Part shown: positions 1 to 64,000 of the stretch, piece by piece
Layout of the letters: each line of letters begins with the position of its first letter
Position numbering within the stretch: the first letter of the stretch is position 1
Assembly (NCBI GenBank): GCA_951812575.1
Contig: OX638322.1
Coordinates: forward strand, 203,442-267,441
Source of the DNA: Candidatus Binatia bacterium
GTDB taxonomy: Bacteria; Desulfobacterota; Binatia; Bin18
Length of the DNA stretch: 64,000 nucleotides
Direction: 5' to 3'
Position numbers and translations under genes: made by a program
Notes under the pieces: generated by a model
The model's input: only the letters and a program-made list of their open reading frames with translations
Database searches by the model: none
What the model was told of the DNA's origin: nothing

Positions 1-155
1 AGTAAAAGCGCCCACGCGATCAATGCTAGTGTTATGCGGCGCATATCATCCTCCCCGCACCCAGTTCTCTCTTCATAGCCGTGGCTCGCATTGGGCGCTT
101 CATGGTATTGGAGAATCGTTCATGGCTACATACCTGGCAAGGAGCGGAGGGAGTA

Positions 156-1445
156 ATGGATCAAGACCAGTTCAACCAGGCCCTGATCGAATTCTTAGCA
201 TCATCGCCAACTCCGTTCCACGCGGTCGCCCAGATGGCCGTGCGGTTGGCGGACGCGGGCTTTGAGCGCCTGGACGAATCCGAGGCATGGCAGCTCGCAC
301 CAGGGGGTCGCTATTGGCTCAGCCGCAACGACTCGGCCATTATTGCCTGGAGGATGCCGACGCGCCGTGCCTTGTCCGAGAGTGGCTTTCGCATGGTCGG
401 CGCCCACACGGATTCCCCAGGTCTGAAGGTCAAGCCCCAGCCCGAATTACATCGCCACGGCTATGTGCAACTCGGGGTCGAGGTGTATGGCGGCGCATTG
501 CTCAACCCCTGGTTCGATCGTGATTTATCGATTGCCGGGCGAGTCAGTTATCTGAGTCAGCGGAACGAGGTGGCCCACGCGCTGCTCGATTTCGCCCACG
601 CGATGGCCGTTATTCCCAGCCTGGCCATCCATCTCGACCGGGAGGCAAATAAGAGCCGCTCCATCAACGCCCAGACCTATCTGCCGCCCGTTGTCGGCCA
701 GACTGACGAAAAGCCGGATTTCAAAGCGCTCCTGCACAAACGGCTCGAAGCGGACGGCGTCACCGATGTGCGTCAGGTGCTGGACTACGAACTGTTTTTC
801 TATGACACCCAGCAGCCGCAGCTTGTCGGCCTGGCAAACGAGTTCATCACCTCGGCCCGCCTGGATAATTTATTGAGCTGTTTTGTCGGCCTTCAGGCCC
901 TCACGACGAGCGCTAGCGAACACGGCGCGCTGCTGGTGTGCAACGATCACGAAGAGGTTGGCAGCACGTCGGCGTCCGGTGCGTGTGGACCCATGCTGAA
1001 ACACATGCTGGAACGCGTCATGCCGGACGCGGAAGAACGCGGACGCGCCCTGGCCCGCTCCATGCTGATCTCGACCGATAATGCCCACGGCGTGCATCCG
1101 AACTTTTCCGACCGGCACGACGACAACCACGGCCCCCGCCTGAATCACGGCGTGGTCATCAAACTCAACGCCAACCAGCGCTATGCAAGTAACAGCGAGA
1201 CCAGCGCCATCCTGCACAAACTGGCCGCGGACGCGGACGTGCCGGTCCAGGCATTTGTCGTACGGAGCGATATGGCCTGCGGCAGCACTATCGGACCACT
1301 GACCGCGGCTGAGATTGGGGTACGCACCATAGATGTCGGCGTCCCGCAGTGGGCGATGCACTCCATCCGGGAAGTCGCGGGGACCGCCGACGCGTTGCAT
1401 CTGCACCGGATATTGCAGCGCTTCTTCGATACGGAGCGGGCCTGA
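156..1445 (+). CDS. apeB: M18 family (aspartyl) aminopeptidase
   Basis: Motifs SPTPFHAV, GAHTDSP, WFDRDL, SARLDN, DHEEVGS, CGSTIGP, MHSIRE; ATG at 156 after GGAGGGAG RBS. Confidence 0.9.
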   Translation: MDQDQFNQALIEFLASSPTPFHAVAQMAVRLADAGFERLDESEAWQLAPGGRYWLSRNDSAIIAWRMPTRRALSESGFRMVGAHTDSPGLKVKPQPELHRHGYVQLGVEVYGGALLNPWFDRDLSIAGRVSYLSQRNEVAHALLDFAHAMAVIPSLAIHLDREANKSRSINAQTYLPPVVGQTDEKPDFKALLHKRLEADGVTDVRQVLDYELFFYDTQQPQLVGLANEFITSARLDNLLSCFVGLQALTTSASEHGALLVCNDHEEVGSTSASGACGPMLKHMLERVMPDAEERGRALARSMLISTDNAHGVHPNFSDRHDDNHGPRLNHGVVIKLNANQRYASNSETSAILHKLAADADVPVQAFVVRSDMACGSTIGPLTAAEIGVRTIDVGVPQWAMHSIREVAGTADALHLHRILQRFFDTERA

Positions 1446-1463
1446 ACCTGGAGACATTTTTAC

Positions 1464-1493
1464 TTGACCATGTCCCCATGACCATAGTAATAT
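1464..1493 (+). promoter_or_regulatory. Putative sigma70 promoter/operator of the TA operon
   Basis: TTGACC-N18-TAATAT with two TGACCAT direct repeats, about 30 nt upstream of the antitoxin ATG. Confidence 0.3.
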
Positions 1494-1523
1494 TTTGAGT
1501 CTCGAAAAGAGGGTGGGGGAAAT

Positions 1524-1760
1524 ATGGCGGAAACAGAAAAAAACATCTCTGCCTCGTATTTCAAAGCACATTGTCTGGCGATTCTTGACGAGGTTGCGGA
1601 GACGGGCCTGCCGCTGATTGTGACCAAACGAGGGAAACCGCTCGCGAAACTTGTTCCGCTCGATTCCGTTGAGCCGCCAGACCTGCTTGGCAGTGTGCGC
1701 TATCGGCGCGAGGCAGACCTCCTCTCTCCGGTTGAAGAGTCCTGGGAAGTCGATTCGTGA
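1524..1760 (+). CDS. Phd/YefM family antitoxin
   Basis: ISASYFKAHCLAILDEV...IVTKRGKPLAKLVP; GTGA overlap with the PIN gene. Confidence 0.85.
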   Translation: MAETEKNISASYFKAHCLAILDEVAETGLPLIVTKRGKPLAKLVPLDSVEPPDLLGSVRYRREADLLSPVEESWEVDS

Positions 1761-2146
1761 TCGTCCTCGATACCCACGCCTGGATATGGTGGGTGAGCGA
1801 TCCGGCGAAACTGTCGCACAAAGCCCAGGCCGCTCTTCACTATACAACGACCATAGGCATCTGCCCGATTAGTTGCTGGGAGATTGCAACAAAAGTGGCA
1901 CAGGGCAAATTAACGCTTGACCGAGAAATCCGGGTCTGGATGCGACAAGCCTTGGCACGTCCAGGCGTTACGCTAATACCAATCTCTCCCGATATTGCCA
2001 TTACTGCTGGGCAACTGGGTCAACAGGGATTCCACGGGGACCCGGCTGATCGGCTCATTGTATCCAGCGCGATTCAGCACGGTGCTGAACTCATCACAAA
2101 GGACAGAAACATCCGAACGTTTCCGCTTGTCCGGACTGTCTGGTGA
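1757..2146 (+). CDS. vapC: PIN-domain VapC toxin
   Basis: IVLDTHAWIW, SCWEI, HGDPADRLIV, LITKD. Confidence 0.9.
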   Translation: MIVLDTHAWIWWVSDPAKLSHKAQAALHYTTTIGICPISCWEIATKVAQGKLTLDREIRVWMRQALARPGVTLIPISPDIAITAGQLGQQGFHGDPADRLIVSSAIQHGAELITKDRNIRTFPLVRTVW

Positions 2147-2178
2147 TCCCTCACAAACGGACTCGGGTCGCCACTCGT

Positions 2179-3672
2179 CTACCCCGTCAACTCGGGAACG
2201 TGGACGGACGGTGTGCGGTGCCGGGTGAGCTGTTCATACGCGTAGGCCAACGAAAGGAGCTCGGCTTCACGATACGGTAAGCCGACGATCTCCAGACCCA
2301 CGGGCAGACCGTTGGGTGTAAAGCCCGCCGGCACGCTCACGGCCGGCATCCAGGTCTGGGCGGCGATGAGCGTATTGGTCGGAAAGTCCAGCGTGGGCCA
2401 TTTGCCGGCGTCAAGCTCGGCCCGTGAGGGCGAGGGCACTTGCGCGGTGGGAAAGACGAGCGCCGTTGCCCCTGCCTTTGCCATTTCATTGATGACGACC
2501 CGCTGGAACTGTTCACGCGCGGTATAGCGTTGATAGTGCTCGGGGTCGGCGCTGGGGTCCTCGGGACCTTCGACCAGCGCGACCAGGAGATCCAGCTTGG
2601 GATGATATTTTTTCGCCCCGATGATTTCCTTGAGGTTTTTCATCGGCAAACCGGGACGCGCGGCCAGGAAGCGGTCGATATCGTAACGCGAACGGGCGAT
2701 ATAGAGCGAAGACCGTTCAATATAGTACTGGAGATCGGGCAGGGTGATATCAACCAGGGTCGCACCTGCCGAGGCGAACGTCGCCAGGGCGTCTTCGATC
2801 AGAGCGTTGACCGCGGCGGCCTGGGGGTCGGCGTTATCCCCAAAGACTTCCCGTACCACGCCGACCCGCACACCCGAGAGGGCTGTCCGGTCAAGCAGCG
2901 CCGCATACTTGATCTCGCCCGCGATAGCGGCGGTCGCGGTATAAGGGTCGGCCGGGTCAAACCCAACCAGCACCTCAAGCAGTTTGGCGGCATCCGTGAC
3001 CGTACGACACATGGGTCCGGCAGAGTCCTGAAAGACCACCAGCGGCGATAGGCCCGCCCGACTGATGAGGCCGGGCGTGACCTTGAGGCCGACCAGATTA
3101 TCGAACGAGGACGGCAAGCGAATCGAGCCGCCCGTGTCCGAACCCAGGCCAATAGCGCCCAGGTTGGCCGCTACCGCCGCACCGGTGCCACCACTGGAGC
3201 CGCCCGGATCGTGCCCCAGATCATACGGATTCCTGGTCGTTCCCGACTTGGACGAGTAGCCGAACCAGGAGGTAGCAAAGTCCGGCAGGGTGGTCTTGGC
3301 CAGAATAATCGCGCCCGCCGCCCGGAGCTTGGTAATGGCCGTGGCATCCGTCTCGGGCAGATAGCCGTCCAGGGCAATCGAGCCGAAGGTGGTCATAAGC
3401 CCGGCCGTTTCAACCTGGTCCTTGACCACAATGGGAACGCCGTGGAGTGGCCCGGACAATCGGCCGGAGGCGGCGAACTCGGCGTCGAGCCGGGCGGCCT
3501 CGTCCCGAGCCTGCGGATTGACGGTCACGATCGCGTTGATCGTCGGACCGTTCCGATCGTAGGCCTCAATCCGGGCCAGATAGCCCTCCACGAGGTCCAC
3601 GCAGGTGACTTCGCCCGCACGCAGAGCGGTATGAATCTTTGCAATGGTCGTTTCTTCCAGCGTGAACGCCAT
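2179..3672 (-). CDS. Amidase signature family protein
   Basis: GVPIVVKD, PGGSSGG, GSDTGGSIRLPS. Confidence 0.9.
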   Translation of the reverse strand: MAFTLEETTIAKIHTALRAGEVTCVDLVEGYLARIEAYDRNGPTINAIVTVNPQARDEAARLDAEFAASGRLSGPLHGVPIVVKDQVETAGLMTTFGSIALDGYLPETDATAITKLRAAGAIILAKTTLPDFATSWFGYSSKSGTTRNPYDLGHDPGGSSGGTGAAVAANLGAIGLGSDTGGSIRLPSSFDNLVGLKVTPGLISRAGLSPLVVFQDSAGPMCRTVTDAAKLLEVLVGFDPADPYTATAAIAGEIKYAALLDRTALSGVRVGVVREVFGDNADPQAAAVNALIEDALATFASAGATLVDITLPDLQYYIERSSLYIARSRYDIDRFLAARPGLPMKNLKEIIGAKKYHPKLDLLVALVEGPEDPSADPEHYQRYTAREQFQRVVINEMAKAGATALVFPTAQVPSPSRAELDAGKWPTLDFPTNTLIAAQTWMPAVSVPAGFTPNGLPVGLEIVGLPYREAELLSLAYAYEQLTRHRTPSVHVPELTG

Positions 3673-3694
3673 GGTCTTCCTCTCCTCCATCTCT

Positions 3695-3735
3695 CCCCTC
3701 CTTGGAGGGGTGGCCCGTCAGGGCCGGGGTGGGTT
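3695..3735. repeat. REP-like palindrome, CCCCTCC..GGAGGGG type (second copy at 45432-45469)
   Basis: CCCCTCCTTGGAGGGGTGGCCCGTCAGGGCCGGGGTGGGTT, near-identical to 45432-45469. Confidence 0.7.
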
Positions 3736-3821
3736 TCAGTCCGCCGGTCTTTTTGCGCCATAGCACGTGTACGGTCCGGTGAGTAGGGGCAGATTTTCAA
3801 CCCACCCTCCCATAGCGGCCG

Positions 3822-4964
3822 TCACCCCAGCTTGGGCTTGGTGACCTTCACCGCGGCCCACAACGCGACCAGGAAAAAGATCGTCAGAAAAACGAAATCC
3901 TGCGCGACGGCGGCAAAGTCGGCGCCTTTCAGAATAATGGAGCGTAGAGCATGGGCGAAATAGCGGGCGGGCAGGCAGTGGGACAGGAAGCTGACGAAGG
4001 GGGGATAATTTTCGGTCGGGACAAGAATGCCGGTGATAATCACCGAAGGAAGCATCACAAAGAAGCTCAGAAAAATCGCCTGCTGCTGATTATCCGCCCA
4101 CGCCGAGCAAAAAATGCCAAAGGCGAGCGTCGCCAGCATAAACACCAACGCAACGGCAAACAGCAACAGCAGGCTGCCCTGCACGCTAATACCGAAGCTG
4201 AGATAGCTGCCGGTCAGCATAATACACAAGCCGAGATAGCCCACACCCACATACGGCACCATCTTGCCGACCATGATCTCGGTGAGCGACAGCGGCGTAG
4301 ACAAAAGCTGTTCAAAGGTGCCGCGTTCGCGTTCGCGGACAAGCGAAATCGCCGCGATCATAAAGAGAATCTGAGTCAGCATATTAGCCGGCATAGCGGA
4401 CAAGAGCCCGTAGCGATCCTGAATCCCGGGGTTATACCAGTAGCGTTTTTCTATGGAGATGGCGGCGTTCGTCACGCGCCGTTCGGCGCGATCACGGCTG
4501 GGGAGCTGGCTGAGAGAAAACGCGCTGGCCGCCTGGTTGATATAATTTGTCAGTCGCAGGGCGCTGGTGGGCTTGGCACCATTAATCAGGACCTGGATGG
4601 GAGCGGGCTCACCACGCTGGAGTTTGTCGTCGAAGTTCCAGGGAACCACAACGCCGACCATACCGTCCTGACGACGCAGAAAGTCTACGACCGCGTCCTC
4701 GCTTGAGGCGCGCGCCGGTGGCTGGAGAGCCGTCATGGAAGACAAGTCACGAATGAGCCGACGCGAGATGGCTGACTGCGACTGGTCGTACACGATCCAA
4801 GGCGCATAATTGACGTCGTTGGTAATCGCCAAACCAAACAGGATGAGATACAGCACCGGCTGGGCCAGAATGGCGGCCAGCAAGGCATGATCGTGCAACA
4901 TGGTCCGTCCCTCTTTGCGAACCATGGCCAAGACATTGCGAAGACGGAAACGCATGCTCCTCAA
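3822..4964 (-). CDS. ABC-2 transporter permease (YbhR/YbhS-like)
   Basis: WYNP, SLVRERERGTFEQLLSTP, multiple hydrophobic segments. Confidence 0.85.
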   Translation of the reverse strand: MRSMRFRLRNVLAMVRKEGRTMLHDHALLAAILAQPVLYLILFGLAITNDVNYAPWIVYDQSQSAISRRLIRDLSSMTALQPPARASSEDAVVDFLRRQDGMVGVVVPWNFDDKLQRGEPAPIQVLINGAKPTSALRLTNYINQAASAFSLSQLPSRDRAERRVTNAAISIEKRYWYNPGIQDRYGLLSAMPANMLTQILFMIAAISLVRERERGTFEQLLSTPLSLTEIMVGKMVPYVGVGYLGLCIMLTGSYLSFGISVQGSLLLLFAVALVFMLATLAFGIFCSAWADNQQQAIFLSFFVMLPSVIITGILVPTENYPPFVSFLSHCLPARYFAHALRSIILKGADFAAVAQDFVFLTIFFLVALWAAVKVTKPKLG

Positions 4965-4967
4965 TCC

Positions 4968-6116
4968 TTATGACGCCTGCTTCTGAATCCCCTTGGCCGC
5001 GCGGACGAGTAGTAACACCAGAAAGCCGACCAAAAAGGCGATTTCGATCCAGAGTTCATCCAGCCCCTGGTCCTTAAGATAAATCCCCCGCGTAATCCGT
5101 ATATAGTGCGTCAGGGGGATGATCTCCCCAATGATTTGGAAGGGCGTCGCCATGAGCGACAGCGGAAAAATGGCGTCCGAGAGCATCAGTTGAGGCACCA
5201 TGGTTAAGACCGAGCGTTCGACCGCTTCCCCGGACGAGGTGGCCGAATTTGAGATGAGCAGGCCGATGGACAGGCCGATCAGCAAAAAGATGGGCGTGAC
5301 CGCGAGGAGCAGAAGCAGGCTCCCCTTGGGAATAACGCCAAAGAACAGCCAACCCACCACCACGATAAGTATCGCCGCCACCAGGGCGACCCCCCCAAAA
5401 GGCAGAATCTTCCCAAACACCACCTCGGTTGAGGTCACCGGTGTCACCAGGAGTTGTTCGAGCGTGCCGGCGTCCCGCTCACGGACCATGGCCAAGGTGG
5501 TATTCAGCACCGTCACAAAAAGGGTGATCAAACCCAGCAGGCCGGGGATCATATAGGCCGTTCCCGACAGGCTCGGATTAAACAGCACCCGCCGGGTCGT
5601 CGTCACCTGTCCGACCGGTCGTAGATTCCGTTCCGTGAGTGGGGTGCGCTCCAGACGGCTCTGGGTGTAGTAGGTCGTCGCAATAGCCGTCAGAAACCCT
5701 TCGGTGCTGGTACTGAGGGTCGTGTCTGAGCCGTCCAGCAAGAGCCCCAGTCGGACCTCTTTCCCGTTGACAATGGTCTCGCTGAAGTTCGACGGGATGA
5801 CCAAAGCGGCCCGGCTCTGTTCCCGGCCGAACATGTGATGGATTTCGTCCAGATCACGCAGCGGCAAAATGGTGAAATATCCGGTGGCTTCGATTGCTTG
5901 CAGCAAATCTCGGCTGTGGCGGGTACGCGACTGATCCAGGACTCCCAGGGGCAGATGATCGAAGTCGGTAGTAATGATGTAGGAGAACAACACCAGTTGC
6001 AGAACCGGCATCAGAAACAAGACGCCCAGCGTAAAACGGTCACGGCGCAGCTCAAGCGACTCGCGCCACAGCAGGGTCAGCAGGCGTGCCAGCTTGGTCC
6101 GTAAACGGCGCATCAA
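4968..6116 (-). CDS. ABC-2 transporter permease (YbhR/YbhS-like)
   Basis: LFNP, MVRERDAGTLEQLLVTP, hydrophobic segments. Confidence 0.85.
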   Translation of the reverse strand: MMRRLRTKLARLLTLLWRESLELRRDRFTLGVLFLMPVLQLVLFSYIITTDFDHLPLGVLDQSRTRHSRDLLQAIEATGYFTILPLRDLDEIHHMFGREQSRAALVIPSNFSETIVNGKEVRLGLLLDGSDTTLSTSTEGFLTAIATTYYTQSRLERTPLTERNLRPVGQVTTTRRVLFNPSLSGTAYMIPGLLGLITLFVTVLNTTLAMVRERDAGTLEQLLVTPVTSTEVVFGKILPFGGVALVAAILIVVVGWLFFGVIPKGSLLLLLAVTPIFLLIGLSIGLLISNSATSSGEAVERSVLTMVPQLMLSDAIFPLSLMATPFQIIGEIIPLTHYIRITRGIYLKDQGLDELWIEIAFLVGFLVLLLVRAAKGIQKQAS

Positions 6117-7105
6117 GGCGCCTCCTGGCGTTGGCGAATCATACCGGCAAAGACCTCTTCAATGGAGGGCAGGGCCGGGGTGAACCCCAGTGCGGGATCG
6201 ATAGTGGTCAACGTGTGACGGAGCTGCTGAACCGTGTGCGCCTCGTCATCCGGCAAGAGGAGAAAGGCGGTATGCTCTCCTGCTTTAGATTGTGCCTCAG
6301 GACGCCAGAGACGATAGGTTTCGGACAAGCGTTGCGCCGCATTGTGCGCGATTGTTTGATCCGTATGGACCAGGCGGACCCGATAGCCATCGGCGAAATG
6401 GATCTTGAGGCCGGTCGGGGTATCCAGACCGATCAACTGGCCGCGATCAATAAAGCCCATCCGGTCGGTGTACTCCATCTCGTCCAAGTAATGGGTGGTG
6501 ACAAAGAGCGTCCTGCCCTCCTGGGCCAGCTCGCGGATTAAGCGCCAGAAGACCTGGCGATTGACAACGTCCACCCCGGCCGTGGGCTCGTCCAGAAAGA
6601 TGATGTCCGGGTCGTGCAGCAGAGAGCAGACCAGGGCGACCCGATGCTTGATACCGCTCGGCAGCGAATGCACGAAAGACCGGTCGAGTCCCTCAAGGCC
6701 CAGCCGAGGATAGAAGTGCTGTTTCTGGTGTTCGACCTTTTGATTCGGCACACCGTACAGGCCGGAAAAAAACCTGAGGTTTTCGGCCACGGTGAGATTG
6801 GCATAGAGGGAAACCTTCTGGGACATATAGCCAATGCGCGCGCGCACCTCTTCGGCATGGGTCTGAATATCTATGCCGGCAACACGGGCGGTCCCCTCGG
6901 TTGGGGCTAATAAGCCGCAGAACATCCGAATCGTGGTGGACTTGCCGCCGCCATTGGAGCCCAGGAACCCGAAAACCTCACCTCGCCGCACCTGAAAGCT
7001 GACGTGATCAACCGCCGTAAAATCGCCAAAGCGCCGCGTCAGACCGTCAGCGATAAGAACCGCTTGTGCGCTATCGGCCACCTTCGTCATGGGCCTGGGC
7101 CTCAT
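6113..7105 (-). CDS. ABC transporter ATP-binding protein
   Basis: Walker A GSNGGGKS, FLDEPTAGVD, H-loop TTHYLDE. Confidence 0.9.
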   Translation of the reverse strand: MRPRPMTKVADSAQAVLIADGLTRRFGDFTAVDHVSFQVRRGEVFGFLGSNGGGKSTTIRMFCGLLAPTEGTARVAGIDIQTHAEEVRARIGYMSQKVSLYANLTVAENLRFFSGLYGVPNQKVEHQKQHFYPRLGLEGLDRSFVHSLPSGIKHRVALVCSLLHDPDIIFLDEPTAGVDVVNRQVFWRLIRELAQEGRTLFVTTHYLDEMEYTDRMGFIDRGQLIGLDTPTGLKIHFADGYRVRLVHTDQTIAHNAAQRLSETYRLWRPEAQSKAGEHTAFLLLPDDEAHTVQQLRHTLTTIDPALGFTPALPSIEEVFAGMIRQRQEAP

Positions 7106-8012
7106 AGGTCAGATGCGTAAAGACTAACTCCAGGGTCGGCGGCAGCGGCTCTACCCACACCTCCGTCGTGCCCAGCTCGTGCAGCGTGGCGCGGACCTGG
7201 GCAATCTCGGCCGTTGACTCCAGCACGACACTGCCGGCCAGCGTCTGCGTTCGGACGAGCCACGCCACAGACTGGAGGGCGGCGAGCGCCGCCTCTACGT
7301 TCCCACCGACCAGACGGTAGGCGTGATACGGGTAGTTCGACCGAATGGCATCCGGCGTGCCACGGGTGCGGATGCGGCCCTCATACAGATAGATCAGCTC
7401 ATCACACCGCTCGGCCTCATCGAGATAGCCGGTTGACATGATAATGGTCACGTCCTGCAAATGGTGCAGGATCTCCCACACCTCACCCCGGGCAATAACA
7501 TCCACGCCGGTATTCGGCTCGTCTAAAACCAGGAGTTGCGGGCGGTGGATCAGCGCACAGATCACCGCGAGCTTCTGTTTCATCCCGCCCGACAAGTCAC
7601 CCACCGCGCGGGTGTGAAAATCCTTGAGCCCGGCAATGGTCAACAACTCGTCTGCACGCTGCTGAAACGTGGTAGCCGCAATAGCGTGAATATCGGCAAA
7701 GAATTTGAGGTTATGCAGCACACTGAGTTCAGGGTAGAGCCCAAACGCCTGCGGCACATAGCCGAGACGTTCTCGGATGCGGTACGGTTCGCGCACGACA
7801 TCGTAGCCCAGGACGTGGGCCTGGGCGGCTTCAAACTCCAGCAGCCCAACCAGAGACCGCAACAGGGTGGTCTTGCCCGCGCCATCCGGGCCGACCACAC
7901 CGAAGATGCACGGCCGCTCAATGACGAGATCAATCCCATCCAAAGCGACGCTGGAATCGAACTGCTTATGGAGCTGCGTCAGGCTGACAACCGGTGTCTG
8001 TGGTGCTGTCAT
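7071..8012 (-). CDS. ABC transporter ATP-binding protein
   Basis: GPDGAGKT, LSGGMKQK, LDEP. Confidence 0.9.
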   Translation of the reverse strand: MTAPQTPVVSLTQLHKQFDSSVALDGIDLVIERPCIFGVVGPDGAGKTTLLRSLVGLLEFEAAQAHVLGYDVVREPYRIRERLGYVPQAFGLYPELSVLHNLKFFADIHAIAATTFQQRADELLTIAGLKDFHTRAVGDLSGGMKQKLAVICALIHRPQLLVLDEPNTGVDVIARGEVWEILHHLQDVTIIMSTGYLDEAERCDELIYLYEGRIRTRGTPDAIRSNYPYHAYRLVGGNVEAALAALQSVAWLVRTQTLAGSVVLESTAEIAQVRATLHELGTTEVWVEPLPPTLELVFTHLTYEAQAHDEGGR

Positions 8013-9070
8013 GGCGAGGCCTGCGCCTCTTGGAGACGCTCTGCCGGCTGCTCGGTCTGACGCGCGCCGTTCAAGTACACGGTGCCTTCCATGCCCGGTT
8101 TCAGGCGTTCGAGCTGGTCTAAAATACGCACCTTGGTCGCGAACACCTGGGTCATCCGGTCACTCTTGATTTCAATATTTTTGGGCGTGAACTGGGCGAT
8201 ATCTTCGATAAAGCTGATCTCACCAGGAATCAACACACCAGGCAGGGCGTCGGGTTCGACGCTGACCGTGTCACCAATATGGACTTTGCCCAGGTCGGGC
8301 ACGGGGACGTAGACGCGCACATATTTATCGAGCGGGTCAAGCAGGGTTGCAATACCTGTGCCCGGATTGACGTACTCACCGGCGCGGATCAAACGAGTCT
8401 GCACCGTACAGGCGCACGGAGCGCGAATCGTATATTTGTCCAGGATGATACGCATTTGCTCAAGCTTTTCGGTATCCACGGCCAGTTCCTGTTTTTGAAC
8501 TTCGAGCGCATTTTCGGCCAGTTCTATTTGACGCAGATTCGCTTCCGCATGCGCCAGGGCCGCGCGCTCACGCGTCAGCACGGCCTGGGCCGTCTCCAGT
8601 TGATTTTCGGCCTGGTCGTAGGACTGCTGACTCAGATATTCCGTATCGAGCAAATCCTGCCGCCGCGTCAATTCTTTTTCGGCAAAGGTAACGTCCGAGC
8701 TTGCCTTTGCAATATTGGCTTTCGCCGTCCGAAGCTGGATCGGATAGGTATCCCGGGCGAGGGCGAGTTGGGTCTCCAATTGGCGGATTTTCGCTTGACG
8801 GAGTTCCAGGCTGAGTTCCTGTTGGATCACCTGCGAGCGATATTCCCGAACGTCTATCTGAGCCAGCAGGTCGCCCTGTTGCACCTGACTGCCATCGGTA
8901 AACGCAACCGTCTCAACCCGGCCGCTAATCTCACTCTTGATGACTTTCTCCTCGCCCTCAACGAAACCAGTGAACGAGAGCTGCTCGCTCTTCTCGGCTC
9001 TCGTGTACAGGAACAGACCGGCCCCAAGAGCGATCAGGCCGAACAGAACAAATGGGAGGCGCTTCTTCAT
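8009..9070 (-). CDS. HlyD-family membrane fusion protein (YbhG-like)
   Basis: N-terminal TM, lipoyl-like motifs, coiled coil, AQFTPKNIE. Confidence 0.85.
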   Translation of the reverse strand: MKKRLPFVLFGLIALGAGLFLYTRAEKSEQLSFTGFVEGEEKVIKSEISGRVETVAFTDGSQVQQGDLLAQIDVREYRSQVIQQELSLELRQAKIRQLETQLALARDTYPIQLRTAKANIAKASSDVTFAEKELTRRQDLLDTEYLSQQSYDQAENQLETAQAVLTRERAALAHAEANLRQIELAENALEVQKQELAVDTEKLEQMRIILDKYTIRAPCACTVQTRLIRAGEYVNPGTGIATLLDPLDKYVRVYVPVPDLGKVHIGDTVSVEPDALPGVLIPGEISFIEDIAQFTPKNIEIKSDRMTQVFATKVRILDQLERLKPGMEGTVYLNGARQTEQPAERLQEAQASP

Positions 9071-9188
9071 CTGATATGCAAGCCTAAGCGACTTGCTGAG
9101 TTACGGCAATAGGACGGACTGGGGGATGGAGAAGGACCTGTATAACCGATGGTGAAGCGCAGTTGAGTGCCGGGCCAGAAGTGTACCG

Positions 9189-9572
9189 TTATGGGAGCCG
9201 TTCCGTTCCCTCCAGGCGGCTGAGATCACGGTCAAAGGTACCGAGGGGGAGATGCCCAGCTTTACGGGCGACTTCCAGGATCAGGCAGTCAGAGAAACCG
9301 GGCTTGGGCTTTTGTCGGTAATGTTCAAGGGCAGCGCTTACGGTTTCAGCATTTTGGATTGTGAGACGTTCGTGTTGCAGAAGCATTTCGACCGCCATCA
9401 CAAGCTCGCGATGATCCAGACCGTAGACCGTAGAGAGGACCCAAACAGCCTCGATCAAAACAAGGTGAGAAATCCATGCGCCTCTCGCAACAAACGCCTC
9501 AGCAGCAAGGGCTTGTTTTGGCTCGTCGCGGGTGACGAGCCGGACTAGGAGGTTGGTATCAACCGCGCGCAT
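9189..9572 (-). CDS. vapC: PIN-domain VapC toxin
   Basis: AVDTNLLVR, FSDCLI, TFD. Confidence 0.85.
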   Translation of the reverse strand: MRAVDTNLLVRLVTRDEPKQALAAEAFVARGAWISHLVLIEAVWVLSTVYGLDHRELVMAVEMLLQHERLTIQNAETVSAALEHYRQKPKPGFSDCLILEVARKAGHLPLGTFDRDLSRLEGTERLP

Positions 9573-9822
9573 ACCGGTCTCTGATGTGTTGTTTTATGCC
9601 TTCTTTCATCTCTGTCATTGTTCGTCTCTTCGGACGACCTTGAGGAAACAAGGCACGATGAATATCTTCAGAGGTAAACCGTCCAGCCCTTCGGACGACG
9701 ATCTGTTCCCCGACTTGGTCCCATTCGAGTACAGCTCCGGGCCCTATCCCGAGTCGGCGTCGTATCTCAGCCGGGATGGAAATCTGCCCCTGTGTCGTAA
9801 GGCGTGATTGTGCAATGGCCAT
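9559..9822 (-). CDS. AbrB/MazE/SpoVT family antitoxin
   Basis: SRLTTQGQISIPAEIRRRLGI; overlaps vapC; ATTAC-TCTG-GTAAT palindrome at 9831-9844 upstream. Confidence 0.85.
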   Translation of the reverse strand: MAIAQSRLTTQGQISIPAEIRRRLGIGPGAVLEWDQVGEQIVVRRAGRFTSEDIHRALFPQGRPKRRTMTEMKEGIKQHIRDRYARG

Positions 9823-9930
9823 ACCAGAATATTACTCTGGTAATGCATTGAGGGCAATGAGGCGGATAGCCGAGCCGGGCACGTCATCCGTAAAGGACGG
9901 TAGGACGGAAGGGTATCTCTGTCAGACCCG

Positions 9931-10479
9931 CTACGGTTTCTCCCCTGTTCCGTCGATCAGCACAAAGGCAATCCGACACGGCCGGTCCGAGCGGTTACTC
10001 CAGGCATGATTGGTGCCGCGCTGGATAATGACATCGCCGGCGGTGACCAGCACCTCCGAGTCGTCAAGGACCATATAGCATTCACCCGAAAGTACGATTG
10101 CGTAATCAATGGTTTCGGTCTTGTGCATCAGCGGATGCCGTGGCTGCTCGGAGTCGTCCAGGGCCTGCTCCGCCCCAAATGAGGCAAAGCTCTCCCGCGC
10201 GGCCTTGCGATCTAGCTGATCGATCCAATCCTTTTCCGGCGAAAACTCGACAATCCGAAAGACCGTGCCCTGCGCGGGAGGAATCAGGGCGACCGGCCCC
10301 TGTGTCCGGTCGGTTGCGTCGGCCAGGCTCGCGGGTGTCTCGGTTGTGATCCACAGATTGGTGACCTCAACCCCCGGTCTGTTCTTTGGGTGGAATACTG
10401 ACGCAGGGGTATCGTGGAGGACTATTGCCCGCCCGTGTGTGTCGCGTCCGGTCACGATGCGTCGCGTGCTGTTCGGCAT
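9931..10479 (-). CDS. Cupin domain protein
   Basis: RRIVTG, MHKTETIDY, QRGTNHAW. Confidence 0.85.
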   Translation of the reverse strand: MPNSTRRIVTGRDTHGRAIVLHDTPASVFHPKNRPGVEVTNLWITTETPASLADATDRTQGPVALIPPAQGTVFRIVEFSPEKDWIDQLDRKAARESFASFGAEQALDDSEQPRHPLMHKTETIDYAIVLSGECYMVLDDSEVLVTAGDVIIQRGTNHAWSNRSDRPCRIAFVLIDGTGEKP

Positions 10480-10636
10480 GGTGGCTGCCTCCTGTAATTC
10501 GAGCGCGACTGATCCTCTGCCCGCATAAGACAGCGAGAATTTCCTCTACGCTCTTTTCTTTGAAATGAGAGTTGGTATAGCCTGCATCTGCCTCGATAGC
10601 GTATTCCCTCAATATGACTCCGGCGGAGGAAGAGCA

Positions 10637-11680
10637 ATGCAAGGCAAAGTGATGACCGTTCTCGGCCCGATCGAGCCCGACACTCTGGGGATTACCCTGA
10701 CGCATGAACACCTGCTCATTGATCTCCGGGTGTGGTGTGAAGAACCCGAAGACGAGGAGCAAAAGGCGTTCGTGCGCGCGCCGGTAGAAATGGCGACGCT
10801 CGGCGCCATTCGTCGCGAACCATTCGGCAATCTGGATAACTGCGTCCTGGATGACACGACCCTGGCGATTGAGGAATTGCGCCGGTTTAAGACCGCCGGT
10901 GGCGGCAGCGTGGTGGACTGTACGAATAATGGCCTCGGACGCACACCGCTGGCCTTAGTAGAAATTGCCCAGGCGACCGAGATCAGTATCGTTATGGGTT
11001 CCGGTTATTACATCGGCCGCTCCCATCCTTATGATATGGTGGATCGGTCCGTTGAGATGATCGCCGCTGAGATTGAATCCGATCTCATGCAGGGCGTTGC
11101 CGACACCGGGGTGCGCTCCGGCCTCATCGGCGAGATCGGCACCAGCTTCAAGGTGCGCGAGAACGAACAGAAGGTCTTGCGCGCCGCCGCCCGCGCCCAG
11201 CGGCGAACCGGAGCGCCGATCAGCGTCCATCTGCTGCCGTGGCAGAAAAACGGGATCGAAGTCCTTGATATTCTTGAAGGCGAAGGTGCAAATCCGCATC
11301 AGGTCATATTGTGTCATCTCAGCCCGACGAGCGACGACCTGGAATATCATACGACTCTGGCCAAACGCGGCGCTTACGTCGAGTACGACTTCTTTGGCAT
11401 GGAATACTACGTGGACAGCGTTGGTCGCTACACGGGCTCGGATGCCGAGAGTGTTGTCGGGCTGAAACGCCTGATCGACGAAGACTGTTTGGAGCGGCTG
11501 CTCCTGTCCCACGATATTGCGATGAAGGTCCAACTCACCCGCTACGGCGGCTGGGGTTACGCCCACCTGGTCAAGAACGTGGTGCCCATGCTGAGTCGCA
11601 GCGGACTCAGCGCCGAACAGATCGACACCTTGATCGTGGAGAATCCCAGGCGCGTGCTGACCTGGGGCGCGCCGGTATAA
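10637..11680 (+). CDS. Phosphotriesterase-related amidohydrolase
   Basis: VMTVLGPI, TLTHEHL, GLIGEIG, LLSHD. Confidence 0.9.
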   Translation: MQGKVMTVLGPIEPDTLGITLTHEHLLIDLRVWCEEPEDEEQKAFVRAPVEMATLGAIRREPFGNLDNCVLDDTTLAIEELRRFKTAGGGSVVDCTNNGLGRTPLALVEIAQATEISIVMGSGYYIGRSHPYDMVDRSVEMIAAEIESDLMQGVADTGVRSGLIGEIGTSFKVRENEQKVLRAAARAQRRTGAPISVHLLPWQKNGIEVLDILEGEGANPHQVILCHLSPTSDDLEYHTTLAKRGAYVEYDFFGMEYYVDSVGRYTGSDAESVVGLKRLIDEDCLERLLLSHDIAMKVQLTRYGGWGYAHLVKNVVPMLSRSGLSAEQIDTLIVENPRRVLTWGAPV

Positions 11681-11717
11681 GCCCGAGCAGGCCTGGGTCT
11701 AACAAAGGAGGCAAAAG

Positions 11718-12488
11718 ATGGCTGGTAGACTGACGGATAAAATTGCTCTTGTGACCGGCGGCGCTTCAGGGATTGGGCGGGCGACGGTCCTCCGCTTTGC
11801 CGAAGAAGGGGCCGCGGTCATGGCCGCCGACCGGAACCCGGGCGGTCTGGAGCAGACCAAAGGCCTGGCGCAGAAAATCAGCCCGGATATCGAGACCGTG
11901 ACCGTAGACGTATCCAAGCTGGACCAGGTCACGCATATGGTTGACACTACGGTTGAGCGTTTCGGTCGCCTGGACGTCCTGGTCAACGCGGCCGGGGTCC
12001 TGATTCTGACGCCGCCGCTGGCGGAAGTGGACGAACGACTCTGGGATCTGATGATGTCAACCAACCTCAAAGGGCTCTTCTTTTGCTGCAAAGCCGCCAT
12101 CCCGGCCATGTTGCAAAACGGCGGCGGCTCCATCGTCAACATTGCCTCCATGGCCGGTGTCCAGGCCTACAGCCAGTCTCTACCCTATGCGGTCAGTAAG
12201 GCCGGCATCATCCATCTCAACTCGGTGGCCGCCAGCCAATACACCTCTCAGGGTATTCGGCTGAACTGCATTGCCCCTGGTTTTGTGGACACTCCGCAGG
12301 CGCGCGGTAGCACCCAGAGTACGGAAGCCATAGAGAAAGCGGCCCGCTATCATCCCCTGGGCCGCATTGGTCGGCCCGAGGAGATTGCGAACACGATTCT
12401 CTTTCTGGCATCGGACGAGTCTTCCTACATCAGCGGCTCGACCTTTATTGTGGACGGAGGCTCGTGGTCGGTTGCCAGTCGGCTCTAA
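11718..12488 (+). CDS. SDR family oxidoreductase
   Basis: TGGASGIG, YAVSK. Confidence 0.9.
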   Translation: MAGRLTDKIALVTGGASGIGRATVLRFAEEGAAVMAADRNPGGLEQTKGLAQKISPDIETVTVDVSKLDQVTHMVDTTVERFGRLDVLVNAAGVLILTPPLAEVDERLWDLMMSTNLKGLFFCCKAAIPAMLQNGGGSIVNIASMAGVQAYSQSLPYAVSKAGIIHLNSVAASQYTSQGIRLNCIAPGFVDTPQARGSTQSTEAIEKAARYHPLGRIGRPEEIANTILFLASDESSYISGSTFIVDGGSWSVASRL

Positions 12489-12497
12489 GGGGGGAGT

Positions 12498-12734
12498 ATG
12501 GAAAAGCTCATCGAGATTACCAATAAGGCCGTGGCGGATTACGGCTTTCGGCAGATCGTCCAGTGGAGCCCCGAAGATATCGTTGCCCAGTGGCAGCTCT
12601 CAACCCGCGAGGCCGAAATTCTCACCAGTGTTGTCAAAGACGAACTGGACCGCTTGCCCATCCCGGTCGAACCCCCGGACGTGCCACAAGAACAGGAGCG
12701 TGTGGCCGGTATCATCCGGCAGACGTTGGGTTAG
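12498..12734 (+). CDS. Small hypothetical protein (possible NHLP-leader/LigA-like helical fold)
   Basis: GGGGGAG RBS 9 nt after the SDR stop; KAVADYGFRQ...PEDI....LS..E pattern. Confidence 0.65.
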   Translation: MEKLIEITNKAVADYGFRQIVQWSPEDIVAQWQLSTREAEILTSVVKDELDRLPIPVEPPDVPQEQERVAGIIRQTLG

Positions 12735-14467
12735 GGCCTTTGGGTCTTGGTCGAACCGCTCCGGACCGGCAGCCTGAGGCGGGACGGACAGGCCGGCGTA
12801 TGCCAGACACTGTTCGTCGCAATCCGGGGCTGGGCCAGGTCGGCGAGCCGGCCGAACCGGTTCAGGCTACGGGCAAACCAGGGAAAATCACTACTGGTTA
12901 TACTGACCCGAATACGGTGGCCGGGTAAAAAGACATAGTGGGTAGGCCAGAGTTCCACCGCAAACCGTGTCACCGCTCCGGGGACGAGCGGCGTGGGCCG
13001 TTGCAGCGACTCTCGGTACGAAGCGCGCAGACACCCCTGGCTGACCTTCATCGAGCGGCCGTCGGGATACACATCGGTCAGCTTGACGTGCCACTCCGTG
13101 TCGTCGCAATCGCTTACAGCGAACAGCTCGATATGCGGCCAGCCCGAAACGACCACTTCTTCCGTCAAGATATCGCTGGTGTAGCAGATGACATCGGGCC
13201 GGGCCTCAACCGGGTCCTGGCTGAGCGGAATATCCTCAAGCGGGTATTGCTTGACGTCCATCTGGGTTGGAGCCGGGTCGTTCGGGTCATAGCGATAAGT
13301 GTGCGCAGGTTCATCAGAAGAGGGAGACGTGGCAGACAGAGAGCCATGGGTTCCATCGAAGTGCAAATAGAGCGTCTGCTCCGCATCGCTCAGCGGCCAG
13401 CGGTCCGTCTCAAGCCAGACATTCCGTCCGGTTTCAAAAAGACGGACCGGCGGGTCGTGCTGAACATCGTTGTCTATACCTTTGAGCCAGTGATCAAACC
13501 AGCGTAAATGGACCTGATGCATGTCCAGCGCCGCGTCCGACCCGAAGTGCACCCCGGCATACTGGTCGTGCGGCCAGCGGCAGTTGACGTGGCTCCACGG
13601 TCCGACAATCAACTGTTGCCGGCTGCGGGCCGGAGAGGCCTGCATCATATGCTCATAATGATGAAAGGCACCGGTCAGGTCTTCCATATCGAACCAGCCC
13701 GTCACGTGGAGACAGGGCACATCGATCTGATCGTAACGCTCATCAAAACGCAGCGCCTGCCAGTGCGCATCCAGGGTGTCATGCGTCAGCATATCGTTCC
13801 AGGTTTCTCCAACCGGATCGATATACTCGCCAATGGCGGTCAGCGGCAACCGGCACAGGATATCGTCCCAGTCGTGGACTTCAAGCCCGTGGAATTCGGC
13901 AATCCGCCGTCGGACGAGATACACCCACCAGCCAAAATAGAGCTGAAACACGCCCCAGGTGTACGGAATCTCCTGTTGCCAGCGACCGGCCGCAGAGGTG
14001 GAGATCATACAGCGCAGATGCGGCGGACGTTCCGCGGCCGCGGCCCACTGGGTCCAGCCCATATAGCTTAAGCCGGTCGTGCCGACCTTGCCGCTGCACC
14101 AGTCCTGGCGCGCCACCCACTCAATCACGTCATGCGTATCCGGCCCGTCGTGCACAAAGGCCCGCCACTGGCCCTCGGATTTCCCCCGCCCGCGCACGTC
14201 GTGCACAATGACGGCATAGCCCTGTTCCTGGTAAAAGCGCGCCTCGTCCAAAAAGAAAATCGCGGTGCTCTTGTCGTAGGGCGTGGACTGGACGATCGCC
14301 GGCGCGGGCCGGTCGTCCGCGCTCGGCAGGTAGACATCGGCGGCCAACTCGACTCCGTCCCGCATCGGAATACCAGTTTCAAACACAGGCCGGGCTGTCG
14401 CTGCCGCCGCTCGGATGGGCTCCTCAAAATAGCGCTGGCGGGGCGTTTTGGTGGACATCACGGCCAT
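12731..14467 (-). CDS. CocE/NonD family hydrolase
   Basis: IPMRDGVELAADVYLP, DVRGRGKSEG, GLSYMG, GPWSH, PepX-like C-terminal domain. Confidence 0.9.
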   Translation of the reverse strand: MAVMSTKTPRQRYFEEPIRAAAATARPVFETGIPMRDGVELAADVYLPSADDRPAPAIVQSTPYDKSTAIFFLDEARFYQEQGYAVIVHDVRGRGKSEGQWRAFVHDGPDTHDVIEWVARQDWCSGKVGTTGLSYMGWTQWAAAAERPPHLRCMISTSAAGRWQQEIPYTWGVFQLYFGWWVYLVRRRIAEFHGLEVHDWDDILCRLPLTAIGEYIDPVGETWNDMLTHDTLDAHWQALRFDERYDQIDVPCLHVTGWFDMEDLTGAFHHYEHMMQASPARSRQQLIVGPWSHVNCRWPHDQYAGVHFGSDAALDMHQVHLRWFDHWLKGIDNDVQHDPPVRLFETGRNVWLETDRWPLSDAEQTLYLHFDGTHGSLSATSPSSDEPAHTYRYDPNDPAPTQMDVKQYPLEDIPLSQDPVEARPDVICYTSDILTEEVVVSGWPHIELFAVSDCDDTEWHVKLTDVYPDGRSMKVSQGCLRASYRESLQRPTPLVPGAVTRFAVELWPTHYVFLPGHRIRVSITSSDFPWFARSLNRFGRLADLAQPRIATNSVWHTPACPSRLRLPVRSGSTKTQRP

Positions 14468-14492
14468 CTCTCTGGAGCCGATGCAAGCGGCC

Positions 14493-15311
14493 TCAGTCCT
14501 GCTTCTGCGCCTGGACCGTCTCCTCGGCGGTCATGACCACCACGTCGCCCGGCCCGGCGCTGACCTCGCCGCCGTCCACCACATAGGTCATGCTGGTCGC
14601 GAACGTCCCGGCCGGGCTGGCCAGGAATAAGGCCAGACCGGCGATTTCGTTGGGCTCGCCCACCCGTTTCTGCGGGTTGATCGGAGAGCCGCTGGTCTCA
14701 ACCGCCTCGACCAAATCCTTTGCCAGGTCGGTCCGAATCAACCCTGGGGCGATACAGGTCACCCGAATTTTATCGGCCGCCCACTCCTTGCCCAGGAGTT
14801 GGGCCATATTGATGAGGGCCGACTTGGACAGGGCATAGGTTCCGATACCCATGGACGGCCGGACACCCTCATTCGAGGTGATGTTAATCACCGCGCCCCC
14901 GCCGCGCTGGCGCATGGACTCGCGACACAGGCGGGCCAGATGCAGCGGCGACCAGACATTGGTCTTCATCACCCTGAGGAAATCCTCTTCGTTTTCCTCG
15001 GCCAGGGTCACCAGTGAAACACCGGCGGCATTATTGACCAGGATGTCGACGCCGCCGAACTCCTCGATTGTTGCCTGATACAGCTTATCGCAGTCCGCAC
15101 TGATCGACATGTCTGCCTGTACGGTCAAGACGCGGCGACCCGTTGCGGCGACATCCTGTTTGGCTCGCTCCAGAGCCTCCGGTCTGCGCGCGGCCAGCAC
15201 GAGGTCCGCGCCGTGCTCGGCGAAGGCCAGGGCAATCGCCCGGCCGATCCCTTTTGAGCCACCGGTCACGATGGCAACCTTGCCGTCCAAAGAAAAATCA
15301 ACGATACCCAT
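14493..15311 (-). CDS. SDR family oxidoreductase
   Basis: TGGSKGIG, NNAA, YALSK. Confidence 0.9.
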   Translation of the reverse strand: MGIVDFSLDGKVAIVTGGSKGIGRAIALAFAEHGADLVLAARRPEALERAKQDVAATGRRVLTVQADMSISADCDKLYQATIEEFGGVDILVNNAAGVSLVTLAEENEEDFLRVMKTNVWSPLHLARLCRESMRQRGGGAVINITSNEGVRPSMGIGTYALSKSALINMAQLLGKEWAADKIRVTCIAPGLIRTDLAKDLVEAVETSGSPINPQKRVGEPNEIAGLALFLASPAGTFATSMTYVVDGGEVSAGPGDVVVMTAEETVQAQKQD

Positions 15312-15441
15312 ACGCTCCTCCTTTGTGATTATCGCCTGCGTTCCTGTCTCTTACCACGACTGGGAACGAGTGCCAAAACGCTTTTCTCTTGACTCTGACA
15401 CACGACGAAGACTAGCATCCGAGCAGAGCAAAGGGGGCGGT

Positions 15442-16635
15442 ATGAATTTCGAGCTGACGACCCAACACAAGCGCATTCAAGCCCAGTGCCGGGAACTGGC
15501 CACAGACTTTGCCACCAGGGCGGCCGAGCACGACCGCGAGGCAAGCAATCCGGTCGAGAACTATGCCCTGCTGCGTGAGGCCGAATTTCACACGCTCAAC
15601 ATCCCCACCGAGCTGGGCGGCTGGGGAGAACAACTGTTCGGCCACTCACTCGCCCTGGAACAGCTTGCCCAGGGCTGCCCGGCCACGGCGCTGTCCTTCA
15701 ATATGCACCTGGCCTGGATCGGCTATCTGATGGAAAATATCGAGATTGCGTCCGACGTGAAGCAACGCGTGGCAGACTGGGTTGTCAAAGGCAATAATCT
15801 GGTTGCCGGCTCAACGTCCGAGGCGAGCACGTCGGCCCTGCTGGCCTCGTACGCCCCGGCCACCCAGGCGAGACCGGTGGACGGCGGTTATGTCATCAAC
15901 GGCAAGAAGTTCTTTTCGTCCATGGTTGGGGCGGCGGATTTTCGGGCAGTCCCGGCACGCCGTGAGGACGCCACCACCCCCGGCGCGGCGATCGTTTTTC
16001 TGGTCCCGCGGGAGGCTTCAGGCCAGACGGTTGAGGAGGTGTGGGATGTCCTGGGAATGCGCGGCACCCGGAGCGACTGCCTGCTGTTAGAAGACTGCTT
16101 TGTACCCGAGGAATCGGTTGTGTTTGACACCGACAATTTCTTTCCTTCTATTGCCCGCGGGGCAAACTGGTTCTGGGCCTCGTATACGGCGGTCTATTTG
16201 GGCGTAGCCGCGGCGATTTACGCAGAAATCCTGAAGGTCGTTCAGGAACGGGTGCCGAAGGGCTTCACCCAACCCATGGCCTATCATCCCGACGTGCGAC
16301 GAAAAGTTGCCGAAATGAACGCCGACCTCGAATCGGCACGGCTGAACGTCTACCACTCGGCCTGGTTGAGCGATACCGAGGGCCCGACGCAGAACGCCAT
16401 CGCAGCCCTCTATCGGGCCAAATATCTGGTCGGCGAAGCCACGGCGCGCATCGGGCGCAACGCCCTGACCCTCGGCGGTGCGCACACCCTGTTTAAGACT
16501 TCGCCGCTGGAACGTTTATTCCGCGATGGCACGGTCGGTGCCATTCAGTTTCCGCCCAGCGATTTCTGTCTGTCCAGCCTCGGGTCGTTAGAGCTGGGTC
16601 TTGACCCGCACGAGATTCCGCCACCGATGAAGTAG
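15442..16635 (+). CDS. Acyl-CoA dehydrogenase family flavoprotein
   Basis: FATRAAEHDRE, INGKKFFSS, WDVLGMRGTRS, LERLFRD. Confidence 0.85.
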   Translation: MNFELTTQHKRIQAQCRELATDFATRAAEHDREASNPVENYALLREAEFHTLNIPTELGGWGEQLFGHSLALEQLAQGCPATALSFNMHLAWIGYLMENIEIASDVKQRVADWVVKGNNLVAGSTSEASTSALLASYAPATQARPVDGGYVINGKKFFSSMVGAADFRAVPARREDATTPGAAIVFLVPREASGQTVEEVWDVLGMRGTRSDCLLLEDCFVPEESVVFDTDNFFPSIARGANWFWASYTAVYLGVAAAIYAEILKVVQERVPKGFTQPMAYHPDVRRKVAEMNADLESARLNVYHSAWLSDTEGPTQNAIAALYRAKYLVGEATARIGRNALTLGGAHTLFKTSPLERLFRDGTVGAIQFPPSDFCLSSLGSLELGLDPHEIPPPMK

Positions 16636-16648
16636 CCCGGCGGAGCAT

Positions 16649-17050
16649 CTACGACTCCGTTGGTGTTTCCCAGTATTCCTCGAAGAACGGATTGTCGATC
16701 AGCGTGCGCCAGGTGCCGTCGGGCTGGCGGCGCACGACATTGACCGCCCGACCGGAGATAGTTTCTTGCGTGCCGTCAGCTTTCGTACGCTTCATGCTCC
16801 AGGGAATCCAGGACAGGGCGATATCTCCCGCCTGTACAACGTGTCTGACCTCGGTCGAGAGCTCAGGCTGCGCGTCGGTAAACGTGCGCAAGTGTTCGCG
16901 GAGAGCCTGCTCCCCTTGGACCGGAGCCTGTCCCGGTTCGGGTACGAACACCGTGTCCGGCTCGTAGAGCGCCAGCATCGCGTCAATATCGCGGGCGTTC
17001 ATCGCCTCAGGGAAGAGATCTTCTACTTCCTTGGGAGTTCGAGCCGGCAT
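16649..17050 (-). CDS. SnoaL/NTF2-like (YybH/DUF4440) protein
   Basis: AMNARDIDAMLALYE...VVRRQPDGTWRTLIDNP. Confidence 0.8.
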   Translation of the reverse strand: MPARTPKEVEDLFPEAMNARDIDAMLALYEPDTVFVPEPGQAPVQGEQALREHLRTFTDAQPELSTEVRHVVQAGDIALSWIPWSMKRTKADGTQETISGRAVNVVRRQPDGTWRTLIDNPFFEEYWETPTES

Positions 17051-17073
17051 GGGAGTGCTTTCTCCGCGCTGCC

Positions 17074-17436
17074 TTACGGATGTGCCCTGGTTGCTTCAGA
17101 GCGGTCCGCGCGGGTCGGATCGTATTCATCTCCGAGGCTTGCGCCCAGCAGCCGGATGGGACCGGTTGACGGAGTTTCGGCCCAGTGCAGGGTGTTGGCC
17201 GGCAGGTCGAGCCGGTCGCCAGGCTTGAGCACCCACTTCTGGTCGCCAACGCCCATGATGATTTCACCCTGGACGGCAACCAACACCTCATCGTTCGGGT
17301 GGGTATGCGCCTCATAGGAATGGTTGGGTTCGTCGTCTTCTATATAGGCGGCCAACCCCTCGGCCTCCAGAGCACGGACCAGTTCTGACTGGGTCGGCGG
17401 TTCGGGCCTGTTCCAACGGGTTACTTTGAGTTCCAT
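17074..17436 (-). CDS. Cupin domain protein
   Basis: HTHPNDE...LKPGDRLDLPANTLH. Confidence 0.8.
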   Translation of the reverse strand: MELKVTRWNRPEPPTQSELVRALEAEGLAAYIEDDEPNHSYEAHTHPNDEVLVAVQGEIIMGVGDQKWVLKPGDRLDLPANTLHWAETPSTGPIRLLGASLGDEYDPTRADRSEATRAHP

Positions 17437-17533
17437 ATCGTCCCTCCTGCCCATAGTGTTGATACCTGAGATTCCCTGTAGCGCTAAAGGCCGGACGGGT
17501 CAATCAGAAATGAGGAGAAATACTCAGTTTCGA

Positions 17534-17563
17534 TTGACAAGATTGCGCCTCCAGACGGATAAT
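17534..17563 (+). promoter_or_regulatory. Putative sigma70 promoter
   Basis: TTGACA-N18-GATAAT upstream of the amidohydrolase RBS (AAGGAGG). Confidence 0.4.
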
Positions 17564-17617
17564 GCGGGCACAACTGTTCTTTCCATAAGACAGCGCTTTC
17601 CATAAGGAGGGAATCGT

Positions 17618-18742
17618 ATGCAAAAGCACAAAGTTATTTCGTCGGACGATCATATTTTTGAACCGCTCGACCTGTGGACGACGCGGCTGGATAAGAAATT
17701 TCGCGACCGCGCCCCGCGAGTGATCCCGGCTGAGGACGGCGACTGGTGGTATTGCGAGGGCATCAAAGTCCAGACCGCGGCGGCCGCCGCCCAGGCCGGC
17801 CTGCGCTTCGAGGACCCGGACAGACTGAGCTTTCAGGATAAGATAGAGAATGTCCGACCCGGCGCCTATATCCCGGAGGAGCATATCAAGGACATGGATG
17901 CCGATGGCATCGACATGGGGCTGGTGTATCCAACCGTCGGGCTGCAACTCTACCAGCGCATTCAGGACAGCGAGTTGCTGACCGTCCTGTTCCGGGCCTA
18001 TAACGACTGGCTGGCCGAGTTCTGCGACACCTATCCAGATCGTCTGCGGGGTATCGCCATGATCAACCTTGACGATATCCCGTCGGGGATCGAGGAAATG
18101 GAACACTGCGCCAAGCTGGGCCATCGCGGCATTATGATTACCATTCAGCCCTTGGGCGGTATGAGCTACGATAGGCCGGAGTACGAACCCGTGTGGGCCG
18201 CGGCCCAGGACTTGGCCCTGCCCATAAGCCTGCACGTCACCACCAACCGGCCCGACCCGGACGACCCGAGCGCCCTCCTCCTGGACGCGGCCAAGCCGTC
18301 CTTTTTCGTCAACCTGGATCACTGGCCCCGGGTGTGCCTGACCGACATGATTTTCAGCGGCGTCTTTGAACGCTATCCCAAACTCCAGGTCGGTTCGGTC
18401 GAAATGGAACTGTCCTGGGTGCCCCACTTCCTGGACCGTCTGGACTATAACTACACCCAGCGCGCGCGGGAGATTGCCGGGGAACGCTTCAAAGAGGACA
18501 TCATGCCGAGCGAGTTCTTTCATCGCCACGTCTTTTTGAGTTTTCAGGAAGACGGGCTGGGGATTCGCGACCGGGAGATCATTGGCGTAGACAGCCTGTT
18601 GTGGGGTTCCGACTACCCCCATTTCGAATCGACCTTTCCCAAGAGCCAGGAGTTTCTCGGTGACCTGCTCTCCGACTGTACCGAAGAAGAGTGGGCCAAG
18701 ATTGTCGGCGGCAACGCCGCCCGGGTGTATCAACTGGGCTGA
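17618..18742 (+). CDS. Amidohydrolase 2 family protein
   Basis: ISSDDHIFEP, AYNDWLAEFC, LWGSDYPHFESTFP. Confidence 0.9.
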   Translation: MQKHKVISSDDHIFEPLDLWTTRLDKKFRDRAPRVIPAEDGDWWYCEGIKVQTAAAAAQAGLRFEDPDRLSFQDKIENVRPGAYIPEEHIKDMDADGIDMGLVYPTVGLQLYQRIQDSELLTVLFRAYNDWLAEFCDTYPDRLRGIAMINLDDIPSGIEEMEHCAKLGHRGIMITIQPLGGMSYDRPEYEPVWAAAQDLALPISLHVTTNRPDPDDPSALLLDAAKPSFFVNLDHWPRVCLTDMIFSGVFERYPKLQVGSVEMELSWVPHFLDRLDYNYTQRAREIAGERFKEDIMPSEFFHRHVFLSFQEDGLGIRDREIIGVDSLLWGSDYPHFESTFPKSQEFLGDLLSDCTEEEWAKIVGGNAARVYQLG

Positions 18743-18753
18743 GGAGGCTGAGG

Positions 18754-19545
18754 GTGGAACTCAAAGAGAAAATCATCGTCGTCACCGGTGGGGCGAGTGG
18801 CATCGGCAGAGCGCTGTGTCGGCGCTTTACTGCCGAGGGCGCGCGGACGGTCGTGGTGGTGGACCTGAACGCGGCCGGGGCGGCTGAGGTCGCGGCCGAG
18901 ATTGGCTCGGTCGCCATGACGGCCGATGTGTCTAAAGAGGCTGACATAGTGCGGGTGATTGACCACACCGAGCGCGACATCGGCCCGATCGATCTGTTCT
19001 GTTCCAACGCCGGCATTGCCGCGACCGGTGGTGTGGAAACCTCGGACGAGGCCTGGCAGAAGAGCTGGGATGTGAACGTCATGTCGCATATCTATGCGGC
19101 CCGCACGCTGGTGCCGCGCATGATTAACCGGGGTGGAGGCTATCTGCTGAATACCGCCTCGGCCGCGGGCTTACTCAATCAGATCGGCTCGGCCTCCTAT
19201 GGCGTGACCAAACACGCCGCAGTCGGCTTTGGGGAGTGGTTGGCGCTGACGCACGCGCACCAGGGGATTAAGGTTTCGCTGCTGTGTCCCCAAGCGGTCA
19301 GAACGCCCATGCTGGAGAACAACGAGAGCAGCCGCGCGGCGAGCGTCGATGGCCTAATGGAGCCGGAGGAGTTGGCCGAAGTGGTCGTTGAGGGCCTGCG
19401 GGCCGAGCGTTTTCTGATTTTGCCGCATCCCCAGGTCCTGGAATATATGCAACGCAAAACCGGCGACTACGATCGCTGGCTCAGGGGCATGAACCGTTTA
19501 CAGGAACGTCTGGGCACGGCCAAGGAAGAGCAGGGCCTGCCATGA
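18754..19545 (+). CDS. SDR family oxidoreductase
   Basis: TGGASGIG, SNAG, YGVTK; GTG start after GAGGAGG. Confidence 0.9.
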   Translation: MELKEKIIVVTGGASGIGRALCRRFTAEGARTVVVVDLNAAGAAEVAAEIGSVAMTADVSKEADIVRVIDHTERDIGPIDLFCSNAGIAATGGVETSDEAWQKSWDVNVMSHIYAARTLVPRMINRGGGYLLNTASAAGLLNQIGSASYGVTKHAAVGFGEWLALTHAHQGIKVSLLCPQAVRTPMLENNESSRAASVDGLMEPEELAEVVVEGLRAERFLILPHPQVLEYMQRKTGDYDRWLRGMNRLQERLGTAKEEQGLP

Positions 19546-19818
19546 GCTTTGCCCCGAGTGATACCGTATTGGAAATAAGAGAGCGTTATAGTCCAGCAAT
19601 GACTCAACCAAGTGGACGGCGTGCTGCGTGGCACTGTTTATGGCGCGTTCCTTGTTTGCGCTTGCCCACCCGGAATCCCGGAAAGAATATGAGGAAAGTT
19701 CGATGCAGAACACTCTGTCCAGGGAGGCGAGGCCCCAGACCAACGAGACGACGTGGCGCGGACGCAAAACTTGACTCATTTGTTACCCTAGAGTGATTCA
19801 CGATTCTGTGTAGTTCCC

Positions 19819-19888
19819 GTAGGTCGGATGAGCAGAGCGTAATCCGACAGGGGCCGGGCGGGTTACGCCTGCGGCTAAACTGGCCTAC
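19819..19888. repeat. GTAG-type REP doublet (REPIN-like)
   Basis: GTAGGTCGGATGAG..CGTAATCCGAC...GGGTTACGCC..CGGCTAA...CCTAC; related copy at 23527-23599. Confidence 0.7.
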
Positions 19889-20013
19889 TGGGCTATAGCT
19901 TAAACTTATCGTGAAATGCTCTAGCCCCGCGTTCAAGACTGGAAGCGCTCCTTACCTTGGCTTGACCCCGGACAGGGCCGCCGTTATCCTGCGTACCCTA
20001 CCAGGAGATAAAG

Positions 20014-20880
20014 ATGTTCTCAAAGGTTCACGGTTCGCCTCCCCCCTCGTCCCTTCAACACATCTCCTCTACGTCCGTTTCGGCGGGGACGTTCAATGAG
20101 CGCGAAGTCAAGGAAGTAAAGGCGAGCTTGCCCTCTGTGAAGTCTGAAAGTATGCCCCTCACTCTGCCTCCTCAGCGCACCCTCACCGGCTTGGAGACAT
20201 CCAACGGAAACGAAGTCGGGGGGTTGGAGCTGAGCCCGCTGCCGGCTCCGGTGCATCCCGGCGGGCCGAACTCTGTATTGGGTAGGGCCGTAGTGGATAA
20301 GGACTGGGTGGTGGCCGATACCAGGCGCACAGAGATGATGGGAGTGATCGACCGGCTTCTGAAAGAAGGCAAACGCCCAGGGATCGTTCTGATCGACATC
20401 ACGGGCTGGTATGAGAAGCCAGGAACGGATGCAGACGGAGATATGCGGCGCGTCATGGGTCTGCTCGAATATGCGAAGCAGAAAGAGCTTCCGGTTTTTC
20501 ACGTCGAGATAGATCGTGTGAACTGCATGACACCGCCCAACATGCGCGATTACCCGCATTATCATGCAGCGAACAAGACGGGGAGCATCGCGCATTTTTC
20601 TGTTTATCCGACGGTGAGCGAGGCGCTGGAAGCCCGCAAGGTGGGACCACTGATTCTGGCAGGGTCGCGGCGTAGCCAATGCGTTCTGAATACGGCGGTG
20701 GGCGAGCCTGTCCGGCGGGGTGCGCAAGAGATCAAGGAGGGAACCGCGGCGAACGAAAAGCATGATGTTTACGTGGCCGCGATGTATGCAATTGACAGCC
20801 TCGGCGGGTCAAGGGTAAGCATGAAATGCTACGAGCAGCCGCGCGTGACCGTGGTTTCGACACCCCTGGAAGAGCTATGA
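20014..20880 (+). CDS. Isochorismatase/cysteine-hydrolase-like protein with Ser/Pro-rich N-terminal extension
   Basis: AGGAGA RBS; GIVLID, LPVFHVE, NKT, LILAG...QCVLNTA fit a D-K-C triad layout. Confidence 0.6.
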   Translation: MFSKVHGSPPPSSLQHISSTSVSAGTFNEREVKEVKASLPSVKSESMPLTLPPQRTLTGLETSNGNEVGGLELSPLPAPVHPGGPNSVLGRAVVDKDWVVADTRRTEMMGVIDRLLKEGKRPGIVLIDITGWYEKPGTDADGDMRRVMGLLEYAKQKELPVFHVEIDRVNCMTPPNMRDYPHYHAANKTGSIAHFSVYPTVSEALEARKVGPLILAGSRRSQCVLNTAVGEPVRRGAQEIKEGTAANEKHDVYVAAMYAIDSLGGSRVSMKCYEQPRVTVVSTPLEEL

Positions 20881-20915
20881 GCAGCCGCGCGTGCCCGCGG
20901 TTTCGACACCCCTGG
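20828..20915 (+). repeat. 42-bp imperfect tandem direct repeat (period 46)
   Basis: 20828-20869 vs 20874-20915, 39/42 identical. Confidence 0.85.
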
Positions 20916-21166
20916 CGCGGACGAAACCGCGGGCGTGAGTATCCCTGCCGCTTGCCGGTCCAGTCCGCAAGGTGTTGCCCCGTACATGAGACAGACCATT
21001 GCCGACTGGGCCATTCAGGTGTTCGACGGTAGGGGTCAGTCAGGACACATCGATGCAGCACGTGTCTTTAACCAGTCGCTTCCGTCGCATCGCCGACGGA
21101 CCGGACGAAGTGCATATGTCACAACTCGGTCGCTGGACTCAACGCGATGCCAGGGGAGTGCGCTAA

Positions 21167-21433
21167 GTGGACCGCACCGGATCGAATCGACCCTTTATCG
21201 CCGGGATGGTCCTGACCTGCCCGGAGCCGACCTGCGGCTATGCGCTGTACGAAATTACGCGCTGGGCCCTCACCCAGGATTTGCTGGAAGACAACCAGCA
21301 CTATATGAAGCCGCTCCACGCCGCGATTCGTCCGCGCTCGGTATGGTCTTCGCTCAAATGCGGATTTTGCGGCACTTCGCTCTATGACTATAAGCGGCGC
21401 GCGTTACATACGTTTGAGCTGGGCTGGTGGTAA
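21167..21433 (+). CDS. Small zinc-ribbon-like hypothetical protein
   Basis: CPEPTC and CGFC pairs; stop abuts the convergent DUF4326 gene. Confidence 0.5.
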   Translation: MDRTGSNRPFIAGMVLTCPEPTCGYALYEITRWALTQDLLEDNQHYMKPLHAAIRPRSVWSSLKCGFCGTSLYDYKRRALHTFELGWW

Positions 21434-21436
21434 GCC

Positions 21437-21808
21437 CTAGCCGTCCTGCCCCGCTTCGTTGGCGATGGCGAGCAACACATCCGCGTGGCAGTCGTCATCC
21501 AGCGGACACCAGCAGGCCAGGTTCTTCCCTCTGAAGTGTTGCTGAATGGTCTCCGCCGAGGGCGGGGGTGGGAGCGCGTCGCCACCCTTAAAAAGCGCAG
21601 CCAGCCCTGGGACCAATTGGTCATTCAGCCACAGCTTGTACACGGCCACCAGAAAGCCGCGATCAACGGCCATGTCGGGTTTTTCCTTGAGCCGAAAGAA
21701 CGGATTGCCCCACTTGCCGGGCCGTCCGACATAGACCGCATTTTTCGGCATCTTCCAGCCTTTGGTACGTTTGCGTTGAATCCGCTTTGGGGGTCTTTTG
21801 CGTGCCAT
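21437..21808 (-). CDS. DUF4326 domain protein
   Basis: RIQRKRTKGWKMP, VYVGRPGKWGNPF, GKNLACWC, CHADVL. Confidence 0.85.
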   Translation of the reverse strand: MARKRPPKRIQRKRTKGWKMPKNAVYVGRPGKWGNPFFRLKEKPDMAVDRGFLVAVYKLWLNDQLVPGLAALFKGGDALPPPPSAETIQQHFRGKNLACWCPLDDDCHADVLLAIANEAGQDG

Positions 21809-21920
21809 GCGCTCAGCATAAGACGGTCCGGTGTTCAGAGCAAGCGTTGACAGACGCTCGACAAGGCCGCCCTGAACGCAGTACGCTATGGGCATTCGTG
21901 TATCGTTCAAGGATACGGTT

Positions 21921-23222
21921 ATGCTCAAGCAAATTCATCTCGCCGGCTTCGCCCTCTTTACCCCGGCCCCGCATATGCCGCTGTCGTGGATCTATCCGCG
22001 CGAGAAAATTCGCCACAAATGGTATGAGGGCGAGTACTGGGAAGCCGTGGTCCGCACCCTGGAGCGCGGCAAGTTCGACATGCTGTTCTTCGCGGACAGC
22101 CTGGCGGGGGGCACGCAGCCTGATCAGGTGCGCTACGCCATCCAATTCCCCAGCCACGACCCGGTTGCTCTGATAACCTATCTCTCGGCGGTCGCCAAAA
22201 AACTCGGCTTTGCCGTCACCATGTCCACGACCTTTTACCCACCGTTTCTGCTGGCCCGGACGCTATCGACGCTCGACCATCTGACCAAGGGCCGGATCGG
22301 CTGGAATATCGTCTCCTCGACCTCAACGGCCGAGGCGAGAAACTTCGGGTTGGAGAGCCTGCCGGCGCATGACGACCGCTATGAGCGCGCCGACGAATAT
22401 ATGCAGGTCTGCTACGACCTGTGGAACAGCTGGGACCCGGATGCCGTGCAAATGGACATGGAGCACAAGGTCTTTGCCGATCCGTCCAAAGTCCACCGCG
22501 TCGACTTTCAGGGGCGGTGGTATCGGGTCCAGGGGCCGTTTACGGTCATGCCCTCCGTCCGCCGGCGGCCGTTTCTGTTTCAGGCCGGCCAGTCGGACCG
22601 GGGGCGGGCCTTTGCCGCCCAACACGCCGAGGGCATCTTCAGTGCCGCCCGCGGCGTCAAGCAGATGCGCGCATTCTGCGAGGATATTGCCAGCCGGGCC
22701 GAACGCCTGGGCCGCAACCCGGACGACATCCCCATCATGTGGGCCGGCCAGCCGCTGGTGGCCGAGAGCGCATCCGAGGCGCGTGAACGCTGGGCCGCCA
22801 TTCGTGCCCGGATTCCGCTCGAAGCATCCTTGGCCCAGATGTCGATGCACTTCAATCTCGACCTGTCCCGGTTCGACCTCGACGTGCCGGTTCAGGATTT
22901 GGACGTGCCCGGCACCAGAGGCTTGTTCGAGATGTATCAAAAATACGACGTGAACATCACGCTACGTGATATCGCGAGAACCTATCTGGCCGGGAGTGAT
23001 ACCAACCCCTTGGTCGGCACTCCGTCGCAGGTGGCGGACGCCATGCAACACTTTCTCGAAGAAGGCGGCGGCAACGGGTTTCAGATTACGCCGCCGTTCT
23101 ACGCGCCCGACTATTATGAAGACCTGGTGAATCTCCTCGTTCCGGAGCTCCAGAAACGCGGAGTCTACCGGGGCGACTACACGGGCACGACCTTACGCGA
23201 GCATCTGTGCGGGTCGGGATGA
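21921..23222 (+). CDS. NtaA/DmoA family FMN-dependent (LLM) monooxygenase
   Basis: LERGKFDMLFFAD, LDHLTKGRIGWNIV, HDDRYERADEY, FQAGQS. Confidence 0.9.
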   Translation: MLKQIHLAGFALFTPAPHMPLSWIYPREKIRHKWYEGEYWEAVVRTLERGKFDMLFFADSLAGGTQPDQVRYAIQFPSHDPVALITYLSAVAKKLGFAVTMSTTFYPPFLLARTLSTLDHLTKGRIGWNIVSSTSTAEARNFGLESLPAHDDRYERADEYMQVCYDLWNSWDPDAVQMDMEHKVFADPSKVHRVDFQGRWYRVQGPFTVMPSVRRRPFLFQAGQSDRGRAFAAQHAEGIFSAARGVKQMRAFCEDIASRAERLGRNPDDIPIMWAGQPLVAESASEARERWAAIRARIPLEASLAQMSMHFNLDLSRFDLDVPVQDLDVPGTRGLFEMYQKYDVNITLRDIARTYLAGSDTNPLVGTPSQVADAMQHFLEEGGGNGFQITPPFYAPDYYEDLVNLLVPELQKRGVYRGDYTGTTLREHLCGSG

Positions 23223-23262
23223 AAGTCTCTGTGATAAAGAAGAGAGAGACACTCAACGGTCT

Positions 23263-23481
23263 CTACTTTCCCGCAGGAGGAACAGCCTCGTATTCCACCG
23301 GCAGGAGATTTCCTAGATTGACATGTTTGGAGGCGTCCAGAATCTCTATCCCAACGATTTGGTCGCCTTCACCCATATCTAAGACAATATCCTCGGACAG
23401 CCGTCTGTTCATCACCTGACGCTTTTGATCGTCGAGGCGTATATACAGAAGATCAGACCTCGCGTTGTACTGAATCCGCAT
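23263..23481 (-). CDS. DUF2283 domain protein (putative antitoxin)
   Basis: MRIQYNARSDLLYIRL...IVGIEILDAS. Confidence 0.85.
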   Translation of the reverse strand: MRIQYNARSDLLYIRLDDQKRQVMNRRLSEDIVLDMGEGDQIVGIEILDASKHVNLGNLLPVEYEAVPPAGK

Positions 23482-23526
23482 TAGGTTTCTCCCACCTACC
23501 ATAAAAGACGTAGACCGTCACAGTAA
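23481..23526 (-). pseudogene. 3' remnant of the DUF2283 partner (DUF4258-like toxin)
   Basis: Reads TVTVYVFYGRWEKP* with TAATG stop/start overlap on DUF2283; upstream part replaced by a REP doublet. Confidence 0.5.
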
Positions 23527-23599
23527 GTAGGTCGGATTAGCGGAGCGTAATCCGACAAGTATGGGCTGTCGGGTTACGCCTACGGCTAACCCGACCTAC
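23527..23599. repeat. GTAG-type REP doublet (REPIN-like)
   Basis: GTAGGTCGGATTAG..CGTAATCCGAC...GTCGGGTTACGCC..GGCTAACCCGACCTAC inverted pair. Confidence 0.8.
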
Positions 23600-23618
23600 A
23601 TGGCTGCCATTCCGCTCT

Positions 23619-23694
23619 CGTCATGCCGGACTTGATCCGGCATCCAGAGGGTCAAGGGTTGGAAGCCTGGATTCCGGCTTCCGCCAGAATGACG
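23619..23694. repeat. CGTC-type REP doublet
   Basis: CGTCATGCCGGACTTGATCCGGCATCCAG...CTGGATTCCGGC...GAATGACG. Confidence 0.7.
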
Positions 23695-23724
23695 TTGCTA
23701 GCGGTAGCCCCAGAGGCAAGGATG

Positions 23725-24534
23725 CTACGCCGCCTGAGTGTCCTCAGCAAGCTCCATATACGTCTCGCGCCACTCACCGGTTTCGTCCCACCGAAAGGGC
23801 GTTTGCAGCGTCGTAAGCGGATAGCGCGCGGTCTCAAGCAGGTCGAGGGCCATGCCGACGATAGCCCGCTGCATGTCCTTGTCGTCGGGCTTGCCGCACG
23901 GATTACCGAGCGGAAAGTCGGTAAAGACAAAGCGCGGTACCCCGCACTGCTCGACAATATCGCGGGCCGAGCCGAGGACGACCGTGGGAATGCCGTGCGC
24001 TTCGAGATGCCGGGCAACCAGACTCACGGTCTGGTGACATACCGGTCACAGGGCGACCAGCAGGACAATATCGACTCCGTCCTTACGGCAGAAGTCGAGC
24101 ACGGCCGGGGCATCCTCGTGCACAGTCTGCCGCGCACTATAGACCGTGGGCACGCCGTAAAAGCGCGGCGACAGGCTGCCGAGCCGGCCTTCGGCCACGT
24201 ACTCATTCAAGCGGCGGACAGGCAGGAAGGTTTCGACATCGTCGGTATGGGTGGCCGTTTTGTGCCACGACAGGTGATGGGTGTAGAGCGCCTCGGGGGC
24301 GGGTCGGGTGGCCGCGGCATACCGGCTGCGCTTCCGCCCGCCCTGCAAATCCGGGGCCGCGGTGGTGACCAGCGCGACCCGGCTTTCACTCAGCGGCTTG
24401 GTCAGCGGCGTGAACGGCGCGTCCGGGTTGGACGCCCAGCGGTAAGGATTACCGTAGCCCTTCGCCAAGTAGAATTCACGCGATTTGTCGATATAGCTGA
24501 CAAAGCCGCGCTGGGTTGGATCGATATCACTCAT
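23725..24534 (-). CDS. Glycine/betaine/proline reductase selenoprotein B (GrdB/PrdB)-like selenoprotein, Sec at in-frame UGA 24046-24048
   Basis: ORFs 24046-24534 and 23725-24027 are in one frame, joined as DGVDIVLLVAL-UGA-PVCHQTVSLVARHLEAHGIPTV (UxxC); KPLSESRVALVTTA, DFPLGNPCGKP. Confidence 0.85.
24017..24035 (-). promoter_or_regulatory. Putative bacterial SECIS hairpin
   Basis: ACCAGAC-CGUGA-GUCUGGU perfect 7-bp stem starting 11 nt after UGA, G at loop position 2. Confidence 0.65.
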
Positions 24535-24581
24535 GCCTGACCTCCCTGCTCGTATACCGGCTTCAAGAATAGGGCCCGGAC

Positions 24582-25931
24582 CTAGGCGGCCATCAGCTCG
24601 GCCAAAGCATCGGCATCACTGACTGGATCGGGCCGGCCGTTGGCCAGCGGCCGCGAGCCGGGTTTTTTCTCAAACGGGTCAACCAGCCCCAGCGTCTTGC
24701 CGTGCTCGCGCATGACCGGAATGACGTCGCGGTTGAGCAGTTCCAGACAGCGCATCCGGTCCTTGGCCGGCACCGGGCCGTCCAGCCAGAAGGAGAAGAT
24801 GCCCGGCCGCAGGATATCCTGGATTTTCTTGAGCTTGGGAATCACGTTGTCCGGCGTACCGGCGATCATGACCATTTCCTTGAGGACGCCGGGATAGCTA
24901 TCATAAATAGTCTTTTTGACGGCCTCGATCTCTTCGACCGTCGTTTCTCCGCCCTCACCGTACAGCGGTCCGGCAGAGGCATTGACGCCGAAGTTCGTCC
25001 GGGCCAGCCGGCGGGTCGCCGCTTTCGAGTTATAGCCCGGAGGAAACATCCATTCGGGCCGGGCGAAATGCGCAAAGGCTCCACCGTACAGAATGCGCTT
25101 GCCCATTTCTTCCGCGCGTTCCTGCGTATCCGCGACCATGACCGGTTGCAGATAGCCAAAATTCTCCGGCCCGGCCTGATAGCCTTCACGGGCTGCGGCT
25201 GTATTGTAGAAATCCCACAGTTCCAGGGTCGGTTCGAGTCGGGTAGCCAGGGCCACGTAGGGGTAGCGGTTCTTGGCGCACCACGCGACCGTCTCGGGGC
25301 TGATGAGACCGGGAATCCAGAAGGGCGGATGCGGCTCCTGGACGGGCAGTACCCAGGGATTGACGTGCCGGAAGTGGAAGTGTTTGCCCTCATACCGAAA
25401 CGGGCCGGGCTTGGTCCACGACTTGACGATAAAGTCGATGCCCTCTTCAAAGTATTCGCGATTGAAAGCCGGGTTGGCATTATTGGCGAGCTGTTCGCTG
25501 CCCGCACCGCGCACCCAGCCGGAGATCAAGCGGCCATTGGAGATCAGGTCGATCATGGCCAGTTCTTCGGACAACCGAAGCGCATTCGACACGGTCGGAA
25601 CCGGGTTGCCGAGCAGCGCCATTCTGACCCGGCTGGTCGCCTTGGCCAGGATCGAGGCTTCGACATCCATGACCGCGCCCAGGCAAAAGGGGGTGGCATG
25701 GTGCTCGTTGAGCATGATGCCGTCAAAGTTCATCAGCTCCTGATCGGTATAGATTTTCTCGTCGAGATACTGGTTGAGCAACCGCGCGCCGTGCTGACGA
25801 TCGAAATAGCTGTTCGGCGTCCCGAAAAAGCTGCGTTTGCGAATAATCTCGTTTTCGAGGTCGCGGTATTGCTCCGGATGTTCTTCCGGGTCGTAGTGAT
25901 ACGCACGTTCCGTAAACCACATGAAATGCAT
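24582..25931 (-). CDS. LLM class flavin-dependent oxidoreductase
   Basis: FDGIMLNEHH, RLSEELAMIDLISNGRL, PVQEPHPP; ATG after CAGGAGG. Confidence 0.9.
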   Translation of the reverse strand: MHFMWFTERAYHYDPEEHPEQYRDLENEIIRKRSFFGTPNSYFDRQHGARLLNQYLDEKIYTDQELMNFDGIMLNEHHATPFCLGAVMDVEASILAKATSRVRMALLGNPVPTVSNALRLSEELAMIDLISNGRLISGWVRGAGSEQLANNANPAFNREYFEEGIDFIVKSWTKPGPFRYEGKHFHFRHVNPWVLPVQEPHPPFWIPGLISPETVAWCAKNRYPYVALATRLEPTLELWDFYNTAAAREGYQAGPENFGYLQPVMVADTQERAEEMGKRILYGGAFAHFARPEWMFPPGYNSKAATRRLARTNFGVNASAGPLYGEGGETTVEEIEAVKKTIYDSYPGVLKEMVMIAGTPDNVIPKLKKIQDILRPGIFSFWLDGPVPAKDRMRCLELLNRDVIPVMREHGKTLGLVDPFEKKPGSRPLANGRPDPVSDADALAELMAA

Positions 25932-26001
25932 AGTCTGTCCTCCTGCTGTGAAAAAACCAGAAATATAAGAGACGGGCGGCGGAGGCAAGAGGAAACGCAG
26001 G

Positions 26002-27192
26002 CTACCCCGTCCCCTTATGCGTCCGCACGATGAGTCCTCGATGTTGTGGATGGCGTGTCTCGACTTGGACGTCGCGGTAGACATCTCCCTTGAGGGGCGA
26101 GAGGTAGCCGATGCTGTATTGCTGGCGAAGTTCGTGGGCAATGGTCTGGGTTGCTTGTTCGAGTACAGTGTGGCTCCCCAGAATATCTTTCGTACTCAGA
26201 AAAAAATGTTGGGCGCCGGTCGTGTCACTCAGCGATTGCAGCAGGTCAACATCCACCGAGCCAAAATTGGGCCGGCCCCGACTGGGCATGAAGGGACCAC
26301 CCATCCCGCCCATCCCCCACATGGGCATCCGCTGGCTTCGTGCACCCTGGCTGAGATTACCGATACCGATGGTGTATATGAGAATATTGGTTTCCCGCGC
26401 CGCCCGAAAAGCGTCTTCGCGTGAGGCCGTGCTTGAGGTATCCAGTCCATCACTCATGAGGATGAGGGCTTTCTTCTGACGCTGGCCGCGTTGGATGCGT
26501 TGCAGACCGCCCAACACGGCGTCGTACAGGGCCGTCTCGCCGCCCGGCTGGAGACCGGCCGTAGCCTGCGTCAACAGGCTGGGGCTGTCGGTAAAGTCCT
26601 GTAAGATCGTGAGCTGGTGATTAAACCCTAGAAGAAAAACCTCGTCGCCGGGCTTAATCGCTTGAGCAAAACTCCGCAGGGCAAGGACGGCCCGGCGCCG
26701 TTTGCCGTGCATGCTTTCACTCATGTCAACCAGGAGGCCCAGACTGACCGGCTCCTGTTGGCCAGTATTAAAATAGGTAATGAGCTGAGACTGGCCCCCT
26801 TCGTAGATGATAAAATCCTCGGGAGTCAGACCGTTGATATATTGACCGTTCTGATCAGTCACGGTGACAGTGAGGAGTTGGGTGGGTCTTGAAGTCCGTT
26901 TTTGGAGATGCGGAGGCGGAATGCCCTGTTGACGTGGAAGGGTCTGCATAGACGGTTGCGAGACCGAGGGCAGTTCCAGGACTTGGGGCCGGGCGGGGGC
27001 ATAGCGCTGCGGGGAAGAGGGCCGGGGAGTTTGTTGCGGCGCTGGCCGCGTTCCCTGCCACCCGTCGAGTTGCAACCCGCGCGTCTGGTCGTCTGTGTCC
27101 TGCGCGGAAGAGAGCGAAGGAGCAAGCAGGAGATGGGAGAGGAGGAGAAGACAGAGCAATACGCCAGGATGTTTGTCTATGCTCTGCCTCAT
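26002..27192 (-). CDS. Secreted VWA domain protein (Acidobacterial VWFA-like)
   Basis: Signal peptide, Pro/Gln linker, DMSESM MIDAS, TALYDA, SDGLD, ELRQQYSIGY. Confidence 0.85.
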   Translation of the reverse strand: MRQSIDKHPGVLLCLLLLSHLLLAPSLSSAQDTDDQTRGLQLDGWQGTRPAPQQTPRPSSPQRYAPARPQVLELPSVSQPSMQTLPRQQGIPPPHLQKRTSRPTQLLTVTVTDQNGQYINGLTPEDFIIYEGGQSQLITYFNTGQQEPVSLGLLVDMSESMHGKRRRAVLALRSFAQAIKPGDEVFLLGFNHQLTILQDFTDSPSLLTQATAGLQPGGETALYDAVLGGLQRIQRGQRQKKALILMSDGLDTSSTASREDAFRAARETNILIYTIGIGNLSQGARSQRMPMWGMGGMGGPFMPSRGRPNFGSVDVDLLQSLSDTTGAQHFFLSTKDILGSHTVLEQATQTIAHELRQQYSIGYLSPLKGDVYRDVQVETRHPQHRGLIVRTHKGTG

Positions 27193-27228
27193 ATAGATTT
27201 CCCTATGGGTTTCCCCGCCTCCCCTATA

Positions 27229-27400
27229 TCAGCCCACAATATGAACCTCATGCCCACTGATTACCAGCAGGGGTTCGACCAACTCGCCAAAACCGTCTGG
27301 CTCATAGCCCTGGATATCTGCGGATGTGGCGTTGGGATGATCGATACAGATTTGTACGACGCTGCCGTAAGCACGCTCAGAATCGGTCAGATCAACCAAG
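27229..27400 (-). pseudogene. Diverged copy of the 3' ~170 bp of the EthD-like gene (29121-29789)
   Basis: QICIDHPNATSADIQGYEPDGFGELVEPLLVISGHEVHIVG* vs QICIDHPNATFADIQGYEPDGFGELVEPMLVCSGYEVRIVD*. Confidence 0.85.
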
Positions 27401-27652
27401 GTCGCGTTGCGACCGCACATAACTTTCGAGCACTTGGTTGATCCGCGTCTGGTAGCCCTTTCCCGGAGCCTTGAAATAGGCCAACACGGACCGTTTGACA
27501 CGCAGGGTGATCTGTTCGGTGCGGTCGGGTTCGACGAGTTCCGCCTGCTGCCAGAAGGTCTCGTCCAACTCAGAGATGTCGCTGAAGTCGATGTTCTCGT
27601 CCTTCATGGACGCGATTTGTCGTGGTGTGAGAGGTTTATCGTATCCGCTCAT
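27392..27652 (-). CDS. BrnA family antitoxin
   Basis: IDFSDISEL...ITLRV...YFKAPGKGYQTRINQVL. Confidence 0.85.
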   Translation of the reverse strand: MSGYDKPLTPRQIASMKDENIDFSDISELDETFWQQAELVEPDRTEQITLRVKRSVLAYFKAPGKGYQTRINQVLESYVRSQRDLG

Positions 27653-27668
27653 GGTAAGCCTGCCTTCA

Positions 27669-27926
27669 TCACGCGGCGTCATGTTTCCCGATCCACTCAC
27701 GGAGCGCCTGGTCGATCCGCGTCTGCCATCCGCGACCGCCGGCCTTGAAGTGATCGATCACGTCCTGCGACAGATGGATAGTCGTTGACACTTTCGGTTT
27801 GGCGACTGGTGGCCTGCCACGGCGGACAGTTGCCTTGGCGAACTTCTCCAGCCAGCCATCTACGGACAGGTCCGGTGCCGTATCCGAATCAAAATCTTGG
27901 GGTATAGAGCGTTCGTTCCCGTTCAT
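27669..27926 (-). CDS. BrnA family antitoxin
   Basis: RRGRPP..KPKVSTTIHLSQDVIDHFKAGGRGWQTRIDQALR. Confidence 0.85.
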   Translation of the reverse strand: MNGNERSIPQDFDSDTAPDLSVDGWLEKFAKATVRRGRPPVAKPKVSTTIHLSQDVIDHFKAGGRGWQTRIDQALREWIGKHDAA

Positions 27927-28012
27927 TGACTTTGCATTATACATAAAAATTATAATAGGAGAATGTGATTCCTCACTGTGAGAAGAGGCCATAGTAGCTA
28001 TATACAGCTCCC

Positions 28013-28264
28013 ATGAAAGAGATTACCGCCAGAGACGCCAAGAATCGCTTCGGCTATTTGCTTGACGCCGTGCAGAGTGCGCCCGTGCGTGTGACCAAGA
28101 AAGGCCGGGCGGTTGGCGTGATGATGTCGGTGCAACACTATGAGCGACTTCGTGACGCTGCCTGGGAAGGCCTGACAATGACGATGGACGCTTTGGGCGA
28201 AGCCGCATCCGCGAACGGCTTGACGGAAGCCAGGCTCAAGGCACTCCTCGCGGATGAAAGCTGA
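28013..28264 (+). CDS. Phd/YefM family antitoxin
   Basis: MKEITARDAKNRFG.LLDAVQSAPVRVTKKGR. Confidence 0.85.
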   Translation: MKEITARDAKNRFGYLLDAVQSAPVRVTKKGRAVGVMMSVQHYERLRDAAWEGLTMTMDALGEAASANGLTEARLKALLADES

Positions 28265-28286
28265 GAGTGTCGCTCCCGACACCAAT
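28254..28286 (+). pseudogene. 5' stub of a PIN toxin
   Basis: Overlapping ATG gives MKAESVAPDTN (PIN-like first strand ending DTN), cut at the EthD 3' copy. Confidence 0.45.
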
Positions 28287-28321
28287 CAGCTCACAATACG
28301 CACCTCGTGCCCGCTGCATAC
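28285..28321 (-). repeat. Second, 37-bp copy of the EthD-like gene 3' end
   Basis: 33/37 identical to 29120-29156; encodes VCSGHEVRIVS*. Confidence 0.85.
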
Positions 28322-28392
28322 ACCTGTCAGGTCATTGTCCCACAAGACACTACGGTCTATTGTAACTGTAATGGTTCATCTTGAGGGACATC

Positions 28393-28635
28393 ATGCACGA
28401 GGTTCAATTACGCGACGCAAAGGCTAGACTCTCAGCGCTGGTAGAAGGCGCGGCCCATGGAGAGACGACGATCATCACTCGCTACGGCAAACCTCGGGCC
28501 GTCATCCTTGGGATCGATGAGTGGAATCGTCTCTGCCAGGTGCCATCCTTTGGTCGGTTGCTGCTCTCCGCACCACTGGAGGACGGTGATCTATCGCCGC
28601 GTGATATGAGCCCGTCACGAGACGCTGCACTCTAG
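28393..28635 (+). CDS. Phd/YefM family antitoxin
   Basis: VQLRDAKARLSALVE..AHGE.TIITRYGKP. Confidence 0.85.
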   Translation: MHEVQLRDAKARLSALVEGAAHGETTIITRYGKPRAVILGIDEWNRLCQVPSFGRLLLSAPLEDGDLSPRDMSPSRDAAL

Positions 28636-28644
28636 GAACGGCTT

Positions 28645-29085
28645 TTGTACTTGGTCGATACCAATGTACTGTCGGTCGGGGCTCCCGGCCGGGTAAATCG
28701 GTCCACGACATTGATCGACTGGATGGAGACGCATTCGAGTATGCTTTTCCTGTCGGTGGTTACCGTGGCCGAGATTGCCGACGGGGTGGCCAAGCTGAAA
28801 CGGACCGGGTCTGCCGCCAAGGCTACCGCCATTGGGGACTGGCTCCAACTTGTGCTCCATCTCTACGGCAGTCGCATGCTGGCGTTTGATGTTGCTGCGG
28901 CCCGGCTGGCGGGGGAACTGACAGATAAGGCACGGGCGGCGGGTCATGCCCCTGGCTTTGCCGATATCGCCATCGCGGCTACAGCCGGGAGCCACGGTCT
29001 GACGATCCTGACGCGCAACCTGCGCCACTTTGTGCCGCTCGGCATCCCGGCAATCGATCCCTTTGCTACATTACCCCGCTCCTGA
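28645..29085 (+). CDS. vapC: PIN-domain VapC toxin
   Basis: YLVDTNVLS, TVAEI, ADIAIAATA, TRNLRHF; TTG start. Confidence 0.85.
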   Translation: MYLVDTNVLSVGAPGRVNRSTTLIDWMETHSSMLFLSVVTVAEIADGVAKLKRTGSAAKATAIGDWLQLVLHLYGSRMLAFDVAAARLAGELTDKARAAGHAPGFADIAIAATAGSHGLTILTRNLRHFVPLGIPAIDPFATLPRS

Positions 29086-29120
29086 CAGCAGGCAGGACCA
29101 TCTCATATTACTGAGGTCCA

Positions 29121-29789
29121 TCAGTCCACAATACGCACCTCATACCCGCTGCATACCAGCATGGGTTCAACCAGCTCACCGAAACCGTCCGGCTCATAGC
29201 CCTGGATGTCGGCGAATGTGGCGTTGGGATGGTCGATGCAGATTTGCGCCACGCCGTCGTAGGTGCGTTCTCGCTCAGCATCGTCCAGGTCAACCAGGTC
29301 CACGGAATAACGCACCGCGTCAGGCGTATTATTGATGGCCGCGACAACGTTCGGCACGTGGACGTTCAGCCAGTAGTCGTCCAGGTGGGCACGCTCAATT
29401 CCCTGGCGTCTCTTGATAAAGAAGGTGAGCTTGGTGGTGTCGCGCGTCGTCGGACCATCCACGTTGAGATGCTCGGTGACAAACAGATTACAGCCCGGTT
29501 GGATGGTGGCATAGGTGCTGAATTTGTCGGCGTCGATATTGGGCGGGGCCTGCCGGCCGATCGTGGTCTCAAAATGCTCTCGATCCCGGAACCATAGCTC
29601 GGCCATACCATCGGGCGGACGGCTGTCCGCATCGGCGTTGTCCGAGGGCGGGTCAAAGAAGGTGATGCGATAGCGTTCCGGCTTGACCAGCGAAACGACA
29701 TGCGGGGCGTGAATGTGTTCCCAGGCATGGACCAGCTCGTCGTGCGAAATATGATCCAGACGCCGAACAGCGGCCATAAACTTTAACAT
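29121..29789 (-). CDS. EthD-like tandem dimeric alpha/beta barrel protein
   Basis: Two repeats of W..(I/V)H.P.V ... DG.A(E/Q). Confidence 0.7.
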   Translation of the reverse strand: MLKFMAAVRRLDHISHDELVHAWEHIHAPHVVSLVKPERYRITFFDPPSDNADADSRPPDGMAELWFRDREHFETTIGRQAPPNIDADKFSTYATIQPGCNLFVTEHLNVDGPTTRDTTKLTFFIKRRQGIERAHLDDYWLNVHVPNVVAAINNTPDAVRYSVDLVDLDDAERERTYDGVAQICIDHPNATFADIQGYEPDGFGELVEPMLVCSGYEVRIVD

Positions 29790-29800
29790 GGTCTCCCTCC

Positions 29801-30655
29801 TTAGAAGCGTGCTTGCGGCACCGGCAGCCCAGGGATATCCGAACGCGCCCGAAAGACGCTGCCCTTGAGCTCGCGTTGATCGTTGTTGGCGGTGACTACG
29901 TACAGGTCCGACATGTCGGGTCCACCAAAAGCCACGCTGGTGACCGTTTTGGCCGGTACCTTGATGCGTTGATCGACCGTCCCATCCGGCTTGAAACGCA
30001 CAATTTCACCCCGTCCGGCCACCGTGGCCACCCATACCCCGCCTTCGACGTCAACGGTCATGCCGTCGGGCATACCCTCGGGTAGCTGCGCGAACAGTTG
30101 TCGGTCGCTGACCGTGCGGTCGGCCCGCACCCCATAGGCCCAGACGGCCTTGGTGGTGGAATCGCAGTGGTAGAGCAGTTTGCGGTCCGGACTGAAGCCC
30201 AGGCCGTTAGTCACCTCAACCCCCTCCCATAAGTGCGTCACCTGGCCCGGCGGGTCAATACGGAAGAGCGAGCCCGGCGGCGGAGTGCTCTTAAAATCGA
30301 AAGTATGAATATCGCAGCCAAACGAACCGACCCAGATGCTGCCTTGGTCATCCATGGTCAGGTCGTTCAGGCCGAACAGCGGCTTCCCTTCCCATTCCCC
30401 AAAGATATCCCGCAGCGCGCCGGACTGCTCGTCCCAGTGCGACAGAGACAGCCCCGTCACCAAGATGCCCCCGCCCGCGTTCAAGCCGATGCCGCCGACA
30501 AACTTCCGGTCCGATATTAAGGTCTCAATCTCCCCGTCGGGGCTACGCCGGAAGACACCCCCGCCGCGCACATCGCTGTAATAGAGCCGATTCTGCTCAT
30601 CGGTCCGGGGTCCCTCAACGAGTCCGTAGCCGCTGGCCAAGGTTTCAAATTCCAT
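29801..30655 (-). CDS. SMP-30/gluconolactonase/LRE family protein
   Basis: LVEGP, LNDL, TNGLGFSPD, PDGMTVD, TSVAFGG. Confidence 0.9.
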   Translation of the reverse strand: MEFETLASGYGLVEGPRTDEQNRLYYSDVRGGGVFRRSPDGEIETLISDRKFVGGIGLNAGGGILVTGLSLSHWDEQSGALRDIFGEWEGKPLFGLNDLTMDDQGSIWVGSFGCDIHTFDFKSTPPPGSLFRIDPPGQVTHLWEGVEVTNGLGFSPDRKLLYHCDSTTKAVWAYGVRADRTVSDRQLFAQLPEGMPDGMTVDVEGGVWVATVAGRGEIVRFKPDGTVDQRIKVPAKTVTSVAFGGPDMSDLYVVTANNDQRELKGSVFRARSDIPGLPVPQARF

Positions 30656-30812
30656 ACGCTCCCTCCTTTTGTGTGACCGCTCACGTGAATATCAACATGA
30701 TGAGGCGAGGGTAATCGCTCCGGGGGCGGAAGACAATGGGCGGGCCGGCCACAGACAAAGCCGCCGACTTTGTATAAGGTGCGCGTCTACTCCTTCATCC
30801 CGACGCTATCCG

Positions 30813-32135
30813 ATGCAGCGAAAAGAATTTCCCTTTTATTATGGCTGGGCGGTCGTGGCCGTGGCCTTTGTCACCCTGGCTATCGGCGTGAACACGCGTA
30901 CGACCTTCTCCCTGCTCTTTCCGCCCATTCTGGCGGAATTCGGTTGGGACCGGGGTAGTACAGCCGCGGCCTTTTCTTGCGGGTTTCTGGCGGCAACCGT
31001 GTACGCGCCCATAGTCGGCATGCTCATGGATCGCTGGGGGCCGCGCGTGGTCATACCGCTGGGTGCGGTGCTGGTCAGCGCCGGCATGGTCTCGATTACC
31101 CTGGTTTCTCAGCCGTGGCACCTGTATCTCACCTTCGGCATCCTGGTCGGCGGCGCGAGCACCTCTATCAGCTATCTCGGTCACTCCCTGTTTCTCCCCT
31201 ACTGGTTTGTACGCCGCCGCGGGCTGGCCCTGGGGCTTGCCTTTTCCGGCGTGGGCGCCGGCTCCATCCTGCTCTTCCCCTGGGTGCAAAGCATCATCGA
31301 CCAGGCCGGCTGGCGTGAGGCGTGTTGGGTCGTGGCGGGCCTCCTGCTGGTGGTCGTGTTGCCGTTGAATGTGATCCTGCAACGCCGCCGACCCGAGGAC
31401 CTGGGTCTGGCGCCCGACGGAGACGCCGCCCCAAGCACCGCTCACGGGGAGCAGCACCCGGCTGATAACGTCGTGGACCATGCCTGGGCCGCGACCGACT
31501 GGACCCTGGCGCGTGCCATACGCACCTCCCGTTTCTGGTGGTTGGGCGTCTCTTTTTTCAGCAGTCTGTACTCCTGGTACGCCATCCAGGTGCATCAAAC
31601 CAAATACCTGACCGACATCGGCTTTTCACCCGAGGTGGCGGCCTTTGCCCTCGGGCTGGTCGGACTGACCGCCTGCGGCGGCCAGATTGGCCTGGGTACG
31701 CTCTCCGACCGGATCGGGCGCGAGTGGGTCTGGACCATCAGCATGATGGGCTTTGTCCTGTGTTATGTCATCCTGCTCAGCATGCCCGAGCGGCCCAGTC
31801 TGGTGCTGTTATACGCCATGGTCGCGGCTCAGGGCATGCTGGGCTACGGCACGGTCTCGGTGTTCGGCGCCATTCCGGCGGAGATTTTTCAGGGCAAACA
31901 GTACGGCCGCATCTACGGCACGCTGACCATTGCCGGCAGTCTGGGCGGCGGGACCGGACCCTGGGTGACCGGCCTGCTCTTCGACCGCACCGGCAGCTAT
32001 ACAGTGGCCTTCTGGATTGCACTGGCGTTTGCCTTTGTCTCCATTGGCGGCATGTGGATGGCCGGTCCGCGCAAGGTGCGCGTAGTGGCCGGCCAGGTGA
32101 AGCGCCTGGCCGCACGACGGGCTCTGGCGGAATAG
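30813..32135 (+). CDS. MFS transporter
   Basis: FYYGW, GMLMDRWGPR, GTLSDRIGR, about 12 hydrophobic segments. Confidence 0.9.
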   Translation: MQRKEFPFYYGWAVVAVAFVTLAIGVNTRTTFSLLFPPILAEFGWDRGSTAAAFSCGFLAATVYAPIVGMLMDRWGPRVVIPLGAVLVSAGMVSITLVSQPWHLYLTFGILVGGASTSISYLGHSLFLPYWFVRRRGLALGLAFSGVGAGSILLFPWVQSIIDQAGWREACWVVAGLLLVVVLPLNVILQRRRPEDLGLAPDGDAAPSTAHGEQHPADNVVDHAWAATDWTLARAIRTSRFWWLGVSFFSSLYSWYAIQVHQTKYLTDIGFSPEVAAFALGLVGLTACGGQIGLGTLSDRIGREWVWTISMMGFVLCYVILLSMPERPSLVLLYAMVAAQGMLGYGTVSVFGAIPAEIFQGKQYGRIYGTLTIAGSLGGGTGPWVTGLLFDRTGSYTVAFWIALAFAFVSIGGMWMAGPRKVRVVAGQVKRLAARRALAE

Positions 32136-32149
32136 AAGAAATCAGTCCT

Positions 32150-32168
32150 GGGAGAAGAAAGTTCTCCC
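32150..32168. terminator. Possible terminator hairpin between convergent genes
   Basis: GGGAGAA-GAAAG-TTCTCCC. Confidence 0.35.
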
Positions 32169-32195
32169 GAGTTTATCTTGATTCTCCAGATGTAA

Positions 32196-32249
32196 TCAGC
32201 CGCGTTCCGCCGCTCCAATAAGAGTACGAGCTTCTTTAAGGTCGCTCAT
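32196..32249 (-). pseudogene. Truncated HEPN partner stub
   Basis: Overlaps the MNT 3' end; MSDLKEARTLIGAAERG* resembles the first HEPN helix, only 17 codons. Confidence 0.45.
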
Positions 32250-32595
32250 ACAGCACCCGTCCCTCCCGCAGAGCCCGCGCCAGGACATGGTTAAGGGAGT
32301 CACGCCAGTGTTCGACCTCATCACGGCTGTACACCAGAATGTCCTTTGCAACACCGAGGCCCGAGACGGCTCTCCATAGACGGACAGCTTCCTGGCGTCG
32401 GCTCCTGCCGTTGCCGAAGGGCGTGGACTCAATGACGAGCAAGTCCACGTCCGAGTCTTCGCGGGCGTCACCTCGCGCCCGTGAGCCAAACAGAATGACC
32501 TGCTCGGGATCAACTTCGGTCACAATGGCCCGCACCATGTCACTCAGAAGCGAGTCCGTCACCTGTGGGGTATATCTTTCCCTTCTCGTTTCCAT
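32236..32595 (-). CDS. Minimal nucleotidyltransferase (MNT antitoxin)
   Basis: VILFGSRARGDAREDSDVDLLVI. Confidence 0.9.
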   Translation of the reverse strand: METRRERYTPQVTDSLLSDMVRAIVTEVDPEQVILFGSRARGDAREDSDVDLLVIESTPFGNGRSRRQEAVRLWRAVSGLGVAKDILVYSRDEVEHWRDSLNHVLARALREGRVLYERP

Positions 32596-32685
32596 GGCGA
32601 TTTCATACCGTGCGGCGCAAGGATTCGTGCAGGGCTCCTCGTGCATCTTACCTTCTCTAGCCAGCCTCTAAAATAAGAGTTCATT

Positions 32686-33483
32686 TCACCGACTCAACGC
32701 CCCACCGTTGTTTTGAATCGTAAACCCGCCGTCAACAACCAGCGTGGCTCCGTTGATGTATGACGCGGCCGGAAGGACAAGGCTCAGCGTCGCGTGGGCA
32801 ACTTCTTCCGGGTCGCCGTAGCGTTTGAGCGGTACGCGCCGGCGGGCGAAGATGCCTTTTGCTTTGTCCGGGATGGCAGCGGTCAGGCCGGTATGAATCG
32901 CGCCCGGACAAATGCAGTTGACGGTGACGCCCTGGGTCGCCAGTTCCACCGCCAGCGCCCTGGTGAGGCCCATAACGCCGTGCTTTGCCGCGGTATAGGG
33001 GCTGGCAAAAGCGCTGCCGCCGACCGCTTCGGTCGAAGCAATATTCACGATCCGTCCGGTCCCGCTTTTTGTGAGATGCGGCAACGACGCGCGAATGAGG
33101 CGCTGGTGGGCCGTCAGATTCACGCTGAAACAGCGCTCCCAGACCTCTTCGTATTTGCTGCTCTGAATACGGGCGGAGGCATCGATACCGGCATTATTGA
33201 CCAGAATGTCGAGCCCGCCGAAATGTGCGACAATCCGGGCTAGCGTCGGTTCGATCTCCGCAGCGTTGGCGAGGTCCAGGGTCCAGCCCATGGCCGTACC
33301 GCCGGCTTGGGTAATCTCCTCAACGACTCGGTCAACGCCGTCCGCATTTCTGTCCAATACGGCAACCTGCGCCTCTTCGTCGGCAAAGAGATGAGCGGTT
33401 GCCCGTCCCATGCCGCTGGCGGCCCCGGTCACTAGCGCAATTTTTCCTTTGATTGATCGACTCAGCTTGCTTAGGCGTGGCAT
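32686..33483 (-). CDS. SDR family oxidoreductase
   Basis: TGAASGMG, NNAG, YTAAK. Confidence 0.9.
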   Translation of the reverse strand: MPRLSKLSRSIKGKIALVTGAASGMGRATAHLFADEEAQVAVLDRNADGVDRVVEEITQAGGTAMGWTLDLANAAEIEPTLARIVAHFGGLDILVNNAGIDASARIQSSKYEEVWERCFSVNLTAHQRLIRASLPHLTKSGTGRIVNIASTEAVGGSAFASPYTAAKHGVMGLTRALAVELATQGVTVNCICPGAIHTGLTAAIPDKAKGIFARRRVPLKRYGDPEEVAHATLSLVLPAASYINGATLVVDGGFTIQNNGGALSR

Positions 33484-33645
33484 GCTCTGTGGCTCCTTTT
33501 GTCCCTCGCATCCGTCCCTCCATACTTACCTGTGGCTGGCCCGCTACAAAAGGCTCCAGCGTTGCCGGATTCCGTCGCGCGCATCCCTATCTTGTCTTGC
33601 TCTTCGGTCTCATCCCGAGTACACATGCCAGCGAGGAGGGGAGTG

Positions 33646-34647
33646 ATGAAATATCGAGCCATGGCATTGCCGGTAAGCATGATCCTCGTGACTACTCTCA
33701 TGCTGGAACGTCCAAGCGTCGCTCAGGCGACAGACCCCCTCCCCCAACTTACGGCAGCGACGCTGGAGCAGTGGATGTCCAGCCTCTCAAATTGGGGACG
33801 CTGGGGAGAGGACGATCAGCTCGGTACGCTCAATCTGATTACCCCCGAGAAACGGCGTCAGGCCGCCACGCTGGTAACCGAGGGCGTCTCGGTTTCTCTG
33901 GCCTTTGACCTGGCGAAAGAGGCCAGCACCAATAATGAGTTTCCGCTTGAGCACAGTCTCCTGGTGCATGATGACGACGGCAACGTCTTTGCCGAGGATA
34001 TCTATACGATCCGGTATCACGGCTTTGCCCATTCGCATGTGGATGCGCTGTGCCATATTTTCCATCAGGGCAAGATGTACAATGGCTTCCCGCGTTCGGC
34101 GGTCAAACCCTCAGGCTCGGAGCAGCTCGGCGTACAGACCATGCACCAAGGGATTTTCACCCGTGGGATTCTGGTGGATGTCCCCTGGTTAAAGGAGGTA
34201 CCCTATCTCGAACCGGGCACCGCAGTCCGCGTCGAAGACCTGGAAGCCTGGGAGAAAAAGACCGGTATCCGCATAGCGAGCGGCGATGTGCTGCTGGTCC
34301 GCACCGGGCTGTACAAACGACGCCAGGAGGTCGGCTCCTGGAACCTCACAGAGCGGGCCGCGGGCCTACACCCTGCGGTCGTGCCCTGGCTCAAGGCGCG
34401 CGACGTGGCGACGGTTGGTTCTGACGGCACGAATGAAGTCTTCCCCTCCGGGATCGAAGGGATGCCGTTTCCGATTCACCGCCTGGCCGTGGTCGCCCTG
34501 GGCATGCCGCTGTTGGATAACCTGAACCTCGAAGACCTGGCCCGTGAAGCGCAGGCGCGCAAGCGCTGGACCTTCCTCTTTGTGGCTGCGCCCTTGCGCG
34601 TCCCCGGCGGAACGGGCTCACCCCTTAATCCGCTGGCCCTGTTTTAG
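33646..34647 (+). CDS. Cyclase (kynurenine formamidase-like) family metal hydrolase, probably exported
   Basis: NWGRWGEDDQLGTLN, HGFAHSHVDALCH, GGTGSPLNP; signal-like N-terminus. Confidence 0.85.
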   Translation: MKYRAMALPVSMILVTTLMLERPSVAQATDPLPQLTAATLEQWMSSLSNWGRWGEDDQLGTLNLITPEKRRQAATLVTEGVSVSLAFDLAKEASTNNEFPLEHSLLVHDDDGNVFAEDIYTIRYHGFAHSHVDALCHIFHQGKMYNGFPRSAVKPSGSEQLGVQTMHQGIFTRGILVDVPWLKEVPYLEPGTAVRVEDLEAWEKKTGIRIASGDVLLVRTGLYKRRQEVGSWNLTERAAGLHPAVVPWLKARDVATVGSDGTNEVFPSGIEGMPFPIHRLAVVALGMPLLDNLNLEDLAREAQARKRWTFLFVAAPLRVPGGTGSPLNPLALF

Positions 34648-34693
34648 ACCGATGATGCTCTAGGCTGATGATGCACAGCCACGGAGGTCCATT

Positions 34694-35314
34694 GTGTTGA
34701 GCGTTGAAGCAATACGGAACGCCCTGACCGCCCATCAGCCCACATCGAGTCGTTTCGATGGCCATCGCGGCTGTGCTGCTGTAGCCATGATACTCGTGGG
34801 AGCGGAGGATCGACTGAAACTGTGTATGATCCGGCGGGCTGAAAAATCGGGCGATCCGTGGTCGAGCCATATGGCCCTGCCGGGCGGACGCTTCTCTCCC
34901 GAGGATGCTGATCTTCGCGTTACGGCCGAGCGCGAAACGCACGAAGAAGTAGGTCTGCGTCTGGACCCGGCCCACCGTCTGGGTTCGCTCGCCCCGCTCG
35001 CCATCCGGCTGAGCGGACGGGACCGGCCCTTGGATCTTTTTGCTGCGGTCTATTACCTGGGTCCGGCGACCCCGGCATTAACGCTCAATCACGAAGTCGC
35101 CGAGGCATACTGGATGCCGCTGGCGCATCCCTGGGAGGTCGGGAACGCCACCCACCTGAAATTATCCGCGGACGGCAAGACGTTGTACTATCCGGCGATC
35201 CGTTTTCAGGACCAAATGATCTGGGGCATCACCTTACGTGTCCTGACCCTGTTCTCCGATGTGCTCGGCCGTCCCTTGCCGCATTTGGAAGAAATTCCGG
35301 GACTCGGACGCTAG
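34694..35314 (+). CDS. NUDIX hydrolase (CoA pyrophosphatase-like)
   Basis: ALPGG...TAERETHEEVGL, IWGIT. Confidence 0.85.
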   Translation: MLSVEAIRNALTAHQPTSSRFDGHRGCAAVAMILVGAEDRLKLCMIRRAEKSGDPWSSHMALPGGRFSPEDADLRVTAERETHEEVGLRLDPAHRLGSLAPLAIRLSGRDRPLDLFAAVYYLGPATPALTLNHEVAEAYWMPLAHPWEVGNATHLKLSADGKTLYYPAIRFQDQMIWGITLRVLTLFSDVLGRPLPHLEEIPGLGR

Positions 35315-35350
35315 CTTGTCCGTTCCGTATCAATAGTAAGGAGGGGAGCT

Positions 35351-37582
35351 ATGGAAGTTGTTGGTTATGCTGATCAGTTCAGTGTCGCGCCGGGGGAAAC
35401 CGTTCGATTCCATGTGAGCTGCAAACAGCCAACCTATCAGGCCGACATCGTCCGTCTGATCCATGGCGACCCCAACCCAAAGGGTCCGGGCTTCAAAGAG
35501 GAACTCGTTGCAACGCCGGTCAGCGGCGAGTATCCGGGCCGTCGCCAGGATATCCACACCGGCTCACACATTATCGTGCCCGACGTGCCGCTGCTGGGCC
35601 TGCACGACGGCTTCACCCTGCACGCCTGGATATATCCCACAACCCCACAAAAAGGCGTGCAGGGCATTCTCACCAAGTGGTCGGAGGCGGAAGGCGGCTA
35701 TGGTCTGGTGCTCGACGAGGGTGGGGTCTTGGCCGTGTGGCTGACTGACCCGGCAGGACGTACGGAACAGGTACGGATCAATACCCCCCTCCGCTCCCTG
35801 GACTGGTATTTTGTAGCGGCCACGTTTGACGCCCACAGCGGCCAGATCGCCGTGTATCAGGAGCCGCTGCGCACGTGGCCACAGGACCAGACCCGGGCGA
35901 CCGCGACGGCCACGACCCAGCTCCAGGCCACTCCCACGACTCCGGTCGATTGCGTGATGGCCGGCCTGTGGCAGACGGGCGATGACGGCGAGTCCCGGAT
36001 TGGCCGACATTTTAACGGCAAGATCGACCGCCCGGGGGTATTCCGGCGAGCCCTGAGTCGGGACGAGTTGCTCTCGCTCCAGCGCGGAGCCTCGCCGCTG
36101 GCCTTTGGCGACGATCTCGTCGCGGCCTGGGATTTTTCGGCTGAGGTTGCCTCCGACACCGTCATCGACACCTCGCCCCACGGTTTACACGGCCGAGCGA
36201 TCAACATGCCCGCCCGGGCCATGACCGGCTATAACTGGAGCGGTGCGGAGACGGATTTTCGCAATACTCCGCACGAGTACGGCGCGATTCATTTTCATGA
36301 CGACGACCTTGAGGACGCCGGCTGGCAGGTCGATTTTAGCTGGACGCTGCCGGCCGAGTGTCGAAGCGGGGTGTACGCCGCGCGCCTGCGGACCGAGGGT
36401 GGCGAGGACCACATTCCGTTTTTTATCCGTCCGCCAAGGGGCCAAGCCACCGCGGACATTGCCTTCCTGGCCCCGACCAACAGTTATCTGGCCTATGCCA
36501 ACGAGCAGCTCACCACCCTGCCGCCGGCACTGTTTCCCAATCGCAAGCAGGGCGAGCTTGCGCCGGACGACCACTACATCAGAGAGAACCGTTTGCTGAG
36601 CCTGTACGACAGTCATGCCGACGGCAGCGGGGTGTGTTATTCCAGCCGGCTGCGGCCCATCGTCAACATGCGCCCGCGCTACCACATGCGGGCGCTCAAC
36701 TGCCCGCACCAGTTGCCCGCCGACCTGCACCTGATCGACTGGCTCGAAGCCAAGGGCCACGCCTATGATGTGATTACCGACGAAGACCTGCACGCCGAGG
36801 GTCTGGACCTGCTCGCCCCGTACAAGGTCATCATCACCGGCAGCCATCCCGAGTACTGGTCCGGGCCCATGCTGGACGCCTTGGAAACCTATCTGAACAC
36901 CGGCGGGCGGCTGATGTATTTGGGCGGCAACGGTTTTTACTGGATCACCTCGTTTGCTCCCGGCCGACCTCACGTGGTTGAGGTTCGACGCCGGGTCGGC
37001 ACCCGGAGCTGGCATGCCAAACCCGGCGAATACCATCACAGCACCACCGGAGAGCCCGGCGGCCTCTGGCGGGATCGGGGCCGAACACCCCAGCGCCTGG
37101 TCGGCGTCGGTTTCACCACCCAGGGCTTTGATAACAGCGCGCCATACGAGCGGAAGCCGGACGGCTTTGACCCTCGCGCGGCGTTTATTTTTGAGGGAAT
37201 CGGAGACAAAGAAGCCATTGGCGACTTTGAGTCCTTAGTCCTCAACTACGGAGCGGCCGGTTTTGAGTTGGACCGGGCCGAACATTCCCTGGGGACGCCG
37301 GCCCACGCCCTGGTGTTAGCCTCCTCGTCCGGCCATTCGGACTCCTATCAGCATGTGATTGAAGAGGTCTTGCTGAGCGACTCGCAACAGGGTGGCACGG
37401 TCAATCCCAAGGTCCGGGCCGACATGGTGTATTTTGAATATCCCCAGGGCGGAGCAGTCTTTTCGGCCAGCTCCATCGCCTGGGACGGAGCCTTGTCTCA
37501 CAACCAGTATGAGAACACCGTCTCGCGCATCACCGACAACGTCCTGCGCCGCTTCGCCGCCGAGGGCCCACTGAGCGAGTGA
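35351..37582 (+). CDS. N,N-dimethylformamidase large-subunit family protein with LamG-like domain
   Basis: GYADQFSVAPGE, IHFHDDD, SYLAYANE, GSHPEYWS, YLGGNGFYW. Confidence 0.85.
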   Translation: MEVVGYADQFSVAPGETVRFHVSCKQPTYQADIVRLIHGDPNPKGPGFKEELVATPVSGEYPGRRQDIHTGSHIIVPDVPLLGLHDGFTLHAWIYPTTPQKGVQGILTKWSEAEGGYGLVLDEGGVLAVWLTDPAGRTEQVRINTPLRSLDWYFVAATFDAHSGQIAVYQEPLRTWPQDQTRATATATTQLQATPTTPVDCVMAGLWQTGDDGESRIGRHFNGKIDRPGVFRRALSRDELLSLQRGASPLAFGDDLVAAWDFSAEVASDTVIDTSPHGLHGRAINMPARAMTGYNWSGAETDFRNTPHEYGAIHFHDDDLEDAGWQVDFSWTLPAECRSGVYAARLRTEGGEDHIPFFIRPPRGQATADIAFLAPTNSYLAYANEQLTTLPPALFPNRKQGELAPDDHYIRENRLLSLYDSHADGSGVCYSSRLRPIVNMRPRYHMRALNCPHQLPADLHLIDWLEAKGHAYDVITDEDLHAEGLDLLAPYKVIITGSHPEYWSGPMLDALETYLNTGGRLMYLGGNGFYWITSFAPGRPHVVEVRRRVGTRSWHAKPGEYHHSTTGEPGGLWRDRGRTPQRLVGVGFTTQGFDNSAPYERKPDGFDPRAAFIFEGIGDKEAIGDFESLVLNYGAAGFELDRAEHSLGTPAHALVLASSSGHSDSYQHVIEEVLLSDSQQGGTVNPKVRADMVYFEYPQGGAVFSASSIAWDGALSHNQYENTVSRITDNVLRRFAAEGPLSE

Positions 37583-37766
37583 GGCGGGTGAGGCATAGGG
37601 GTAACGCTTGCGATTGCCCCGGTTGCGGCTGCCCCGGTTGCGGCTGCATGATCTTCTTCCCCCCGAGCCCGGGTTTTCTGCGATGTATTGACGAATAACC
37701 GGAGACCCTGAATCTCAAACTCAGCCAGTGTTGACAGTCGCTACCGTCCTACTTACACCCGAGAGT

Positions 37767-38135
37767 ATGGATTTTGCGCGTGCTCAAGCTTCTCTTAGAG
37801 CCGCTGAGCTTTGTCTGGAACACTGCCTTTTCGATAGTGTCGCTAATCGCGCTTATTTTGCCGCGTTTCAGGCCGCCATCTGTGCTCTTGAGAGCCAAGG
37901 AATAAACCGGAAAGAATGGAGCCACAAAGGCGTACATTCCGATTTTGTCCAACGTTTTGTGCGGCGGCGAAAGCTCGTGCCGGCAAGTTTTGCCAGTGCA
38001 CTTCCAACTCTGATGCACCTACGCCATATTGGGGATTATGAACAGGCAGGAGTCAGTCAACGCTCAGCCGAGCGCGCGGTTCGCTTAGCGCGGGAATTTG
38101 TCCAACTTCTCGCCAAGGAGATACTGTATGCCTAA
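37767..38135 (+). CDS. HEPN domain protein
   Basis: ANRAYFAAFQAA, SHKGV, LRHIGDY. Confidence 0.8.
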   Translation: MDFARAQASLRAAELCLEHCLFDSVANRAYFAAFQAAICALESQGINRKEWSHKGVHSDFVQRFVRRRKLVPASFASALPTLMHLRHIGDYEQAGVSQRSAERAVRLAREFVQLLAKEILYA

Positions 38136-38394
38136 GGGGAAAAGCTCACCTCACCAAGCGCTTCTTGAAGCCAAGCTGTCCGAACTCACCACGTTGATCA
38201 AAGAGCTTTCGCCAGACGCGCGAGTAAAAATTGCTGCTGCGCGCTATGAGGATGAAGACGCGGCTCTTGATGTCTATGTCCCACCGGATTTCCAAGCCGC
38301 AGCAATTTCTGATCTTGAACGATCCTTGGGCGAGCGCTGCAACGACATTCTCCTTGACACTGGACTGTTTATTATCGGTGCCGTTCGAGATTGA
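38128..38394 (+). CDS. Hypothetical protein, probable degenerate MNT-like HEPN partner
   Basis: Overlaps HEPN stop; acidic EDEDAALDVYV; C-terminal DILLDTGLFI. Confidence 0.55.
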   Translation: MPKGKSSPHQALLEAKLSELTTLIKELSPDARVKIAAARYEDEDAALDVYVPPDFQAAAISDLERSLGERCNDILLDTGLFIIGAVRD

Positions 38395-38483
38395 GTCTTC
38401 GCACTTGCTCTCAATCCGCCGCTTCGCTCCGGACGGGTCGCTGGGGGAATGAGCGGGGCGGGAAAGTGCTGGCGCGTGACACC

Positions 38484-38770
38484 TTAAACGGCAATGCGTA
38501 CCTGCATCCCCAGAGCGCGGGTAATTTTCATGACCGTGCTGAAAGTCGGGTTGCCGTTTTCAGACAACGCCTTGTAGAGCCCCTCGCGGGTCATGCCAAC
38601 GTCGTGAGCCAATTGGCTCATGTTTTGGGCGTGGCAATATCGTTCAGCGCGGCGCGAATCAGACTGCCTTCGCCCAGGTCTTCCTCTGCGCACGCCTCAA
38701 GGTAAAGACGGACATCTTCCTTGGTACACAGGTGTTCGTTGATATCCCAGCGGGTGAATGTTTCTGCCAT
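38484..38770 (-). pseudogene. HI1420-family addiction module antidote protein, frameshifted
   Basis: MAETFTRWDINEHL...IRAALNDIA, then a 1-nt shift near 38632 to AQNMSQLAHDVGMTREGLYKALS. Confidence 0.75.
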
Positions 38771-38813
38771 GGTTTATCTGAGGCGGTCGAGCAAATTTTC
38801 CGCCGGAGGAACG

Positions 38814-39224
38814 TCAGAGCTTGATCGAATGCCGTTCCACGTAGCTGAGCGCCGCGCGGGCGAGAAAGCCCGAGCGTGTTTCCCCTTCGCGGGCAGCAGC
38901 TTCGTCCACGATTGCTAGCACCCGTGTCGGTATGGTGATGTTCACTCGTTTGGCCTTGCTCGACAGCTTCGAGATATCAATCGACACCAGTGCCCAAGTT
39001 CCGCCTCTGTGTTCCTTATTGACACGGTGGGCTTCCAGTGGGGCTTGCTCGGGAATCGTTTCCCCGTCCATCAGTAGCCCTTCAAGATGACAGGCAATGG
39101 CTTCGTGCGCCGAGTCAATGGCTTCGTCCAGGGTGTCGCCGGCCGAAAAGCAGCCGGGCAGATCGGGCACGGTGACGCCATAGCCGCTATTACGGTCTTT
39201 ATGAATGACGATTGGAAAACGCAT
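38814..39224 (-). CDS. hicB: HicB antitoxin
   Basis: YGVTVPDLPGCFSAGDT, RVNITIP, TRSGFLA. Confidence 0.9.
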   Translation of the reverse strand: MRFPIVIHKDRNSGYGVTVPDLPGCFSAGDTLDEAIDSAHEAIACHLEGLLMDGETIPEQAPLEAHRVNKEHRGGTWALVSIDISKLSSKAKRVNITIPTRVLAIVDEAAAREGETRSGFLARAALSYVERHSIKL

Positions 39225-39418
39225 CAGCGGTCCTCCCATTTCCAGCCGGCCTGTCGAAAGATATTGCGTAGTGTCCCGATTGGAATATTCTTTGTCGGAT
39301 GCTTGACCGTCACTCGTCCGGACTTTTTGGGGTGAACGAACTGGTGGTGGCTCCCCTTGGTGTTCCGCACTACCCAACCCTCTCGCTTGAGCTTCCGAAT
39401 GATATCTCCGCTGGTCAT
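39224..39418 (-). CDS. hicA: HicA toxin
   Basis: IIRKLKREGW...KGSHHQFVHP...GTLRNI. Confidence 0.9.
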   Translation of the reverse strand: MTSGDIIRKLKREGWVVRNTKGSHHQFVHPKKSGRVTVKHPTKNIPIGTLRNIFRQAGWKWEDR

Positions 39419-39429
39419 GCTTGTTGAAA

Positions 39430-39444
39430 TGTGTATGGTACACA
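39430..39444. promoter_or_regulatory. Putative HicB operator palindrome
   Basis: TGTGTA-TGG-TACACA 12 nt upstream of the hicA ATG. Confidence 0.5.
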
Positions 39445-39549
39445 CTGATCTGAACATGTCAAACTCTCCACCACCGTGCCTGAAGATTGACAGCCGGCAC
39501 GTTGGCACGCTAATGGCTTGCAGAAAGGCTGTGCTCTAAAGGGGGGAAT

Positions 39550-40110
39550 ATGGAGCAGGGGGTACACAACGAAAGCCTGGACCAGATGGCCGAGCCGGTG
39601 CTCGCCTTTACCGCCAAAGCGGTCGAGATGATTAGACACGCCATGAGGCTGAAGGGCCTACGGGATGGTGGTATTCGGATGACGGTCGCAGGCGGCGGCT
39701 GCAAAGGCTTCCAGTACAGCCTGAACCTTGAGCGAACCGCGCAGGCGGACGATACGGTGGTCGTGCAGGACGGGGTCAAAGCCTTCCTCGACCCGAATAG
39801 CGCCCAGCACCTCCAGGGAACGCGGCTGGATTATGTCACCAATCGTCAGGGTACCGGCTTTCATTTTTTCGGGATGGAGTCATCCCGGACCATTGGTTGC
39901 CGCTCCACGGTTCTGCTGCGCTGGTGCATCGAGAACAACACCCGAACCGAGGGCTGCGTCCAGTGCGCCAAGCGACCGCTGATGGACATAGACCTGGAGG
40001 CGGCGACCCAGTTTGTGGACAGCAGACAGAGCATATCCCATCCTGGTCTGCGCCCGATGAAGCTGTGTGAAAAGTGTCACTATGTCATCTGTCAGTGTGA
40101 TAAAGAGTAA
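39550..40110 (+). CDS. IscA/HesB (A-type carrier) domain with Cys-rich C-terminal extension
   Basis: FTAKAV, GGGCKGFQY, LQGTRLDY, IGC, followed by CVQC, CEKC, CQC. Confidence 0.75.
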   Translation: MEQGVHNESLDQMAEPVLAFTAKAVEMIRHAMRLKGLRDGGIRMTVAGGGCKGFQYSLNLERTAQADDTVVVQDGVKAFLDPNSAQHLQGTRLDYVTNRQGTGFHFFGMESSRTIGCRSTVLLRWCIENNTRTEGCVQCAKRPLMDIDLEAATQFVDSRQSISHPGLRPMKLCEKCHYVICQCDKE

Positions 40111-40128
40111 TTTGCGCTACGGGCTCCC

Positions 40129-41145
40129 TCAGTGACTGAAGTAAGGTAAGCAGCCCGTCTCTTCCAATAGCGACCCAACCTCGTCCAGACTGACGGCATT
40201 CAGCACGGCAAATCGTTTCCGAAGCGTATCGAGACATTTTCTCTGATAGCCGAAGGGCGCCTGGGCATACGTCTGGCCGAGCAGGCTGAGTTCAACTTTC
40301 TCGTCGCCCCTTTCTATCGCCGCCGCATTGGCTACGAGAAACGGCAGATACGTTTCTGCCGCCAGGCGCAGCAGCCCGACCGTCGCCTCGGGCAGTGCAA
40401 CATGGGCGGGATACCACTCGCCTTCCAGACCGGAGGCATCGTCGAGTTGGCGCGTCCAGCTCTCGGTGCGTTGGGCGCGCTCGCGCATGATCGCCAGGGG
40501 CGTCGGATCGGTGGCCAGTGTTTTGAGCTGTCCAAACAGGCCGAAGTCGGCAATGGACGGGCGGCTGCCAAAGAGGTGGTCGTGGAGACCAACGTGGGTT
40601 TCCAGCACGTCCAGGGTACGAGTATAGGTCGCCTCGATAATGGGCGCGTTTTGTGGGGTGCAACCCACGAGCGGCATGCGTTCGATCTGGCGCTGGGCAA
40701 AACGCTCTGCCGCTGCGGCGCGCGATTCTCCTTTTTGATCGGGGAAGAAGTCGTCGGCAATCCAGAACGAGGCGTACTGAATGTCCGCGTCATAGGCCCA
40801 GCGGTAATGAAACATGGCTTTGGTCAGCCACTCGTCGGCAAAGTCTTCAATGAGAGAGGCGAGGAAGGCCCGGCCGGGCGAGTCGGGGATGACAGACCGC
40901 TGGTCAGGATGGCGCTGCTCCACATCCTCGATAATCGGCGTGGAATCAACCCGCCACTTCGCTTCGCCCGGAAAACGAATCATGGGCATGAGGAGGGGCT
41001 TTACCTCCGCGAACTCAGCCATATTCCGTTCGGTCCGCAGAACCCAGTCAAAGGGCAAGCGCCGGTAGCGCATGACCGCGCGGAGTTTCATGGAATAAGG
41101 TGAGCCGTTCTGGCCGACAACGACGTAGCGGGGACTGGAATTCAT
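40129..41145 (-). CDS. Glutathione S-transferase-like protein
   Basis: SPYSMKLRAVMRYRR, DSTPII, EDFADEW, RPSIADFG. Confidence 0.85.
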   Translation of the reverse strand: MNSSPRYVVVGQNGSPYSMKLRAVMRYRRLPFDWVLRTERNMAEFAEVKPLLMPMIRFPGEAKWRVDSTPIIEDVEQRHPDQRSVIPDSPGRAFLASLIEDFADEWLTKAMFHYRWAYDADIQYASFWIADDFFPDQKGESRAAAAERFAQRQIERMPLVGCTPQNAPIIEATYTRTLDVLETHVGLHDHLFGSRPSIADFGLFGQLKTLATDPTPLAIMRERAQRTESWTRQLDDASGLEGEWYPAHVALPEATVGLLRLAAETYLPFLVANAAAIERGDEKVELSLLGQTYAQAPFGYQRKCLDTLRKRFAVLNAVSLDEVGSLLEETGCLPYFSH

Positions 41146-41166
41146 TTACCCTTCCTTACACCACGG

Positions 41167-41535
41167 CTAGATTTGGAGCCCCGGCCACTTCGAGAACTCC
41201 GTATAGGTCCAGTCCGTGACGATTTTCCCGTCGCGGCAGGTGAGCACGGCGCAGAAGGGCAGTTGCCAGTCCGCGCCCTGGTCCGGGTCGAGCAGCACGG
41301 CCTCGACCACGACAACGTCTCCGGTTGCGTGCTTGCGATCAACCCGCATCTTTCGCTGTGGGGCGGCCTGGAGGACCTGCCGTTCAATGTCGATGAGCTG
41401 TTCGTGTCCGCGAATAAAGCCCCCATTCACTTCGCAGTCAGGGGTATAGACTTCGAAGACAAAGCGTTCAATGTCGGTGTTGTACATATCCTCATACGCC
41501 TGGGCGACCGCAAGGCTGCGTTCTTCCTGTGTCAT
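41167..41535 (-). CDS. SnoaL/NTF2-like protein
   Basis: GDVVVVE...FCAVLTCRDGKIVTDWTY. Confidence 0.75.
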   Translation of the reverse strand: MTQEERSLAVAQAYEDMYNTDIERFVFEVYTPDCEVNGGFIRGHEQLIDIERQVLQAAPQRKMRVDRKHATGDVVVVEAVLLDPDQGADWQLPFCAVLTCRDGKIVTDWTYTEFSKWPGLQI

Positions 41536-42203
41536 GATTCCCTCCTTCAGAATGCTGACAATTTGAGGATGCAAACGACAATTTGTCAAGAACCGCAGTC
41601 GCCCCTCGGTCTCCTTTGCTCGGGGAAGGCCGGTTGTGATATGGGTGCTGCCACGTCAATTTCAGGAAGCGCAGAGAAAAAGTATTATGTGTACGGGTAG
41701 ACTGTCTGCGGGCGTAAAAATCAGTCTCATCCTGTTCCTGCTAGGGATATGGGCGGTCCCTGCTCCGCTCGCCACGGCCCAAGACCAGACCCTCACCGGC
41801 TGGTTCAGTATGACCATCGCCGATCAGATCGAAGCTGCAAAAAGTTGTCCTTGGTCTGCAACGAGTAACTCTGAGTGGATTCGTATTACTTCCAGTCGTA
41901 GGGTGAGCGGTTCTGGAAGCGTCAGCTACTCGGTTACAACCAACCCTAAGGACACTGCTCGGACTGGGACTCTTCACATCGACGGCTGGACCTTTACGGT
42001 GACCCAGGCCGGAACTGCTGACGTTCTGTTTGAAGACGACATGGAGAATGGAGTAAACGGCTGGACTGAGCAGGCTTGTGCATTAGACGGCTGTGCCAAC
42101 GTTCCGGCGTGGGCTCTGACTACGGCTTCCTCCCGGAGCGGTACACATGCTTGGGCTGTCCGTCCAGGCGGCAATGATAGGGATGATCTGTGGATTGATC
42201 TTT

Positions 42204-42231
42204 TTTCTCCAGTTATCTTTCTCCAGTTATC
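42204..42231 (+). repeat. 14-bp perfect tandem duplication causing a frameshift
   Basis: TTTCTCCAGTTATC x2. Confidence 0.9.
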
Positions 42232-42261
42232 GATCTGACCGATGTCACTTCAGCAACTCTA

Positions 42262-43279
42262 GAGCCGTTTTCATGCTGCTGTAGCGAGGCGATAACCGGC
42301 GTGGCGGAAATAATTGGCACACTCCGTAGGGGAGACGGCAGCCAGGGCCGGGCTCACCGCCGCCCACAAGCTCGCCACCGTCCGCGGGGCGACCGCGCGC
42401 AGGCGGGCTTTGAGTTTCGCAAAGACCTGCTCGATGGGATTGAAGTCCGGGCTGTACGGGGGCAGATAGAGCAGTTGTGCGCCGACGGCTTCAACCGCTT
42501 GGCGGACCCCGGCCACTTTATGACAGGCCAGATTGTCTAGGACGACGCAGTCGCCCGGCTGGAGGGTGGGGGCGAGGACTTGTTCAACATACGCCACAAA
42601 GGCGGGGCCATCGACCGGACCGTCGAGGACAGCGGGGGCGGTGAGCTGGTGGGCGCGGAGCGCGGCAATGAGCGTCGTCGTTTGCCAATGGCCGTGGGGG
42701 ACTTTCGCCACGAGGCGCGTCCCGCGCCGACTCCGGCCATAGCGACGGGTCATCTTTGTCTGCAGAGCGGTCTCGTCTAGGAAGACGAGCCGCTGTCCGT
42801 CCCACTGCGGGGCCTGCCTCCGCCAGTGCTGCCGGGCCACCATGACATCAGGCCGATCTTGTTCGGCGGCGTGCAGGACTTTTTTTTACGGTCAGGCCAA
42901 GACGCCGGACGGCCCGCCAGACCGTGGTGAGCCCAACGGACACGCCCAAGGCCGTGCGCAATTCGGCCAGCGTCGCGTCGGGCTGCGCCGCGATGAGGGC
43001 TTCGAGTTGCTGGCGATACGGCGCTAGGAGCGGAGCCTGATACTGGGTCCGGTGCCTAGGGGCCACCTGGCCGCTCGCCCGGTAGCGCTGCATCAGCCGC
43101 CGTACCCAAGCCGGACTCACCCGATACTTGTGGGCCACCTCGGCGGTCGGGAGGCCCGCCTCCCGATCCGCCACTACCCGCTCCCGCAGGTCCAATGAAT
43201 ACGCTTGCATATGGCCTCCTGGCGACTGCCACCCTAACACTCTTGCTTCCCGACCGCTACACTACGGTGGAAACTGCTC
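42262..43279 (-). mobile_element. IS630-family insertion sequence
   Basis: TA duplicated at 42260-61 and 43280-81 within CTAG; imperfect IRs GAGCCGTTTTCA......TGTAGCG / GAGCAGTTTCCA......TGTAGCG. Confidence 0.9.
42271..43210 (-). CDS. IS630 transposase (ORF A + ORF B joined by -1 frameshift at A8, 42880-42887)
   Basis: AYSLDLRERV HTH; FLDET, VLDN, LPPYSPDFNPIE DDE motifs; -1 shift gives KKKVLHAAEQDRPDV. Confidence 0.9.
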
Positions 43280-43557
43280 TAGCCTTCTGGCAGCGGTCCG
43301 GCTTTAGCAGTGGCGACGCTGGTAGAGTAAGGGTACGGCCGGAGAACGGAGACTGGCACACCTTGGAGACCTTCATCGATCCGATCCCTGACTGGGAGCA
43401 GGTGTCAATTGACCTGACTCCTTTCAGCGGGCAGTCAATACAGCTCAATTTCAACCTAGTGTCTGAGTTTGGTCTGATGGCAGATGCCTGGTATATCGAC
43501 GACGTAGCCGTGTTCTCGTCGGATTTCGATACCGCCCCCGCCCCGGACCCGGACTAC

Positions 43558-43851
43558 TGTCGGGACTATGGCCCGTGTGGCGTGGGACAAGGGGATTGTG
43601 ACCCAGGGCAGTGTGCGGCGGGGCTGGTCTGCGCCACTGACGTGGGTCCACAGTACGGGCTGCCGGCCATCTATGATGTGTGCGAACTCCCAGAGGGGAG
43701 TTCTACCCCCGACCTGCACCTGTGTCGGGACTATGGCCCGTGCGGGGTGGGACAGGGAGACTGTGACCCCGGCCAGTGTGCGACGGGCTTAGTCTGTGCC
43801 GCTGATGTAGGGCCACAGTACGGGCTGCCGGCCATCTATGATGTGTGCGAG
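43558..43851 (+). repeat. Two 43-aa six-cysteine coding repeats
   Basis: CRDYGPCGVGQGDCDPGQCA.GLVCA.DVGPQYGLPAIYDVCE at 43558-43686 and 43723-43851. Confidence 0.9.
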
Positions 43852-44021
43852 GTGCCGCGTGGCTGAGGCTCTGATGCAGACACCCCCGGAGACACCCAAG
43901 CGCTGGGCACGTTTGTCATACCGAATTTCCCCAGGGCCGGTGACCACAAAAGGCTACGGTGGAAACAGTCGCTCCAGAACTTCGTAATCGTGCCCTGACA
44001 GTGTTCGCCAAGCCGCGTTCA

Positions 44022-44083
44022 GGAGTGCGGGCTTCCAGCCCGCAACAATGAGTAGAAGGCTGCGGGCAAGATGCCCGCGCTCC
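44022..44083. repeat. GGAG-type REP doublet
   Basis: GGAGTGCGGGCTTCCAGCCCGC...GCGGGCAAGATGCCCGCGCTCC. Confidence 0.65.
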
Positions 44084-44188
44084 CAGGGAAAGGGCTGCCC
44101 CTACGATAGGGTTCCGGTGCATAATCGGCTGGTTCTCATCGCAAAAAATACCTGTATAATAGCGCCTTATTTGTAAGAGGGGGAAAGT

Positions 44189-45349
44189 ATGGGCGTATTA
44201 TCTGGATATAAAGTTGTTGAATTCGCGGGTATTGGTCCTGCTCCAATGTGTGCGATGCTGCTCTCGGATATGGGAGCGGAGGTGCTGCGTCTGGACCGGG
44301 CCGAAGATGCCGACCTCGGCGTGCCGACCGACGCCAAGTTCAACCTGCTCGGACGCGGTCGCCGCTCGGTTGCGATTGACCTCAAGAAGCCGGAAGGGAC
44401 CGAGGCGGCGCTCAAGCTGATTGAACAGGCCGATGCGCTCATTGAGGGCTTCCGGCCTGGGGTGATGGAACGGCTGGGGCTCAGCCCCGAAGTGTGTATG
44501 GCCCGCAACCCCCGCCTGGTCTTTGGACGCATGACCGGTTGGGGGCAGGAGGGGCCGCTGGCCAACGCGGTTGGTCATGACATTAACTATATTGCCCTGA
44601 TTGGCGCGCTGCATTCGATTGGGCGTAAAGGCGAAGCGCCAGTGCCGCCCCTGAATCTGGTTGGTGACTTTGGCGGCGGCGGAGTCTTCCTCGCTCTGGG
44701 CGTGGTCGGTGCCCTGCTGGAAACCCAGAAGTCGGGCAAGGGCCAAGTCATTGACGTGGCCATGATCGATGGCGCGGCGTCGCTGATGACCGCCATCTAC
44801 GGTCTGCGCGCGGCCGGCAAGTGGACGGACAACCGTGGAGAAAACATTCTGGATACAGGCGCGCATTACTACAATGTGTATGAGACCAGCGATGGTCAGT
44901 ATCTCTCCATCGGCTCGATTGAAGCCAAATTCTATGCGGAACTGTTGCGTTTGACCGGGCTGGAGAGAGAAGAGCTGCCCCACCAGAACAACCGGGCCGA
45001 GTGGCCATCGCTGACCGAAAAACTGGCCGCGATTTTTAAGACCAGGACCCTGGCGGAATGGAACGAACTCCTGGAGGGCAGCGACATCTGCTACGCGCCC
45101 GTCCTGAATATGGCCGACGCGCCCAACCATCCGCACAACCAGGAGCGGGGCACATTTGTCGAGGTCGAGGGGGTTCCCCAGCCGGCTCCGGCGCCACGCT
45201 TCAGCCGCACTCCAAGCACCATCCAACGCCCGCCCGCCAGTCCGGGCGAGCACACGGAAGAGGCTCTGCGCGATTGGGGCTTTGACGCCGGAGAGCTTGA
45301 GCAGTTGCGGGGAAGCGGCGCGATCGGCGTTCGGACCGCAGCGAAATAA
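44189..45349 (+). CDS. CaiB/BaiF CoA-transferase, alpha-methylacyl-CoA racemase-like
   Basis: AGIGPAP, EGFRPGVMERLGL, GHDINY, GDFGGGG, PAPAPRFSRTP. Confidence 0.9.
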   Translation: MGVLSGYKVVEFAGIGPAPMCAMLLSDMGAEVLRLDRAEDADLGVPTDAKFNLLGRGRRSVAIDLKKPEGTEAALKLIEQADALIEGFRPGVMERLGLSPEVCMARNPRLVFGRMTGWGQEGPLANAVGHDINYIALIGALHSIGRKGEAPVPPLNLVGDFGGGGVFLALGVVGALLETQKSGKGQVIDVAMIDGAASLMTAIYGLRAAGKWTDNRGENILDTGAHYYNVYETSDGQYLSIGSIEAKFYAELLRLTGLEREELPHQNNRAEWPSLTEKLAAIFKTRTLAEWNELLEGSDICYAPVLNMADAPNHPHNQERGTFVEVEGVPQPAPAPRFSRTPSTIQRPPASPGEHTEEALRDWGFDAGELEQLRGSGAIGVRTAAK

Positions 45350-45431
45350 TCCCGGTAGCTATACGAACGGTGCTGGGCGGTCCCACGCTCAGCAAGTAAA
45401 AATGTCCCTTCAATATCACCCCGTGCAAAAT

Positions 45432-45469
45432 CCCCTCCTCGGAGGGGTGGCCGCAGGCCGGGGTGGGTT
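45432..45469. repeat. REP-like palindrome (copy of 3695-3735 family)
   Basis: CCCCTCCTCGGAGGGGTGGCCGCAGGCCGGGGTGGGTT. Confidence 0.7.
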
Positions 45470-45508
45470 CTCTCCTTTTCCACTCTGAAACGGAGAGGAG
45501 TCAGCACG

Positions 45509-46471
45509 ATGCAACTCGGCATGATTGGTTTGGGCCGGATGGGTCGCAATATGGTCCGCCGCCTCATGCGCGGTGGACATGCGTGTGTGGTGTTTGACCT
45601 GAACGCCCAGACGGTCAAACAGTGCGAGCGGGACGGAGCGATTGGTGCTGCTTCACTCGATGAGTTGATCCAAAAGCTCACGCCGCCTCGCGCCGTATGG
45701 GTCATGCTGCCGGCGGGCGCAGCAACGGATGAAACGGTAACCTCCCTGGCCGAAAAACTGGCTGCGAACGACAGCATCATCGATGGCGGAAACTCGCATT
45801 TTAAGGACGATATTCGACGCGCCCAAACCCTCAAACCGAAAGGGCTCCACTACGTTGATATTGGGACGAGCGGTGGGGTGTGGGGAGTCGAGCGCGGCTA
45901 TTGTCTGACGGTCGGCGGTGAGCAAGCGCCGGTCCGGCGGCTCGACCCGATTCTCCGCACCTTGGCCCCCGGCAAGGGAGCCATCCCGGAAACGCCGGGT
46001 CGTGAGTCGATGAACGGCACGGCCGAGCAGGGCTATCTGCACTGCGGCCCAGCCGGAGCCGGACATTTTGTGAAAATGATCCATAACGGCATCGAGTACG
46101 GGTTGATGCAGGCCTATGCCGAGGGCTTTGATATCCTGCGTGGTGCCAGTGCCGATGGGCTGGAGTATCACTACGAGTTGAATCTACCGGATATTGCCGA
46201 GGTGTGGCGCCGCGGCAGCGTGGTTGGCTCCTGGCTGCTGGATTTGACGGCCATGGCGCTGGCGGAAAGCCCGGAGCTGTCCGAGTTCTCCGGCGAGGTC
46301 CAGGATTCGGGCGAAGGCCGCTGGACGATTGCGACGGCCGTTGATGAGGCGGTTCCTGCCGATGTCCTCTCAGCGGCGCTCTATGCGCGCTTTCGGTCCC
46401 GCCAGGCTCATACCTTTGCCGAGAAAGTCTTATCGGCCATGCGCTTCAAGTTCGGCGGCCACCGCGAGTAG
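45509..46471 (+). CDS. gnd: Short-type 6-phosphogluconate dehydrogenase (decarboxylating)
   Basis: [36 protein letters not shown]. Confidence 0.92.
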
Positions 46472-46495
46472 GGGCGACGCATGCGTCGCCCCTAC
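46468..46495. repeat. Perfect 28-bp GTAG palindrome
   Basis: GTAGGGGCGACGCATGCGTCGCCCCTAC, includes the gnd stop codon. Confidence 0.8.
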
Positions 46496-46533
46496 GGCTT
46501 GCGACAAACAATTCGGCATGAGAGAAAGCCGTC

Positions 46534-47568
46534 ATGACAACCCATGTCCTGGCCGGTGATATTGGCGGGACCAAGACCAACTTGGCCCTGTATGCCATTG
46601 AGGGAGGGGAAAGGCTCTCTCTCGTTCGGGAATCTTCTTTTCCAAGTACGCAGTACGTCGGGCTGGAGGACGTTATTGCCGACTTTTTTGCGGGGGAAGT
46701 TTCCCCCGAGCCGCCTCCCCGCTCCAGGGAGGCGGGCACGACAATAGCGGCCGGTGCATTTGGTATTGCCGGGCCGGTTCTTGACGGCAGGGTCGAGGCG
46801 ACAAATCTGCCCTGGAAAGTTGACGCTTCCGACATCCGCCAGGCTATCGGCGGTGGCCAGGTCCGGCTCATGAACGATCTTGAGGCAACCGCCTATGGAG
46901 CGCTGTTCCTGCCCGCTGAAGAAATTCTGACGCTCAATACGGGGACACCCCGGCGCGGCAACTGCGCGGTGATTGCGGCCGGCACCGGCCTGGGGCAGGC
47001 GTTTCTGTTTTGGGACGGGCAAGACTATAGGCCCGTCGCCACGGAAGGCGGCCATGTTGATTTCCCGCCTCGGAACGACAAGGAAGTAGCCCTGCTGCGC
47101 TTCCTCACAAAGCAGCACAACGGCCGGGTGTCCTGTGAGCGTGTGCTGTCCGGCCCTGGCCTGGTGAGCATCTTCAATTTTCTGTGTCGGGTCTTGCAGC
47201 GTCCGGTGGCCGAGACCCTGCGGGCGCGCCTGCACACCGAGGACGCGGCCGCGGTCATCGGTGAGGCGGGTGTCACCGGTAGTTGTCGGACCTGTATGGA
47301 GGCGGTGGACCTGTTTGTGAGTTTGTACGGAGCCCAAGCCGGCAATCTGGCCTTAACGGTGATGAGTGTTGGCGGGGTGTATATTGGTGGTGGGATCGTG
47401 ACCAAGCTGCTACCCAAAATGACGGCCGGTGGGTTTATGCGGTCCTTTACGGATAAAGGACGCTTCAGCCAACTCCTGCGGGATATGCCGGTTCGTATCA
47501 TTCTGAATCCCAAGGCGGCCCAGGTCGGCGCGGCCCACGCGGCCCGAGCGCTCGTAAACCAAAGTTGA
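46534..47568 (+). CDS. glk: Glucokinase
   Basis: LAGDIGGTK, MNDLEA, GTGLG, EGGH, FTDKGRF. Confidence 0.92.
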   Translation: MTTHVLAGDIGGTKTNLALYAIEGGERLSLVRESSFPSTQYVGLEDVIADFFAGEVSPEPPPRSREAGTTIAAGAFGIAGPVLDGRVEATNLPWKVDASDIRQAIGGGQVRLMNDLEATAYGALFLPAEEILTLNTGTPRRGNCAVIAAGTGLGQAFLFWDGQDYRPVATEGGHVDFPPRNDKEVALLRFLTKQHNGRVSCERVLSGPGLVSIFNFLCRVLQRPVAETLRARLHTEDAAAVIGEAGVTGSCRTCMEAVDLFVSLYGAQAGNLALTVMSVGGVYIGGGIVTKLLPKMTAGGFMRSFTDKGRFSQLLRDMPVRIILNPKAAQVGAAHAARALVNQS

Positions 47569-47602
47569 ACCGGCCGCCTCGACGACCGTCGAGCGGCCCC
47601 TC

Positions 47603-49573
47603 TTATTTGACCTTACCCGTCTGGGTTGTGTCGTAGCCGTCCAGTTGTTCGACCGCACGTTTGAAAGCGTCGGAGCGGATAACGGCAGCGAGCCGCTGGC
47701 CCTGATCGCTGTTGAAGAAGGCTTTCTGAAAGACGAGGTCGTACTCCTCGCGCTCAATGGGAACAAAGTCGAGCCCCAGGGCTTTGGCCGCCGATTTGAC
47801 GCCGAGACCGGTATCCACCAAACCGCTGGCAATGGCCACCGCGACCGCCATATGGGTGGTTTCTTCGCGCTCGTAGCCCTGGATGCGTTCCGGTTTGATA
47901 CGGAGCTTACCCAGCTTATAGTCCAACAGCACGCGCGTGCCCGCCCCCGGCTGGCGATTGATAAAGGTCATATCCTTGCGCGTCAGGTCTCTGAGATTCT
48001 TGATCTTTTTGGGATTGCCTGTGGGAACGATCAGGCCCTGTTCCCGAATGACCAGAGTCATCACAACCGACTTGGCGAGCAGCCGCTGTTTTTTGAGGTC
48101 GGGCAGATTATAGACACCGCTGGCGGGGTCGAGCAGGTGGGTGCCAACCATATGGGCCTCGCCCCGTCTCAGGGCGACCAGACCGCCGAGTGAACCGATA
48201 TTGCTGGCGGATATTTTGAGACCCGGATGCTGGGCGCGGAGCTGGTCGTCAAGCACGCCAATGGTCAGGTCGTTGCTGCCGGTAAACAGAATCGTATTGG
48301 CGATTTCCTCTGCCGGACGCAGGAGTTCGACCTGCACCTCCGTGCCGGCGTTCAAGCCCTCGTCCAGGGACGGAATGCGCAACACTCCGTCGGCTTTGAC
48401 CATGGTGGTGATGACCCCGGCGCCGCGGCCGATGGGGTTGGCCACGATCGTATCGCCCACCTGACCGAGGTTGACCCGGACAAACTCTTCCAGGCCGAGC
48501 CGCGACGGCACCTTGCGCGGCAGAACCGCTCGGATCTTCGCGGGCTCCTCGGCCGGCCGGCCGAGATAATGGGCGATCAGCTTACGCAGGACCTGCTGAC
48601 AGATGACGACCGCGGAAACCGGATAGCCGGGCAGGCCGATGACCGGCGTGCCGTCAAGAACCGCCAGAATTGCGGGCTTGCCCGGCATGACATCAATGCC
48701 GTGAACCAGGATGTCGCCCAGCGATTCCAGGGCCCGCAGCGTGAAATCGTGCTCACCCGCCGAAGAGCCGGCAATGACGATGACGATATCGTGCCGCTTG
48801 ACCGCTTTTGCCAGCGCCCGGGTAATGGTTTTGAGATCGTCAACGACTCGGGGCAGCCGTTTGGGCGTGCCGCCCCACTCTTCGACAAAAGCCCCGGCAA
48901 CGCGGGAGTTAAACTCGATAATTCGGCCCGGCTCGGCCGGGTCGCCGGGTTCGATCAGTTCCGAGCCGGTCGGGATAATGCCGACCGTCGGCGGGGCAAT
49001 AACCGGAATGGTGGTGTGACCGGCGGCCAGCAGCGCGCCCAGGTCGTACGGCCGCAGCTTATGGCCGCGCGGCAGCAGCGGCTCGGTGGCAACAATGTCC
49101 TCGCCGACGAGGCGGATGTGCTGCCACGGGGTGGCGGAATCACGAATTTCAATCTCGGCGTTGTTTTTCTTAAACACCCGCTCGATCATGACGACCGCAT
49201 TGGCCCAGGTCGGAATGGGGTGGCCGGTATCGACATATTGAAACGGCGGCGGGGTGGCCGCACCGTTCTTTTTCCGACGCGGCTGGACATCCTTTGCAAC
49301 CCGCTTGAGCGTCAGCGGAGCAAACTCACTGGCGCCGAACGTATCCTCGGCTCGCACGGCAATGCCATCCATGGCCGCACCGTGGTAATGCGGGGCGGAC
49401 AGCACCGCGAAAATGGGTTCGGCAGTGGTACGGTGGAGGGCTTTTTCGACCGGGACACGCTCGGTTCTGGTTTTGGGCGGGACGGCCCCAAGAAAAATAT
49501 CGAGAGCGTCTTCCAGCGATTTCTTTTTGAGATAGCGCTTGCGGTCGGTTTTGGCGGCGGGCTGTTCGTGCAT
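47603..49573 (-). CDS. moeA: MoeA fused to periplasmic-binding/LysR substrate-binding domain
   Basis: AMDGIAV, PTGSEL, GLPGYPVSA; C-terminal GSLGGL, NRQPGAGTR, LGLDFVP. Confidence 0.85.
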   Translation of the reverse strand: MHEQPAAKTDRKRYLKKKSLEDALDIFLGAVPPKTRTERVPVEKALHRTTAEPIFAVLSAPHYHGAAMDGIAVRAEDTFGASEFAPLTLKRVAKDVQPRRKKNGAATPPPFQYVDTGHPIPTWANAVVMIERVFKKNNAEIEIRDSATPWQHIRLVGEDIVATEPLLPRGHKLRPYDLGALLAAGHTTIPVIAPPTVGIIPTGSELIEPGDPAEPGRIIEFNSRVAGAFVEEWGGTPKRLPRVVDDLKTITRALAKAVKRHDIVIVIAGSSAGEHDFTLRALESLGDILVHGIDVMPGKPAILAVLDGTPVIGLPGYPVSAVVICQQVLRKLIAHYLGRPAEEPAKIRAVLPRKVPSRLGLEEFVRVNLGQVGDTIVANPIGRGAGVITTMVKADGVLRIPSLDEGLNAGTEVQVELLRPAEEIANTILFTGSNDLTIGVLDDQLRAQHPGLKISASNIGSLGGLVALRRGEAHMVGTHLLDPASGVYNLPDLKKQRLLAKSVVMTLVIREQGLIVPTGNPKKIKNLRDLTRKDMTFINRQPGAGTRVLLDYKLGKLRIKPERIQGYEREETTHMAVAVAIASGLVDTGLGVKSAAKALGLDFVPIEREEYDLVFQKAFFNSDQGQRLAAVIRSDAFKRAVEQLDGYDTTQTGKVK

Positions 49574-49620
49574 GTGGGTCGCTCTCACGGGCAATTCATG
49601 AATTGCCCCTACATTGGGCT

Positions 49621-49692
49621 GGGCAACCACAGGGGGTTGCCCCTACAGTTTTCATTCCCTCGCCCCTTGGGGGAGAGGGCTAGGGTGAGGGG
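49621..49692. repeat. Composite REP repeat, inverted copy at 52263-52334
   Basis: GGGCAACCACAGGGGGTTGCCCCTACAG.TTTCATTCCCTCGCCCCTTGGGGGAGAGGGCTAGGGTGAGGGG; another REP (GGGCAATTCATGAATTGCCC) lies just left. Confidence 0.85.
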
Positions 49693-49699
49693 TTCTCCA

Positions 49700-51040
49700 T
49701 TAGAACAGAATCACGTCAACTTCTTCTCCGGCCTCTCGGCCTTCTTCATTATGGGGAATACAGACCATGCCGTCGGCCTGCACCAAGCTGAAGATCGCGC
49801 CGGATTTTCCCGGCAGCGGCTGGGCGAGCTGCGAGCCGCGCTCGCCATTTGGGGCGGCGTTTTGCAGCCTGACCCGGACGTAATCCTCCCGTCCGGGGGC
49901 GGAGGCAATGTTCTGGGCCAGCCGGGCGCGGGTCGTGCGCAGCGGCACAAAGGCCGTGTCCGCGGACTCGCCGCCTATCATCCGCACCAGCGGCGCGCCA
50001 AAGAGGGCAAAGACGACCAGCGCCGATACCGGGTGACCGGGCAGCCCCATGACCGGCTTGCCGGCGGCGCGGGCAAAGATCGTCGGCTTGCCCGGAGCAA
50101 TGGAAATACCGTGAAAGAAGAGTTCCGAGCGCGGGAATGAACAGATAACGTCCAGCGCCATGTCCTTGATACCCACCGAGCTTCCACCGGACACCATCAC
50201 GACGTCGGCGGCTTTCAGCGCGGTGGAGAGCGCCTGAGTAAACGCCTGCGAATCATCTTTGATGACGCCCAGGTCGGTCACGGTCCCGCCACATTCGGTA
50301 ATCATGGCGTGGAGAGAATACTGGTTCACGTTCCGGATTTGGCCGGGGCGGGGCGAGCGTGAGGGCGGAATGATCTCATCGCCCGTGGAAATCAGCGCCA
50401 CGGTCGGGCGTTTATGGACTGGCACTTTGGTAATCCCTACGCCGGTGAGCGCGCCGATATCGTGGGCGCGCAGGCGGCGGCCGGCGGGAAAAATCGGCTT
50501 CTTCTTCTTAATATCCTCGCCAACCCGGAGAATGTTTTCCCACGGCGACACGCTGCGTAAAATCTCGACTGTCCCGTCGCCCAACTCCTCGGTGTATTCC
50601 ACCATGACCATGGAGTTCGCGCCTGGCGGGAGCATGCCGCCGGTTGCAATCCGCATGGTCTCGCCCTTCTTGAGCCGGCGTTTCGCTTCCGAGCCCATCT
50701 CGATTGCCCCAGCGAGTTTGAGATAGGCCGGCAGACTGGCCGACGCCCCAAAGGTATCCTGGGCGCGGACCGCATAGCCGTCCATATTCGTCCGGTTGAA
50801 ATGGGGCAGATCGACCGGCGAGATCAGGGGCTTGGCCAGCGTCCGTCCGCAGGTGTCGAGCACCGGGATCTGTTCGCTTTTAGTGTGGGGAGCAAAGGCG
50901 GCAAGCTGGCTACGGGCTTCCTCGGACGTCACCACCCGAAAAAAGGCTTTGACCGGGGCCGGGGCTAGAAGAGTAGACGTGTCAACGTTTCTCTGTTTGG
51001 AGGACACGTTTACTCTTTGAGCCGCTGATGCGCGAGGCAC
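49700..51040 (-). CDS. moeA: Molybdopterin molybdotransferase MoeA (true start probably somewhat downstream)
   Basis: MDGYAV, IATGG, STGDE, SGGSSVG, GLPGHPVSA. Confidence 0.9.
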   Translation of the reverse strand: MPRASAAQRVNVSSKQRNVDTSTLLAPAPVKAFFRVVTSEEARSQLAAFAPHTKSEQIPVLDTCGRTLAKPLISPVDLPHFNRTNMDGYAVRAQDTFGASASLPAYLKLAGAIEMGSEAKRRLKKGETMRIATGGMLPPGANSMVMVEYTEELGDGTVEILRSVSPWENILRVGEDIKKKKPIFPAGRRLRAHDIGALTGVGITKVPVHKRPTVALISTGDEIIPPSRSPRPGQIRNVNQYSLHAMITECGGTVTDLGVIKDDSQAFTQALSTALKAADVVMVSGGSSVGIKDMALDVICSFPRSELFFHGISIAPGKPTIFARAAGKPVMGLPGHPVSALVVFALFGAPLVRMIGGESADTAFVPLRTTRARLAQNIASAPGREDYVRVRLQNAAPNGERGSQLAQPLPGKSGAIFSLVQADGMVCIPHNEEGREAGEEVDVILF

Positions 51041-51819
51041 GGCAGTTCCTTCCTCACTTTTTCCAGATAATCGAGATCAATCTCGGCGGTAATGAAACAC
51101 TCGCGGTCGGGCGCCCGGGCAATAATCTTGCCCCACGGGTCAATAATCATGGAGTTGCCATAGTCGGCAAAGCCGTACACGTTTTTCCCGATCTGGTTCG
51201 GGGCAATGATATACACCTGGTTCTCAATGGCCCGCGCCCGCAGCAGGGCTTCCCAGTGGGCCGCACCGGTCGGAAAGGTAAACGCCGACGGAACGGAGAT
51301 GATTTCCGCGCCTTTGCGGGAGAGACCCCGGTAGAGCTCCGGGAAGCGGAGATCGTAGCAGACCGAAAGCCCTATTGTGCCGAGCGACGTGGAGGCCACG
51401 ACAACTGCGCCCCCCGGCTTCATGCTGTCGGACTCTCTGATGCTGACCTGACCAGGGATATCAACATCAAAGAGGTGAATCTTACGGTACTGGGCCAGCA
51501 AGTCGCCCTGCGGGCTGATCAGCAGGCTGGTATTATAGGCACGGATTTCGTCCGATTTTTCGAGGAAGGAGCCGGCCAGCAGGTGGACCCCGAGTTGGGT
51601 TGCCAACTCTTGCAGGCGATGTGTGGTCGGACCGGGGATAGGCTCGACCTGTTCGGGCTCTTTTTTATGCCGTCCACGCCAGGAAAAGACCTCCGGCAGC
51701 ACGACCAGGGCGGCGCCCCGTTCTGCGGCCAAACGCACGAACGTTTCGGCCTTGGCCAGGTTCTCTTCTTTTGAAGCGGACGCGGTCATTTGAATCGCCG
51801 CGGCGAGGTAGGATCGCAT
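51010..51819 (-). CDS. Carbon-nitrogen hydrolase (Nit/deaminated glutathione amidase-like)
   Basis: LPE, YRKIHLFD, CYDLRFPE, RARAIEN. Confidence 0.9.
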   Translation of the reverse strand: MRSYLAAAIQMTASASKEENLAKAETFVRLAAERGAALVVLPEVFSWRGRHKKEPEQVEPIPGPTTHRLQELATQLGVHLLAGSFLEKSDEIRAYNTSLLISPQGDLLAQYRKIHLFDVDIPGQVSIRESDSMKPGGAVVVASTSLGTIGLSVCYDLRFPELYRGLSRKGAEIISVPSAFTFPTGAAHWEALLRARAIENQVYIIAPNQIGKNVYGFADYGNSMIIDPWGKIIARAPDRECFITAEIDLDYLEKVRKELPCLAHQRLKE

Positions 51820-51951
51820 GATTCAGACTCCCTCAGTCTCTGAGGACGAAGACTACCGAACGCCTCACGGGGGGTCAAGAGAAGAGGCAGGCTCTTTGCG
51901 ACTCCCATCTGTTTCGATACAGATACATCAGAACGACCCTACGGCCTATAT

Positions 51952-52242
51952 ATGCGATTTCAGACGAATAGAGTGAACTGGCGGTGGCGGCTTCAACTCA
52001 TGGGCGGAGTCCTGGCAGTCCTTGGGATGCTCCTCACCGGCTGCCAAACACTTCAGTATGCGCTGTCTTTTACCGAGTCGCGGCGGGACCCACGGCTCGC
52101 CCGGATATTGGGCACACGAGCGGAACTGGAGGAGCAGTACTGGCAGTGTCGGGTTGAGCACGGGAGTGCCGACGCCGCCGAGTGTGCTGAGTACAAACGA
52201 GAATTGGACAAGCCGCCGGCGCTGCCGGCGGCCTCAGAGTAG
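51952..52242 (+). CDS. Putative lipoprotein
   Basis: Basic N-terminus, hydrophobic stretch, lipobox LTGC. Confidence 0.55.
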   Translation: MRFQTNRVNWRWRLQLMGGVLAVLGMLLTGCQTLQYALSFTESRRDPRLARILGTRAELEEQYWQCRVEHGSADAAECAEYKRELDKPPALPAASE

Positions 52243-52262
52243 GGGATGGGCGGGCAGGGAAC

Positions 52263-52334
52263 CCCCTCACCCTAGCCCTCTCCCCCAAGGGGCGAGGGAA
52301 TGAAAGCTGTAGGGGCAACCCCCTGTGGTTGCCC
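52263..52334. repeat. Composite REP repeat, inverted copy of 49621-49692
   Basis: Reverse complement matches with one visible mismatch over 72 nt. Confidence 0.85.
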
Positions 52335-52347
52335 GGTCCCCCGAGAA

Positions 52348-53106
52348 TCAGGACCTCGGCATATCCATAACGGCCATGCCTTCCAAAGCCAGCCCATACC
52401 CCAGACCGTCGAGCATCAGTTTTTTGATCTGATGGGTAATGGAGATGCGTGCATACCGTAGCGTCAGCGGAGGCTGTTTGGCCAATTGTTCGGCCAACTC
52501 CCAGGCACGAGCGGACAGTTGATCCGGTGGCAGCACCTCATTCACCACCCCAAGGCTGAGCGCCTCCTGGGCGGACAGCTTTTGCCCGGTCAGGAGAAAA
52601 TAGCGCCCCCGGTTGGCGCCCAAAAGCAGCGGCCAAACCAGATGGACGCCGTCCCCCGGCACAATACCGTTTGGGAAATGCGGAGCGTCCTGAAACGCCG
52701 CGGCCTCGGACGCGAGCACGATATCGCACAGCACGGGGATCTCGGCATGGATGAGGGCCGGCCCGTTGACCGCGGATATCATAGGTACGGGAATATCGAG
52801 CAGATTCATCAGCAGCCGCTTCCCTTCCCAGTACACGGTGTCCCAGCCGCGGGGCGTACCCAGGCTATCCCCAAAGCTGGCAAAATCTATGTCCGCACAA
52901 TAGCTGTCGCCCGTTCCGGCCAGAATAACGACTTTATTCTCCGGGTCGGCTCCAATATCAACGCAGGCGTGGCCGATTTCGCGGTGGGCCGGTTCATTCC
53001 AGACCAGCGGCCCGTCGTTGACGTGAAAGGTGACTTCGAGAATGCCGTTGCGACGCTGCATTTTCATTGTCTCGTACTTATTGGCATAATCTTCCAATTG
53101 GCTCAT
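52348..53106 (-). CDS. Enoyl-CoA hydratase/isomerase (crotonase) family protein
   Basis: PMISAVNGPA, CDIVLAS, VPGDG, YFLLTGQ. Confidence 0.85.
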   Translation of the reverse strand: MSQLEDYANKYETMKMQRRNGILEVTFHVNDGPLVWNEPAHREIGHACVDIGADPENKVVILAGTGDSYCADIDFASFGDSLGTPRGWDTVYWEGKRLLMNLLDIPVPMISAVNGPALIHAEIPVLCDIVLASEAAAFQDAPHFPNGIVPGDGVHLVWPLLLGANRGRYFLLTGQKLSAQEALSLGVVNEVLPPDQLSARAWELAEQLAKQPPLTLRYARISITHQIKKLMLDGLGYGLALEGMAVMDMPRS

Positions 53107-53219
53107 CTGTCCCCTCCTGTGTTCTTTTACCTCTTCTTCTAACGCTTCTCTCAGGGCGCTGTCGAGAGATATGGTATATGAGGAATACGTCTGCACCAAT
53201 AAAAGAAAGGTGAATAGCC

Positions 53220-53873
53220 ATGCCGCAGTTTGAGAGAACCGAGCGAACCCGATTACGCCGCATGCCGGAGCGCGCGTCGTACGACACGGCAGTCGTTGAG
53301 GCTATTTTGGCGGAAGGCTTGTACTGTCATGTCGGCTTCAGCGTTGACGGCCAGCCGTATGTGATCCCGACGATCTACGCGCATATTGAGGACCGGCTGT
53401 ATGTTCACGGTTCGGCTGCGAGCCGGATGCTGCGCACGATTGGGGGGAGTCTGCCGGTCTGCGTCACGGTTACCCTGATGGACGGTCTGGTGCTGGCCCG
53501 TTCTGCCTTTCATCATTCGATGAATTATCGTTCCGTGGTGATTCTCGGCCAAGCCACAGAAGTCACCGATCCGGACGAAAAGCAGACCGCCCTCAAAGCC
53601 ATTGTCGATCACGTCATGCCCGAACGCTGGGCTGACGTCCGCGAACCGTCGGCTCAGGAACTGAAGGCCACCAGCGTAATCCGGGTGCCCCTGGAAGAGG
53701 TGTCGGCAAAAATCCGCACCGGGCCACCAGTGGATGCGGAGGAAGACTATCAGCTCAACTGCTGGGCGGGTGAGCTGCCCTTGCACCTGGTGCCGCAACA
53801 ACCGGTCGCCGACCCGCAACTCCGGGCCGATATCACTCTGCCGGAGTACGCGCAAAACTATAAGCGCCCCTGA
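53220..53873 (+). CDS. Pyridoxamine 5'-phosphate oxidase-like flavin-binding protein
   Basis: PYVIPT, LYVHGS, DGLVLARSAFHHSMNYRSV. Confidence 0.88.
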   Translation: MPQFERTERTRLRRMPERASYDTAVVEAILAEGLYCHVGFSVDGQPYVIPTIYAHIEDRLYVHGSAASRMLRTIGGSLPVCVTVTLMDGLVLARSAFHHSMNYRSVVILGQATEVTDPDEKQTALKAIVDHVMPERWADVREPSAQELKATSVIRVPLEEVSAKIRTGPPVDAEEDYQLNCWAGELPLHLVPQQPVADPQLRADITLPEYAQNYKRP

Positions 53874-53881
53874 GGGGAATT

Positions 53882-54514
53882 ATGTACCGTCCAAAAGCAT
53901 TTGTGGTTTCGGACCCCGAGCAGCTACGGAGTTTTATCGAGCAATACAGCTTTGCCACGTTAGTGAACACCGTAGATGGACGCCCCTTTGCGACCCATCT
54001 GCCGTTCCTGCTTGAGCCCAACACGTCAGCGCACGGGGCACTGCTTGGCCACATGGCGCGGGCCAATCCGCAATGGCAGGCTTTCAAGGGCGGTCAGGAG
54101 GTGCTTGCTATATTTCAAGGACCGCACTCCTATATCTCCCCGAGTTGGTACGAGACTGCACCCGCCGTTCCAACCTGGAATTATGCAGCGGTGCACGTAT
54201 ATGGCGTGCCGCGCATTATCGAGGACGGGGAACGGCTCGCTACTTTGGTTGACCGCCTCACCGCTGTCTATGAGTCTGGGATGCCACAACCGTGGCCAGG
54301 GGATATCCCGGTAGACTTTAAGCAAAAGCTGCTCAAGGCCATTGTCGGCTTTGTGATCGATATCACGCGCATAGAAGGAAAATTCAAACTTGGTCAAAAC
54401 AGACCGCTCAAAGATCAACAGGCTGTGGCCCAACGGCTCGCCACGCAGACTGATCCTGTTGCGCATGAATTGAGCAAGCTGACGCTGGCGCAGCTCGCAA
54501 AAAAGGCTTCCTAG
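53882..54514 (+). CDS. PaiB-like FMN-binding protein
   Basis: ATHLPF, GHMARANPQW, YISPSWY, VPTWNY, KFKLGQN. Confidence 0.88.
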   Translation: MYRPKAFVVSDPEQLRSFIEQYSFATLVNTVDGRPFATHLPFLLEPNTSAHGALLGHMARANPQWQAFKGGQEVLAIFQGPHSYISPSWYETAPAVPTWNYAAVHVYGVPRIIEDGERLATLVDRLTAVYESGMPQPWPGDIPVDFKQKLLKAIVGFVIDITRIEGKFKLGQNRPLKDQQAVAQRLATQTDPVAHELSKLTLAQLAKKAS

Positions 54515-54638
54515 AGCAACCGTGAAATTCCAGCTACTCGGAGAAAGCTTGAGCGGATCGATAACCGCGGTGTAATTTTATAAGTACGTGAACACGCCCT
54601 GGCACGGGCTGGGTAACCTGCGCAAAAAGAGGCGGCAG

Positions 54639-56348
54639 ATGGCCAAAGCAAATATCTTGAACACGCGCACGATCAACTATCTGGAGTTGATCGGCAACGG
54701 CAAATCATACCGCGTGCCTCCCTACCAACGCGATTACTCGTGGTCGGAAGAGCAATGGGAGGACTTGTGGAACGACATTGTCGAGTTACGACCAGAGCCG
54801 GAAGACGTCCATTATATGGGTGCCTTGGTCGTCGAGGGAAGAAGCGATCGTGAGTTCTTGATTATCGACGGTCAGCAACGGCTTGCCACGCTAAGCCTGT
54901 TTGCACTGGCCGTGATCGGTAGGTTACAGGCCATGACCGACGCCGGTATCGATTCAAAGGCCAACGCTGAGCGCGCTCAGGGACTTCGCAGCCGCTTCAT
55001 CGGGGAAAAGGACCCAGCCTCGCTCACCGAAAGCAGCCGACTTTATCTGAATGAAACAGACGACGCCTTCTATCAAGACTATCTGGTACAGCTGCGGCAG
55101 CCGCTTAATCCGCGTCGCCTGCCAAAGTCGAACCGACTGCTGTGGGAATGCTTTCGCTATTGTACTAGGCGACTTGATGAGATGGAGGCGTTGAAGAACG
55201 ACGGACAGTCTGTAGCAAGCCTATTGTCTGAAACGGTCGCTCGCCAACTCGTCTTTATTCTGATTACCGTAGACAATGAACTTAACGCCTACACCGTGTT
55301 CGAGACGCTCAACGCGCGGGGTCTAGAGCTGACGACGACAGATCTGCTGAAAAATTACCTCTTCTCCCGAGTCCGCGTTACCGCCGACTTGGAGGCTCTC
55401 CAGCGTCGATGGCAACGGCTCATCGCGACAGTCGGACAGGCACGGTTTTCGCAATTTCTTCGCTACCACCTGCTGTGTGAACAGCCTCAGGTTCGGAGTC
55501 AACGACTCTTCAAGCTGGTGCGTGACCACACAAAAACAGCCGCCGATGTGTTTGCTCTGCTAGACCAGTTGGAGAAGCGTGCCGAGCTGTTTGCAGCGGT
55601 TTTAGACTCCAGTCACGGCTATTGGATCGAATTAGAGGATGCAAGACCGTATATTCGTGAACTCAACCTGTTCCGTGTACAGCAGATGATGCCGTTGCTG
55701 TTCGCTGCCTGGGAATGTTTCTCGGAAGAAAATTTCGTCCGGGTCTTGAAGCTCATCAGTGTGATCTCGTTCCGGTACAGCGTGGTCAGCGCACTCAATA
55801 CCAACCCGCTCGAGCCGGTTTATCACCATGCTGCTAAGGCAGTGCTGGACGGACAGGCGAAGACTCCGGCGGAAGTGTTTGAGTGCCTCAAGCCAGTCTA
55901 TGTAGGTGATGACCGAATGAGAGAGGACTTCGCTCGGCTTGTCGTTGATACGGGCGGCCAGTGGAACAAACTGACCAAGTATATTCTCGCCCGGCTTGAA
56001 GGTGACGCTTCCGGCCGCGCGTGTGACCCGGACACCGACCCCGGCACGGTTGAGCATATTCTTCCCGAGAACCCAGCAGACTCTTGGAAAGAGGATTTTG
56101 CGCCTGAGTTGTGGGAAGAGGAAGTCTATAGTCTGGGGAATCTGACGCTTCTCGAATCTGCCACTAACCGCAGCCTCGGGAACGCCGCATATATCGAAAA
56201 GCTGGCGACCTACAGCCAGAGTAGCTACGCCCTGACCCGACGCATCCCAGAAATCGCTCCCAAACAGTGGACGCCGGAGTTACTGGATGCCCGTCAGCGG
56301 CAACTCGCCGAGCGCGCCGTACACCTATGGCGGGCGGATTTCGCATGA
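54639..56348 (+). CDS. DUF262-DUF1524 (GmrSD-like) nuclease
   Basis: VPPYQRDYSW, IIDGQQR, FETLNARG, EHILP, LGNLTLL. Confidence 0.85.
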   Translation: MAKANILNTRTINYLELIGNGKSYRVPPYQRDYSWSEEQWEDLWNDIVELRPEPEDVHYMGALVVEGRSDREFLIIDGQQRLATLSLFALAVIGRLQAMTDAGIDSKANAERAQGLRSRFIGEKDPASLTESSRLYLNETDDAFYQDYLVQLRQPLNPRRLPKSNRLLWECFRYCTRRLDEMEALKNDGQSVASLLSETVARQLVFILITVDNELNAYTVFETLNARGLELTTTDLLKNYLFSRVRVTADLEALQRRWQRLIATVGQARFSQFLRYHLLCEQPQVRSQRLFKLVRDHTKTAADVFALLDQLEKRAELFAAVLDSSHGYWIELEDARPYIRELNLFRVQQMMPLLFAAWECFSEENFVRVLKLISVISFRYSVVSALNTNPLEPVYHHAAKAVLDGQAKTPAEVFECLKPVYVGDDRMREDFARLVVDTGGQWNKLTKYILARLEGDASGRACDPDTDPGTVEHILPENPADSWKEDFAPELWEEEVYSLGNLTLLESATNRSLGNAAYIEKLATYSQSSYALTRRIPEIAPKQWTPELLDARQRQLAERAVHLWRADFA

Positions 56349-56478
56349 TTGACAAGGGATTGTGCATATCCCGCAGCTACTACCTACCTCGGTAGCCTCC
56401 TGGTTAGTCTGGATCGGAAATGGTCTACAACCACCCTGGTACAACGGAGGAGCCGGGCGCAAATGCTAACCCTACGCC

Positions 56479-57471
56479 CTATTCCGCCAGCGCTCCGCCG
56501 CAGGAGCTGCCCGCGCCGGCGGTGCAGCCGTAGCAATGGGAATCCAGACGAATGTCCCGACCGATGAGCTGCCGGACGAGACTGCTGGCTGAGTGTTCGC
56601 CTAAACGCAGAGGGGTGCCGTTACCCAGCCGCAGATCAAGCATCTGGTTGAAATCACAGTCGTACAGATAGCCGTTCCAGGAGATGCTCACCAAGTGACG
56701 GCACATCAAACTCTCCAGCGTGGCCGGATTGAATGCCTGGGCCAATAGCTCCATGTATTCGGCCAGTTTGCCATCGCGCTCCAGGCTATGAGCAAAACGG
56801 GCGATGGGCATATTCGTAATCGTCAAGAGATTGTTAAACGCCAGCCCAAAGCGTTCGCCGAGTTCTCGTTTATAATCCGCCTCCAAGTTTTGCTGGGGCG
56901 GCGGCAGGTGAGCGCCAACCGGGTTATAGACAAGATTGAGGACTAGGCCCGAACCTGCCTGCCCATAGCCCAGGGCGTTCAGTTGTCGGAGGGCGGCAAT
57001 GGATTTCTCGTAGACACCGTGGCCGCGTTGCGCCGAGACGTTCTCTTCCGAGTAGCAAGGCAGGCTGGCAAAGATTTCAACCTGGTGTTTGGCCAGGAAC
57101 TCAGCCAGGTCTTCCTGGCCGGACTCAAACAGGACGGTCAAATTACAGCGGTCCAGCACATGCCGGCCGTCTTGGCGGTTTTGCTCAACCAGAAAACGAA
57201 AGGAGGGATTCAGCTCAGGCGCGCCGCCGGTCAGATCAACCGTTCGAGCCTTGGCCGCGCGGATGAGATCAAGGGCCAGTTCGGCCGTTTGCGGCGCCAT
57301 GATCTCGGTCCGTTTCGGACCGGCGTCCACATGACAGTGGAGGCAGGCCTGGTTGCACAGCTTGCCCAGGTTGATCTGAACGGTATCCAGATTGACCCGT
57401 TTAAGAGGAAAATTCTTCTCTTGGCCTACCCGCTCTGTAAAAGGCTGAAAAGATTGTTCAGCAACGTGCAT
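56479..57471 (-). CDS. arsS: ArsS-family radical SAM protein (DUF3641 C-terminus)
   Basis: CNQACLHC, DLTGGAPELN, YDCDFNQML, HCYGCTAGAGSSCGG. Confidence 0.85.
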   Translation of the reverse strand: MHVAEQSFQPFTERVGQEKNFPLKRVNLDTVQINLGKLCNQACLHCHVDAGPKRTEIMAPQTAELALDLIRAAKARTVDLTGGAPELNPSFRFLVEQNRQDGRHVLDRCNLTVLFESGQEDLAEFLAKHQVEIFASLPCYSEENVSAQRGHGVYEKSIAALRQLNALGYGQAGSGLVLNLVYNPVGAHLPPPQQNLEADYKRELGERFGLAFNNLLTITNMPIARFAHSLERDGKLAEYMELLAQAFNPATLESLMCRHLVSISWNGYLYDCDFNQMLDLRLGNGTPLRLGEHSASSLVRQLIGRDIRLDSHCYGCTAGAGSSCGGALAE

Positions 57472-57493
57472 GCCTGTGTATCCACTCCTTGGG

Positions 57494-58411
57494 CTAACAG
57501 CATTTACTGGGCGCACAGCACGCCTGCGTGTCTGTGGTCGCTTGATAGTCGAGCGCCTTGGTGCCGGGTTCCCCTTTATGGGCGACCACGGTCATGGCCC
57601 GAAAGGCGATACCTTCGACCGTTCGCCACGGCTGCTCATCGCGTTTGAGAACGGCGACGCCGGAGAAACCGGCTTCTTCGAACGCTGTGATGAACTCTTT
57701 TTCCTGCATGGCCCCAGAGACGCAGCCACTCCATAATTCGGGGTCGGCCTTCAGGTGAGCCGGCACCGGTTCGTCGGCAACAATATCGGAGATTACCGTC
57801 CGCCCGCCCTGGCGCAGCACCCGAAAGATTTCACCAAACAGTTGCCGCTTGTCCGCGTCCTGGACCAGATTAAGCACACAGTTCGAAACGACAACGTCAA
57901 CGCAACCGTCAGCAATCAGCGGTCGCTGCCTACACTGTTCGGCCATGACCGCTTCAAAGGTTTGGAAATCTTCGAGCGAAGCCACCGGATGCTGGCGCAG
58001 GTAGGCATCCGCGACATTCAGATTGGTGCGCAAATCCTGGATTCTCCCCCGGTGAAACTCGACGTTGTGATAGCCCAATTGTTCGCCAATGGAATGGCGG
58101 TATTTCTCGGCGACGTTGAGCATCTCCGGCGTCATATCAACACCGATAACCCGGCCTTCGGCCCCAACGACCTGGGCGGCGATATAACAGATTTTGCCTG
58201 CGCCCGAGCCAAGATCAAGCACGGTTTCTCCAGGCTGGAGGTGCTGCGATGGGTCTCCGCAGCCGTAATCGCGCTCAAGAATTTCTTCGGGGATGAGCGT
58301 GAGAAAGCGCGGGTTATAGTCTACCGGGCAACACAGCGCCGCTTCTTCCCGCTGTGCTCCCGCGGCATAACGCGCCTTGACCGCCTGCTCGACATTTAGC
58401 ACCTGTGTCAT
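57494..58411 (-). CDS. ArsM-like SAM-dependent methyltransferase
   Basis: LCCP, DYGCGDP, LDLGSGAG, SNCVLNL, WSGCVSGA, C-terminal CC..CC. Confidence 0.8.
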   Translation of the reverse strand: MTQVLNVEQAVKARYAAGAQREEAALCCPVDYNPRFLTLIPEEILERDYGCGDPSQHLQPGETVLDLGSGAGKICYIAAQVVGAEGRVIGVDMTPEMLNVAEKYRHSIGEQLGYHNVEFHRGRIQDLRTNLNVADAYLRQHPVASLEDFQTFEAVMAEQCRQRPLIADGCVDVVVSNCVLNLVQDADKRQLFGEIFRVLRQGGRTVISDIVADEPVPAHLKADPELWSGCVSGAMQEKEFITAFEEAGFSGVAVLKRDEQPWRTVEGIAFRAMTVVAHKGEPGTKALDYQATTDTQACCAPSKCC

Positions 58412-58627
58412 CGCTTCTTCTCCTTCTAGACCGCACTCGTTAGAGTCGTGTCCGCATACTAGCGTATCTCTTCATCAGTGTACTAGGGTGCCACGGGCGA
58501 TCAAGCTACCACCGCGGGGTATTGTGCGGTGCGCTCTGTTGGAGGCCCAGGTTTTGCTCCACTGTTGACGGAGTCGCGCATCCATCTTATTTCGAGAGGG
58601 ATGGCTACCCATGCTGAGGCAGACTGA

Positions 58628-59866
58628 ATGCCAACGATTAAAGACGACGCGGTCTCGGAATCGGACACAGCGGCGGGCTTCCACCTCCGACCGTACTTCG
58701 AGCGTTTTAATCAAAAAAATGACGTGTTTCGTCGCTCGTGGTGGGATGAACGCATTCGGACCCGGAAGAGCGAGTTATTCTACGAGACGTACAGAGAGCC
58801 CCTCAAAACCTGGCGCAAGGTTGATGGCTTTACCCAAAAAGATTATGCACTCCGCAATGCCGCCTGGCATGTCAGCGACCTCTTCACCGAACTCAAACAA
58901 GACCAGGATCGTCGAGAAGGCTTCTCCGACGAGTTTACCTTGTACCGAGACGTGGCCGCAGAGCAGATGGACCTTGGGACACTCGCTCAAGCCGCGGCCG
59001 AAATAAAACGGGTCGGGAAAGCCTTTGGCGCAGATCTGATTGGCATTACAGATTACGACGAACGCTGGATGTATGTGCATAAATTCAGCGACGTGAGTCA
59101 ACGCGAAAAGCCGCAGGAAATACCCGAGGGCCTGTCGTCGGTCATTGTGGTTGCTCAGGCGATGGACTACGACCTGATTCGGACTGTTCCGTCTGCCCTC
59201 AGCGGTGCGGCAACCGGTCTGGGGTATTCGCACGACGCCCTCGTCGTGCTGTCACTCGCCCAGTACATCCGCAACCTCGGCTATACCGCGATTGCGAGTA
59301 TGAACGATACCGCGCTCGCGATTCCGTATGCGATCAAGGCCGGCTTGGGCGAGTATGGGCGGCTCGGGCTGTTGATCACCAAAGAATTCGGCCCGCGCGT
59401 CCGGCTCGGCAAAATTTTTACCAACCTCCCGCTTGCGCCTGATAGACCGATTCGGTTCGGAGTGAAGGAATTTTGCGAGACCTGTCGTCGGTGTTCTAAT
59501 GGCTGTCCGGTAAACGCCATTCCCTCGAACGCTCCGTCGGACGAAATCTATAATCAGTCCAACATTAAAGGGGTGGTGAAGTGGACGGTCGATGGGGAAA
59601 AATGTTTCGGCTATTGGGCGGCCCAGAATAGTGACTGCTCTATCTGTATCCGGGTGTGTCCCTACAACAAGGACTTCTCCAAATGGTATACGCGGCTCGG
59701 CCGCTGGCTGGCCGGCACTCGATTACGAAAGCTGATGTTGCAGCTTGACCTTGCCACAGGTTTTGGGAGCCGGATGCAGTCGAAGCGGTGGTGGCAAGGT
59801 GAGCGGGAGGCCTTGATGGGGCGCGTCAAGCAGCTATTGAACCGAGGAAAGAACGGGAGAAAGTGA
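58628..59866 (+). CDS. Reductive dehalogenase-like cobalamin/2x[4Fe-4S] protein
   Basis: AGLGEYGRLG..ITKEFGPRVR, CETCRRCSNGCP, KC...W..DCSICIRVCPYNK. Confidence 0.75.
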   Translation: MPTIKDDAVSESDTAAGFHLRPYFERFNQKNDVFRRSWWDERIRTRKSELFYETYREPLKTWRKVDGFTQKDYALRNAAWHVSDLFTELKQDQDRREGFSDEFTLYRDVAAEQMDLGTLAQAAAEIKRVGKAFGADLIGITDYDERWMYVHKFSDVSQREKPQEIPEGLSSVIVVAQAMDYDLIRTVPSALSGAATGLGYSHDALVVLSLAQYIRNLGYTAIASMNDTALAIPYAIKAGLGEYGRLGLLITKEFGPRVRLGKIFTNLPLAPDRPIRFGVKEFCETCRRCSNGCPVNAIPSNAPSDEIYNQSNIKGVVKWTVDGEKCFGYWAAQNSDCSICIRVCPYNKDFSKWYTRLGRWLAGTRLRKLMLQLDLATGFGSRMQSKRWWQGEREALMGRVKQLLNRGKNGRK

Positions 59867-59914
59867 GACAGGTCGGGTGACGCTCCGCGAACTCGACCTG
59901 CGATTGCTGTCAGC

Positions 59915-61291
59915 CTAGGTCCCCGGAAAGGTCACCTCAGGCACAGTCTGCATGGCTCGTTCAATCGCCTCAGCCGGATACTCGTAGCGTTCGAGTTTTC
60001 CAGCTTGGTAGTCCGCATAGGCACTCATATCAAAATGACCGTGACCGCTCAGATTAAACGCAATGACTTTCTTTTCGCCGCTTTCCCGGCACTGCACGGC
60101 CTCATTCATTGCGACGCCGATCGCATGATTTGACTCGGGCGCCGGCACAATCCCTTCGGCCTTGGCAAACGCCACACCGGCCTCAAAGGTCGCAAGCTGA
60201 TCGAGCGCGGTTGCTTCAATATGGCCGCTGTGTACCAGCGCACTCACGTGCGGAGCCATGCCATGATAGCGCAGCCCACCGGCGTGGATGGTGGCCGGTA
60301 TAAACGAATGACCCAATGTATACATCTGACAGATCGGTGCCACGCAGCCCGCGTCGGCCCAATCCCAGGTGAAAGAGCCTTTGGTTAAGGTCGGGCAGGC
60401 AGCCGGCTCAACCGCGATGATACGCGTGTGCTTGCCGTGCTTGAGTTTCTCTCGGACAAACGGAAAGGCAAAACCGGCAAAATTCGAGCCGCCCCCGGCG
60501 CAGCCGATGACGATATCCGGGTATTCGCCGGCCATTTCCATTTGCAGCAGGGTCTCTTCACCAATAATGGTTTGATGTAGCAACACATGCGGGAGAAAAG
60601 AGCCCAGACTATACTTTTTTGTCCCCCCAGACGTTTGGGCTGCTTCGATCCCTTCCGAGACCGCGAGTCCCAGCGAGCCGGGATGGTCAGGGTCTTCAGC
60701 CAAAAACCGCCGGCCCACTTCGGTTCGGTCGGACGGACTGGCAAACACCTCGGCGCCATAGGTCGTAATCACATGGCGGCGATAAGGCTTTTGCTGATAC
60801 GAGATACGGACCATATACACTTCACAGCCCAGCCCGAACATATTGCAGGCCATGGCCAATGCGGTGCCCCACTGGCCCGCCCCCGTTTCCGTCGTCAGCG
60901 TCTTAATACCTTCTTGCTTGGCGTAAAATGCCTGGGCCACGGCCGTGTTCGGCTTATGCGAACCAACCGGACTGACGCCCTCGTATTTGTAATAGATGTG
61001 GGCCGGTGTCCGGAGCGCCCGCTCCAGGCGGCGAGCCCGAAAAAAGGGAGTCGGTCGCCAGAGTTTATAGATATCGCGGACCGGCTCCGGGATCTCTATA
61101 TGTTGCTCTTGGCTGACATCCTGGGCGAGGAGCGCTGTTGGCGTAAAGGAAGCGAGGTACTCGGGCGTGACCGGCTGTTTGGTTTCCGGGTGGAGCGGCG
61201 GCATCAGGGGTGCGGGCATATCGGCGTTGATATTATACCACGCCGTGGGCATCTGACGTTCTTCCAACAGATATTTGGTCTGGTCGCTCAT
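59915..61291 (-). CDS. TrpB2-like PLP enzyme
   Basis: [34 protein letters not shown]. Confidence 0.85.
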
Positions 61292-61444
61292 ACGGGAGAT
61301 CCTTGAGACGGGTCAGCATCCGCTCGCTAGGCAATGCTTTACCCGCCTTATGCTTTACCCTTCTTACGCAGTCGGCCCGGCACTATAGCACCTTTTTTTT
61401 GGAACGTCGTCAGGTCGTAAAAGGGGGAGTGGTTCAGTTTGCGT

Positions 61445-61512
61445 CTTCCCCTCACAGGGGAGAGGGGGCGAACATTCCCTCCCCCCTGTGAGGGGGAGGG
61501 CCAGGGAGGGGG
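61445..61512. repeat. GC-rich REP-like palindromic element
   Basis: CCCCTCACAGGGG...CCCTCCCCCCTGTGAGGGGGAGGG. Confidence 0.55.
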
Positions 61513-61613
61513 GCACTCCGCCGGCAGAGGGCGAGATAAGCTTTCCCTTTATTGATAGCCTCCGACACGCTAGAAGAAACGCGCTGACACAGAGTAAGGA
61601 GGGATACGAAATT

Positions 61614-62375
61614 ATGGCAGGCCAAGTAGATGGAAAAGTTGCATTGGTGACGGGCGGTGGGTCGGGTATTGGGCGGTCGACGTCATTAGCGTTCGCCCGC
61701 GAAGGCGCGACGGTCGTTGTTTCCGATGTGGTTGTTGAAGGTGGGGAGCAGACGGTCAATTTCATCAAGTCCGCTGGGGGCGAGGCCGTGTTCGTGCAAA
61801 CCGACGTGGCCCAGGCTGCGGAAGTCGAGGCATTAGTCACGCAAGCGGTTGAGACGTATGGACGGCTTGACTGCGCATTCAACAACGCTGGAATTGCGGG
61901 GGCGGCTGCGCGGACCGGCGATTATACACCCAAACACTGGGACCGGGTGATTGCGATTAACCTGACCGGGGTGTGGCTGTGCATGAAATATGAGCTCCGG
62001 CATATGCTGACGCAAGGCAGCGGTACAATTGTCAATACCGCCTCGGTTGCCGGTCTGGTTGGTTTTCGGAGTGGACCCGCGTATGTGGCCGCCAAGCACG
62101 GTGTGGTCGGACTGACCAAGACCGCGGCATTGGAATATGCCAAAGCCGGCATTCGAGTGAACGCCGTCTGCCCAGGGGTCATCCGGACACCGATGTTCGA
62201 GCGCGGTATGGAGCTGGACCCCCGCATAGAAGACGGTATGACCGCCAAAGAGCCGATTGGGCGCTTGGGAAAACCCGAGGAAATTGCCGAAGCCGTGGTC
62301 TGGCTCTGCTCAGATGCGGCGTCGTTTGTGACTGGCCATCCGATGGTTGTTGATGGCGGTTGGGTTGCCCAGTAG
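61614..62375 (+). CDS. SDR family oxidoreductase
   Basis: TGGGSGIG, NNAG, YVAAK. Confidence 0.9.
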   Translation: MAGQVDGKVALVTGGGSGIGRSTSLAFAREGATVVVSDVVVEGGEQTVNFIKSAGGEAVFVQTDVAQAAEVEALVTQAVETYGRLDCAFNNAGIAGAAARTGDYTPKHWDRVIAINLTGVWLCMKYELRHMLTQGSGTIVNTASVAGLVGFRSGPAYVAAKHGVVGLTKTAALEYAKAGIRVNAVCPGVIRTPMFERGMELDPRIEDGMTAKEPIGRLGKPEEIAEAVVWLCSDAASFVTGHPMVVDGGWVAQ

Positions 62376-62456
62376 GACCATATTCTTCTCGGCGACCCGT
62401 ACGCTGTCCCGCTTCCTGGTAGGGAGCGGGACAAGAACAGACAGCAAGCAACCTGA

Positions 62457-63335
62457 CTACGTCTTTTGCCCGAACGCGCTCACCGTCTCCGAGCGTGGGT
62501 CTCGGCGACTCCACTGTCCGGCTTGTACCGTCTGAAAGAATTCGTCGATCAAGGCATTAAATCGTTCGGGCTCTTCCAGGTTCAACAGGTGGCCACTCTT
62601 AGGAAAGATACTGAGTCCCGCGTAGGGCATGGTGCGTTTGAGATACAGATTGACGTCCAGACAGGATTCATCTTCATCGCCGACAACCAAGAGCGTCGGC
62701 GTAGTCACAGCGCCCAGCTCAGTGGTGAGATCGTACAGCGAGGGCCGTTCGGCCTGGACGTGGCGCAAGGTATAGGCTGAGCCCACGGCAGAATGTTCAG
62801 ACAAATGGGCCGCAAACTGCTCCCAGACCGTCTGATTTTTGTTCTGAAGCTGCACCCGGCTGGGGCCGGAGGAAATCCCCGCCACATCGACGGAATTCGC
62901 CTGTAACATTTTCTCTGCCACCGTGGTGGTATCGGCTAAGAACTGTGCGCGCGTTGCTGGATACGCGCCCGAACCACCACTGGCAAACACGAGTGCACGG
63001 ACTCGCTCAGGGTGCTGCACGGTGAGCATAAGGCCCGTATAGGCTCCCATGCTCAGGCCGACAACAAATGCCTGCTCAATATCGAGCGCATCAAGCACCC
63101 CCTTCAGATCGGCGGTGGAGAGTTGCTGGCCGTAGAGCCTTTCGTCTTCAGGCACATCCGAGGGTGGATAGCCCCGGGCGTTATAGACGACGCACCGATA
63201 GTGACGAGAGAAATGCTCGACTTGCGGCTGCCAGCTTCGTGCATCGCCGCCAAATTCGTGGACAAAAACAATCGACTCTCCAGAGCCGGTCTCTTCAACA
63301 TGCAGGCTGACGCCATTTATTGGTATGCGTGTCAT
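62457..63335 (-). CDS. Alpha/beta hydrolase
   Basis: HEFGGD, ARGYPPS, GLSMG, GHLLNLEEP. Confidence 0.88.
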   Translation of the reverse strand: MTRIPINGVSLHVEETGSGESIVFVHEFGGDARSWQPQVEHFSRHYRCVVYNARGYPPSDVPEDERLYGQQLSTADLKGVLDALDIEQAFVVGLSMGAYTGLMLTVQHPERVRALVFASGGSGAYPATRAQFLADTTTVAEKMLQANSVDVAGISSGPSRVQLQNKNQTVWEQFAAHLSEHSAVGSAYTLRHVQAERPSLYDLTTELGAVTTPTLLVVGDEDESCLDVNLYLKRTMPYAGLSIFPKSGHLLNLEEPERFNALIDEFFQTVQAGQWSRRDPRSETVSAFGQKT

Positions 63336-63353
63336 GCGCAATCCTTCCGAGCC

Positions 63354-64000
63354 CTATTTCTTTGGCCGACCCACTCGCGGGATGCCGGCCATCGTTTCGC
63401 TTACCAGTTCCGTGCGGACGAGCCGGGCGCCGTCCGCCAAGGCTTTCATTTTTCCGCGCGCGGCGGTCCGAGAGCGGGGGATCATACCACAGTCCGTACA
63501 CGGGTAGAGTTTGTCCGGCGCGACATAGGGAAGCGCGGCCCGAATGCGTTCGGCAACGGTTGCGGGAGTTTCGATCTCTTCTGTCCCCACATCAATAACG
63601 CCAACCATGAGGTCTTTGCCTCGGGCCAGTTCGAGCACGGACGGATCGACACCAGAGGCCGCACATTCGACCGAGATCATATCGATCGTACTGGTACGAA
63701 GAAGGGGCAGAGTGCGGTGATAATGGTGCCAATCCGTATTCCTTGTCTTCCAGGCCAGGACCTGCGGAACGCCATAGCCGTAGCAAATATGGACCGCGGT
63801 TTTTGCTCGGACTCCCTCGGCTGCAGCTTCAAGCGTGGAGATGCCCCACTCCTCAACCGCATCGAGATAGATATTAAAGCACGGCTCATCAAACTGAATG
63901 ATATCACAGCCGTTTTCGGCCAGCTCGCGCGCCTCGTCATTGAGGACGCCAGCCAGGTCGGCGGCGAGACGCTGCGGCTCGCCGTAGTGTTCATCCGCCA
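63354..64000 (-). CDS. Cobalamin-independent 'core' methionine synthase family protein (5' end outside window)
   Basis: Manual translation is open to the window edge: IIQFDEPCFN, VHICYGYG, GVIDV, PCTDCGM. Confidence 0.85.
   Translation of the reverse strand, partial: ADEHYGEPQRLAADLAGVLNDEARELAENGCDIIQFDEPCFNIYLDAVEEWGISTLEAAAEGVRAKTAVHICYGYGVPQVLAWKTRNTDWHHYHRTLPLLRTSTIDMISVECAASGVDPSVLELARGKDLMVGVIDVGTEEIETPATVAERIRAALPYVAPDKLYPCTDCGMIPRSRTAARGKMKALADGARLVRTELVSETMAGIPRVGRPKK

Follow-up and report, generated by a model that had tools for sequence, protein, structure and literature searches.

A predicted selenoprotein gene of the PrdB/GrdB-like superfamily with a putative SECIS hairpin in a Candidatus Binatia genome, cut at its UGA codon in public predictions

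The window, namely the whole stretch of 64,000 nucleotides that was analysed (contig OX638322.1, positions 203,442 to 267,441, of the Candidatus Binatia bacterium assembly GCA_951812575.1), carries on its minus strand two open reading frames under translation table 11 that lie in the same frame, and the original prediction held that they are joined through a TGA into one protein of 269 residues. The features of the locus, with coordinates counted from the first letter of the window, are the following.

23725..24534, minus strand: predicted complete reading frame of the PrdB-like selenoprotein (269 residues), translated with TGA as U (ATG at 24534..24532, stop TAG at 23727..23725).
24046..24048, minus strand: putative Sec codon UGA, codon 163, which opens the U-P-V-C motif and is aligned with the invariant Cys of the Cys-form homologues.
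24046..24534, minus strand: table 11 ORF of 162 aa, the part before the TGA.
23725..24027, minus strand: table 11 ORF of 100 aa, same frame, with an internal GTG start.
24017..24035, minus strand: candidate SECIS hairpin (5' arm ACCAGAC at 24035..24029, loop CGUGA at 24028..24024, 3' arm GUCUGGU at 24023..24017).
24541..24547, minus strand: possible Shine-Dalgarno-like AGGGAGG, 6 nt 5' of the ATG, as read from the letters.
24582..26141, minus strand: upstream ORF with a luciferase-like monooxygenase domain (PF00296, 91.4 bits), whose true start may be internal.

Between 24534 and 23725 there is only one in-frame TGA, around which the minus-strand letters read CTG TGA CCG GTA TGT CAC CAG ACC, and every element that had been described for the joined frame, including the context VAL-U-PVCHQTVSL, is indeed present, U being residue 163. 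From M1 onward the joined protein aligns with full-length homologues, and in all of the 19 Binatia orthologues the frame and its TGA are kept with no further stops. Moreover, the codon differences among these 19 orthologues after the UGA number 345 synonymous and 100 non-synonymous, with no stop, and by this comparison the frame downstream of the UGA is under purifying selection. In the window TGA is used as an ordinary terminator as well, closing 12 of the 29 long ORFs, and the public predictions for the Binatia clade cut the gene at the UGA in every one examined. In fact, since all 14 database matches with at least 86% identity (among the top 120 matches) are 162-aa proteins ending just before the TGA, and since about 29 of the best 150 of 1609 representative clusters have their end immediately in front of the U column (21 others begin just after it), the split looks systematic, and the description of the gene as hidden proved to be apt. 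Annotation pipelines may miss PrdB-like proteins, as these score under the curated PrdB and GrdB cut-offs. A scan for promoters and terminators gave nothing exceeding the shuffle expectation. Contigs from RNA libraries in two runs of one study (X15 and X17) each span 23725-24534 whole at about 95% identity and extend into the upstream gene, without any difference listed for the TGA or the hairpin; they give a weak hint of expression only, since contigs of this kind can include DNA and are no proof of a single transcript.

Cysteine is the usual replacement for selenocysteine. In 15 of 15 aligned sequences the motif CPVCHQ is invariant, with U163 aligned with its first C, and in an alignment of 60 sequences the column holds C in 59 (two of them being C-for-U readings made by us) and W in one database protein, so that the residues other than Cys which had been named as evidence against the selenoprotein come down to this lone W. 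It most likely comes from a gene caller using a code in which TGA is Trp. At the DNA level, among 108 fetched loci with the motif, the column is TGA in 89, which come from several phyla, and TGC or TGT in 19, and a Trp codon never occurs there. The Cys-form homologues are single polypeptides, and the motifs downstream of the U column are conserved in them. The family counts 5761 database matches and 1609 representative clusters; the locus search detected 428 loci, 80 of which were kept.

As to the hairpin, the perfect stem of 7 bp and the CGUGA loop that had been described are present, the first base of the stem being the 11th nucleotide after the UGA. The UGA-to-loop spacing is 17 nt, and the 5-nt loop has G and U at positions 2 and 3. 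For a bSECIS element, the legend of Fig. 2 in PMC13188914 asks for 3-9 nt in the loop and 4-16 bp in the stem, a G at loop position 1 or 2 with a U after it, a UGA-to-loop distance of 16-37 nt and an MFE of at most -7.5 kcal/mol. The 33-nt segment here has an MFE of -11.3 kcal/mol, and the hairpin agrees with the four published bacterial SECIS criteria and satisfies all constraints of the bSECISearch consensus model. Among curated RNA families none matches it (an Rfam scan of 23850-24150 was empty at E <= 10); it is specific to the PrdB-like gene family, since it is encoded in the codons of HQTVSLV. Folding energy was not used as evidence, since the fold of 62 nt (-20.7 kcal/mol, z = -0.61) is not distinct from chance, 49 of 200 shuffles folding as well.

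What sets the hairpin apart from chance is the comparison between Sec forms and Cys forms of the same gene, and here the reading of the hairpin as a SECIS element gains its support. A perfect Watson-Crick stem of 7 bp is found in 86 of the 89 Sec forms against 1 of the 19 Cys forms, and the loop is CGUGR in all 89 Sec forms. Over 68 distinct Sec rows, 98.7% of the cells pair and four of the seven pairs change on both sides, a level that 0 of 500 shuffles reach, whereas over 18 distinct Cys rows 81% of the cells pair with no compensatory change, a level reached by 267 of 500 shuffles; as the stem is made of HQTVSLV codons and the Cys forms still pair to this extent, the pairing is partly due to coding. 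Moreover, the Gln and Leu codons switch only together in the Sec forms, of which, among 88, 48 have CAG/CTG, 40 have CAA/TTG and none is mixed, while mismatched CAA with CTG or ATG occurs in 7 of the 19 Cys forms. A quick tree requires up to 9 switches between CAG/CTG and CAA/TTG, but the count of independent ones is uncertain since the well-supported branches force one only (both trees quoted here are quick trees). Formed by synonymous codon choice within a conserved peptide, the hairpin would show SECIS selection cleanly in a natural case, and it would also serve as a simple sequence test separating Sec from Cys forms in the PrdB-like family.

A lack of Sec machinery in the genome had been named as the other observation that would speak against the selenoprotein, and the machinery is there: the profile search of the genome, whose completeness is 97.5%, found selA (598.8 bits), selB (388.5 bits) and selD (312.4 bits, as a Pyr_redox_2-SelD fusion), together with tRNA-Sec (selC, 70.7 bits; tca anticodon by ARAGORN), all above their curated cut-offs. 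Where genomes were tested for it, selA was found in all 3 with a Sec form and in neither of the 2 Bradyrhizobium genomes with a Cys form. Besides the gene described here, the genome has two further copies, each with one UGA at the same motif and its own hairpin 10-11 nt downstream.

The earlier interpretation as a selenoprotein is supported, and the stretch 24534..23725 on the minus strand is, on the strength of its sequence, very probably a single gene with a predicted SECIS, whose product is a selenoprotein of 269 residues in the PrdB/GrdB-like superfamily. By comparison with the homologues, UGA163 would be decoded as selenocysteine, the 7-bp hairpin with its CGUGA loop 17 nt downstream acting as a SECIS that would recruit SelB with Sec-tRNA(Sec), after which the ribosome would translate 106 further codons up to the TAG.

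The label of GrdB/PrdB-like, which had been given to the protein, is correct in the sense of a resemblance. Among the families TIGR04483 (PrdB) scores best, with an E-value of 3.4e-30 for an alignment of residues 37-237 to positions 16-222 of the 238 in the profile; since its 105.3 bits lie under the equivalog cut-off of 300 bits, and since Pfam GRDB (PF07355, cut-off 22 bits) gives no match at E <= 0.01 for the 269-residue protein, the protein appears to be a relative rather than a curated member of PrdB or GrdB. TIGR01918 reaches 41.3 bits against a cut-off of 65.45, while the third paralogue passes Pfam GRDB with 41.3 against 22 bits, in a match that stops just before its U152. Compared with the PrdB of Clostridia (TIGR04483), the protein is of similar size (the subunit there is 26 kDa) and has the Sec in UxxC in common; it differs in that no prd genes lie near the gene; PF09338 is unmatched in its genome, though also in all of 14 control genomes. 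The homology to GrdB, GrdF and GrdH (PF07355, TIGR01918) is weaker, covering residues 85-236 against the C-terminal third of profiles of about 430 residues; these proteins are about 160 residues longer and have the UxxC in common as well. A review gives the UxxC motif for PrdB and GrdB, and UxxCxxC for GrdB, of which the third Cys is absent here with Thr in its place.

The gene would add to a known kind of selenoprotein, since 'Proline reductase PrdB' (UxxC), a family named for its likeness to PrdB, has since 2005 ranked among the most abundant selenoproteins of marine samples; the Sargasso Sea set contributed 42 genes, and the GOS set contained 235 Sec and 110 Cys forms, according to the passages concerned of Zhang, Fomenko and Gladyshev 2005 (PMC1088965) and Zhang and Gladyshev 2008 (PMC2398784). 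As described there, the marine family likewise has UxxC, Cys homologues and a SECIS directly 3' of the UGA, and it is abundant in oxic environmental samples; judged by these descriptions rather than by sequences, the gene here is likely of the same clade. Those papers predate the Binatia genomes. A missing PrdA partner is not discussed in the selenoproteome passages concerned, and 'PrdA' does not occur in the available text of PMC2398784. The literature search gave no paper linking Binatia with a selenoprotein ('selenocysteine' occurs for Binatota only in a reference title), and for 'PrdB-like' or 'GrdB-like' proteins the parts of the literature at hand concern only fluoroacetate metabolism in Synergistota.

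The surroundings of the gene vary from lineage to lineage. Clustering of the neighbours over 109 loci gave no partner conserved across lineages, and the neighbours met there include MFS and TctC transporters, a FAD-binding protein and an AraC regulator; none of the annotated neighbour clusters is a prd or grd gene. The profiles PF09338 (PrdA/GrdE) and PF04723 (GrdA) have no match in the genome, and since neither matches any of 14 control genomes, there is no positive control for either. About 17 of 27 long homologues join an AMP-binding domain with the PrdB-like domain, all 27 with CPVCHQ, and further partners are kinases, a CoA-transferase and hydrolase domains.

As the protein scores below the cut-offs of every PrdB and GrdB model, a catalytic mechanism common with them can only be inferred. 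The predicted structure (pLDDT 88.5, pTM 0.89) has a Rossmann-like alpha/beta fold in which U163 stands between strand 156-160 and helix 166-179, and U163-x-x-C166 would have the position of a redox pair where the helix begins, at its N-terminus. By homology to PrdB and GrdB, the selenol would attack a carbon of the substrate or a disulfide-type bond, Cys166 would resolve the adduct with formation of a selenenylsulfide, and a dithiol donor would reduce it again. The substrate is probably not D-proline or glycine, since no gene of PrdA/GrdE type or GrdA was found (by profiles that have no positive control). The fusion of relatives to adenylate-forming, acyl-CoA-synthetase-like domains, to kinases and to a CoA-transferase points to carboxylic acids, which is the weakest step of the scheme. 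It is tentatively proposed, as a possibility somewhat short of probable, that PrdB-like proteins from Binatia, Reyranella, Chloroflexota and further groups form a separate class of Sec-dependent reductases which work without pyruvoyl (PrdA/GrdE) or GrdA partners on activated carboxylic acids, either acyl-adenylates or acyl-CoA. If this is true, a genome with three such paralogues would point to a branch of organic-acid metabolism in oxic habitats that depends on selenium and has gone unrecognised.

A rather unlikely alternative for the function is that the protein is a true selenoprotein but a general thiol/selenol-disulfide oxidoreductase, with the UxxC as a redox centre of thioredoxin type and no cleavage of a substrate. 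The place of the UxxC at a strand-to-helix junction of the predicted structure suits an oxidoreductase, as do the varying neighbours and the lack of PrdA/GrdE and GrdA matches, again by profiles with no positive control. In passages of the marine selenoproteome papers, too, PrdB is grouped with thiol-dependent redox families (PMC1088965, PMC2398784). Against it, the homology is to substrate-specific reductase subunits, the fold is Rossmann-like with no thioredoxin-fold entry among the VIA-align matches listed, the adenylate-forming, kinase, CoA-transferase and hydrolase fusions suggest small-molecule metabolism, and conserved motifs beyond UxxC, for example DFPLGNPCG, would suggest a substrate pocket. 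Structural comparison offers no functional lead: the wide VIA-align search gave generic Rossmann-like matches only (LacI/periplasmic-binding and SDR folds), the best Z of 9.6 being within the range that the tool calls common, while the PDB has no match by sequence at E <= 0.01 and Foldseek found nothing in it at E <= 0.001.

It is far less probable that the gene encodes the selenoprotein subunit of a canonical D-proline reductase or glycine/betaine/sarcosine reductase. PrdB is the best family match, its UxxC is the motif given for PrdB and GrdB, and homologues go under the names 'D-proline reductase (dithiol) PrdB' or 'glycine reductase' at JGI and NCBI; but the scores stay well under both TIGR04483 and TIGR01918 cut-offs, PF09338 and PF04723 are unmatched in a genome of such completeness (with the reservation on controls made above), and prd and grd genes are missing among the annotated neighbour clusters. 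Moreover, the carriers of the family include Reyranella and Bradyrhizobium, which are not known as amino-acid fermenters.

Two readings without selenocysteine fare worst. That the TGA is a real stop, leaving a pseudogene or two small genes with the hairpin as a by-product of coding, would agree with the public calls of 162 aa that end there and with the unexceptional folding energy, but it is hardly credible beside a TGA kept in 89 loci of several phyla, a downstream frame that all 19 orthologues keep open and under purifying selection, Cys forms that are single polypeptides, a hairpin that covaries in TGA forms only, and a selA that goes with the TGA forms. That the UGA is read through by a near-cognate Trp or Cys tRNA, the hairpin merely slowing the ribosome, has the one W in its favour and is scarcely tenable with a complete Sec pathway kept in the genome, a loop with the G-U required by the bSECIS model at the right distance, and homologues that use Cys and never Trp in the loci read at the DNA level.

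With the selenoprotein gene as the preferred reading, its immediate neighbour deserves a separate remark. The luciferase-like ORF upstream has its stop 47 nt before the start of the selenoprotein gene, and the two may form one operon. In 15 Binatia loci and 2 Rhizobiaceae loci a related luciferase-like ORF is likewise situated upstream, and a luciferase-like monooxygenase flanks two of the three paralogues. However, with at least 150 matches to the PF00296 family in the genome, this adjacency carries little weight, and the monooxygenase as a partner was set aside as weak. For the NuoF-like and NuoG-like genes upstream of the second paralogue no link was found, the NuoG-like frame ending at an ordinary stop and not at a Sec codon. 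Several runs labelled as sponge metagenome hold the genome with the three paralogues.

Judging from its sequence and its relatives, the minus-strand gene codes for a real selenoprotein, and its covarying SECIS hairpin looks functional. In fact, the minus-strand reading bears out the original prediction that an in-frame TGA joins two ORFs into a protein of 269 residues: ORF calling with table 11 gives on this frame 24046..24534 (162 aa) and 23725..24027 (100 aa, from an internal GTG start), and when the TGA is read as U the protein runs ...DIVLLVAL-U-PVCHQTVSLVARHLE... The predicted 7-bp stem with a CGUGA loop just past the UGA is likewise there as described, with a UGA-to-stem gap of 10 nt. 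The features of the locus are as follows.

24534..23725, minus strand: selenoprotein gene, one frame with a single TGA at 24048..24046
6 nt 5' of the gene's ATG, minus strand: AGGGAGG, read from the sequence
24035..24029, minus strand: SECIS hairpin 5' arm ACCAGAC, from sequence and fold
24028..24024, minus strand: SECIS hairpin loop CGUGA, from sequence and fold
24023..24017, minus strand: SECIS hairpin 3' arm GUCUGGU, from sequence and fold
23623..24540, plus strand: antisense ORF of 305 aa, overlapping both sense ORFs and the whole selenoprotein gene

TGA is not generally reassigned, since among 29 non-overlapping ORFs of at least 300 aa in the window it terminates 12. The antisense ORF exceeds each sense fragment in length, so that a length-based ORF caller could pick it; it also clusters across 63 loci, which we read as the conserved sense frame casting its shadow on the other strand.

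At the U column, relatives were expected to carry either Cys in the protein or TGA in the DNA, and this is what they carry. Among the best 120 of 5761 proteins that match at E <= 0.001 in a database search, 14 are at least 86% identical, and all of these are 162-aa proteins ending in ...LLVAL, a length and an end which mean that they were cut at the TGA. Full-length matches (about 291 aa, 51-66% identity) have Cys at the column, C-P-V-C-H-Q being invariant across a 15-sequence alignment; in a 60-row alignment the column holds C in 59 rows (two of them our own C-for-U readings) and W in one, probably a TGA translated under another code. At the DNA level, the window protein as query found TGA in 26 of 26 loci, which belong to MAGs with the label Candidatus Binatia (88-97% identical), Chloroflexota, Cellvibrionaceae, Pseudohongiella and Acidimicrobiales. 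A Bradyrhizobium Cys form as query brought up 80 loci, in which the column reads TGC or TGT throughout the Bradyrhizobium-type clade and TGA in Reyranella, Hyphomicrobiaceae, Burkholderiales and others. All motif-bearing rows together comprise 89 TGA and 19 Cys codons, and in a quick tree all 19 Cys forms group as one clade (SH-aLRT 96) nested among the Sec forms.

The stretch past the UGA evolves as a coding region in the 19 Binatia orthologues, all of which retain the TGA and none of which has a stop: codons 164-269 show 345 synonymous and 100 non-synonymous differences, and codons 1-162 show 441 and 204, both as sums over pairwise, non-independent comparisons. Moreover, conserved motifs 3' of the UGA, for example DFPLGNPCG, occur in the Cys forms too. 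The protein ends at residue 269, as do 18 of the 19 Binatia orthologues (window 23725-23790 against columns 300-333 of alignment A1), while most homologues run some 22-30 residues further, with a basic tail of consensus G-x-E-R-R-x-x-Q-A.

The hairpin lies within the bacterial SECIS consensus on all four constraints given in the Fig. 2 legend of a 2026 review (PMC13188914).

Consensus of the bacterial SECIS element (PMC13188914, Fig. 2 legend) and values for the window hairpin
Apical loop: consensus 3-9 nt; window hairpin 5 nt (CGUGA)
Upper stem: consensus 4-16 bp; window hairpin 7 bp
Loop bases: consensus G at position 1 or 2, then U; window hairpin G at position 2, U at position 3
UGA to loop: consensus 16-37 nt; window hairpin 17 nt
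Minimum free energy: consensus <= -7.5 kcal/mol; window -11.3 kcal/mol (33-nt segment)

The folding energy itself is unremarkable (-20.7 kcal/mol over 62 nt, z = -0.61, with 49 of 200 shuffles folding equally well). As the stem is encoded by the H-Q-T-V-S-L-V codons, the useful control is this peptide in its Cys forms. A perfect 7-bp Watson-Crick stem is found in 86 of 89 Sec forms versus 1 of 19 Cys forms, and the CGUGR loop in 89 of 89 Sec forms; in the Cys forms the Ser codon is mostly AGC, not AGU, and the Val codon is variable. Over 68 distinct Sec rows 98.7% of the cells pair, with two-sided changes at four of the seven pairs (34 cells), values which none of 500 shuffles reached and which compare with 14-36% pairing in slid registers; over 18 distinct Cys rows 81% pair, without a compensatory change, and 267 of 500 shuffles reached the observed pairing. 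The clearest signal is in two synonymous sites, the Gln and Leu codons, which in 88 orthologous Sec forms are CAG/CTG in 48, CAA/TTG in 40 and mixed in none, with up to nine switches on the quick tree, of which well-supported branches force only one. The mismatched combination of CAA with CTG or ATG occurs in 7 of 19 Cys forms.

The Sec machinery that the prediction called for is present in full in the genome, a single contig of 5.18 Mb estimated to be 97.5% complete: selA (598.8 bits), selB (388.5), selD (312.4) and tRNA-Sec, i.e. selC (70.7), each score over its curated cut-off. The tRNA-SeC, to which ARAGORN assigns the anticodon tca, is about 0.9 kb away from selA. A 755-aa ORF (L010:262-2529, a locus on the same contig) has SelD as its C-terminal half and a Pyr_redox_2 (NADH-dehydrogenase-like) domain as its N-terminal half; SelD fusions of this type have been described. 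Among relatives, selA was found in three of three tested Sec-form genomes and in neither of two tested Cys-form Bradyrhizobium genomes. Two further copies in the same genome (G000, contig C1), each 37% identical to the window protein, have a single in-frame TGA at the same motif.

L023/L131, G000:C1:3365356-3366135, plus strand: PrdB-like paralogue locus, UPxC motif followed by a separate hairpin
L024/L132, G000:C1:2694062-2694688, minus strand: PrdB-like paralogue locus, UPxC motif followed by a separate hairpin

Paralogue 2 reads UPVCHQSVGLIARH, and its hairpin AUCAGUC-CGUGG-GACUGAU differs from that of the window at three stem pairs, with both sides changed in each. Paralogue 3 (386 aa, U152, UPLCPRTVC) has the hairpin GCGUAC-CGUGU-GUACGC beginning 11 nt past the UGA; scoring 41.3 bits, it clears the Pfam GRDB cut-off with a match that stops just short of U, and its C-terminal extension of about 150 residues has no Pfam match. 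With UGA and hairpin in both, the genome encodes at least three selenoproteins of the PrdB-like family.

The gene belongs to a known selenoprotein superfamily. Among family models NCBIfam TIGR04483 (PrdB) matches best, at E 3.4e-30 and 105.3 bits against a cut-off of 300, followed by GrdH, TIGR01918, GrdB and GrdF at 34-45 bits, each under its cut-off. The protein is therefore related to PrdB and GrdB but falls outside the curated families; Pfam gave no match at E <= 0.01. By sequence, it has no relative among solved structures. In the AlphaFold model, which is confident (pLDDT 88.5, pTM 0.89), U163 is predicted between a strand (156-160) and a helix (166-179), and fold searches with the model gave only generic Rossmann-like matches. 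With 42 genes, 'Proline reductase PrdB' (UXXC) ranked third in abundance among the selenoprotein families of the Sargasso Sea (PMC1088965), and the GOS data set contained 235 Sec and 110 Cys members of it (PMC2398784); D-proline reductase/TIGR04483 is listed among known selenoproteins in 2022 and 2026 reviews. Thus the kind is known and the window gene is a new, unannotated member. In the main texts of the literature searched, no report was found for Binatia with 'selenoprotein', 'selenocysteine' occurred with Binatota only inside a reference title, 'PrdB-like', 'GrdB-like' and 'PrdB homolog(s)' led only to Synergistota work, and no mention of the missing PrdA partner turned up, 'PrdA' being nowhere in the GOS paper (PMC2398784). 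In a 50%-identity representative library the number of relatives falls from 1609 at E <= 0.001 to 614 at 1e-10 and 81 at 1e-30; among the best 150 of the 1609, by our reading, about 29 pieces have their own C-terminus at query residue 159-162 and 21 start (own residue 1 or 2) at query residue 165 or 171, the two halves that result when an ORF caller splits the gene at the UGA.

As for function, the most informative lead is the domain fusions. The 27 longer homologues (clusters P0124-P0150), which all keep CPVCHQ, include about 17 in which AMP-binding and AMP-binding_C precede the PrdB-like domain (about 810 aa), a further four with a C-terminal APH/fructosamine-kinase-like domain, and others with CoA-transferase III (two), alpha/beta-hydrolase or cupin/CDO-like parts. 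From these fusions we infer a Sec/Cys redox enzyme for carboxylic-acid-type substrates, whose chemistry would be PrdB/GrdB-like and would proceed without a pyruvoyl partner. Neither PF09338 (PrdA/GrdE) nor PF04723 (GrdA) had a match in the genome, in searches that both ran without a positive control. No prd or grd gene lies in the neighbourhood, which is made up of catabolic enzymes: two luciferase-like monooxygenases (one in the NtaA/DmoA family), SDRs and an acyl-CoA dehydrogenase, an S15 X-Pro dipeptidyl peptidase, an MFS transporter and an EthD-domain protein, an SMP-30-type lactonase and a VWA protein. Neighbour genes vary from lineage to lineage, and the monooxygenase adjacency says little since PF00296 has at least 150 matches (198 candidates) in the 5.18-Mb genome, a very large expansion.

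Two runs of a single study gave RNA-library contigs that cover the whole gene at about 95% identity, with none of the listed differences falling on the TGA or the hairpin; as such contigs may include DNA, this is a weak hint of expression. In the intergenic stretch 3' of the gene (23503-23724), a 15-nt inverted repeat (GTAGGTCGGATTAGC at 23527-23541 and GCTAACCCGACCTAC at 23585-23599) looks like a REP-type element. The summed depth of this stretch in the RNA-library contigs is far higher (hundreds), with many loose ends, which suggests that it is multi-copy in the sampled community. Eight runs labelled sponge metagenome (X7, X8, X11-X13, X15, X17-X19), three of them labelled metatranscriptome or transcriptome, carry all or part of the window, which fits an organism associated with sponges.
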